From: Diploschistes diacapsis
Taxonomy: Eukaryota
DNA: 54,911 nucleotides
Direction of reading: 5' to 3'
Assembly (NCBI GenBank): GCA_023645945.1
Contig: JALAIB010000007.1
Coordinates: 1-54,911 of the forward strand
A program made the position numbers and the translations under genes. Position 1 is the stretch's first letter; every line of letters begins with the position of its first letter. Shown piece after piece: positions 1-54,911 of this stretch. The notes beneath the pieces are model-generated. The model did not search any database. It had not been told where the DNA came from and saw nothing but the letters and a program-made list of their open reading frames with translations.

Positions 1-2
1 CC

Positions 3-827
3 CACCTCAAAACTTTCCCCGTAACCGCCCTCTCCTCCTCCGCCCAGGTCCCCACCCTGGTGACCCACTCCTCCGCCATCCTCGCGCTCTTCCAACTCCA
101 CTACAACGGCTGGCACGGCTACCGCGTCGCCGGCCGCATGCTTTACGAGCTCCTCTCCCAGCACGACCCACGATTCTTCCACCTCACCTCCCCCGCGCCC
201 TTCTCCTGCCCCTCTCCCAACAGCACCGACGCCACGGACCCAAGCGCGCACGACGCCGTCGCGGCCGGCGCCTCCGTCATCTGCCTCGACGCGCCCGCCA
301 GCCTCGCGCATGCCACGAAAGCCTCGTGGCGCGCGCGCATCGCCCGCCTGCGCAGCCAGAGCGCGACCTTCTTCGGCTACGGCGCCACCATACCCATGCC
401 GTGCACGGGCTACCGCGTGCGGCCCCGGTGGCGGTACGCGGCGCCCGTCGGGGCCGCGCCGCCGCGGCTCGCGAATCCCATCCTGTTCGTGTCGCAGACG
501 CTGGACCCCATCACGCCGCTGGGCAGCGCCGAGGATGCGGCGGGCCTGTTCGAGGGGAGCGGGCTCGTGGAGGCGCAGGGGGTGGGGCATTGTAGTTTTG
601 GCTGGCCGAATGTGTGTGCGGCCTCGGAGGTGAGGCGGTATTTTCGTACGGGCGAGGTTAGCCGGGAAAGGGTGGTTTGTCCGCCGGCGGTCGGGCCGTT
701 TGAGACGGAGGCTGCGGTGAGGGAGAGGTTGGCGGGGTTTGAATTGGGGCAGGAGAGGGAGGTGCTGGAAGCGTTGGTCGGGGTGGCGGGGAATTGGCCG
801 CCCGGTTTGGATATGGGGGGGTATTGA
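3..827 (+). CDS. TAP-like alpha/beta hydrolase (Abhydrolase_4 C-terminal domain), 5'-partial
   Basis: The frame is open from position 3. It contains PILFVSQTLDPITP and GVGHCS (catalytic Asp/His region) and a C-terminal VRRYFRTG..C motif typical of tripeptidyl-aminopeptidase-like hydrolases. Confidence 0.8.
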   Translation, partial: HLKTFPVTALSSSAQVPTLVTHSSAILALFQLHYNGWHGYRVAGRMLYELLSQHDPRFFHLTSPAPFSCPSPNSTDATDPSAHDAVAAGASVICLDAPASLAHATKASWRARIARLRSQSATFFGYGATIPMPCTGYRVRPRWRYAAPVGAAPPRLANPILFVSQTLDPITPLGSAEDAAGLFEGSGLVEAQGVGHCSFGWPNVCAASEVRRYFRTGEVSRERVVCPPAVGPFETEAAVRERLAGFELGQEREVLEALVGVAGNWPPGLDMGGY

Positions 828-979
828 GTTGGTGGTGGGAATGGAGAATATGATATGTTATGTCTTAATGAAGTGGATGAGTACCTTTAAGCTATATTGC
901 TATATTGAGAGTGTGCTTCAAACATTGAGAGGCGTGTCCTATAACTTATAAAACATTACTTAACTGGGTGCAAACTAGT

Positions 980-3855
980 CTATTGCATCGAGAGCGTAAA
1001 GCCTTTTGTCAGAGGCATGCTCACGTTCGCGCTTACGACGCTTCCGTTGGTGTATGTCCATGCACTAGACATCAACTTCTTTCCGTTAAGAGATATGCTG
1101 CTCGGCGCCTGGCTTACTCCAAGCATCTTTACTGTCTGGATACTGTTGTTCGTCGCGTACTTGAATGTACCTCCCACGCTTAGGGTTCTGTTCCGATACG
1201 TAAAGTTGAGCAGAGAAGTTGCGTTCTGCACAATCGATTCTCCGTCGTCCAGATAGAGTGATCCCGATGCCGTTCCATCCAAGCCGGGCGCCACGAGCAA
1301 CTCGAAGTTCTGCTGCCTCAGTGCGGTCGTTGTATTCGCAGACTGTGCCCTCATCGGCACGACTGACCCACCGCGGATGTGCAACGGGATGTCATCGAAT
1401 GCGATGTTCGTCAAGGTCACGTTCGCGCCCTTACCACATACCGGGGCTAGGGTCCAGAAGTCGTAGAACTGGTTGTTAGGCAAGTACATCGTAACCGAAG
1501 TTGAATTTTCATCCGTTACAGGGGAAACGAGGATGGACTGGCCGAAGAAGAACTGGAGATCCACGTTTAGGGTGTTGGCATCGGACGGATAGAGGAAGAA
1601 TAGTGGGTTGAGTGTTGGGGTTCCATCTGTACTCTGATGATACATTGCCGTGTAGAGATAGTCGAGAAGCTGATACCGGGCGGCAATTGCCTTGCGAGCA
1701 GCTGAAGCGACGATCGGCCAGTTGTAGAATTCTTGGGGCGCAGCATCGTTCGAGGCATGGTTCCGATAGAAAGGATAGAATGCACCAAGCATGGCCCAGC
1801 GGGAGCAAAGCGTGGAGGTGGTGTTGAGCGCGTAGCCGCAGACGTCGGCGCCCACCATGGGGAGCTGATAGATACCCGCGAACGCCATGATCCCTGAAAT
1901 AGAATTGCGGTACCATTGCCAGCCTGAAGCATTGTCGCCAAGCCAATGGCCCACCTTCGCACCAGCACCAGCGAAGGTCGATCGAGTAATTACCATTGGA
2001 CGGACAGTCGGCCGACGACTGAGAAGCGCATTGCGGCTTACAGAGCTCATGGTGGTCCCATAGAGATTGTGCGTGTCATACTCGGCTAAACCATTGGAAT
2101 GAATTAGATCGGTGGAGATTGTCAAATTGCTCAGTCCGCCAGCGGCATTTTGAATTCTGTAAGGTGGATTGATAAGGTTTCGGCCTGGTAGTCCAGTCAT
2201 GTTACCTCCGGGTTGTCTTTTCGAAGGGGGCTGAAAGTCAGCAGGAAAGCCTGGGAGATGAGGCCAAGTTGTAATCAAGGGAGGTGCCGGTGGTGGAAAT
2301 CCATTCGTAGTTGCATAACCGCTCGGATCACTACACTACGCCCAGTCAGCAAAGCAGTCTTTCTCTAACATCTACAGCTGCAGGACATACTGGGTAGTGG
2401 CAGAAATTACTCGCTTCTGCAGAGAATATTAGCTGTGGGGATAACACGGCACCACGCGGAGCGCGCCACAAGCTCACCGTTCATATCTATCCAGAGGGCG
2501 TCGATGTTAACTCCAGTCTCGGCATTGAAGAAGCTGTCGAATTCGCCGTCCCAGTAAGTCTGTGTATCTGGATTCATCCAATCCGGAAACGCAGTCACAC
2601 CCGGCCAAACAACACCTAGATTGTATCTGTCAAAAAATAGCCCCAATTGGAGAAAGATCTCGGTTACCTTGGAAGATAGAACCGTTCCTGTTTTTCAAGA
2701 AAGCTCCTAGTTGGACGCCATTGTTAAAGGCGCTGTAGTTTTGGTAGGCCACCGCAGGGTCAACCATCACAATATAGTGTTGGTTATGGTCATGGAGATA
2801 GGTGACCAGTTCTTGCATTTTCTCCAGCGGGAAGTGAGTGGGGTCCAAAGTGAAGACCTTCCTTTCGTCCATGTAGTCTATGTCAGTCCACATTGTCTCA
2901 AGTGGGATGGAAGCGTTGTAGTAATTCTGGACAACCTCTGCCACCACCGTCCACTGTGAGTACCCGTATTTGCACTGGTGATATCCATGACCCCAGTAAG
3001 GCATCATTACCGACTTGCCAACGACCTCGCTGTATTGCCGTGCAACATCAATGGGACTTGGTCCGGCCATGAAATACAGGTCTACAATTCCGCCGAGAGT
3101 GTTGTACTCCAGATATTGACCGGTGGCTTCGGTGTTGTTGATTTTGATATCCATGCCATTAGAGTTAAGCAAGAATACCCCATGGGTCTGATTCAAAGCT
3201 TGACGGTGCTCAAAGTAAATCGGGTGATTTCCGTACAGATTGGTACCAGCAGGAACCTCGTACGCATCACGTGACCACAGAGTTCTGGTGTAATTGGTTG
3301 TGTTCCGGCGAAAGGCATCTGTATCCTCGCCTAGTCCATAGATGTTCGGGTCAGTGGGTAACGAAGTCCGCAAACACAAGTACTGAGATTCAAATATCAG
3401 AGGCGATCCACTGGTGTTGAAGAGTGTCTCTTGATTAGACTTTCTCTGGACGGCGAACGAGAAGGGATGGTGGTTGAGAATAAAATCCAGATCAGAGCCC
3501 TTCCCAGACGAGATGTTGCTGCCTTTAGGTGGATCCAAAACGAATGAGGGCACCTGGTATACTTGTTGCGCCGCATCGTATATCTGAACATGGAGACGAG
3601 TCGCTGTGATGAGTAGTGGTTAGCACACGGTGCCTCACTTGCAATAGCCTTTAGCCTACCTGTCTGATACTCAACGCTCAGGATCAGATCATCCAAGTCG
3701 GTCCCATATATGTTACAAGCTGATCCAGCTAGCTTCAGGCGTGCAGTAAGACCAGTTGATGTCTGCGAGACATTCTGTGCTATATACCCAGGGCATGTTG
3801 CGCATCTGGCAATGCCTAGAAAAGCTAGAGCGACCACAGAGGATCTCAACCCCAT
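980..3855 (-). CDS. Secreted GH31 alpha-glucosidase, 5 exons (3855-3660, 3603-2668, 2615-2478, 2416-2391, 2335-980)
   Basis: Signal peptide [20 protein letters not shown]31 motifs include [17 protein letters not shown], the spliced nucleophile motif WIDMNEASNF, HWLGDN and [10 protein letters not shown]. Canonical GT-AG introns restore the frame. Confidence 0.93.
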
Positions 3856-4554
3856 CTTGAATTGAGCAGCGAGACGTTGCAAGACCCCCCCGCAAACCAA
3901 GAGCAGGCAGCCCCATCTTTATATGCGGCCTTCAAGAGCTCCAAGGTTTTCAACCAATCTTGAAGCCTCCTAAATTTACAGAGACGGCTGCATAGACGCG
4001 CATTTTTTGATTTGTCTTTCTCCTAGCCCAGTCGCGGGTACGAATGTGTTATTGAGCCCAAGAGCACCGCGAGCTCCACGAAATGGAAGAATCGTCTCGC
4101 TAGCAACGCCTGTGGATCCTTCCATCCCCGCACTGAGGGGTTTAGCCATTGATCGTGATAAGACAACCGTGGCTGCGCAGTAGTATCCTCTGCCGAGCAG
4201 GTAGGCCCTAACGATCGGAGTGAGCCTTAAAGCCCAAAAGCTCTGGTCTCTGTCCTGTGTAGGTACTAGGTAGTTTGGAGAGACGATGGAACTCGAAGTT
4301 CCCAAGTTCACTTCTAATCAGGAAGGATAATTTTCTCGGATGCGCTAATCCAAATAGGGCAAGAGCAGAAAGTGGTGGATCAATCTTCAGGGGTCACTGA
4401 GGTATCAATACACCAGCAACTTGTTCGAAACGCCTTTGGACTCTCCTGTTTACTGAACATTTGTCTGGGACAAATCGGGAAGGACTGTCTGCCACGATCT
4501 GAGGGGATATTGGCCTCGGGCGCGGTGTAATCAAAGACCGGCAATTATCTATTA

Positions 4555-5448
4555 ATGACTGGTCAAAGGTTTTCCGTCAATTTGGTAGGAGATGTGATAA
4601 CTAGGCCGCTTAATCGACTAGCCATTTCCAATACATGTGCACGAGCCTCTAGAAGCTAGGATCATAAGCTTCGTATTGAGCTCTAATCCTCAACTCAAGC
4701 AATACTATCAGACTCGCCGTGGGGCAACAAACTGGCTTTGTTTCATGCCAGCGATCTCAATATCATCAACCTGGAAACATCCCGTAACGCCATCTTGATT
4801 GTAATTGCCGGAGAAGGTATTCAATTACCGCATGCACCCAGAGAATATCAGTGTGCTGCATTTAGCAAAAATCACATACGCTGGTCTTGCTAATAACCAT
4901 ACGCTTGACTTTGGGTTCAATTTCATCGATTACACCCAGCAGACACGGGAGCGACTGAGGAACCTCATCGCAGATTCTTCGAACTCTCATCAGAGTCACC
5001 CTCTGCTCTGAAATTTTTCAGCGTCCATTGGGGGCCAAACTGCTCTTGGAAGCCTTCGGAAGACATACAATTGCTGGCACACTATCGATGGGTGGGTGCG
5101 ATACCGATATCATTTATGGCCATTCCTCACATCATGTCCAGGGTGTCGAGGTACATAAAGGCAAGCTCATAATCCATGGTTATTGTGACTTTGTTGATGA
5201 CTATGCACTTGTACCAGAATATCCAATGATCTATCCGCCGTTTAGAGAGTTAATATAGTGGAGGATGGTCGACGCCTTAATTTAGATTGTTTGGAGAATT
5301 TCCACACGAGAATCAGATGCAGCGGCTCAAGCCAAGCGACGAGGATGCTGAATGGCTGAAAGGGAATCTAATCTCTCTCTGCGCGGAGCTTGGGACAGGA
5401 ATTAAAAATGATCTTGGCAAGGATAACCAACTGGTGATTAGACTGTAG
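4555..5448 (+). pseudogene. Degraded CapA / poly-gamma-glutamate-synthesis-like metallophosphoesterase
   Basis: Motifs occur in the expected order across several frames: VNLVGDV, LGRLID*(TAG 4619-4621), DLNIINLET, KVFNYRMHP, LANNHTLDFG, SVHWGPN, DIIYGHSSHHVQGVE, DFVDDYAL. Multiple frameshifts and stops lack splice signals that would remove them. Confidence 0.8.
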
Positions 5449-5747
5449 TATAAAAAAGCTTGCGCTCAATTGAAAAGGCTACTAAGCAGTAGTGCGTTTC
5501 TATCTTTCCCCAGAATGATGGAGTCTAGAAAAAGCAAGAACAGCGCAGGGGCAAGAGGTGGCATAGAATTGGAAGAACCAACATTGAAATTACCTTAGCT
5601 GCATTTTGACTGCGCCGAGATATGCAATCATAACCATGCTCCGACGCCCAAGCCAGTCTAACATGCACAGTATAATTGAGCGTACCGAACACCTTGCTTA
5701 CCGTAGCCTCTGTATCTTTCGCGAGATTTTGAACACCTTTAAATAGC

Positions 5748-7535
5748 TCAGCGAGCCTCCCGCCGTTGTACATCCCGCAGTTCCTTCAACACCACCGAGT
5801 TGAATTCTTCCCAACCGTCGAGATAGACATGATGCCCTGCCTTCTTAATAATCACGACTCTTGAGCTGCCGTTATCACTCTTCTTCTCCTCTTCAGTTGC
5901 TGTAGCCAAGAACTTTTCTTGCTCATCCTTCAATTTCTTTTGTGAATCATATCCTCCGCCAACGTCCATCCAGTCGTTTTCTCCATAAAGGAAGATCACA
6001 GGGAAACCCGACTCACGTTGGCGTTTCCCTTCCTGTAGATTCGATGACGTCGATCCTTGTGGAGTTATCCATTGACGGCCAAGCCCTCCAATTCTTCGGA
6101 TTAATGGTGATCGTGCATAAGCACCCGGTGCCAGGATGTAAGCAAGTGCATACTCACCGGATCCTCTCTGTTTGAATAACGAGTATGCGTAGGTATGCAT
6201 AGCTTGCGATTCTTCAGCCGGAAACTGTGAGAATCTTCTCGACGTCCAGCCAGAAACGAATCGTGGCCCGAGAGGTCCAGCCCATCTGACCAAGCTGAAT
6301 GGCGATATATTAGCATCCCATAAGTAGGTGACCCATTTGGAAAGCGGTTTGCGTGGAGGTTCTTCCCCGTTTACTGCAGCCTCCTCGCCTTTGGCGCGCG
6401 CATTCATGAAATTGTTTTTGTTAGTTGATGTGCTTTCACTCTGATCCTGGGCGATCTCGGCTTCGATTGCAGGGTCGGCTGGATCCGGAAGATCTGAGTT
6501 GACGGCATATGGATCTTCGGGAATGCCAACTGGGGAGACAAGGAAGAGTTTGTTGACATGACCTGGATATTTTAGACAATAGCAAGCTGCTAGATAGCCT
6601 CCTAACGAATGGCCGAACAGCGTGAAGCGTTCCAGATTACGTTCCTTTCGCCATTCTTCTAAAGAGTCCACGAACCAATCCTCTGCCTCCCTTATACTCG
6701 CTTGACGATCCTTAGCACGGATTCTGAACGGTGGCCGGCTGCTACGGCCCATGCCGAGAAGATCCAGTGCGTAGATCTTCCAGCCTTCCGCTCGGCTTAA
6801 CCCTTCAAAATTCTTGTAAAAAAATCCTAGACCGGCACCGTAGCCATGCAGCATAACCAGATTTTGATTCACATCTTCCCCAACTCTTTCTACCGAGAGC
6901 TCATTTAGCGCTCTGTTCTTCCCGCTCAATCTGATAAGGTTCGATTGCCACCGGCGTGGACCGTAAGGATCGTCTTTGGACACTTTACTTGCGGAGCTCG
7001 TTCTGTGAAGCATATCGCCATTCGCTGGTGCTATTGATCCGTCTGTTGCTGGCTTGGGAGCCGGCATTGCAACATTAGACTGTGTTGGAGGAGATTGGAG
7101 ATAAGGTATGAAAGACAAAACATTATGCTCTGCAACAGCCGCTGGAACATTTGCCCACTGACCTGCGTTAGCCCCGGCAAGTTAGATACCTTGTACACAA
7201 CGTACCCATTGGCTAAAAGTATCTTTGTAGCTAAGTGGGAATATTGCGAGCCTGCTCTTGGGCTTTTCTCCCTTGGCTTCCGCCTCCTCCTTTGCACGTT
7301 GTGATGCCAACATCGCCTTCCCCCTTCTCTCAGTATCGTCAGCCGTGGCCATGGCCGAGTATGTGCGCGTCGAGGCTTGTGGAGAAGGAAATCGTCGCAG
7401 CAGTAGTTGCTTTGATATCAATGCGCTGATGTCGAAAAGATGACGTAGGCTCGATTTCTGTCTCCTTGGTGCTGGCAAAGAACGGGTGAAGGCGCTTGCT
7501 GAGTATATATACCAAGACAAAGGAGACACACGCAT
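5748..7535 (-). CDS. CLD1/ECM18/ICT1-family alpha/beta hydrolase (cardiolipin deacylase-like); intron 7158-7205; alternative start at 7352
   Basis: Motifs HGYGAGLGFFYKNF, DLLGMGRSSRP, the GHSLGG lipase motif and AGHHVYLD (HX4D). The spliced junction reads FSQW|WANV. Confidence 0.88.
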
Positions 7536-7758
7536 TTATCAGCTTCGGAAACAAGAATATATGTAAGAGAGCTTTGGATAGCTGCCTAGAGCACAGCGTC
7601 CCTCTGAAATACAAAATACAGTACGTGTAGATATTCGTCCGAGTTGCGGACGGAATCGGGAATCGGGGGGAACATGCTCGGATATAACGCTTGTCTATCG
7701 CTTCTTGCTGCCTTGGTGCTGCTGCTGTGAATTTTGAGTATCTACCAGCAATAGTACC

Positions 7759-8991
7759 ATGTCGGGAAGATCTGGTTCTGAGCTGGATCAAGTTGTCAAA
7801 GGCGCTGCTCCCCTCGACACACCGGAACCTCCACTTACATCTAGATCTCCGACCCCCGCATTCGCGCTCAATAGCTCAGATCCTCGCAGCCCTTTGCACC
7901 CATCGCACCACTCGAGTCAAGATCCATTGGCCACTTTGCCATCGTCACCTCCACAAATCTATCTGAACCTCTTGATCCTTGAAGCATCCCTTCGTTCACA
8001 ATATCTCTTACTTCGGGCTAGGCGGAGACAGAACACCTTCTTTCTGCTGCTTTTGGCGCTGTGGAATGCTTACTTTTTCTACGCGCTATTTTTGCATCCT
8101 CGGGAAGATGGAAGCGGTATTGGTGGCTCGGTGTACTGGGTCGTCGAGACGGGTGAGAAGGTAGCATTGATGGGAGGCGTTGTTACGGGGATTTTGATCT
8201 GGGGAACTGGACAGTGGGAACGTGGCGTGAGATGGCCTCGTCGCTTTATCGGCGTGACGAACAGAGGTCTGCGGACGATGAACTGCAAAATCATCGTCAT
8301 TAAACGTCCTTGGTGGAGGGAAATGTTCAGCCATCTCTCAATTCTATTTCCTTTCTATGGCCTGACGGGATCGTCCTTTCATTACGTGGATGCGCCTTCT
8401 GAGAAGAAAAGTCACTTCTTTAGGCCTGGACATGAAGACGAGCCAATTGTCATTTGGGAAGAAGATCTAACCCCGGGAGGAGATTGCATAAAGCTATTGC
8501 TGCTACCGAAGCCCTTTTCTGCCGACTTTCGTGAAAACTGGGAACTATACAGAACAGAGTACTGGGAGAGGGAGAACGAAAGGCGCGCAATGCTACTAAG
8601 GCGTTTGCAGGAGCAGGAGAAACAGATAGCAAGGTCAGAGGGCGGCTGGCTGTTTTGGATTTTTGGCATCTACCGCAAAAAAGCCCGGCCTCAACGAAGA
8701 GATACCGATCTGGAAAAGATGTCTGTTAAAGCCGTGCCGGAAAAAGATCTCAAGAAGAATGCTCTGCGTCAAGACCCTCACTCTCGTACTAATTCGAGAA
8801 GCAGTACGCCGGGAAGCCTGGACGAAGAACGACCGCCGTCTCGTGGCTCCGGTAGAAGGATGGGAAGTTTTAGCGAGGGTAAAAGGAGGCCTAAGATTTC
8901 TGCTCTGGCTGGTGACCCCAGACCGAACAGATCATCACTGTCGAAAGGGAGTAGTAGTCTCAGCACCTTATCTACGAGTGACAGTGCGTGA
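7759..8991 (+). CDS. SPO7: Nem1-Spo7 phosphatase regulatory subunit
   Basis: PPQIYLNLLILEASLRSQY, followed by two hydrophobic segments and FRENWELYRTEYWERENERR. Confidence 0.88.
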   Translation: MSGRSGSELDQVVKGAAPLDTPEPPLTSRSPTPAFALNSSDPRSPLHPSHHSSQDPLATLPSSPPQIYLNLLILEASLRSQYLLLRARRRQNTFFLLLLALWNAYFFYALFLHPREDGSGIGGSVYWVVETGEKVALMGGVVTGILIWGTGQWERGVRWPRRFIGVTNRGLRTMNCKIIVIKRPWWREMFSHLSILFPFYGLTGSSFHYVDAPSEKKSHFFRPGHEDEPIVIWEEDLTPGGDCIKLLLLPKPFSADFRENWELYRTEYWERENERRAMLLRRLQEQEKQIARSEGGWLFWIFGIYRKKARPQRRDTDLEKMSVKAVPEKDLKKNALRQDPHSRTNSRSSTPGSLDEERPPSRGSGRRMGSFSEGKRRPKISALAGDPRPNRSSLSKGSSSLSTLSTSDSA

Positions 8992-9715
8992 TGAGAATTT
9001 CGCGATTCAGGGCTTCAAACCAGTAGAGAAACCATCCAGCTTGGGAATCCGAGCTTTCCCTGTGTACTATGGTTCGATAAAAGGATTTCCATGCTCATTC
9101 CCATCCATCCCCTTGTAGAGGTAAGAATAATCTGCATACCAAACACCTTTGCCGCCATTTAAGCCCACACCAGAGCTCGAGAGACGCTTCAGATCAATTA
9201 TAAATCAAACTTGAAGTTCAAGTAATTTTGGTCTATATTGCACTTGATCTGAAACATTTTTAAAGCTCTTGTACAGGCATAAAGTGGTGCAAGAGGAGTC
9301 TAAAGCCTGTTGAGTTCATCCTATTATGGCTGTAGTACATATTCTCCTTACAGTGCTCAAATAACCTTAGTACTTCAACACATAAATCGGTCGCTGCTCT
9401 TATTGTTGTCCATTGACCTTTCTTTAACTCGATCCTTCTCTGTTGGCCTTAAACACCGTTCGTGCTTGCAGAGTCTAGTACTGAGGTAGTAGAGACATGT
9501 TCGACACAGCAGAGGCAACGGCTTCCCCAATTACTTTGGCGCGAAGTTCTGTCTTAACTCTTGAAGACATGGCGTGTTAAGTACATCTATTCGGCTACAA
9601 AGTTGTATCGCAAAACATTTATCTCTCATTCATTTCATCAATCATTCATTCCATCTGTTTTCTCATTAATACTCTTGGAAGCGGAGTTATAGCGACTCAA
9701 GTGGACCTCGTCACA

Positions 9716-10708
9716 ATGCTGGGGACTGATCGGGACTTTCTTCAGGTACCTCAAGCTAACCAAGAACGAAGCTTTAAGGTACCTTCGCCACCTCGCATAT
9801 TCGTGCCGCCCCCTATCATTACTCGGGCGGTTGAGCCGTCGATGGACTTCGTCCAGCGGGTTAAAGATTTCGAATCTATTCGATTCAGCGGCCCAGATTT
9901 CCTCCAGCTGGTTACCTACGGGAATTGGAGAGCTCGTGACCATGTCATTGATTGGAAGTACGAGGAAAGGCGAACGGCACAAGAGATCCTCCCTTTCTTG
10001 TTCCTCGGCCCCGTTGCTGCTGCTAGAGACCGAGCGTGGTTGCAGGAACACGGCATCACAATGGTGCTGGGGGTGAGGGATGCACTCTCGGCACATGCGA
10101 TGTTATTGGTTCCCAAAGCACCTGCAGACCTAGGTATTCCACTCGTTCACATCAACATCAGGGGTACACCGCAACTCGTTTCTGCTTTTCCAAACGCGCT
10201 TGAAACTATCAATACCCATCTAACAGAGAGGTACAAACTTTACAAGTCTCAGCCCAAACAACCTCATATATCCAACCCGATCCCTGGGCGGGTGCTTGTT
10301 TTTTGCGAGACGGGCAATGAAAGATCAGCGACGCTTGTAGCGGCATATATCATGGCAATGTATTCAGTGGATCTAGTCAGCGCTATCCAGATTGTGCAAT
10401 CCCAGCGGTTTTGCGTTGCTATTGACGATCCTCTGAAGTGGCTTCTGAAATCTTACGAAGATATCCTAAAGGCCAAGAGGGACGTGGCAAACGCTACAAA
10501 CCAAGCTTTTGATGCGGGTATAGCGGTCAATTCGGATTATCTTGGATCTCCTCGCGAGCAACTTAAGCCAGGAATGGGAACGCGGAAACGAAGCATGGAG
10601 CAGATGAACGAAGAAGAAGTCACCATGGCTGACGCGACAGAGAACGATTCAAATACGGGTCAAGATAGTAGAAGGGCAGGAACAGCGCCATTCTCTGTAT
10701 ACTGCTAG
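9716..10708 (+). CDS. Dual-specificity phosphatase family protein (STYX-like)
   Basis: WKYEERRTAQEILPFLFLGP, a P-loop-like VLVFCETGNERSA, and AAYIM...VQSQRFC. Confidence 0.85.
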   Translation: MLGTDRDFLQVPQANQERSFKVPSPPRIFVPPPIITRAVEPSMDFVQRVKDFESIRFSGPDFLQLVTYGNWRARDHVIDWKYEERRTAQEILPFLFLGPVAAARDRAWLQEHGITMVLGVRDALSAHAMLLVPKAPADLGIPLVHINIRGTPQLVSAFPNALETINTHLTERYKLYKSQPKQPHISNPIPGRVLVFCETGNERSATLVAAYIMAMYSVDLVSAIQIVQSQRFCVAIDDPLKWLLKSYEDILKAKRDVANATNQAFDAGIAVNSDYLGSPREQLKPGMGTRKRSMEQMNEEEVTMADATENDSNTGQDSRRAGTAPFSVYC

Positions 10709-11034
10709 GCATGGCTCAAGAAATATCCATCGAGCTGCAGAACGTGGCATGCAGCACACTTGTAAGGAAATCCGAAGAGCATCAGGAGAGCTTAGAATAG
10801 CCGATGACCCCTTCGAGAATATCCTATTGAATCATTAGGAAGATTCACTACAGTGCTTAATTTACTTTGCAAACGGAAATGTGTAAACTTTCTAACTCTG
10901 AACACAAGCTGTTACTCAAGAATCGTATCTTCCTTCTTTCATCCTTTAGAATCTCGGTACTGGTTTTCTTTACATCAGCTTATCAGACCGAAGTATTATC
11001 ATCCATTGTTTTGCTACAGCCAGACTTCGAAACG

Positions 11035-12278
11035 ATGAGACTACGAAGCAAGATCAAGAAGCCCCAGAAAATTGATGAGGAGGACGACTATCTGCCGTCC
11101 CTGCCACCAGCTAGAGAATCACCACCACGCAAGCGGGGGCTCACGAAGAAGGAAGAATTCAGCCTGAAGATACTGGGAACTTCGAAAGCATTCAATCCCA
11201 GCTTGAGATCTGCAGCCTTTCCCACCCTTCCTCTAGGCACGATAAACAATACGCTTAATGTGCGGGCGAACACCACCAGGGCAGCTGAAAAGAAAATCAC
11301 AAACCTGGAAGCTGCAACCGACTTTCCACGAGGGGTAAAAGAGGTGCTAAGAAGGATAGCTGAGTTGCCCATCCAGTCTCGCGAGAACACCATTCACCCA
11401 ATCGACAATACCAACAATACCCATGACAATCAAGACGCGCTCACGGTCCGAGATACAGGAGATAGAACCCACACAGTGAGTGGCGCAAGCATCGAAGTTG
11501 GCACTCAGCAGCCGCATAGTAGCAAGATCCTGCCAAGACAGATACCACTCCGAAGAGAAAGCGTGGCCGAGAACAAGACCCTTCCACGTCGTAGTGGAAG
11601 CACTACTGCAGCAAGCACAAGGCAATCGTCTCCCGCAAACACAGGGTCAGTGGAGCTGGTGGACCTAGTGGATACTCCTGAACGGCCCAGAGCAGGAAGC
11701 CAGAGCCAGGAGGAGGTTGTTGCAGCTATTGAAGAAATATTCAAGGAAGACCCAATTGAAGACAGGACACCAGATAGCTCGATCACTTTAGTTCCATTTC
11801 AGGTTTGTTCAACCTTCAAAACCAGCCCTTCCTTGTTGTTTCGGCAGGAAAAGCTAACGAGACCATATTTTAGACCACGCTCAAATTTCGACATCCAACC
11901 CTAAAGTTTGCTACGAAGCGACAGTGCAATATATCATTAGGGGACAGCAGCAAAGACAAGAACGAAGAGGAACAGACTACTCACGACGCAGACACTGCGA
12001 AGAAGTATGTATCCGTCGACAAGGCGGCCATGGCTCAAGAAACGAATGACGAAGCGCCAGATAACAAGACGCGAAGAGCACCAACAAAAGCTGAGCCGAA
12101 GCCGAAGCCACCCAGGAAACGAAGGGAGACCTACAGCAACAAGAGGAAGCTACAGAAAGACGCCGTTGACAGCCGTGTCGAAGGTGCAAGGGAAGGACAA
12201 AAACCGCAGAAGAGACCTGCTGGAGATTTAGACCAGGAAACCCCAAGGCCTCGAAAGCGAGAACGGAAGAAGAAGTAA
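11035..12278 (+). CDS. Hypothetical low-complexity basic protein; intron 11803-11873
   Basis: The exon 11035-11802 and the exon 11874-12278 join in phase 0 through a GTTTGT...GCTAAC...TAG intron. K/R-rich N- and C-termini suggest a nuclear protein. No family recognised. Confidence 0.6.
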
Positions 12279-12631
12279 TTTTTTCTGGTGCTATGTACAG
12301 TGGAGTGGACATGCTGGCGTAGGAGTTCAACGGGCTGAGGGTCTTTCTTGAGCAATCATCCATGGTAGGTGAAGCGCTCTACTATGAAGGTTGCAGTAGA
12401 ACAGTCATAAAGTTGTACAAATACTATTGAGTGAATGATACTTTGAACCTCAAGATGCATTTGTCCAAGGATATCTGCGATGATAATGCATATCTACGTG
12501 ATGAGGAACTAAGGAGGCGTTGAACATCAAAATTTCCGGAGATAAATACTCAAACTCCGTCTGGTGGTTAAGGAAGCTCAAGCATCTTATAGATTACCCA
12601 AACCAATGTAGCAAACCTCTGACGGCCCAAA

Positions 12632-13997
12632 ATGTCGCAGAAGAAGATTGAAGAATGGGAAATAGAACGTTACTGGGAAATATTCTCCTCCCTGGCCGGC
12701 GGCGGCACCCACCTTGACAGCAACCAGGCCGCCAAAGTCCTCCGCAACAGCCAGCTCTCGGACGACCAGCTGGCGCGGGTATGGGATCTCGCGGACCTCG
12801 ACGACGACGGGCGGCTGGACTTTGAGGAGTTTTGCGTCGCCATGCGGCTCATATTCGACCTAGTGAACGGAGTGTGTATGCCTCTGCTCAGCTTTGGCTA
12901 CATTCCCAGCGAATGTGCGCTTTTTGGTAAAAAGAGGCTGACAATCGCTACGCTATTTGCAGGACCTCAAATCCGTCCCCTCCACACTCCCCGACTGGCT
13001 CGTGCCCTCCTCGAAAGCCCATCTCGCTCAAGCATCTCGCGCGCTCTCCGGCTCCGCCGACTCCACCTTCGCCCGCCCCGACCTCGACTCCTCCTCCGAC
13101 TCCTCCTCCGACTCGGCGCCGGGCCTGAAAGACGGCTTCGACTGGTACATGGCGCCGGCGGACAAGGGCAAATACGAAGAGATCTACTCGGCCAACGCCG
13201 ACGCGCACGGCGACATCAGCTTCTCCGGGCTGGACGCGCTGTACGCGAGCCTGGACGTGCCGGACACGGACGTGCGGTCGGCGTGGAACCTGGTCAACCC
13301 GAAGAGCAAGCCGGCGATCGGCAGGGACGCCTGCCTGGCCTTCCTGCACGTGCTGAACGGCCGGCAGGAGGGCTACCGCGTGCCGCGCTCGGTGCCGCCC
13401 TCGCTGCGCGCCTCCTGGGAGCGCGGCCAGATAGACTACCGCGTCGACCGCGTCGCGCCCGCGCCCACGCCCGCGCAGAGGTGGGGCTCCGGCGCGGACG
13501 GGGACACGGAGACGCACTCCGGCCGCAAGGCCAAGTTCGGCGAGACCTACCTCTCGCGCCTGGGGCTCGGCGGCGGGACCAACTACGCGCCCTCGGGCAC
13601 CGACTTTGGCGCCTCCTCGAGGCCGGGCGGCGGAGCACCGACGACGCCGGACTGGGAGGAGGTGCGGCTGAAGAACCAGCTGGCCGAGCTGGAGGACAAG
13701 ATTGCGCGGATAGAGCGCCGGGCGGAGGAGCGGCGGCGGGCGCGAGCGGCCGGGGGCAGGGACACGAAGCCGGCGCTTGTGAAGAGGGAGTTGGAGCAGA
13801 TGCTGGATTACAAGCGGGGGGTTTTGAGGGAGATGGAGCTGGGCGAGGGGGCGGTCAAGGAGGGGGAGACGTTGAGGGTGATTAGAGGGGAGGTGGAGAG
13901 CGTGAGGGAGCAGGTGGAGGGGCTGGAGAGGCATTGGAAGGCGAGGGAGGAGGTGTTGAGGGGGTTGAGGGAGGAGGTTGATGCCGAGAAGCGGTAG
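12632..13997 (+). CDS. END3: EH-domain endocytic protein End3; intron 12872-12962
   Basis: [20 protein letters not shown]-hand [38 protein letters not shown] motif and [17 protein letters not shown]. Confidence 0.93.
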
Positions 13998-14327
13998 GGG
14001 TTTGGAAGGGGAAGAGGCAAAAGGGGAAAGGGGGAAATCACGGTACAGGGTGGAGCCAGAGAGCTGGTTCTGTGAGGACTGTGGAGACTTTTTTTTTGAA
14101 GTGGAAGCGCTGAAGCTGGGTAAGGGCCGAGGGTGAAGGACTTATCCTCCAGCTCCTTGAGGTGGTGCGCTGAGAACCTACCCGAACAACGCTAGTAGAT
14201 ACAATGCGGCATGCTACAAGGTTGGATGCGGGAACATTCCCGTGAGTAGCTTCTCAGATATGTATATTCTGCCCTTCAAAGTAGTCGGCCTCGTCTGTTC
14301 TCGAGAAGTTTAGGTCTTCGCAGCACC

Positions 14328-16127
14328 TCACTTCTTGCCCTTCCTCCCCTGCTTCTCCGATCTCATTTCTTGCACGAAGTCCTCTACTCCCGCTAACGCA
14401 GCCTCGGGGCTGTTCTTGTGCTTGAGTAGATAACCCTGAAACTCGGCGGGAGTGAACTCGTCAGCTGGCATCCGCTCGGCAAATTGTGCCGCCATCTCTG
14501 CGATCTCGGCGTCTGACTTGCTATGATGCCGGAGGTGGAGCGCCTTTTCCTTCTCCTGGACCTTTCCTCCAGGTTCAGGTGCGGGGCTATCCGGTGGAGT
14601 AGGAAGATCCTGAGTTCGGGCGCTGGTGAGAGCTTTTTCGTCCAAGTGCTTCGGTAGGGTAACATGCCCGTTGGACTGCGTCTGCGTTTTGTGGGTGACA
14701 GTCCCCTCGGCGGAAGTGTTTGAGCTGGCCTTTGCCTCATGGTTGGAGAAAATGGCTTGGTAGATGCCTTTGATCATCGGTGCATCTGCGAAACCAAAGC
14801 GCACGGTCATATCTACACGTCCAGGCCTTAAGATGGCAGGATCCAGATTCTCCTTATGATTTGTAGTCATGCAAAGGATTCTTCCTTCGCTACTCGCCAC
14901 TCCGTCGATAATATTTAAGAAGCCACTGAGCGTGATGCCTTTCGGGCTTGCACTGTTTTCACCACCCTGCGCGCCCGCTGGGGTTTTCGCATCCGTCGGC
15001 TTCGAGTCCTCCTCACTATTCTCATCTAGACGCTTAGCAGTGACGCCGGCCGAATCTATGTCTTCAAGGAGCACGATGCATCGCCATGGCAGGTCGCGGA
15101 AGAGGTTGGCAAGCGTGTCCTCGGTCAGTGATCGCGAATTTAGACTAACAACGTAGATACGCAGACTCAGCAAACCTGCCATGGCGAAGCACAGCGAAGT
15201 TTTGCCCGTTCCAGGAGGGCCGTAGAAGAGATAGCCTCGCCGATAAGGGATGCCACGGTTGGAATACCAACGACGCGTGTATGGGTGGAGGTACTCTCTC
15301 ATGTCGTCCACGATCAGGTCTTTCTGGGTCTGGTCGAGAACGACCGTGGAAAGTGGCCGAGGCGGCCTTGACAGGCACCTTATCCATTCCATGTCCCCTG
15401 CACTGCCTCCAGATGGCTTGGTTCCTCGGTAGATGATGGTGCGATTACCATCGCGCTCGTGGTATACTCTCTGCGCTTCCTGCAGTAAGTCCTTCAGTAT
15501 TTGAGGATTGCGTCCCATGCACGAAAGGTAGATAGTCTCTGTTTTCGTTCTGTTGAAGAATCCAAGGTTGTCTTCACGCCGCCTCTCAATGGTCAAAAGA
15601 TGGTTCCTATAACGGAAAAAGTGGATACCAATGGAAGGTGTACAATGCAGTTCCTTGATCTTGTCCCAATTAGGAGGCTGGTCCTCAAGGGTTTCCCATT
15701 CTTCGTCGTCCAAACCGGTCGTGTTGTCGCACTCGTCCTCTTCTGTCCATACATGCTGGCTGTTGGTCTGTGTGCCAGCAATGAATTGAGGAGTGTTTCG
15801 GGAGAATTTCTGCTTTGAAACCCAAAACATGAGGTAATTGTACATCTCGTCATCGTAGCGTATCTCAGCAGTAGAGAAGATCCATTCGGAAAAGAAATCC
15901 CACAAGCTACGGGCGCAGTGCCTGACACCGGTTGCTATTGCAAGGAAAACGAGAGCGCTCAGCAGGTATTGCGTGATATCGATTTTGAAATAAAAAGAAA
16001 ATACGCTCGACAATATCGAGAGTCCAGGAACCAGGGTCTCAAGCATGGGAATCAAAGCATCCTGCAAATGTACAGGAGGTACATTTGTGCCTTTCCCGAA
16101 GGAGGTATTTTGATACTGATCCTCCAT
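14328..16127 (-). CDS. BCS1-like mitochondrial AAA ATPase
   Basis: BCS1_N-like region (YNYLMFWVSKQ, TPSIGIHFFRY), WYSNRGIPYRRGYLFYGPPGTGKTS (Walker A), LLEDID (Walker B) and LDPAILRPGRVD. The start is placed at MEDQ (16127). Confidence 0.9.
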   Translation of the reverse strand: MEDQYQNTSFGKGTNVPPVHLQDALIPMLETLVPGLSILSSVFSFYFKIDITQYLLSALVFLAIATGVRHCARSLWDFFSEWIFSTAEIRYDDEMYNYLMFWVSKQKFSRNTPQFIAGTQTNSQHVWTEEDECDNTTGLDDEEWETLEDQPPNWDKIKELHCTPSIGIHFFRYRNHLLTIERRREDNLGFFNRTKTETIYLSCMGRNPQILKDLLQEAQRVYHERDGNRTIIYRGTKPSGGSAGDMEWIRCLSRPPRPLSTVVLDQTQKDLIVDDMREYLHPYTRRWYSNRGIPYRRGYLFYGPPGTGKTSLCFAMAGLLSLRIYVVSLNSRSLTEDTLANLFRDLPWRCIVLLEDIDSAGVTAKRLDENSEEDSKPTDAKTPAGAQGGENSASPKGITLSGFLNIIDGVASSEGRILCMTTNHKENLDPAILRPGRVDMTVRFGFADAPMIKGIYQAIFSNHEAKASSNTSAEGTVTHKTQTQSNGHVTLPKHLDEKALTSARTQDLPTPPDSPAPEPGGKVQEKEKALHLRHHSKSDAEIAEMAAQFAERMPADEFTPAEFQGYLLKHKNSPEAALAGVEDFVQEMRSEKQGRKGKK

Positions 16128-16849
16128 CTTCCTCACCCAGGACGATCTCTGCCTGATAGAGAAACAGAACGTTGATCTGAATGGCAACAATTCTTCGTGA
16201 AACGACGTAGGCCTACCTTGCTTATGTATATGTGAAGTCTGGTGCAAGGTATCATGCAGCCTGCAGCCTCTTCTGCCTCCTTTGCAAAGCTCAGGTCGAG
16301 CTGAGGCTCTTTTCACGGTCTGTCGATGCGTCATCTGACTTTTGGCCATGGTGGCAATACAGCAAGTACTGAATCCTGTTGCACTCTTGCGAATCGGGCG
16401 CAGTTGTGTAGCTAGCGCTAGGCGATTCCCATAAGCTGGAACTTGAACCCCTCCAGCTACAAGCCTTGCACGAAGCAGATGCCTAGTACAAAGGTGGAGA
16501 GCCCCGCTTAGTAGTAACTGGGTAGATACTGGCTGGCAAACAAGCTGGAATGACACCATGGGAAGGCTCGTAGCCTCGCAGCCTCCATGACTCAAGAACA
16601 ACTCAGCCCGTAACAAGCCGTGTGGGTGGAACACCAGTACGCTATAGGCAGTAGGTAGTTTAGGTGCTCCCACATGGATTCGATGAAAGTGAGTGTGCTT
16701 GACCGATATCCTTTTGGAATGCACAAGGCAATGCGGAAAGGGTGCCTGAGAACAAGTTCTCTATGTACAACTAAGTATGAAGTGCGCTTGATTTGCATTC
16801 CTATATCAAGCCTTGGCAGTTGTATGAAAGAGCGTTGCGATCTGGGCAC

Positions 16850-18092
16850 TCATTCCTCGCTCAGGACACTACCTACCTCTGACCAAGTACTTGGTGTGCT
16901 GAGTCTACCAACATCACTCATGGTATCAATATCTCCCATCATCTCACTCCTTGCCTCGTTCGATCCAATGACCGAGATAGCGGTGGATGTAGCTTGGCTA
17001 CCACTTTCGCTGGCGATCTCGATGTCGCGATAATGTCGCTCGGATTCTGGCGGCGAGTAGAACGACGCATGTCCAGTTGAGGCTGTTGATGCCCACTCTT
17101 GGATCGATTGAAAAGACGGTGGCTGGGAAGGCTGTCCTGGTGCCTGGCCCAGAGAATTTGAATCTGGATGATGTGTCGAGGTAGGCGTGAAGACCGGAGA
17201 GGAAGAAAGCAGAGTAGCTGACATGGATGGAGCGGCGGAAGTGGTGGGGGTTAGATCGACAAGAAGGTCCGAGTCATGTGTGGAATTTGAATTGTCTACC
17301 CTTGTGTCTCTCCGAGCAACATCCGTATCGATAACGGGAGGCGAGTCACCTCCAATAGTAACACTCCTTTCCCTCTCTTGTTGAGAAAGCTGTAGCTGTC
17401 GGAAGGGCTCCAATGATGCTTTCTCGTCCATAGCATCCATGCCCATCTCGTCCGCGAAAGGATTTGCCACAACACTACCCATCGCAGCACCTGTGGCCTC
17501 CTTAGTTCTGTTCCTCAAACCCTCGTTCGACATCTTTTCAGCGGCTGTGGTTATCGCCGTTTCTATGGCGTCCAAATCCAACTCTTTCTCCTTATCCTTT
17601 AAGCTTCCATCCGAGTTCACTAGTTGGTCAAAACTAGAACTCATCTTCTCTCCCGTCTGCCTTGCCCTTGCCCTTCTTTGCTCTTCGAACACGCGGCCAC
17701 GTCGCAGTATTTCTTCCCTGGCTTGACGCCGGCGCTCAGTAGCTTCGGGACTGGAGTCTTCACTTGTCGAGACATCTTCACGGGATATAATGCGAGAGGA
17801 ACTGGATCGTTGAAGATCCTCGGACAGATCGTTGATTGCAAGGGCAATCCTTCGCCGCGACTCGTCTATCCATTCTCGAACTTGTGGATTATCGTAGACT
17901 GCAAGGCCAGCGGCAATCAGAAGGGAGAGCGAAAAAATGAAACCTAATCATGAATTGTTAGCGCTACTTTGAATATGCACAATGCGATAAATGGATGGAC
18001 ACAGATGGAGGTGTTTCGGCCTTCTATTCGAGTGAAGGAGTGATGCGTAAACTTGCGAGCTGTTTACCTTTGGCCAGTGGTGCTACAGGCAT
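16850..18092 (-). CDS. Fungal hypothetical protein with N-terminal membrane anchor; intron 17944-18067
   Basis: Exon 1 MPVAPLAK-G splices (GTAAAC...GCTAAC...TAG) to GFIFSLSLLIAAGLAVYDNPQVREWI, continuing in frame into ORF 16850-17692, which ends TPSTWSEVGSVLSEE. Confidence 0.75.
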
Positions 18093-18694
18093 GGCCCTGT
18101 AGCTACTAGCTGGCTGTTGATTAGAAGTAAATATGGATGATTCGGAATCTTGCAGGAATGGGAGAGAGTATTGGGTTTACATGGGCAGTTTATATTCTTA
18201 TATTCTTATGGTCGTCATCAAAGCGCCACCAGGAGTCAGTGACCCTGTCCGAGATCTTCCCAACTTGTGTGCGCCGCTAGTCATTGCGCGATACATGCAT
18301 GATTATTGAAAGCCCAGAAAACAAAATTTCCTATAAATTCGGATTCCCTTATTGGCGACCCAAGTTGCGATTTCACGATAAGTCTTTAATGATCATAGAG
18401 CCTATCTGCCAACAAGCGGACATGAGCAGAAGGCGAACCAAACGCGCGCCTCAAAGTTTGCTCCTCGGATGGAAAATGACAATTAGGAAATAAAGCTTAC
18501 CGTGAATTCGTAAAGCTGTGACGATTTCCAGACTTGGTAGGTCTCAATGCTGTTTGGTGGTGAAGTGCTCGCGCTGCGTTCGTTGTATAAAGATCGAGAA
18601 GGAGATACTCGAACAACCAAGTTTTCGTGTAAACGAAAAGAGTAACAAGGAGCAAACCCACTTTGGAAAGAAGTTTCGGCTCTCTCCTCAGAAT

Positions 18695-19425
18695 TCAACC
18701 CTTTCCCTCCCCTACCATCCTCTTCACCTTCTCCAGGAGCACTTCACTTTGCCGTCCGAGCTTCGCCTGACCATGCGGGCCACCCCCTTTCGATTTCTCT
18801 ATGGCTTTACGCCAGCGATCTCTTTCTGCCCGCCTGCGCTCACGCTGGGCAAGCGCAGCGGCCATATCTTCTCTTCGTTTGACTGCTTCTTCCTTCGCTT
18901 GTTGCGCGTGCTTCATTTCTCGACTGAAAGGAACCTGCTTTTGTGACCTGGGCCGCTGCCGCACTCGTTCATTGAATTCTTCGTTCAGGCCCCAATTGAA
19001 ATCGGACGACAGATGGGCCTTGGTTGCACTGACTGGAGCCGCATCTATCAAAGCTTGACGAGCAGGATGCGGTTCATTTGATGCTGGCTGATGCAAGTCG
19101 CCGGAAAAGGCTCCATCTCCCTGCTCATTTGTGCTTTCATCTTGTTGGCTACTCAGGCGGCCTATTGCGGATGACGGCTGTGATTGATTCTCTCGAGCTA
19201 TGAGCTTGGCGTACGAGGCCTTGATTTTTGCTTTCTCGATCAGATGCTTCTTGATCCTCTGAGCTGCATGGCAAATTAGCAATTAGTTATTGATTCGCAC
19301 CGATACACACTTTTCCTTCTGTAGGTGCCGTCTGGTAGGGTTGCCGGTCCAACGGAGAAGCCGGTCTTGTTTTTTTTGGCTGCTGGTACAGAATCTCGCT
19401 CATCACGATACTTTTTGGGAGCCAT
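18695..19425 (-). CDS. FYV7-like rRNA-processing protein; intron 19264-19310
   Basis: [37 protein letters not shown] and a C-terminal [20 protein letters not shown]; highly charged. Confidence 0.7.
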
Positions 19426-19479
19426 TGTTTCGGTCTTTACCAGCAGATCTGCTGACATCAAAGCTCAAGGGATATTAGG

Positions 19480-19900
19480 CTGGCATTTCCAGCTGCGCAC
19501 TACCAGCATTCAGAGCTCTAGCGGCCCTAGGCACAGAAGTAGCTATAGTAACTTTAAAACTTAGAACCTAACTAAATCTATTTACTACTACGTAATAGTC
19601 GGCCGGGTAGAAGATTAATATCAGAACCAGGGATAAACAGATTTAAAAAAACATAAAGAAATGTACATAAATTATCCCAATGTTGTGCAAAATAATGAAT
19701 GTTGTCAGCCGCTAACCCGAAGGGCTTAACGCCAAGGACTAGCCCAAAAGGACTTAGTCGTGCAACTAGCGCGCCAGGGTCATAGCCTAAGGTTCGAGTC
19801 AAATTAAGCTGAATATCTAGTGCATGGCTAGTTGCATGGCTAGTAAACTTATGGCTGAGGTGGGGGCTATTCTATATTCTACAGGAAGCTGTTACCCCTC
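19480..19900. mobile_element. AT/TpA-rich repeat remnant, possibly including a solo-LTR-like relic (about 19700-19883)
   Basis: Locally AT-rich and TpA-rich. TGT...ACA ends at 19700 and 19883. Imperfect inverted repeat 19754-19769 vs 19828-19843 and tandem CTAG(T)TGCATGG units. No perfect target-site duplication and no TE coding sequence. Confidence 0.35.
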
Positions 19901-20034
19901 TAGAATTCCATAGGTAGAGCATTTCGAGAGACTGAAACTGTATAGTTGCGTTGATCATTGTTTCCTATAACAAGTATCTACTAAAATGTAAACTCATTGA
20001 TTGAGGCTTTTTTGACGGAGGGATAGCTGGTCTT

Positions 20035-20588
20035 TCACTGCTCCCTTCTGTCCTGAAGAGTATCTTGATCCACGTTCTCTTCACCGGGTGCAGCCTCGAC
20101 AGTCGGCCCATCCCCTGCGAGGCTATCTTCGTTGCTTTGATCATGATCAGATATTGATTTCAAATTCAACGTAAAAACCCTGTTACTCACGAAATGTTCT
20201 GTCGGATGTGCTTCTCATATCTCCCTGATCCTTTTGCGTTGTCCATATCTCCTGTCTGCATCTGCAGTCTCTCGGTTTCCATCTCCACTGGCATGCTATC
20301 TCCATATGCTGTACGGATTGATCAGTCATACTCCGCAGTCCATATAAAAGGAAGCCACGTACCCGTAACGACCTCTCCAGTCGCTCCTACCCTATCCATT
20401 GTGCTACGTGGGATATCCGTCGCGTTATCCGCCGCTCCAGCCAGGTCACCACCTGCTGACTGGTAAGGTGGCTGCTGATGAGGATTTGGGACTGAGGGAA
20501 TGGTGCGTTGTGTGCCAGCATCGCTTGGGATGGATGTCCCCTTTTCAGCCATATCGTTCAAGTCACCGCCTTGCCTTGGGTCTGACAT
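20035..20588 (-). CDS. Small hydrophilic fungal protein, 3 exons (possible stress/conidiation hydrophilin)
   Basis: MSDPRQGGDLNDMAEKGT...DLAGAADNATDIPRS...GEVVT|AYGDSMP...KGSGRYEKH...|NEDSLAG...RREQ*. The GTACGT and GTGAGT donors with CTGAT branch sites keep the frame. Confidence 0.75.
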
Positions 20589-20756
20589 CTTGAAACTTAA
20601 TGAATAATTGGCGTTGGCTGTGTTGAAGAGACTTGATCTGCAAGACTCGGTTTCGATATGGAGGCGTTAGGTAGAATTGCTGGAAGGATGAAGCAGACAA
20701 AAACTCGATATGTCCAACGTTCTGCGCTGTGGGAATGATTGCGGGTTCCCCACGTC

Positions 20757-20827
20757 GACGTCACCGTCACCGTCACCGTCATCGTCACCGCCGTCGTCAC
20801 CGCCACCATCGGAACACCATCACGTCA
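20757..20827. repeat. (CGTCAC)n imperfect tandem array containing CRE-like TGACG half-sites
   Basis: Seven CGTCA copies at 20759, 20765, 20771, 20777, 20783, 20795 and 20823, lying 170-240 bp upstream of the ATG at 20588. Confidence 0.8.
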
Positions 20828-21339
20828 CGAGTCCGATCGGACTCTCTGGTTCCTGGTGACTGTCGTGGTTAATCTATACTGCTAGTATAGACATACTGGA
20901 CGCAGCCAAAGTTGTAAAGTCGCTTCTGTAAGCTACACATTATCGATCTGCTGCGCTTTTGAAGCAGTAAACCTATCTGGGGTTGGCCATAGCGTCTGTG
21001 GCTCCTCCACTCTTTGTTCTTTTCCACTGCCACGAGCCTTCTTGGCCACCGCAGTCTAAAAGTCACAACACCAAAATAATAGGAGCGCAAACCGTACTCG
21101 TAACCTGGGCAAGATGAAGTAGGGGAGGACAACTACGGTTCATAACCCCATGCCTAAATCCAGCATAATCTTATCCCCTGACTGCTGGCGCTGGCAGTGA
21201 CACATCATCCCAAAAGACTCCACCTTACTAGCTTCTTTCCTTGCTTCAAGGTTGTACTGTAGAAGAACTTCTTTCATTTCAATTATTTGCTTCTCGACTA
21301 TTATGCCGTTGAGTACTTTCATTATCTTCATCCCTCAAA

Positions 21340-23858
21340 ATGCCCATGTTCAGTGACCCGGACCGGCGCTTGGGCGAAGACTTTCGACCTCCTGCGAAAC
21401 CAGCCACTCCTCCACCCTTGAAGTGGAGAGACTCCGATGAAAGTATCAGAACCGAATTTTGCGACGGCCCTCTGCTGGACGACCCTTCTCCAAGTTATTC
21501 GAATCTGTATTCAAGCTCGCAATTAAAAGAGTATCAAAGACCCGCAAGCAGTAGCCGCCAAGACCTTATCGAGAGAATCAAGAGAGGTCAGAGTTCAAGT
21601 TGGGCATCAAATTCCAAGGTAATGTGCTTTTCAAATGCTTGGCCCATAGTCTACATGAATATTGGAAATACTGCATAGTTCAATGCTTTCTGTATAGTGT
21701 GTGCCGAATGCAAAGCTCAAGCTTGCAAGTTGTTGCGAGTTAAACTGTTGCAGAGGAAATATCTATACGCTTCCCAGGCTAACAAGTCAAATGATAGCAT
21801 GCCGACTTATTTGGAAGCAACCAGAACGGTGTTGTCGAGGAAGATGTATCACATCCCCATCCAGCCAGGCTTCTACCAGCTTTTGAGGCCTCGCAAGCTC
21901 CACGGCCAGCTGATGAAATGGGTGCTGGGTTAACGGATACAAATGTGCAAGCCGGTCTGAAAATAGAGAGGCCAAGGTCTGCGCTTCATGCAGGTGATTT
22001 TACTGAGCATGGACGCAAAGCTCACGATTTCCCCTCTGCGTTCCAGGAGGATCTGAACCGTCTTGAACGCTCAGAGAGCAAAGCTCCGTTAGCAAGCTCA
22101 CCCTCGACACCGTGGTATAAGCCGCTTTCATCGCCGCACCACGAAAGTGATTTTGTGCAGAGGTCGCCATCAGTTGACATCCCAAATCAGTCGAGGATGG
22201 GGTCTGTACGGAGTCGGGCTCTTGCTTTGCAGTCGTATTCGTCAAGCTTCGTGTTGAAAGCACCTACAAGTCCACTTGTGTATCAGTCAAACAACAATGA
22301 TCTGGATTTCTCCCCAATCAACATCTCTTCAAGCCCCAGCAAAACTAGCAGACGTCACACCTTACCTCCGCAGAGCTTTCAGTCTTTCAAAACGCAGCCA
22401 CCTACTTTAGCACAAGCTGCTCGCCAACCTCCGTCAATGAAGCGAGAGACTAGTCTTCCCTACCAAGTCCATCGATCCAGACGATCTTTGACCTCCATTT
22501 CGCCGCTTGGAGTTGCTTCATCGCCGCAGCTACCTATTTTTCTGCGCTCGCGGAGAACTTCCTTCGCTTCGGATGCCTCGCCTATCCAGCATGCGTCAAT
22601 GGTCGGTTCCTACGAGGAGTCGATTCTCCGTGGTCGGATGTCCACGACGCCTTCCAAGCCTCTTGACTTCACTGCCCAGATTGGTGCTCTTGGAAAAGGC
22701 GACTGCAAGCCTAAATATCCTGCGCATGTGTCTGTGGGGTTTCCGGCGGTGTATTATAGCTGGGGCTCTGCTCATGGTGGATCTACGCTTGATGAGCCAA
22801 GTCCCTATGTTGGACTGATTGATCTGGAACATAAGCTTACAGCCCCTCCAGTAAAGGAAAAACAGAAGCGAAGAAGCGAAAAGGTACGACCAGATGACCA
22901 AGACGGTCTTAGCGAAGCGTCCAATAGCAATGCCCGAGCATCTAGACGAAGAGAAAAGCGAAAGCGTCGGTCCCCGTCTCCCAACAGTAGTTTGATGGCT
23001 GGTGGATGTTACCGTATCCCGCAGCAAGGTCAGCTTCAGATTCTTATCAAGAACCCTCATAAAACCGCGGTGAAGCTTTTCCTGGTGCCATACGATCTAA
23101 AAGGCATGGAGCCCGGCACCAAAACTTTTGTGCGTCAGAGGTGCTATTCGGCGGGCCCAATCATTGAGAAGCCTCTGACTTCACGATCCATATCAGAGCC
23201 TGGTACTGAAGGAAGATATGTCCCTTCAGACCCCAAAAGCAGACCAACGCTTCGCTATTTGATTCAGCTAAACATCTGTTGTCCAGCAAAAGGCCGGTGT
23301 TATCTCTATAAGAACATCCATGTCGTGTTCGCAAACCGAGTTCCGGACAATAAAGAAAAACTACAAAATGAAATACTCTGGCCAGAGCCTAGGTATAGTC
23401 CTTGGAAACCATCCAACTCGACAGAAAACATGAGCTCGAGTACCCAGATCTCGGACAAGGTGGCTAGGAGCATAAGCTACAGTGGAGCAACCCATACACC
23501 GACAAATCTTGACGTTATGGACGGACTGCAGGATTTTAGCGGAAATGCTTTGAAGCCAACCACCAATGAGGCCTCTTCACCACTCACGTTACATCCTATA
23601 TCCAAGGAAGGCAGACGCCCTGATGTCGATGCAATCCAACGGACGACCATAGGTTGCCGAGACGCATGCCTGCAGCAAGAGCTCTTGAAAAAATACCCAA
23701 GCGACAGTAAAACGAGGGCGAGTACCGCTGATGCTTACACGAAATTGAGTCCAGGAGAGGCAGGCTACGGTGGGGTTTTCGGTCGACCAGGTACACCTGA
23801 GCCTGGCGAGGGGTTGCTAGCACGGCGTTTAAAGGGTCTGGGCGAGAAAAGAAGGTAG
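21340..23858 (+). CDS. DUF4210 / ATOS (FAM214)-like protein; intron 21619-21798
   Basis: SMVGSYEESILRGRMS, FTAQIGALG, PSPYVGLIDL, GCYRIPQQGQLQILIKNPHKTAVKLFLVPYDL..M.PGTKTFVRQR and LRYLIQL. Confidence 0.88.
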
Positions 23859-24267
23859 AGCGTTGATAGTTTTTTTGAGAGCTTCGATACTTTTAGCATG
23901 GCGTCTAGGGAAGGTTCCTCTGTGGGAATCCACTGGAATTGGCGCTCTTATATAATGTCGTACCAGCTTAAAGTTTGAGCAGCTCAAAGGTATATAGAGT
24001 CTCTTATTAAGACCATTGTAGTCAGAACGATCATGACAAAACAAAAGATTTAGGTATACTAGTATCATCTCTCGCCAACCTTGTCGAGATATATGTAGGC
24101 AAGATGCCAAGCCAATATACACGCGTGCGACGCGGTCTCTCTTTCGTCGACGCGACTTAGACGTGTACCTTGCTGTCTCTCCATATCGTAACGGTGATTT
24201 TGAACATGCTCGAAGATATATCGAGAATTCGAAGCACCCAGTCATTTGCTATTCGAAGAGCGGCCAG

Positions 24268-27411
<3,144 letters not shown>

Positions 27412-28575
27412 GGAGTATGGAGGTGCAGCAAAGCTCTTCCGCCGGTAGGAAAGACCCCGCTTCGACTCTTGCGCGTGTAGCAGAGAATATTGGAATGAAG
27501 ATTGAGCCGGGCGTTTGGAGGAATATCACTTACGGAGGCTGGGTCTTTGGAGCCAAGGGGAGCTCGGGAGAATGAGTAGATGTGTCTTGCGCCCAGCAAC
27601 TCTTCCAAGCAGAACACTGCAACGAGTTAGCATATTACACTATGCCTCGAGCTTTTCGATAATAGTTTATCTGCAGTCCATAGGAAGGTGAAAATGAAAG
27701 ACCTCTGCGAGCTCGGATACATGTACTTTTCGCCCCGTGGGCTCTCCGGTAAAATACTTTTAAAGACGGATTAGGGGGAACGGGAACCGACTGTTAGCAT
27801 ATACCTGCATCTTCTGGCTGTCCATTGGCTCGGTTGATGTGTCCATGTACCACGAGTGCCTGGTTCCTCGAGCTTGTGCTAACGATTGGGGGTCAGAGGA
27901 ATGAATGCTCTTTGCGTATATTGAAGACGTCATAATAATAGCTTCACTCTTTTTCTTTTTGAAATCCCAAGCTGAACTAGCAGCGTACCTTCAACAACTG
28001 ATGCTCTTTTCCTTTCCCTGTTTAGTCGAGCAAAGTACTGTAGTAGTGAACTAGTTACCTTTTGCAGACGGGGAAAAGCCGACATGCATTCAACTGCCGC
28101 TTGCACTGACCAAGTTACCAAGCCAAAGTTTGTCCAGATTTCCTACTATATCGTTTGAGGCTGCTAGTATCTATCTCTCTTGCTAGCCTGAAATTCTATT
28201 AGCGACATTCAGCGGATTCAATACTCAAACAATTCAGATTGTGTTCCTGATGAATTATGGATAGAATACCACACACGGCCTTTTCGTTTCTGTAACGCTA
28301 TTATGAGGTCTCCTTCCCTTCCGCCGATCAAAAAGAAAGAAAGAAAGAAAGAGGAATTTTCACTGCTCTTTCCATTCTCCACAGCATTATGTCGTCACGA
28401 TGCCGACCACGTCGTCTCAACCCGTAATTTCTTTCACCTCTACCTTTCGCTTTTCGAACTTGCCACCACCTCCTATCCTAGCATCAGTTTGTGTATTGAA
28501 CCCTGTCGAGCTTCTCTATCCCATATTTCTTCTTTGCCTTTAACTTATCACTGGACTGTCCAAATATTCGACGGC

Positions 28576-29784
28576 ATGAATATCAATGAACTCCCCAACA
28601 ACCGAGGACTCGTCTTGCCCTGGACGAAAGTGAGTTCCCCGGATCCGTAGCTCTGCTAATACCGACGCTGACGCTGGCGCTGACGCGATGCTGATCGACA
28701 CAGGCTTCCCATCGGACTGATATAGACGATTCCAAAGTTGCTGCTCGGCTCCCTTTCCTAAAATACCTTCCATGGGGCTCACGAGGGCATTTCGTTGCCG
28801 TACTCGGCGAGTTCATCGGAACCTTCCTTTTCCTCTTTTTCGCATTCGGTGCAACCCAGATAGCAAACACCAACAACCAAGGCACCGTGACTGACAGCTC
28901 AGAGATCAACAGGCTGCTGTTCATCTCATTGGCGTTTGGGTTTTCATTGGCAGTGAACGCATGGACCTTTTTTCGAATAAGTGGAGGCCTCTTCAACCCT
29001 GCAGTCACACTGGGCATGTGCTTGATTGGCGCTCTGACATGGCTACGGGGCGGACTCTTGTTTGTTACCCAGATGCTCGGCGCCATGTGCGCCGCTGCGG
29101 TGGTCTCGGCTCTGCTCCCTGGCCCGTTGACCGTGCAAACCACCTTGGGCGGAAATACTAGTCTGGCCCAGGGGTTGTTCATTGAGATGTTTCTTACGGT
29201 GCAGCTTGTGTTTACAATCTTCATGCTTGCAGCTGAGAAGCACAAGGCCACCTTCATCGCGCCTGTTGGGATGTAAGCAATATATCTCAAGCGATTGGAG
29301 CTCCACGAAACTAATCTCGGCAAACCACTAGTGGGCTTTCGCTTTTTGTCGCAGAATTGGCCGGCGTGTTCTTCACTGGCGGTTCCCTCAATCCGGCCCG
29401 CAGTTTTGCACCCTGCGTTGTGCAGCGAGGCTTTCCCAACTACCACTGGATATACTGTAAGTCGGATTTCCCGAAGTTCTTCCGGGTAATGAAGCTTTCC
29501 GTGTTTTGCCTGACATCTTCACAGGGCTTGGCCCCGCTCTTGGGAGCTGTCTTTCTGCTCTAGTGTACCGTATAATCAAGATGCTCGAGTACGAGACCGC
29601 GAACCCGGACCAGGACGATGACGGGGAGCCTCAAGCAGTCACCACACCGGAGGGCCTGGCTACCACAGGTTCAAACAGCAGCCCACAGGCTAGTACGTTG
29701 CAGGGACAGGGGTTTTTTCAAGGCAACGGATATCAGTCAGGTCCTGGGATGGAAGATGCGAGAAAGGCAAACAGACCTGATTGA
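28576..29784 (+). CDS. Classical fungal aquaporin (MIP family), 4 exons
   Basis: GEFIGTFLFLFFAF, ISGGLFNPAVT, AAEKHKATFIAPVG, TGGSLNPARSF and HWIYWLGP. Introns: 28630-28703, 29273-29332, 29457-29524. Confidence 0.93.
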
Positions 29785-29897
29785 AGGAGTTTGAGCCGGG
29801 ACTGTGATTGAGTGTCCGGAGCTTTGAAGGGTCGATCGGATCGGCCATGCCTGCTAATTGTGCAGTCGACGCTGCATTGTTGTTTGACAGTGGCATG

Positions 29898-29948
29898 ACT
29901 ACTTACTAGTACTACTAGTACTACTAGTACTACTACTATTATTATTAT
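29898..29948. repeat. Compound microsatellite (CTA/TAG/TTA units)
   Basis: ctacttactagtactactagtactactagtactactactattattattatg, downstream of the aquaporin. Confidence 0.8.
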
Positions 29949-30786
29949 GCTTATAGTAGAAAGAACGGTGATTCTTAAGGCTGGTACCACTTGCTCAAAT
30001 GTTGCCTTTTGCTCTTATATGAAAAGTTTCCTTGCCCACTTCAGGATCACTCGGCTCAGCTGCTTTTTTGGAAGGCCGGGCCGATATAATTGTATAATTG
30101 AGGGAACTGCCGAGTAACATGGTATATTTTGTGCGAGAGTTGTGCACAGTATCAGTATTTTTTGGTCTGGTACGTTGCAACCTGAAGGCTCCGTGTCTAT
30201 GTCTATTGGACACACGTTCAGGTGCTTGCGTGTCAGATAGCTAACTGTGGCGGTGCACCGTCGATCTCCATTCTCTGATTGGATAGGGAGTTATGCGAAG
30301 TTTTTCAAAAGGGTCTCAAGTGTGGCGACGAAAGCAAGAAAAGCCACAGCTGAGCCACAGAGAGTGGGGGGGTTCTGCGGGGGTTCTACCGGTTCGCCCG
30401 CACAATCGTGGCTGACGCTCTACAATGATGCTCTGTGGTTACTGACTCTTTGACTGACTCTCCCAGTTCCTGCAGATCTCGTTTGGAAAGGGGCGTTTCC
30501 TTGTGTAGTAATGCAATACGTTGATTGCCCCCCTCCGAAATCCCTACTTTATTTAACCTTGTACCAGGTAGACATTGTTCATTGCATTGCATGGCCTAGT
30601 AGGTAGGTAGGAGGACTGCTTGGTTTGGGTTGAACACAACTTGTCTCTGTGCACCTTGTTCACTACCCCTCATGTGCTTTTAGGATTAGAGATGAATTGA
30701 ATCCAAAAGTGCAGCTGTGTCGTCATTGCCTCGTAGAGGTCTTGTGTTTGCCTTGGTTCGCGGTCTGCATCTGCTAAAATAAACAT

Positions 30787-30793
30787 TATAAAA
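30787..30793 (+). promoter_or_regulatory. Putative TATA box of the dehydrin-like gene
   Basis: TATAAAA about 155 bp upstream of the ATG, followed by a pyrimidine-rich tract. Confidence 0.5.
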
Positions 30794-30941
30794 CCTCCCC
30801 CTCCCTCGGTTTCTTCACTTTTCACTTCTTCAATACCACCATCCTCAATCGTATCTCCAATACCCCTTCAAAGAACTTCATACACTCTAGCTATCATTTA
30901 ATTACTTCTCAAAGCACAAGATCAACTTAACATAGCCCAGC

Positions 30942-32490
30942 ATGTCTGGACTCATGAACAAGGTCAAAGATGCCTTGTCCAGCAAAGACGACAAAACCCA
31001 TGATACCACAGGCACCACTGCCACTGGTAGTTCAACTCACACCGGCACCACCGGGCTTGGGTCAACTACTGCTGGAACTACCGGTTCTACCACAGCTGGC
31101 CCACACGGCTCAAATGTAGCCAACAAGGCTGATCCTCGTGTCGACAGTGACCTGGGTGAGCTATGAGGGAGACCGATCACATACCGTGTGCTAATGGGAA
31201 TGCAGACGGCGGCCGCAACATGGGTCTCAACCAGACCACTGGCCACGGTACTGGTGCTCCTGGCATAGGCGGAACTACGACCGGCTCCACGAACGCCGGA
31301 CCTCACTCATCCAGCCTTGCAAACAAGGCCGATCCTCGCGTCGATAGCGATCTTGGTATGTTTATAGCCAGCAAAAGCACTCCCAACATCACTTACTCAC
31401 AATTCCCAGATCACAGCCGCAACGCCGGTCTCAATAGAACAACTGGTGGGTATGATAGAACTACAGGGGGCACAACCACAGGACTTACTGGCGGTTCTAC
31501 TGCTGGTGGGACTGGCTCTACAACTGCTGGACCTCACTCTTCCAGCCTTGCTAACAAGGCTGATCCCCGTGTCGATAGCGACCTTGGTGAGCTCGTATCC
31601 TCGGCCCCCCCATATTGCAACAAAGTTGATGAGGTCCAGACCACAGCCGCAACGCGGGTCTAAACAGAACCACCGGCACCACTGGATACGATGGAACGAC
31701 ATCAGGTACCACTGGTGGTGGGCTGACCGGCGGTACGACCGCAGGTACTCATACTGGACACCATAGCGGACACCACGGCGGCCATCATCAAGCCGGAACG
31801 GCTGGCGGCGCCACCACCGGTATCGGTTCCACCAATGCGGGTCCCCACAACACTAACATTGCTAACGCAATCGATCCACGCGTCGACAGCGACTTGAGTG
31901 GAGGGCGTACTTTTGGCGGTAATCAGACGTCTTCTGGTACGATTGGTGGTACTCATCACGGCCATGGCACCACAACTGGGACCGGAGCAGATACAAGCGG
32001 GTTGACTGGCACCTCTGGTACTAGCGGATTGACCGGCGCCACGGGAACCATGGGCACTACCGGACAGGGTACTAGCGGATTCCCTAGCACCACCGGCACT
32101 ACTACTGGCACTTCGGTCGGAGGTGGCGCTGCTAGAGAGGACGTGTCCACGGGCAAAACTGCAGGCCCACACAAGTCTGACCTTCTTAACAAGCTTGATC
32201 CCAGAGTTGACTCGGACTTGGACGGATCCAAGACCGTTGGCGGCAACAAGACTTCTCAGTAAGTGACTTTTTTCAAATCCTCTGAACGGATACCTGACAA
32301 GATCAAGGTATTGATCCTAAGCTGTAGGGCCAACGAACCCTTGGATGCTTCCAAACACCGGCCAAGTGTCTTCCAGGATGTGCACGGGGACCCTTCAATC
32401 GAACACGACAACCCGCAACACAGCACAATCGGTCGTCACGGTGCTAGTCAAGGCAACACCACAGATGCGTACGGGTCAGGTATTCACTAG
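30942..32490 (+). CDS. Fungal dehydrin-like protein with five DPR repeats (short form ends at 32262)
   Basis: Gly/Thr-rich protein with five GPH....N..DPRVDSDL repeats. Introns 31156-31205, 31356-31409, 31587-31639 and a probable 32259-32327. Confidence 0.88.
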
Positions 32491-34450
32491 TGGTTGGAGG
32501 ATTGCATGAAAAAAGGGCATGTTTTGGGTGCTTGCAAATGGCGATGAAAAGGGGTGCTTTACAATGATACCTTAGAACGAGCATAATGAAAGCGACTACT
32601 TTGCACCCCCCCCCAAAATGCTAGAACCGGGCTCTTCTCTAAGCAGTAGCTTGCGCATTCAAGACAGGAGGGTGGGCTGTAGATATATTCCATCTTTAGT
32701 GGTTCAAGCTCCTTGGACTGCTGTGGAAGGGGTCCGTCAAGTCACGAGAGCATACGGCTAAGTGACTACGACATGTGCGGCATGAAGTTTACTGTACTAG
32801 CAAAGCCCCAGTTAAATAAACACGGGCAATAGCTCAACTGAGTGGGCACGGGCAAATCTTATATTCATGATTGGTAACCGGGTTACTAAACGTTGATCTG
32901 TTATCCTTGACCATTTCCCCCTCGGTCTGGAGATGCGTCCAGGGTCGCCTCGCGAAGGTCCATGGTGATGCAAGAGAAGAGAAAAGTCTCACCGGTGGCA
33001 TGCGAAGCTCCATTCGCAAACCTTTGGATGCCAGATCGCGAGCCCTCGTGGGGAGCCGGAGCTAATGTACCGCGCCAGGATAAGCAGCAGCAGCAGCGAC
33101 ACCCCACCTCCCCATCATTCATCCCCAGACACGACCGAGCTAAGCCTCCATGCCGGTATCGTCGGTGGCGGGGCACGACGTTGGCGCTGGGCCACCAGCC
33201 CCGCCCAGCGCTCCCGTGGTCGCGTTCCTCGAGAACCATGTTGACGGTCCCGCTGAGCTGGTTCGCCCAGGGCCATGGTCCCCGCGGGGCCCCTTGCCCC
33301 CGCGCGCTGGCGATGCCGACGTACGTGAGGCTGCCGGCCGCGCCGATGGCGAAAGGTGGGCGATGCTGTCGACGCCCCGCGCCCGACTGCGAGTCGTTGC
33401 GCCTCGAGACGTACGGCCAGTCGCCCCGCGACGCGCATCTCGCTCGGCGTCTCGCCCGGGGCGCCGTTCACGGGACCGGGAATCGTCGCGATGTTCTCGG
33501 CCAGTGGGGTGGTGAGCACGCCCGTATCAGAGGCCTGGTAGGCCGCAGAGCGTGGCGTTCGGTTTCGCGGTCTCGTCGACGCAAGTAGAGAAATGTGGTC
33601 CACGGTCAAACCAGCTGCGCGCTTTGCCACAGCTTCGGATCGAGCTCGTCTTCGGGAGAGTCTAGTGTCCCTCGCAGCCGCCGAGTTGGAGTGTGGTCCA
33701 GATTACCGCCGTAGTCGGAAGCGTAGAGGTTAATGGCGCGTTGCCGGCACAGCCGGCGGCGCAAAGAAGGCGGGCGAGAACAGAAGGATCTCAAGAAGGA
33801 CCCGACGGCAGCTAAACAAGACAGAAAAGGAGAGAGAAAATATAGGTGGTGGTAAAGAATGGAATAGTGTTTCTCAATAGTTCTTAAGAGCAAAAACGAA
33901 AAGTAAAAGTCAGGCATATGGACCACGGGAAGATCCTGCCATTGTACTCACAGCTCAAGATCGGGGAAACGCAGACAAAGAAGCTTTTGAACCAGTCAGT
34001 CACGTTTCGGCATAAAAGGAACGAGACGACCATCAAGACCGAGTCAATAACGAGGCTTCTGTAGCAAAGGCGGAAAAGGGCAATTGCCACATTCTTGTGG
34101 TGCGAGATGAAAAAAGATTGATTCCGGCTACTAGACCGTTAACTTGGCGCTGAGTTGTAATATTGCGGGGAAAAGTAACACCGAATAAAATAAATAAATG
34201 ACGTTAGCTTAGAAAGAATAATACAATAGTGACAATAAAGGGCCCGTAAAAGGGGCCGAACTGTATTGAAAAATAAACATAAATAACGGTTCGAATAACC
34301 GCTGCGAATGATTTTTTTAAAGATGATCCGCGTCAAAAGCGGCAACAAGCACTGACCAAATCTACACCGCGGCTCTGCCCACGTTCCTTCCGTATCCTCT
34401 TGAGTCTTATCTGAGAGTTCCGACAGTCTCTCTTGACTTCGGGATGACAC

Positions 34451-35824
34451 ATGGCATGCGCTATACAGTGTCGCAGGCTTTGGAGGTCTGCGACATCGTT
34501 GCGGCCACGTCCCACTGCGGTCGGCCTCCCACGCATTACCGCACGTTTCCTTCAGCAGTCTAGTCCATCCACGACTAAGTTCGCGTTTGCTTTCGAGTAG
34601 GCGTCCCCAATGTATGGCTGCATCTAGACTGACCCCCATCAGCATTGATGGAGTCCTTCTGCGGAGTTCTGAACCTATTCCGCGCGCCAGGCAAGCTTTA
34701 TTGCAACTTCAATCAAGGGGCATCCCTTTCATCCTGCTCACCAATGGCGGTGGGAAGCTCGAAGCGGAGCGGGTTGCGGAGCTCAGCGACAGACTTGGTG
34801 TGCCATTGGATGTGAACATGTTCGTGCAGAGCCACACACCTTTCGCTTCGCTGGTACATGGAAGAAATGGGAAAAAGCCCTTAAAAGACAAGCCGATACT
34901 TGTAGTCGGTGGCGAAGGGGAGAAATGTCGCCAGGTGGCCCACAGGTAGGCGAATCATCGGGGTTGCTCCGGAATTTATACACGACTCACACTCTTGACT
35001 GTAGCTACGGTTTCACCAACGTCATCATTCCTTCTGATATCTATCATTCCTGCCCTGCTTTTTGGCCCTTTTCCTCTCCTTTCGCCAGGTACCATGCTTC
35101 TGCCGCACGGCCACTCGAGTTACCTATCTATAAGCCCACAGATAGCGGACCGCCGACCCAGGGGAGGCACCTCCGTATAGAGTCTGTATTTGTTTACAAC
35201 GACCCTCGTGACTTTGGCCTCGATACACAAGTCGTCCTTGACTTGCTCCTGTCTCACAAAGGCTTTCTTGGCACACGATCGAAGCTCAATGGATGCAGGG
35301 AGTATCCGAACAACGGATATCAACAGGACGATCAGCCACCATTGACATTTGCAAACCCCGATATGTTCTGGGCCGCCCAATTCCATCTTCCACGGCTCGG
35401 CTCAGGAGCATTCCAAGCGGCGCTGCAGGGACTTTGGCGAGCGGTCACAGGAAGGGCAGAGCTTCAAGTACAGATGGGCGGGAAACCGAGCGCGCAGACG
35501 TTCCAATTTGCAGAGGAGAGGCTAATCGGCCATCGAGCGAAACTGCTCGAGCAGAGGAATCGCGATCGCGGAGCCGCAGGAGAACTGAGGAGGGTCTATA
35601 TGGTCGGCGACAACCCGGCCTCGGACATTGTAGGCGCGAATAATTTCAAAAGTTCCATGGGCATTGCATGGCTCTCGATTCTGGTTCGAAGTGGCGTGTT
35701 CGCTGGCGAACCGCCTCCGGAAAAAGACTTTAGACCTCGAGAGACAGTAGACGATGTGCTCGATGCCGTGAACTGGGCGCTGGAGCAGGAGGGACAAGAG
35801 AGGATACAGTCGGGAGGGAACTGA
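34451..35824 (+). CDS. HAD-IIA hydrolase (CECR5/HDHD5, YKR070W-like) with a likely mitochondrial presequence
   Basis: Spliced FAFAFD|IDGVL, PFILLTNGGG, QSHTP, PRLGSGAF, GKP and YMVGDNPASDIVGAN. Introns 34597-34642 and 34946-35004. Confidence 0.9.
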
Positions 35825-36497
35825 AGAGTCCAATCGGAAAAAGAACTGGAGGTTCCACTGGGCCTAGAAGTGAAGACTTGCCTTGGTTGCGCTTACTTCA
35901 GGCCGCGAGGCCGTACGGAGGATATCTGGCGAACACTACATGGCCTGGATATGCTGTTCCCAATCTGATTGATCGCCGAATGAATCAACTGGTCATAAGA
36001 CAGCAAAGTCTCTGTTGCCACGGCCGCGTCATGGCACTGTACGGATATTCGAGGAGGCACCAGAGCTCATGCACCTCACACAGCGACCTGCCTTGCTTGC
36101 CCCACGGCCCGTGAGACAGTTCAGCGCCCGCTATGAAGTTCCTCGCCATGGTCCGGCTTGATGTATTGGGTTTTCAGCGGCCGTAGCACGTTATGATACG
36201 ATGCGATCTTTGATACATAGATTTGGAGGCCAACACATAAAGTTTCTTTTCATTGAAGATACTCCTTCGCATGACGAGTCGATTCAACGATTTGTGACGC
36301 CCGTGGCGATTTAGTAAAGAATTACTCTTGGATGTCATCTGTGGGTCTCTGGTTTCGTAAATTGTAGAATCAAAGCATTTGACCATGGCGATCGCATTCC
36401 GCTATTACTACCAATCTTTTGACGGGAATCATAGATCGGTCGCTAAAATCAGACGGTGAAAGTACACATAAATACGATATAAAATACAATCGCTGAA

Positions 36498-38174
36498 CTA
36501 TAGCAACAACTCCAATGGATTTTCAACCACTTTTTGGAATTCCCGTATCCATTCGCCGCCAACAGCACCATCTACCACCTTGTGATCAAAGCTTGCCGTT
36601 ACGACAATCTGATCATCCCACTGGACGTTGGGGCTCTCGTCGTCTGAGGTTGGAATTGCTACCTTCCTCGTGGTACCCACGGCCAAAATGCCGGCTTGGG
36701 GAGGATTAATCACGGCTGTAAAGCGCTCGACCGCAGCATTCATCCCCATATTGCTGATGGTGAAGGTTCCACCTTGATACTCCTCCGGCTTCAACTTGCC
36801 GTCTCTTGCTCTCTTACCCAAATCTTTGATTTGTGAAGAGATGCTCTCCAGGCCAAGAGCTTCAACGCTCTTGACGATGGGCGTCATCAGACCAACAGGT
36901 GTGGCGACCGCAACGCTGATGTCGACCGTGTTATGCTGACGGATCACACTTTGACCGCCTTCTTCTCTCCAGCTAGAGTTGACGGTTGGGACTTTCTTGC
37001 AAGCAACCGCGCAGGCCTTTACCAGGAAATCATTTAGCGAGAGCTTGAACTTCCCTTCGCCAGACATGTTCAAAGCCTGACGAAGTTTGATTAATTTGGA
37101 AACTGACACTGTAGCCGTGACGAAGTAGTGAGGGTTTTGGTTCATGGATTGCTGAAGGCGGTTGGCTATTGTTTTCCGCATGGAACTGGCCGGTATGTCT
37201 TCATAGGTCGGTTTTCCCGCGGCGGCCACAGCGGGAGGCGCAGCACCACCGGTGGGCTTGTATTTTTCGATATCTGCCTTAGTTACTCTTCCCCCTGGAC
37301 CAGTTCCCTTGACCTTGTTGATTGGAACCCCCTTCTCAAGTGCCAATTTCTTAGCTAAAGGACTCGCAGAGGGCTCCCGATCAAGACTAGTCTCCAACCT
37401 TCCTCCAGCAGATTCGGACTCTTGTGCTTGTGGTTTGGGTGATTCGTCTTTTGGTGGTGCTGTTCCAGATCCAGAATCAGGAGGCTCAGATGATTCAGCC
37501 GCTTCTTCTTTTGGTTTCTCCTTTGGTGACGCTTTCTCCCCGCCAGCATCTTCGAGAGTGAATGATTCGAAAGCAGAGATGTCTTCGCCTTCCTCGACCA
37601 TAACGGCGATCGGCTAGCGCGAGTCAGCACATGCATCTGGTGCTCGGACAGTTTGGGAACTTGCGTTTCCAACTGCCACATCCTTCTCTCCAGAGTCTTT
37701 CAGAATCTTAGCAAGGACACCCTCGTCCTGAAATTCGAAATCCATCTGAGCCTTGTCCGTCTCAATTTCCACTAGGACGTCCCCTGGAGCCAGAGTATCT
37801 CCAGGTTTTTTCTGCCATGCCCCAATATTTCCCGACGTCATTGTGGGCGATAGCGCAGGCATGCTGACGACCGAATGTGGTGGAAAGGCTGAGCTGTTAG
37901 TGGAAGGATGTATATAGTTATAGCTGACCAACATTTGGAAGCATAGAATCTGCATAGCGCATGTAATGGAGGAGCAAGACTGCCAATTGTACCCATCAGC
38001 ACGGGTGCCTTATGGAAAAAAGACAGCAGAGGCATTCAATGCCTTCTCCTATTGAGGTTCATAGTACCTTGAAGTTATTCGAGTTTGCGGCAGGGGTCTG
38101 AATAGCCTCAGCCCGAGAGAAGCTTTACTCGTCCGCGATGACGTTCTCCATGCTGCTGCTGCCACCGCCGCCAT
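36498..38174 (-). CDS. LAT1: Pyruvate dehydrogenase E2 (dihydrolipoamide acetyltransferase), multi-exon
   Basis: Lipoyl domain MPALSPTM...[13 protein letters not shown]3-binding [20 protein letters not shown] and catalytic [10 protein letters not shown]-terminal presequence exon boundaries are approximate. Confidence 0.95.
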
Positions 38175-38661
38175 AGAGCGTACAACCAGATTGACTGAAA
38201 AGAGCGACAGTATCCTACGTCCAAAGAAGACTTTATGTCGCTACCGAAGATGTGGAAACAACTGAGCGGAACGAAAAGTCTACGAAGCTCAGGGCGGAAG
38301 CTGATGAGACCAAGTTGTTTTTGTCCGGGCGGAACCGGGGGATTTTGGTCTCTTAGCTAGTATTTCTAGTTCGCCGGGAACACTAGGATCAGCTAGCCAA
38401 GTTTCGGATACCGTGACTGTCAGCCCTACATACTGAACTTTTCCACGCTAATCCCCTTTTGACCTCGAAGCTGTGGCCGGAGATATCAGTTATCTGCGGA
38501 AATAAAGGAAAGCTTTATGTCAACCCCCGTAGCTCTACCTGTCGATCGCCTTTATCTCACATCAAAGCTTTGAACTTTGTTATCTGCATTCACTATTCTC
38601 TGCGTCTTTAATACTGGACAATCATACACACGCAACCATTCTCAAACCTGGTCAGGCCATA

Positions 38662-40400
38662 ATGTCTGACGACGATGACTTTATGCAAGAGTCGGATCCT
38701 GAGCAGTGTGTCCCATTGGAAAACTAGCCTAAAAGTCTCTAACACGTGGCCAGGTATGACTTCGAGTACGAGGATGACGATGATCAAGAAACAGCGGATG
38801 TGGATGTTGAGAACAAGTACTACAATGCAAAGCAGATGAAAGTGGACAATCCACAAGAGGCCATAGAAGAATTCCTCGGTCTACCAGCGTTGGAAGAGGA
38901 GAAGGGTGACTGGTGAGCTTCCTGCTTTTTGGCGGCAACGTTCCTTACTAGAGCTTCAGGGGGTTCAAGGGCCTCAAGCAAGCAATCAAGCTCGAGTTCA
39001 AGCTGGGCAAATACGATGAAGTAAGTACCTTCGTCATCCTAAATTACAAATTCAGCTTATACGGGCAGGCTATTACACATTATGGAGAACTGCTGACTTA
39101 TGTCAAATCCGCGGTGACCCGAAATTACTCCGAAAAATCGATAAATAACATGCTTGACTTTATCGAGAAAGGCGCAGACAACAGCGAGGCATATAGGTGC
39201 TTGGAACGGTTCTACTCGTTGACGCTCGAGTCGTTTCAAAGCACAAACAATGAGAGGCTCTGGTTGAAGACAAACATCAAGCTAGCCCGGCTGTGGTTGG
39301 ACAAGAAGGATTATGCCCAACTCGTGAAAAAGTTGCGGGAGTTACATAAGGCCTGCCAGCTCGATGATGGCTCGGATGATCCCAACAAGGGCACCTACTC
39401 CCTTGAAATCTACGCTTTGGAAATACAAATGTACGCGGAAACAAAAAACAATAAGCGTTTAAAGGTAGGGTTTCCGCAAGGTTGCACAAGCAACTTCTTG
39501 ACCGCTGTATGCAGGCATTGTATCAACGTGCTCTCAAAGTTAAATCCGCCGTTCCGCACCCCAAGATTCTAGGGACAATTAGGGAGTGTGGTGGCAAAAT
39601 GCACATGACTGAAGGTATGATCGAACAAGCTCATCTCATTCTGATTACGGCTGACGCGTACAGAAAACTGGAAAGAAGCGCAGACAGACTTTTTTGAGTC
39701 ATTCAGAAACTTTGACGAAGCTGGGTCAAGTCAGCGGTTGCAAGTTTTGAAGTATTTGGTTCTGGCTACTATGCTTATGAAATCCGACATCAATCCGTTC
39801 GACTCTCAGGAGACAAAACCTTACCGAAACGAACCTCGTATTGCTGCAATGACCGATCTAGTAGACGCTTACCAGCGAGACGACATTCATCAGTACGAGA
39901 AGATACTGCAAACTAATAAAGATGTACTGGATGATCCCTTCATCGCTGAGAATATTGACGAGGTTACCAGAAACATCCGCATGAAAGCCATGCTGAATCT
40001 GATCGCCCCATATACACGATTCACCCTGGATTTCATCGCCAAGCAGCTCAAGATTTCACGCGTCGAGGTGCAAGATATTATTGGCTTCCTAATTATAGAC
40101 CAGAAGATCAAGGGAAAGGTAGATCAGGACAAGGGAATAGTCGAAATTGATACTGACCCAGTTCTGAGTCGTACTGAGAGTATGTCGCGATGGGCATCTG
40201 CTACTAGAACGCTTTGGTCAACCGTCTTAAATGACGCAGAGGGCTTTCGAATGGACGATCAATCGTTATCTCTTGGACATGGGATGGGTGGCCCTATCGG
40301 AACACAAATGACGAACTATGAAAGTGCTCGGTCGACAGGACCGAAGGTAACAAATGGACTTGGAAAGCATCGAGGACCTAAAAAAGGAGGTGTTCGCTGA
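38662..40400 (+). CDS. CSN2: COP9 signalosome subunit 2, multi-exon
   Basis: [64 protein letters not shown] and [12 protein letters not shown], plus a PCI domain. Confidence 0.95.
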
Positions 40401-41554
40401 GTCGATACTGTTTGCTTGATAGCTGCTAAGCTGTCTCCTACCAAAAGCCCCTAGAAGCCACAAAGTCCATGGTCCAGCTGTTACGCCAGTATCCCAGATA
40501 TATGACTGAGTCATGATCGCTACCCGCCATATGGCCGCTGCATTCGCGCTGCATTCGCGCTGGAATCTCGAAGCAAGACTTGTACGTGGTTTGTCCATCA
40601 GCGCTTGAGACTGGCCATATCTTTTTTGCTGGGCGATAAGGGGAGAGCGTCAGCTGTTTGGACGATGGGAGACCAAGCTGATTTGGAGCTCTCCTATGTT
40701 TCCCTTTGGTATGAGCTATTGCACCACGCATGCATCACGAAGTATAGATCATGTTACAATATGGGCTAATTTTTCAGTGACCATTGCCACGGCGCTAACC
40801 AGCACCAACGTGCTGCATGTACATTAAGGATGATTGATATGAATACGGAAGCAACTGCTCAAGTACCGCGACAGTCTTATGTGTAGCTGCAGTCCACAAC
40901 TTTGAAGGCATAGCTTCCATGAGATGATACTTTGTTCCTTCTGTAGTAGTTTATCTGCAGAAAATAGTTGCTGGGTACCATGCGTGCAAGCGTATACCCC
41001 CCGCAACTACTACATTCTGCAACCTCCCTCCCACATCTTCAAAAAAAAAGCACCTGGCAACTTCCAATGCAATCACACACTAGTACTTGCCCAATTCGGT
41101 GGTTGCAGGATTGATGTGCAATGGGCAATAACCTCTGGAGCGGAAGCATTCTTGACTTTGAGGTAATCAGCAATCAAGAAATAGCTCGAGTATATGCTGA
41201 CCCTGCGCGGTACGGGACTATTCAGAGTAAAATTGTTCGTGAACGATACTGTTTTCCCTTCTAGCCGTGACCTTCAGCTCTCACGTTTATTTCATTTTTC
41301 TGTGAGTCAATGGCAAGGCGTACTGCAATGCTTGACCTCAATGACTGTACTGATTTCCGCTGTATACTCCACTTTGTCGACCAGCTCTTACTGACGTCCT
41401 TGACATCTAGTGACATGCTCTTTTGTGTACTACTCTCATAAGTTTGGACACGACTTTGGCTCAGCTTTACATCTCTTCCTTCCAATCTTCGATACACCCC
41501 AGCTTCAAGCCAGCTTTATGGTCTCCGCCTCTCTAGTTTCAAACAAATTGCACA

Positions 41555-42639
41555 ATGACTGAAGCAAGTCACAACAAACCGCCAGTACCAGACGAAGAGG
41601 ACTTGGCCGAGCAGAGGAGGCGAGCTAATGACTTTGGTCAAGATTACACCGTAAGTTGAAGGGGGTAGACATGTCTTCATCACTTAATTGCTTTGCCCTA
41701 GGGACCCTTGGTAAGTGAGAAGCTTTCGACGGAATTGATCCGGGATGAGTACGCTCGGAGTGACCCGGCTTTCATCACGAAGACCGAGGTGAGACACGAT
41801 CGTGAGATGCAGGCAGCTGCTAAGGTAGTAGAATCTACCAGAGCAATACGATGCATGGCGAAAGTTGAGAGGCGATGGTAGCTGTGGTCTTCGGGGTATG
41901 GATCCTGATTCGGTAACGTACAGCTAGCTTATTTTCAGCAGCGCTTGGGTTTGGTTATTTCGAAGTCTTAGCAAGTTCACATGATCCTAAAGTGTGGGCA
42001 CGTGAGAAAGCTCGTATGGCACAAATAAATGGACTATTGCACCGAAGTGGTTACGACGAGAGCATATGGGAGGATTGGGTGGAAGAAACCGATATGCTGT
42101 TTGATGAACTTGTGAAAGCAGATACGAAGGATGCGGCACTTAGCGTCTTGGAAGATGCCTTTAACGATACAGTCCGCTCAATTACCATTCTGACGCACCT
42201 TAGGGTAAGAGCTGCCTTTCGTCGATGGACTTGATCAACTGATATGGCATTTTTAAGTTCCTCATCTGCTTTTGGCTCAAGGAAGAAGGCCATCGCTATG
42301 CCGGTTATCTGCCGGATATGTCCATTGAGGAATATCGGAAATCCTTTGAGCCTACTCACTCTGAGATGGACGAAGTCAGTCTTAGAGCCGGGTACGACAT
42401 GCTCCTAGACGGGAGTGGAATCGCACTAGAGGTTGCGTATTTAGATCGTAGTTCAGGCGAAAAAGTCACAACTCATGCATACACATCGGCAGACCAGGCT
42501 TCGAAACATATTGGAACAATGCATTTCCTGTATCGACCGTAAGTATTCTTTGACCTAACTTGCTTATGGAAGTGTACTGATTGTCTCCAGTGGACATTTT
42601 GATCTTCTCTACCCCAAAAGAGAAACCACTAAGCAATGA
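41555..42639 (+). CDS. Otubain-like deubiquitinase (peptidase C65), multi-exon
   Basis: Spliced reading gives GPLVSEK...EYARSDPAFITK, WRKLRGDGSCGLR (catalytic Cys), LEVAYLDRS and FLYRP|GHFDLLY (catalytic His). Confidence 0.82.
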
Positions 42640-43179
42640 AGCCTTGGTGATTTATGGCCTTCCGAATATAATGCGGCCTGGTAAAGGTCGAGCGTAGCCA
42701 GAAGCGGCGATGCTCCTGTATGGGAATGTGTTTGCAATGGAGATAGATCATGCGGGGAGTTTTGCTCACCAAAATCACCGCAGGGTATAGGACTCGATGG
42801 AAATGAACTCAAATTCGGGAGGTTGAATCTTGCGCAGCATGAATCGTTGTCCGAGTGACTCGGGCTCACTGGACTACCCCATGCTTGCTAAAAACGAGAG
42901 AGAGCTGAGGATTCAAATCAATTTGCGATGCAGCATGAGAAACATCATCAGATAGATATATTTCAATGGCGCTGAGACTCGAAATTGCAAAGTTTCCGAG
43001 CAGAACATATCGTTGGGTCTTAATGGGAGTGGGCCTCTTGGTTGTTACTATGAGTAGTAATGGAAAATATCTCTCGTCAGTTGTCAAACTCTAACATGGT
43101 ATTCTGTACAAGTGGTTGATTGGCCGAGTGCCATCCATCCGTGCTTTATGCTGCTCCCTAGTCCTTCACAGTGCCCCAT

Positions 43180-43675
43180 TCAGTGTTTGGCTGGCCCAGC
43201 AGCTGCTGGCGCCCTAGGATTCCGTGGGTCATTCTTATAATCATCGCCTGTTGCAAGCATTAGTCTAAGATCTGCTTCAGTCCATTCAAGAGCATACTAT
43301 TTGCCAACACGTTCGCGAACGAATTGACGCCGTAAAGGATGACAACGCCTGGAACGTAGAATGAACGGTCAGCTTGACATCAATAAACAAGGGTATGATG
43401 AGATGAAAGGTTTTGAATGTAGCATTAGAACAGCGTTTGGATCGGTCTTATTCGTAGTGCCACCATGTGTCTTCAACCTGCTCAATGTTGAACGTACCTG
43501 CCGCAAAGAAGGGCCACATGGGTCGAGCTATATTGTGGTGTCAGCAAAAGCACTTGGTCCGGGTGGATGAAGATGCTCAAGCTCGGACAGCAAGCTAAAG
43601 CATCACTATCCGAAGGCGAGATAGATGTAAAAACGTACCGACTGGCGCTGGCCACTTCCTTCCGAGTAATGACAT
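43180..43675 (-). CDS. ATP18: Mitochondrial ATP synthase subunit i/j, 4 small exons
   Basis: Spliced product MSLLGRKWPAPV|ARPMWPFFAA|GVVILYGVNSFANVLAN|SDDYKNDPRNPRAPAAAGPAKH*. Confidence 0.9.
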
Positions 43676-44032
43676 TATTGAGACCTGTATGATTTTTCCG
43701 TATGTTTCGTGTCCAAGGTACAGAGCTTTGCGTGAGTGGCTTTCACTATGGGCTGCTGGGGCAATTGGCGGAGGGTCTTTGAAATGTATATACTCCAAGT
43801 AGCTGTGAGGTCGTCAACTTGAAGCTTCGACGTCGGACATCGCGCTAGTCTGATCCCGATCTTTCAAAGCTTGGCACTCGGCTAAGTATGTCTCATATTT
43901 ACTTTTGAGTTTCACCCCCAGGAAAGGCCCCGCACACACGTCTGAACTCATCCCATATCTTGGGTGGGAATGAAATATATTATGAAAGCTTGAACTCTTC
44001 GCAAGCGATACACAAGCTATCCCAATGTAACC

Positions 44033-44628
44033 ATGTCCTCTTCATCTAATGCAGCTTTATCGGGCTGTGTTACATCTCTCCAGTCAAGCCTGAACCTCCT
44101 CAACACGAGCATCTCAATCCTCGATAGTGGGGTGAATGATTTCCCACGATTAGCGAAGGTTTTGCAGACTACGAGAGTAGGTTCCACGCCGCCGCGATAT
44201 GGGACGATTGCTGATTGCGCTCATCACAGCACTTTGAGCTTCTTCCGGAATCGACACTAGTTTCAGCCCAAGCTTCGCTCCTTTCCTCTCTTACTCCGGA
44301 ACTACATTCGCTCCTTTCCCGTGTCGAAACATATCTCGACCGTCTCTCACGACGTGAACAAGCACTCATAGCCAAGGCTGAGCTGCAGGAAGGCCGTCTA
44401 TCCTCGTCAACCGAAGTCAAGAGAGGCTTTTCAACGAGGTCGCGACCACCAAGCCAGGCGGCTCAAGATGGCGAGGATAACGGAGAGGTTGGGGAAAGGG
44501 AGATGCTGAGGATGAAAATGGTCAAGCAAAAGAAAGAACGACTGCATTTTGCAGTCGAAAGACTGAACCTACAAGCAAAGCAGAGAGAGCGGCAATTAAG
44601 AATGAGTGTGGCCGGTCCGAGAGACTAG
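44033..44628 (+). CDS. SPC19: DASH/Dam1 complex subunit Spc19; intron 44177-44229
   Basis: LSGCVTSLQSS...LDSGVNDFPRLAKVLQTTR|HFELLPE, RREQALIAKAELQEGRL and KKERLHFAVERL. Confidence 0.9.
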
Positions 44629-44798
44629 AGTTTTGAAAGCCATATTACGCACTTGGCAACAAGCCACACAGATCCCAGATTGCACTCACGCATCAAAGGC
44701 AACAAAGCAGTACATCGGTCCCTCTCATCAATTCTGCGTTGATATAAACGTATGAGATAAAGCTGTATTGCAGCATTCAGCGTCTAGGCAACCCTACA

Positions 44799-46000
44799 TC
44801 ACTCTTCTTCACCTTCATCAATGCCCATTACAGTCCCTAAGGCCTTTCTGGCAACTCTCACACCGTGTTCGAGTGCGCTGAGCTTCGCCATGACTGCCAT
44901 TAAACTCGGATCTTGGCTCTCAACGCGTGCTTTTTCTCGGACTCTCACATCTTGTCCTCTAAAATGAAAAGTCCGGTCGCTCTCATCATGGTCCGGCAAG
45001 CGTGCAGCAAGGCCAAGCCGCTGACGCAGTGAGAGCCCCGAGAGCGCATCTGAAGTAAACGAAGTTGGAGTGTTGGGATTAATGACGTGAAGCGTGCGGA
45101 ACTGGGCAATAATTGAAGCATCAGAAATGGTAAGATTCACAGCAAGATTCGGGGGAAGTGGTGGATCAAATGCCTTAACGTAACCAATTAGCTAAAGATC
45201 TTTTGGGGCGCGAGAAGAGCAAACAGCAATACCGCCGTCCCCTGGTTCCTGCATCGCTACCATACCTGCTCATCAATCGGGATTTCCCACCAATGCCCCA
45301 CAATCTCTTCGCCTCCTCTCAAGGCTTGCTTGGCCTCCCGAACAAGGTCAAGGAGGAGTCGCAATTGGCCGGATATGAACTGGGCATTGTGAGGATCACC
45401 AGTCCACCTGCTAGTGTCAACGACGTCTAAGGCCTGTGCGATCAGGTTTCTAGTGTTCGAAAGTTGTGGAATTGTCAGCCATGGTGCCGTGGCCAGTCCA
45501 GAGAGACGAAGTGGATAACCTTGTTGGCGAGGAGGTGGAGGCAGAGAGGGAAATCGTAGTTGAACATCCTAATATATCAGTCGAGGAACAGAGACTTGGA
45601 ACAAAACATCTTGATGATGATAACCTAGCGATGCGGCAGTGCTAGGAAAGCAGATTGAATACTAAGGCAATATCACATGCATTGGAAGGCTTCAGACCTA
45701 CAGCTTTGACAATTCTGGTCCCAATCCGCGTAATAAATCCTTTGACACTTTCTGATCTCATGGACGAAACCACGAGTGTGGAACCAGGCTCGACTGGGGC
45801 GAGAAGCTCGCTACATTCTTCAAGACCGTTCTTTAAGGATGCAAATGTTTCTTGCAGGGAGTTTAAAAGCCATTCCAGCTCTCTTGCCTTGCGAAATTAA
45901 GCCCAGGCTTCTCTAGAATGAGCAAGACTCTCACCAGGGTCTCCTCTTCAGCTTTCTCCAGTTCTGCTGAGGGTAACAGCGGCCAGATTATATTGGACAT
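44799..46000 (-). CDS. RAV2: RAVE complex subunit 2 / Rogdi-like protein, multi-exon
   Basis: MSNIIWP...EEETL|ARELEWLLNSLQETFASLKNGLEEC..LLAPVEPGSTLV and a C-terminal VREKARVESQDPSLMAVMAKLSALEH. Confidence 0.8.
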
Positions 46001-46499
46001 TTGAACGAGAACGATAGTTGAGCTCCCAAGCCTTATCAGTAATAGTTACCAGGAACCGTCCCAGTATGAGTCCATTATAACCTGCTTCGAATTGAGGAAA
46101 ACACGGTCAACCAAGTATAATAATTGGGGATGTGCTTTTGCCTTTAGTGCAACCACTGTACTTACTATTAACCATCCCTTATGCTCAATACTAACTACAT
46201 CAAATGATAAAGGACCTTCATACATATTTCTATATTGAGGCGCAGGTACGAAGAACGAAAAGAGTAGAATACCTACTATGGACACCCAGTTGTAGCTCGA
46301 ACGGCTAACTCGGGCCGATGTTACTTGCAGAGCCGATTAAATCGGGACGTTAAACATCATGAGATTTTTTTGTGACCTTTATCCTCGTAGACCTTGCAAA
46401 ATCAGTACAGCGTTACCAGTACCCACTCGGGAACGATGCTGCTCCTGAGAGGTATGCTCGCTGACAGAAAAACGTGATCACAGTCCTTCTTGTTGGGCC

Positions 46500-47854
46500 A
46501 TGTCCTTGGCCTCTCGACTGGTCAACACTCTCTTCCAAAGCCAGTCAAATAATCTTGTAACAACGGAAGGAAATTCAACGAACTTAACACTTTGCGATGG
46601 CGGACTTGATGGAAAGGCGAAAATCACGCCACCAAACACAATACCACACAAGGAGTTGCCATCTATGGAGGAGAAAGAGATGGAGGAACGACCTCCATAC
46701 TTACATGTAAGGTAGAATGGGCTTGTTTCGCATAACTATGACTAACAGAGACGAAGGCAATGCTTGCTGGCGGTATAGGAGGAACATCGGGCGATATGCT
46801 CATGCATTCTCTGGACACCGTAAAGACCCGTCAACAGGGCGATCCTCATATGCCTCCCAAATACACGACTATGTCCTCGACCTACTCCACGATCTTTCGC
46901 CAGGAAGGCTTTGCTCGAGGCCTGTACAGTGGAGTTACGCCAGCCCTGTTAGGGTCTTTCCCCGGCACTGTGATCTTTTTTGGAACCTATGAATGGAGTA
47001 AGCGGTACATGATCGATCGTGGCGTTGCTCCTTCATTATCATACCTCACTGCTGGTTTTCTTGCCGACTTGGCAGCATCGGTCGTATATGTGCCTTCGGA
47101 GGTCCTCAAAACCCGCTTGCAATTACAAGGGAGATATAACAACCCTTTCTTCAACTCCGGATACAACTATCGGTCATCGTGGGATGCGGCGCGCACCATC
47201 GTTCGCACGGAGGGACTATTCGCCCTGTTTCATGGCTACAAAGCGACCCTCTGGCGTGATCTTCCTTTTTCAGCTTTCCAATTTGCATTCTACGAGAAGG
47301 AGCGGCATTGGGTTATGCGCTGGGTTGGTAGCAAAGATATTGGTCTGGGTCTCGAAATCCTTACCGCAGTGACGGCAGGTGGGATGGCAGGAACCCTTAC
47401 GTGCCCACTAGATGTTGTCAAGACGCGCATTCAGACTCAACACAACCCTTCAACTGACCCGGTGATGGCGAAACGCACCACAAAGGGTTCACTGCAGCCT
47501 TCTGTTGGAGGTCCTTCTGCGCCTACATCCCATGCAGCACAGACCCATGGCACTGTCCAAAGTGCTTCGCATAGGAGTCAGCCTAGCCGGATGCATCGCC
47601 ACATTTCAACATCCTCCCCAAATACAGCCGTGGCAAGAGCGGGCTCGGTAACGCTGGACACTAGTTCCGTGGTGACTGGGCTCCGTCTGATATACAAGAC
47701 CGAGGGGATTGCGGGCTGGTTTCGCGGCGTTGGTCCACGAGCGGTGTGGACGAGCGTGCAGACAGGGACAATGCTGGTCTGCTATCAAGCATTGTTGAGG
47801 AAATTCGAGCAATGGCAGTTCGGCGACGGCGTTCGGGACGAGGGTGTCCCATAA
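46500..47854 (+). CDS. Mitochondrial carrier (SLC25), MME1/YMR166C-like; intron 46707-46756
   Basis: Three carrier repeats: HSLDTVKTRQQ, VPSEVLKTRLQLQGRYNNP and CPLDVVKTRIQ. Confidence 0.9.
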
Positions 47855-48229
47855 TAGGTCGCTTGGGGCAATCATTTTGATGCGTTTCCACGACACTAGC
47901 GAATCCACTCGACCTTTTACTTTGTACATATAACCTTGATTGTTGCATGGCCTGTGCGGGATGGCACGTTTCATGAGATCAGGAAAGGAATTTAGAATTC
48001 CGGCATTGTGCAACACCCCTCCTATTCCGAAATAGCGATCTGCAAAGCTTTTGCATTTAAGATTGTTGGCATTAGGGATTTGACATTACTTTATGATGGG
48101 CATGCGTGAATTATGTACAACAGCATATGGACGTTCCAAAGAGACAACACACAACTACAATTTCCTACCTAGCCCTGGATGCGAGAGTTGCGGTGCTTAT
48201 TAGGGGTATTTGTACCTTGGATAGCTGGC

Positions 48230-49173
48230 CTATGCCCTGCGGAAGCTGAGAAACCCGTTAGTAGCGTCATCAAATATAGAAAGCAAAGGCCGACCTTGAC
48301 GCATCGTTGTCGATGAAGCTGCCTCTGGATCTTGTGCTTTTCTTCCTTCCATAGCTCGAGTGGCTATCCCTCTTAGACATTCCGCCTCCGACGCAGGAGG
48401 AAACGGCTGCGAGCAGCAAACATGCCATAGCGCCCCACATGAAGCCAAAGGCCGCGCGTCCGAGGCTGGCGGTCATGTTGTTGCTGTTGAAGATGTTGCG
48501 ACCTTGCACATAGGCAGCACTAACGCAGGTTAGTAGGTGTTCAGGAGGTAGTCCTTCACAAGCTTACGTCATCAATGCGGCGGCAACAGTCTGGAAGAGG
48601 AGGGCTACCAGACACATGACTGCCGACAGATAGCTACCAATGCGGGAGCAAAGGGCAAGAAGGCTAAGGAAGAACGAGCAGACGGCGAAGAACAGGGTGA
48701 TCAGGACAAAGGCGAACATGAACCGCGTCTCTAAGTAGAACATGTTCGTCCTAGAAGTACGATTAGCTCTGAGTTGTATTATTGGGGCATATCAGACCCA
48801 CCCTTGGAAGCCCTGAGGCACATTCTGTGTGCTTCCACCAAAATTGCTTTGCGGATCAAAGGGGAAAGCTGGGGAAATCTTCCCGCAGTTGGCATCGAGA
48901 CTGTTCGCACCGCTTCCGCACACGTTCCACAACGTCCATTGTGATAAAGCTGGTGCGCCTTTGATGGACGACGTATCGGCTTGAAGAAAGTACACCTGAT
49001 TGACTGGATTGCCGTTTATCGCGCCTGCTAATAGGACGAAAAATATGAGGACAATGGAGCCGGCGACGAGTATGAGAGACAGGAAGGCAAATATCGACCC
49101 TATGATGCAAACATGTATTAGAGCTACGGCTGCGCAGGACGTTCTTGCGTGTTTCAAACATACGAGCAGCCAT
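48230..49173 (-). CDS. SUR7/PalI family membrane protein, multi-exon
   Basis: MAA-R|SIFAFLSLIL..., YFLQADTSSIKGAP, WTLWNVC..C...PAFPFDP, RFMFAF and GRAAFGFMWGA. A final intron (GTCGGC...CTAAC...CAG) gives the terminus SFRRA*. Confidence 0.85.
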
Positions 49174-49645
49174 TTCCAATAAACTGGATTATAACGGAAT
49201 ATGTACACCCCCTGTCGCACGTCTTGCCCTCTTGAACTCGGTTTGCGCAATGAAGCTGGAGCGCAACTTGAAATCTAGATTAAGGACGTAACCGAATAGA
49301 TTCAGCTCTGTGAAAATCGATGTGGTGGTGGTTCAGCGAAGGAGAGAGTGGAGGTGAAAGGAAGTAGCTTTCGCAGTTGTAGAGCACATGCAAGGATGAC
49401 GTCTTGGTGGTGCAAGTTTGCTCTCCTGCTTTTTGGGTTTTTGGGCTTTTGGTGTTGCTGACTCCGGTCCATCAACACAACGTCATGTTTTCCCTTGTTT
49501 CTCGTCAGCATCAACCCAAGTACAAGGAGAGGGAGATATACTTGAACTTCCATGTGTATCATCGCAGTGGGATTTTTCACCTCTGAAAGATATACCCTGA
49601 TTATCCTGTCCTGCACACTCAAGAAGTTAGACAAGAGCCTTCGAC

Positions 49646-50945
49646 ATGGCCATCACAGGCAAAGCCTCGAATGAGCCCTTTCTGAAACAGTTGAATAACA
49701 AGAAGACACCACATGTCATAATTACAGCTGAAGAGAGTGATTTCGACGAGAGCATCCTCAAAGGCTTCAGAAGTGAAGGGTTCAACGTACAATATGTGGC
49801 CATGGGGAACGACAACAGCACCAAATACTCAGAAAGGTTACATGCCGTTGCTAATGGTATGACCGGAGTAAACGAATACTACGCCATCGTAGGTACATTT
49901 TCCGCCCGGGACACTTAAATAGCTGATGTTCCATGTTCGTGCTAACGCACATCAGCATATGGGGATGCTGCGAGCGTTATCCTCGAATCTCATGTCAAAC
50001 CCACGCCCAGACTTATTGCATTGATTGCTTACTATCCATCTGCAATTCCAGATCCTGGGAGAACATCATATCCAATGGAAATGACGGTTCTTATGCACTT
50101 GGCCGGGGGGGTGGTAGGTGTGCGGAGAAATCAAGAGCTTCTGGGTGTTCAAGGTAAACTCAAGACTGTGCGCAAGCGATTAGCTCGAGGTCTTGGCGTG
50201 GGCGGCGAGATGAAGCTCGGTTGTGCGAGCTACAAGTATGAAGGGGTCGAGCCCGGCTTTGCAGAACAGGACCTCGAGGACTTCGATTCGATAGCTGAAG
50301 ACCTAGCTTGGGGCCGGACCCTGCAAGTGCTTAGACAGGCTTTTGGGATGAAGGTAGATGTGGAGAAGATTCGGGATCAGCACATGGAAGGTGAGTGACC
50401 CCATTCCTTGTGGAAGCACTGCCGACTTGGGGGTGTTTACTTAGATGTGCGCGCAAACCTTTCAAAGGCACTCAATGCAACGAGTGCGAAGGCAAGGGTC
50501 CTCTGTGTCCCGACCCTGATTGGCTCTAGCACGCCAGAGGATTTGCATCGGTTTTATATAAAGTTTTTCAGGCCCAATCCAGCTGATCTCAATTCCCTGC
50601 TCATATCACGGACTGTTGGCGTTGACCGTGTAGTCGATGAGATCAAGCTTTCTTTTGAGCACAACCGGGAGATTCCGTGGCTGTTGCCAGGAATCCCACC
50701 GACCAACAAGCAGGTGGAAGTTGCAATCGTGAGCATTGTCTGTATCAAGGGCGGGCTGCTCTCACACGAGCATGTATATTGGGACCAAGCATCGGTTCTC
50801 GCCCAGATTGGTCTATTAAATCCAAACAATGTACCACAAGAACTTTCAGGAACAGGGTGTGAAGCGGCTTCCGATCAATGGTGTCGAAAGCTCAAGGAGT
50901 ATACAAGACGACAATCCTTCTTTGAACAGTCTCCTCCAGGTTTAA
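49646..50945 (+). CDS. Dienelactone-hydrolase-like protein with C-terminal NTF2/SnoaL-like domain; apparent 1-nt frameshift near 50845
   Basis: IAYYP, YKYEGVEPGFAE, LAWGRTL, LISRTVGVDRVVDE, EIPWLLPGIPPTNKQVEV and HEHVYWDQASVLAQIGLL. The family-like tail GVKRLPING is in a shifted frame. Confidence 0.82.
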
Positions 50946-51552
50946 AGGGTGAGGGAGAGTAAAGGTACAAGTGATTTTGACCTTAGAGCAAGTGAATTTC
51001 AGTGGGCCACAGTACAAAAACACTAATCTAAGGGCAATATCGAAACAAAACATGATCTACTGGAAATCTTACGCTGGTTGAATCTTTCCCAAATAAGTCT
51101 TCCATGTGAGGTATGATGAAAGACTGCAAGGTCCAAGATGTACGTGATGAGCAAGGTGCGTAACAAGGTTCTGGAAGTGCTCTGCTGTCTTCACTCCTTG
51201 GAGCATTGAGAATATGCCCTCCAGCAGGGTGATCATTATGCTTTTTCCAATATCATCCTTAATTGTCCACGGAGTCGACATGAGCCACCAAGATACCAGC
51301 GCACCGATTTCATTGCAGCCGCTCATGACCCCGGAGCTCCTCAACTCATCGCCGCACCCATTAAATTAGGTATCAAACTTTCTATATTGGGCTGATGTGG
51401 TTCGGAAGGTTCACAAGTATTGGCTAGTCGAGTTTTGCACTCAGCCGTTCACTTTTGTTATTTTCATGATCTTTCTTGGATTACAGTTCAGTTTCATGAG
51501 TTTCCTCGGATCTGTTGCTGATTCCTCCTCAGCCATCCTAAAAAAACTCACC

Positions 51553-51840
51553 TCCCTGTCCCCCGGCACAATCAGTCTCTTCACCTCGTAACTCTCCAAC
51601 CCAATCTCCCTCCGAACAGCCTGATATCCCAGTGCCTCGGGCTGGACCACGTTATCCACCACCACGTATCCCTTCCGCAGCAGCCTCAGTTCCCGCCACG
51701 CCAGCCGGAAATCCGCCTTGTACCGCGCCTCGTCGTGGTTAAGGAATAGCATGTCGATGCCGCTCCGCGCGATTGTGCCCTGGTCGAGGAACCGTCGCAG
51801 GACGGCGGCGCCGGTGCCGAGCTCGATAGAGACGAAGAAT
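51553..51840 (-). pseudogene. Catechol O-methyltransferase-like fragment (C-terminal half only)
   Basis: IDMLFLNH..RYKADF, LLRKG.VVVDNVVQP and LIVPGD resemble the fungal COMT motifs DMLFLDH / VADNV..PG. I see no N-terminal SAM-binding ELG.Y.GYS motif upstream. Confidence 0.55.
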
Positions 51841-52832
51841 GGATAGCCCTGAGCTTGCTGGGGATCGATTGAAGTACGCTCGAACATTTGTTACCAACAA
51901 TACACTGCATAGAAATATACTGTATGGGGAGCTTGCAAGAGTGCTCTAGTGAACCCTGGTTTGCAAAACCTAGCCACGGAACTTTCTTAGATGCCTAGCG
52001 TAGGGTTTTTCCAGCCAGAGCGAGGTGTTGAGATTGACCTACGATGTCTACCAGCGTGCTGCTGCAACCTCTCTCTGGTTTCACTAAACTCCGTCATTAT
52101 GAAGTCCAACTTCCTCTGAAACAACAGCGTTCTTGAGCACCTTAGGACCGAAGGTTGCCGCTGTGTGGGTGGAATCACTCGGAATCTCTCTACACGCAAC
52201 GCACTCGCCCCAACATGCCTCGAAGATACTCCTATAGGTACATCTCCGTGTTCACCTTTGCCAGTAGCTATGCGGCCAGATCCTTAAGTACTGTATTTAT
52301 CTCCTATGATTGTCAGTCCTGTGGCAACTCCAACTACACCCGAGAGCCACTACCGGGGAGAGACGAGGAAGAGAACGAGCTCCTGAGTCGACGCCTCGCT
52401 CAAGCTCCCTGGCTGCTGTATGCTGAAGTCATTGTGGAATGACCTTCGAGAAAACGGAAGCGCGCTGTCGGGCGTCCGTCCCAAAAGTCTTTCCTCTTTA
52501 AATTTAAGGTTCTGCTTGCGATCATTCGGGCATCTGGACTCGAAGTCGGATGCCTCTCGAACATTGTCTTTGCCCTCTCGCTCGCAGTCCCGCAGGCTGC
52601 TAAGCTCTCTGCGCTTAGCGGCTGTGGCATGCTATCTCGCTGAGCTCCAGAGCGCTCTCGCGGATTCGTCGTTATTATACACCGTCACTTTCTACAAGGG
52701 AACCGTATACAGGCCGGGAGGTGGGGACACGGTTACGCAGAGACAATGGGGCGAGGTCTGCGAGAACCTGTCCAACAAATTATCATACAATTAACTCCCT
52801 AAGATGAATTTGCGGTTTCATTCCACAGTGAT

Positions 52833-52853
52833 ATCATCATCATCATCATCATC
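52833..52853. repeat. (TCA)7 microsatellite
   Basis: tcatcatcatcatcatcatca; it reads as a His/Asp run (HHDDDDDD) in one minus-strand frame. Confidence 0.85.
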
Positions 52854-53187
52854 ATGATGGCCATCCTCGTATCCACGTCCATGCTGGTAGCGGTTGTGTA
52901 GCCGCCCACACACGTCGGAGGCGCTCTTGGTTCCATATAGGCCAGACATCTTGAGAGGCATGCAATCTGCACCGCTCATAACTCCCGAATCCGTTACGAC
53001 AGGGAGAACATCAAGGCAAGTCCATCAACTTTGTGGATTCGTTCCCCGAGACCGACGTGAGCCCCCTTCTCGTCAGCTGTCGCTTCTTCATGATTTGTAT
53101 ATTTCCCATTACCCTAGCTTGAAAATTCTGTCCTCGTCAAACTCTCCCATTTTGGTTTTGATGTTTCTTTCGTCCTCGCCATTTCCC

Positions 53188-54096
53188 TCTACGTCGGATG
53201 CACCTTGATGGTGTACTGATTGAGATTATCATCCCTAGTGAACACCTTGGCCGAACCGTTGAGACTCTTGTCGGAAAGCTCGTCCCAGAATATGCATGGG
53301 AAATAAACCTGTTTGACTTGCCCTTGTATACGCTTCGCTCATGGTGCTGACGGTGTTCGTCGCAGCGGAATTAATTCCCGCAGGAACTACAGAAGTACGG
53401 GCCGGAGTCGACGGTGGTAACCGGGCATTGATCAGGGTTGCGAGAGGGGAACGATTGGTTGGGCGCTTGCAGCGTCTTCTCCGCGACTTGTGATAACAAA
53501 CAAGGCAGAAGGCAGCGACGATGATATCGGTCCTTTTGCTTCCTCTCTTCTTGACTGAGGGAGATGAATATAGGCTCCGGGTACTAGTGTGAATGCCCAG
53601 ACTAGATCATTCCGAGCTCCGTTATCGGCTTCTTATACGTAAAGCATCGCGTGCGTTCATCGTGAGGGGGATCCGCGCGGCGCTCGAACGGTCTCTCTTC
53701 GTAGACGAGGGTCGTAAAAGGGTCCCCAAGTGAAGGTGGAGAAGCGGAGAGGGAATGAAGTCGGTCCGGCGAGTTGGTCGTGCCAGACAACACCGACACT
53801 CCGTAAGGGAAGCTCGAGCAAGCGGTCGAGCGTGGCGAGGTTATCCCAACGATCGCGCTGATAGGGTGCGTGTTTGCATAGAATTAATGGGTGCTAAGGA
53901 ATGGGTTGCCACAGCCCTTGTCGGGATAATACAGCTGAGGATGCGATGTCACGTTGCTGGCGAGTGAAGAGGGACCAGCATTCCGCGACGACGGTAAGGA
54001 CATACTCATATCGTCACGGTCCAATGAATCAAGCGTGTCGATATCCACAAAGGGCGACATGTTCAGAACACTTGGACCTGGACCCGCGACATTCAT
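53188..54096 (-). pseudogene. C2H2 zinc-finger transcription factor pseudogene with RIP-like mutations
   Basis: One frame from ATG 54096 carries in-frame TAA/TAG stops at 53884, 53602, 53584 and 53371 and reaches PYFCSSCGN*FRCDEHRQHHERSVY. After a frameshift it reads KVFTRDDNLNQYTIKVHP. Confidence 0.72.
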
Positions 54097-54911
54097 GAAC
54101 CTACAATAGTATCCATTGCTGCTTGACGTCAGGGGTCTGGTAACTAGTGGGGAGGAACCGGAATCCGGATAGGGTGCGGAAAAAGAATGGAGTCACGACA
54201 AATGAAAGAAACCAAGAGAGAAACCAACAGACTAGTGGACCCTTGCTCGAGGATGAAATAATCGCCATAGTAAGCAAGGAACTTGCGATCCTCTCCATAG
54301 CGCCGTTGGGGTACCATCGCGGAATCTTAGATAGATTGATCACAACAACTGAGTTCACGGACAGAAGGGAAGACCAACCGATTCATCCAAACATGGAACC
54401 ATCACCATCAAGACCTCCTCCGAACGGGGTCGAAGCGGTAATATCCAGGGGAGGAATGCACACACAACGCCTATACGAGGAAGAAGCTCACCTGCATCAT
54501 TCCAGCTTGGCAGGCCATGCCTGTCTGCGGATATCGATTCAGACTCCGAAGGGGAGATCCTGCTCCAACGTCTCGACCTTTTGCAAGCCGCGGATGAGAG
54601 CGAGCGTTCTCGTGCAGGATCTGTGCAGGGGTGGCTAAAAGCTGATAGAAACGTCAAAAGAAGGTCAAAGATAGCCATAGATGTGATTGTGTGCGAGATA
54701 GTAGGAATTCCCTCTTCTGCTGATCCGATTGCCCTTTCTTTTTCGCCTCTGCCTTTAGCTCTTCCGGCAGCCTCTTGTTTGGGCAAGTCTTATTCTGCCT
54801 ACTGTACACATAAATTACATGATAAGTACCATGGTTCTTAAGATACTTTCTCAGTCATATTAATTTATATACAACCATAAATATCTATAAAACTAACGTT
54901 CCTTCTAATTA

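Follow-up and report, generated by a model that had tools for sequence, protein, structure and literature searches.

When read along its coding strand, END3 of Diploschistes diacapsis passes from C-dominated to G-dominated codons through a GC-rich core, which raises the question of whether such an island is positioned by a point on the chromosome or by the gene that carries it. A first-pass annotation of the window (the whole 54,911-nucleotide stretch analysed here) had favoured the former, proposing the footprint of a bidirectional process that acts irrespective of genes, such as a replication origin or meiotic break resection with GC-biased repair. The window is one whole contig (C4029) of the 29-Mb, 4361-contig assembly of this lichen-forming fungus, and its features are collected in Table 1. 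As a locus, END3 is ordinary.

Table 1. Coordinates of END3, its compositional island and the other islands of the window
Feature	Position	Strand	Details
Second island, 3' part of TAP-like hydrolase gene (stop 827)	1..860	+	Pfam
END3 exon 1	12632..12871	+	80 codons, first EH domain; Pfam End3/EH
END3 intron	12872..12962	+	GT..AG; G/C at 44/91 bases
END3 exon 2 through stop codon	12963..13997	+	Carries the island; Pfam End3 E=5e-29
C arm	12963..13200	+	C-ending codons; four-fold C34 G11; Lys/Gln/Glu ending in G 2/8
GC core	13200..13750	+	GC 0.70-0.79; nearly every synonymous site G or C
Best-fit switch point	~13650 (350 bp upstream of END3 stop)	+	Four-fold scan
G arm	13750..14100	+	G-ending codons, Leu TTG, Arg AGG; reaches ~100-150 bp beyond stop
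BCS1-like AAA ATPase, convergent with END3	14328..16127	-	Pfam
GC island, weak switch	33061..33659	-	GC 0.73 at 33090-33600; minus-strand codon-like periodicity
Weak island, short minus-strand ORF	51441..51887	-	GC 0.63 at 51500-51830

The change from C-rich to G-rich sequence described for END3 is real. Four-fold degenerate sites in exon 2 go from C34 G11 at 800-1100 bp from the stop to C3 G19 over the final 200 bp (700-1100 bp compared with the last 300 bp: Fisher p = 1.2e-5), by way of C11 G28 at 600-800 bp, C29 G16 at 400-600 bp and C11 G25 at 200-400 bp, so that the gene has two clear ends and an alternating core and no smooth gradient. Lys, Gln and Glu codons ending in G similarly rise from 2 of 8 upstream to 21 of 21 in the final 200 bp. 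In 100-bp windows the GC skew is -0.48 at 13000-13099, about 0 over 13200-13599 and +0.74/+0.75 across 13800-13999, and the annotated G-richness beyond the stop is present as well, with a skew of +0.61 at 14000-14099 and 43 G against 10 C in 13998-14100. The 3' end of the BCS1-like gene is C-rich on the plus strand, and the END3 G arm thus stops short of that gene. The skew of neither arm was matched in any of 20,000 synonymous shuffles within the gene, in line with the view that synonymous sites have been rewritten.

GC content in the island reaches a maximum of 0.79, against about 0.50 for the window, and the core averages 0.74, where 0.58±0.013 is expected from background codon use. The core had been singled out as CpG-rich, a property that turned out not to be special to it, with an observed/expected ratio of 1.17 for CpG and 1.15 for GpC. 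Exon 1 already carries G or C at 30 of 35 four-fold sites, and the intron has 48% GC, flanked by exons whose four-fold sites are 86-98% GC. Over the last 240 nt the skew is +0.68, of which +0.38 is predicted by amino acid composition alone. The protein itself is affected: its GARP fraction is 0.37, compared with 0.28±0.035 in homologues, and with only 4 of 82 homologues equally high, the amino acids of End3 are pushed toward GC-rich codons relative to these homologues.

Of the three further places in the window where the same pattern had been claimed, the island at 1-830 is as clear as that of END3 (skew from -0.66 to +0.67), with a switch about 425 bp upstream of the stop of the TAP-like hydrolase gene and a convergent neighbour ending at 980; at 33090-33600 and 51540-51830 it is weak. 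The island at 33061-33659 has G/C-rich third positions on the minus strand, in a frame that shifts near 33430, and is probably a decayed gene. It has no match in Pfam, PDB or Rfam, and since Rfam gave 0 matches at gathering score over the window, it is not explained by a known non-coding RNA. The remnant was presumed to be lactonase-like, an identity for which neither Pfam, PDB nor the genome's two presumed lactonase loci offered support. If truly untranscribed, it would be the sole non-genic island of the window. At 51500-51700, C-rich sequence on the plus strand corresponds to the G-rich 3' end of the coding strand of the minus-strand ORF, for which the best Pfam match is Methyltransf_24 at only E=0.17.

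Contigs from a second study (X2) span both strong islands, which excludes an assembly artefact for them. In the X1 contigs, none crosses 13754-14041 and a low-depth contig covers 64-838; these gaps fit sequencing drop-out inside the islands, which contig depth cannot demonstrate. Among the 40 listed of 590 X1-X3 differences, none falls in END3 and 9 fall within 1-830. Elsewhere in the window, many loose contig ends from X1 and X2 map to 9120-9215, which suggests a short dispersed repeat, and a plus-strand gene at 30942-32490 has repeated Gly/Thr-rich units with a recurring ANKADPRVDSD motif.

Recurrence was assessed in a sample of 789 kb (including the window) and a further 200 kb held out, 989 kb in total and skewed to long contigs. 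With fixed thresholds, 33 GC islands were called in the former and 6 in the latter. As the first-pass annotation had anticipated for a genome scan of skew switches at GC peaks, the C-to-G change recurs, being present in 26 of 33 interior islands with the reverse in 1 of 33 (989 kb); in the held-out set all six islands are genic and five show C-to-G. A scan of four-fold sites, which disregards GC content, was run on gene models from a self-trained HMM (a Pfam match was obtained for 28 of 44 ORFs checked) and found a C-to-G switch in 65 of 216 genes, an enrichment over the 1-4 genes in each of five shuffles. G-to-C switches occur in 21 of 216 genes, mostly 0.55-1.6 kb from the stop, and we read them as the upstream edge of C arms. 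Switch genes lie on both strands (27 plus, 33 minus) at a density, outside AT-rich DNA, of about one per 14 kb (65 in 905 kb), and genes lacking an island carry a faint form of the same skew. The host genes are varied, including a helicase, a kinesin, a transporter and dehydrogenases.

Contigs often start G-rich or end C-rich (starts of C1, C2, C4030 and C4300; ends of C4361, C1000 and C500; window 1-400), which suggests that the assembly often breaks inside islands and that island density may be underestimated; other contig ends fall in AT-rich DNA. About 8% of the sampled bases belong to a separate AT-rich compartment with a GC content of 0.20-0.35, as is expected for repeats mutated by RIP.

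The finding of the pattern irrespective of gene strand had been taken to indicate a chromosomal point. That argument is empty, since sequence that is first C-rich and then G-rich reads the same after reverse complementation, whichever strand the gene occupies, and only position relative to genes can decide. Island centres lie inside HMM-predicted genes in 27 of 33 cases and in 6 of 6 held out, and four of the remaining six fall in Pfam-matching ORFs missed by the HMM, placing 37 of 39 in coding genes. The two islands with no assigned gene are centred near 42210 of contig C3918 and at 33353 of the window, the latter showing minus-strand codon periodicity and a frame change. The former is a C-to-G island at about 1950-2470 of locus L061 (C3918 41951-42467) with no predicted gene, and the three ORFs tested there had no Pfam match. 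A scan of 259 kb of HMM-intergenic sequence, in which the HMM misses genes, returned 12 C-to-G spots, none reaching a GC content of 0.60.

Within genes, the position follows the stop codon. In 19 of the 22 complete island genes the centre lies at most 650 bp from the stop, where 9.9 are expected (0 of 100,000 simulations), and the spread of centre distances is 392 bp to the stop versus 1242 bp to the start. Similarly, the distance to the stop is no more than 700 bp for 53 of the 65 switches (against an expected 34.2), and among genes of at least 2 kb the switch is at most 775 bp from the stop in 10 of 13 and on the 5' side in 3 of 13. The C arm follows the stop and not the ATG, from which it is separated by kilobases in long genes, and promoter-side C skew (-0.15 to -0.22) is alike in switch and non-switch genes. 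On the other side, skew in 3' non-coding DNA falls from +0.29 through +0.21, +0.14 and +0.08 to 0 past 200 bp after the stop, while GC content there is not raised (0.48 vs 0.47). A glycerol-3-phosphate dehydrogenase-like gene (L037; C1112 44001-46323, minus strand) combines a GC-rich end with a switch some 450 bp from its start.

The six convergent neighbours less than 400 bp away retain their own polarity. The downstream neighbour is convergent for 35 of 54 switch genes versus 68 of 142 others (p = 0.038), and the orientation of the upstream neighbour had no effect (25 of 54 switch genes versus 73 of 141 others). Both genes switch in 9 of 39 convergent pairs, which is above chance (p = 0.019).

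The island is thus a compositional footprint anchored at the transcription unit's 3' end, and not a gene-independent chromosomal site. The proposed independence from genes is not supported, since centres track stops, the G arm ends about 200 bp past them and END3 orthologues keep the skew in other neighbourhoods. What stands of the proposed two-directional process is that the arms are near mirror images: the unit is symmetric around a point, but genes determine where that point sits.

When genes are aligned on the switch, the A/C/G/T frequencies of four-fold sites are about 0.12/0.58/0.19/0.13 to its left and 0.13/0.21/0.52/0.14 to its right, a step that is sharpened by choosing the best change point. 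The skew steps from about -0.5 to about +0.4 and decays within about 0.9 kb, two-fold sites mirror as well, and pooled synonymous GC peaks at 0.85 (0.98 in END3). Introns within 500 bp of strong switches contain C 0.43 and G 0.11 on the left (n=12) and C 0.18 and G 0.37 on the right (n=7), compared with C 0.27 and G 0.21 in far introns (n=29), although their GC content rises only from 0.48 to 0.55. Introns therefore flip like exons, and codon choice alone is insufficient. Skew and GC3 at the 3' end are positively correlated (r 0.28-0.39 over 131 genes). Roughly 30% of genes, then, have a point 200-700 bp before the stop that divides an upstream arm with a gain of C on the coding strand from a downstream arm with a gain of G; put equivalently, either strand is enriched in G where it runs outward from the centre. 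The effect extends into introns and 200 bp beyond the stop, and alters amino acids. A repeat search found no hairpin linking the arms, the best inverted repeats (14-26 nt, 74-86%) being at chance level. Intron density is somewhat lower near the ends of island genes (11 in 14.3 kb versus 134 in 96.6 kb); conversion by spliced cDNA from the poly(A) end was considered as a source of the skew and ruled out, as introns flip too.

END3 also permits a comparison across fungi. The best 80 of 201 END3 loci formed 46 clusters, or 43 after three incomplete ones were left out. Of these 43, 37 clusters show a four-fold skew that climbs toward the stop, 29 show a sign change and only 7 have a mid-gene GC4 of at least 0.85. 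From upstream to downstream, C at Y sites falls from 0.72 to 0.41 and G at R sites increases from 0.46 to 0.77, a keto component. In these sequences the skew direction is a conserved property of END3 and the GC peak is lineage-specific. The BCS1-like neighbour was matched at none of the best 80 of 201 loci, of which only 20 clusters had 2.5 kb downstream, and neighbour orientation did not predict amplitude at 18 orthologue loci (13 vs 5, p = 1.0). In one cluster from another species, represented by six haplotypes, singleton S-to-W and W-to-S changes numbered 10:2 in END3 exon 2, compared with 21:7 in two neighbour genes (p = 0.70). A phosphatase-like gene lies upstream of END3 in the window (9716-10705) and also near END3 in five orthologue clusters (L093, L110, L122, L133 and L155), in varying order and orientation, which may represent loose synteny over distant fungi.

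The likeliest mechanism may be mutation or repair with a strand bias, acting in the zone of transcription termination, to which we give a little less than an even chance. Slow, terminating RNA polymerase II would leave the non-template strand exposed to strand-biased mutation or repair. The coding strand would acquire G from sense transcription along the gene's final few hundred bases and 3' UTR; antisense or convergent read-through entering at the 3' end would do likewise for the opposite strand farther upstream, where the mirror C arm would result. R-loops are favoured by G-rich RNA, and their formation could make the skew self-reinforcing, which could account for extremes in only some genes. 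The GC peak is probably strongest at synonymous sites because introns and UTRs must retain U/A-rich signals. This mechanism agrees with the anchoring to stops, the occurrence on both strands, the held-out islands, the decay of skew in 3' non-coding DNA, the polarity retained by close convergent neighbours, the intron flips, the excess of convergent neighbours, the climbing skew of END3 orthologues amid different neighbours and the faint form in genes lacking an island and, by analogy, with the gene-linked skew described in the accessible part of PMC3315797. Against it, mirror symmetry requires two comparable transcription directions, an added assumption, whereas such symmetry comes free with a break-centred process. 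Moreover, deamination of an exposed strand covers A-to-G and C-to-T changes but leaves the drop in T at four-fold sites (from 0.27 to 0.14) unexplained, and the excess of convergent neighbours is modest, with orientation not predictive at the 18 END3 loci.

A break-centred process, possible but doubtful in our estimation, would take the form of breaks that recur in certain genes about 400 bp ahead of the stop, followed by asymmetric GC-biased conversion. The strands resynthesised after resection would be those running outward from the centre, and if G:T and G:A mismatches were repaired to G (others being restored), or G were misinserted, the new strand would gain G. Besides the symmetry, such repair would suit the reach of about 0.9 kb, a GC gain strong enough to alter End3 amino acids, the convergent pairs in which both members switch and the patchy strength among genes and orthologues. 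GC-biased repair in its ordinary form, as put forward in the first-pass annotation, is weakened by the flat GC content of 3' non-coding DNA and the small rise in introns, although non-coding GC near islands may be held down by splicing and poly(A) signals. By our own reasoning, standard GC-biased conversion is strand-symmetric and would yield no skew while lifting non-coding GC, and deamination of resected single strands predicts the opposite polarity. In S. cerevisiae, moreover, convergent 3' regions are axis sites nearly devoid of DSBs, according to the part of PMC4268827 at hand. These mismatches, together with those of an origin discussed below, rank the termination-zone mechanism first and recombination repair second. 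The bolder proposition that mirror islands are long-lived break-repair hotspots a few hundred bases before the stop, with the new strand keeping G, distinct from promoter C skew and persisting in the same genes across filamentous ascomycetes, is rather unlikely; if true, hotspots would be readable from a single genome sequence.

Selection at the RNA level is an unlikely source of the pattern. Under it, G/C-ending codons would avoid premature poly(A) signals, and elongation or termination would favour C-poor, G-rich transcript ends. That the GC gain is mostly limited to synonymous sites, with the END3 intron left at 48% GC, fits this explanation, as do the curbing of premature polyadenylation by C/G codons in Neurospora (PMC5869017, in part) and the CTP-limitation idea raised in the accessible text of PMC3315797. 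It does not predict the mirror C arm, the intron flips or the amino-acid shifts, however, and the islands are hosted by a mixed set of genes and have arms that no specific long hairpin joins. Replication, through forks that converge or stall at gene ends (termination or head-on conflict), is quite improbable, and centres acting as origins less probable than this. Under yeast polarity, termination sites jump upward in skew, the direction seen here (PMC3459929, in part), and the keto component of END3 orthologues and the frequency of about one switch per 14 kb are compatible with such a role. A yeast-type origin, another suggestion of the annotation, is disfavoured by polarity, size and reach: in the available part of PMC3459929, origin jumps reach about 9%, fade across about 20 kb and carry the opposite sign, although yeast polarity may not be that of Pezizomycotina, and conservation of one site within END3 among distant fungi with different neighbours would be unexpected. 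Finally, amino-acid composition or assembly artefact is refuted as a whole explanation and highly improbable, for although about half of the terminal G skew of END3 stems from a Glu/Arg/Gly-rich coiled coil, the skew is present at four-fold sites, in introns and in 3' non-coding DNA, 65 genes pass versus 1-4 in shuffles, and X2 contigs span the islands.

Several known systems share parts of this pattern. In yeast, the leading strand is A+C rich and skew jumps at origins (Marsolier-Kergoat 2012, PMC3459929); as far as the available text goes, these jumps resemble the present switches in being symmetric around a point, and termination sites have the same sign, whereas the switches described here are intragenic, close to stops and spaced about 14 kb apart, with G-to-C in only 1 of 33. 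The Candida centromere jumps treated in the same source are likewise large (74%) and local (3 kb), and were judged unrelated to replication. Human CpG islands, where strand asymmetry extends in both directions alongside GC-biased conversion (Polak and Arndt 2009, PMC2817419, in part), similarly combine a GC peak with mirror asymmetries, but are promoter-linked, long-range and CpG-defined, in contrast to the 3'-anchored units of less than 1 kb without CpG excess over GpC found here. The C/G codon bias of Neurospora (Zhou et al. 2018, PMC5869017) also ties G/C-ending codons to termination in a filamentous ascomycete, although the portion of that paper at hand mentions neither a strand switch nor a local island at the 3' end. 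A literature search, with most subscription journals outside its scope, returned no account, for filamentous fungi, of mirror GC islands with 3' anchoring.

The closest relative is the skew reported by McLean and Tirosh (2011, PMC3315797), who, in the text accessible to us, describe coding-strand C bias at the 5' ends and G bias at the 3' ends of genes in most fungi examined, and left its cause open at the time. In both systems the coding strand, for genes in either orientation, has a C bias upstream and a G bias at its 3' end; the effect is seen at four-fold sites, in amino acids and in the 3' UTR; and a subset of genes is involved (33% in C. albicans and, under another test, 65 of 216 here). 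The direction is likewise common to fungi, which in the present work is drawn from END3 only (37 of 43 clusters from the best 80 of 201 loci). Judging from the same partial text, the systems differ in that C bias there peaks at the promoter, whereas here a separate C arm lies 0.5-1.3 kb before the stop and mirrors the G arm, and in that skew there shows a negative correlation with GC content. The correlation here is positive, at a peak of synonymous GC, which marks the islands as a variant of the published pattern. As a local mirror unit with a definable centre near the stop, they lead models based on transcription, recombination and fork termination to different predictions. They also testify to a pressure able to alter the amino acids of a conserved endocytic protein, and can mislead analyses of codon bias, selection and phylogeny in fungi. 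The pattern is real, recurrent and gene-anchored, a strong, mirror-shaped form of the published fungal gene-end skew.
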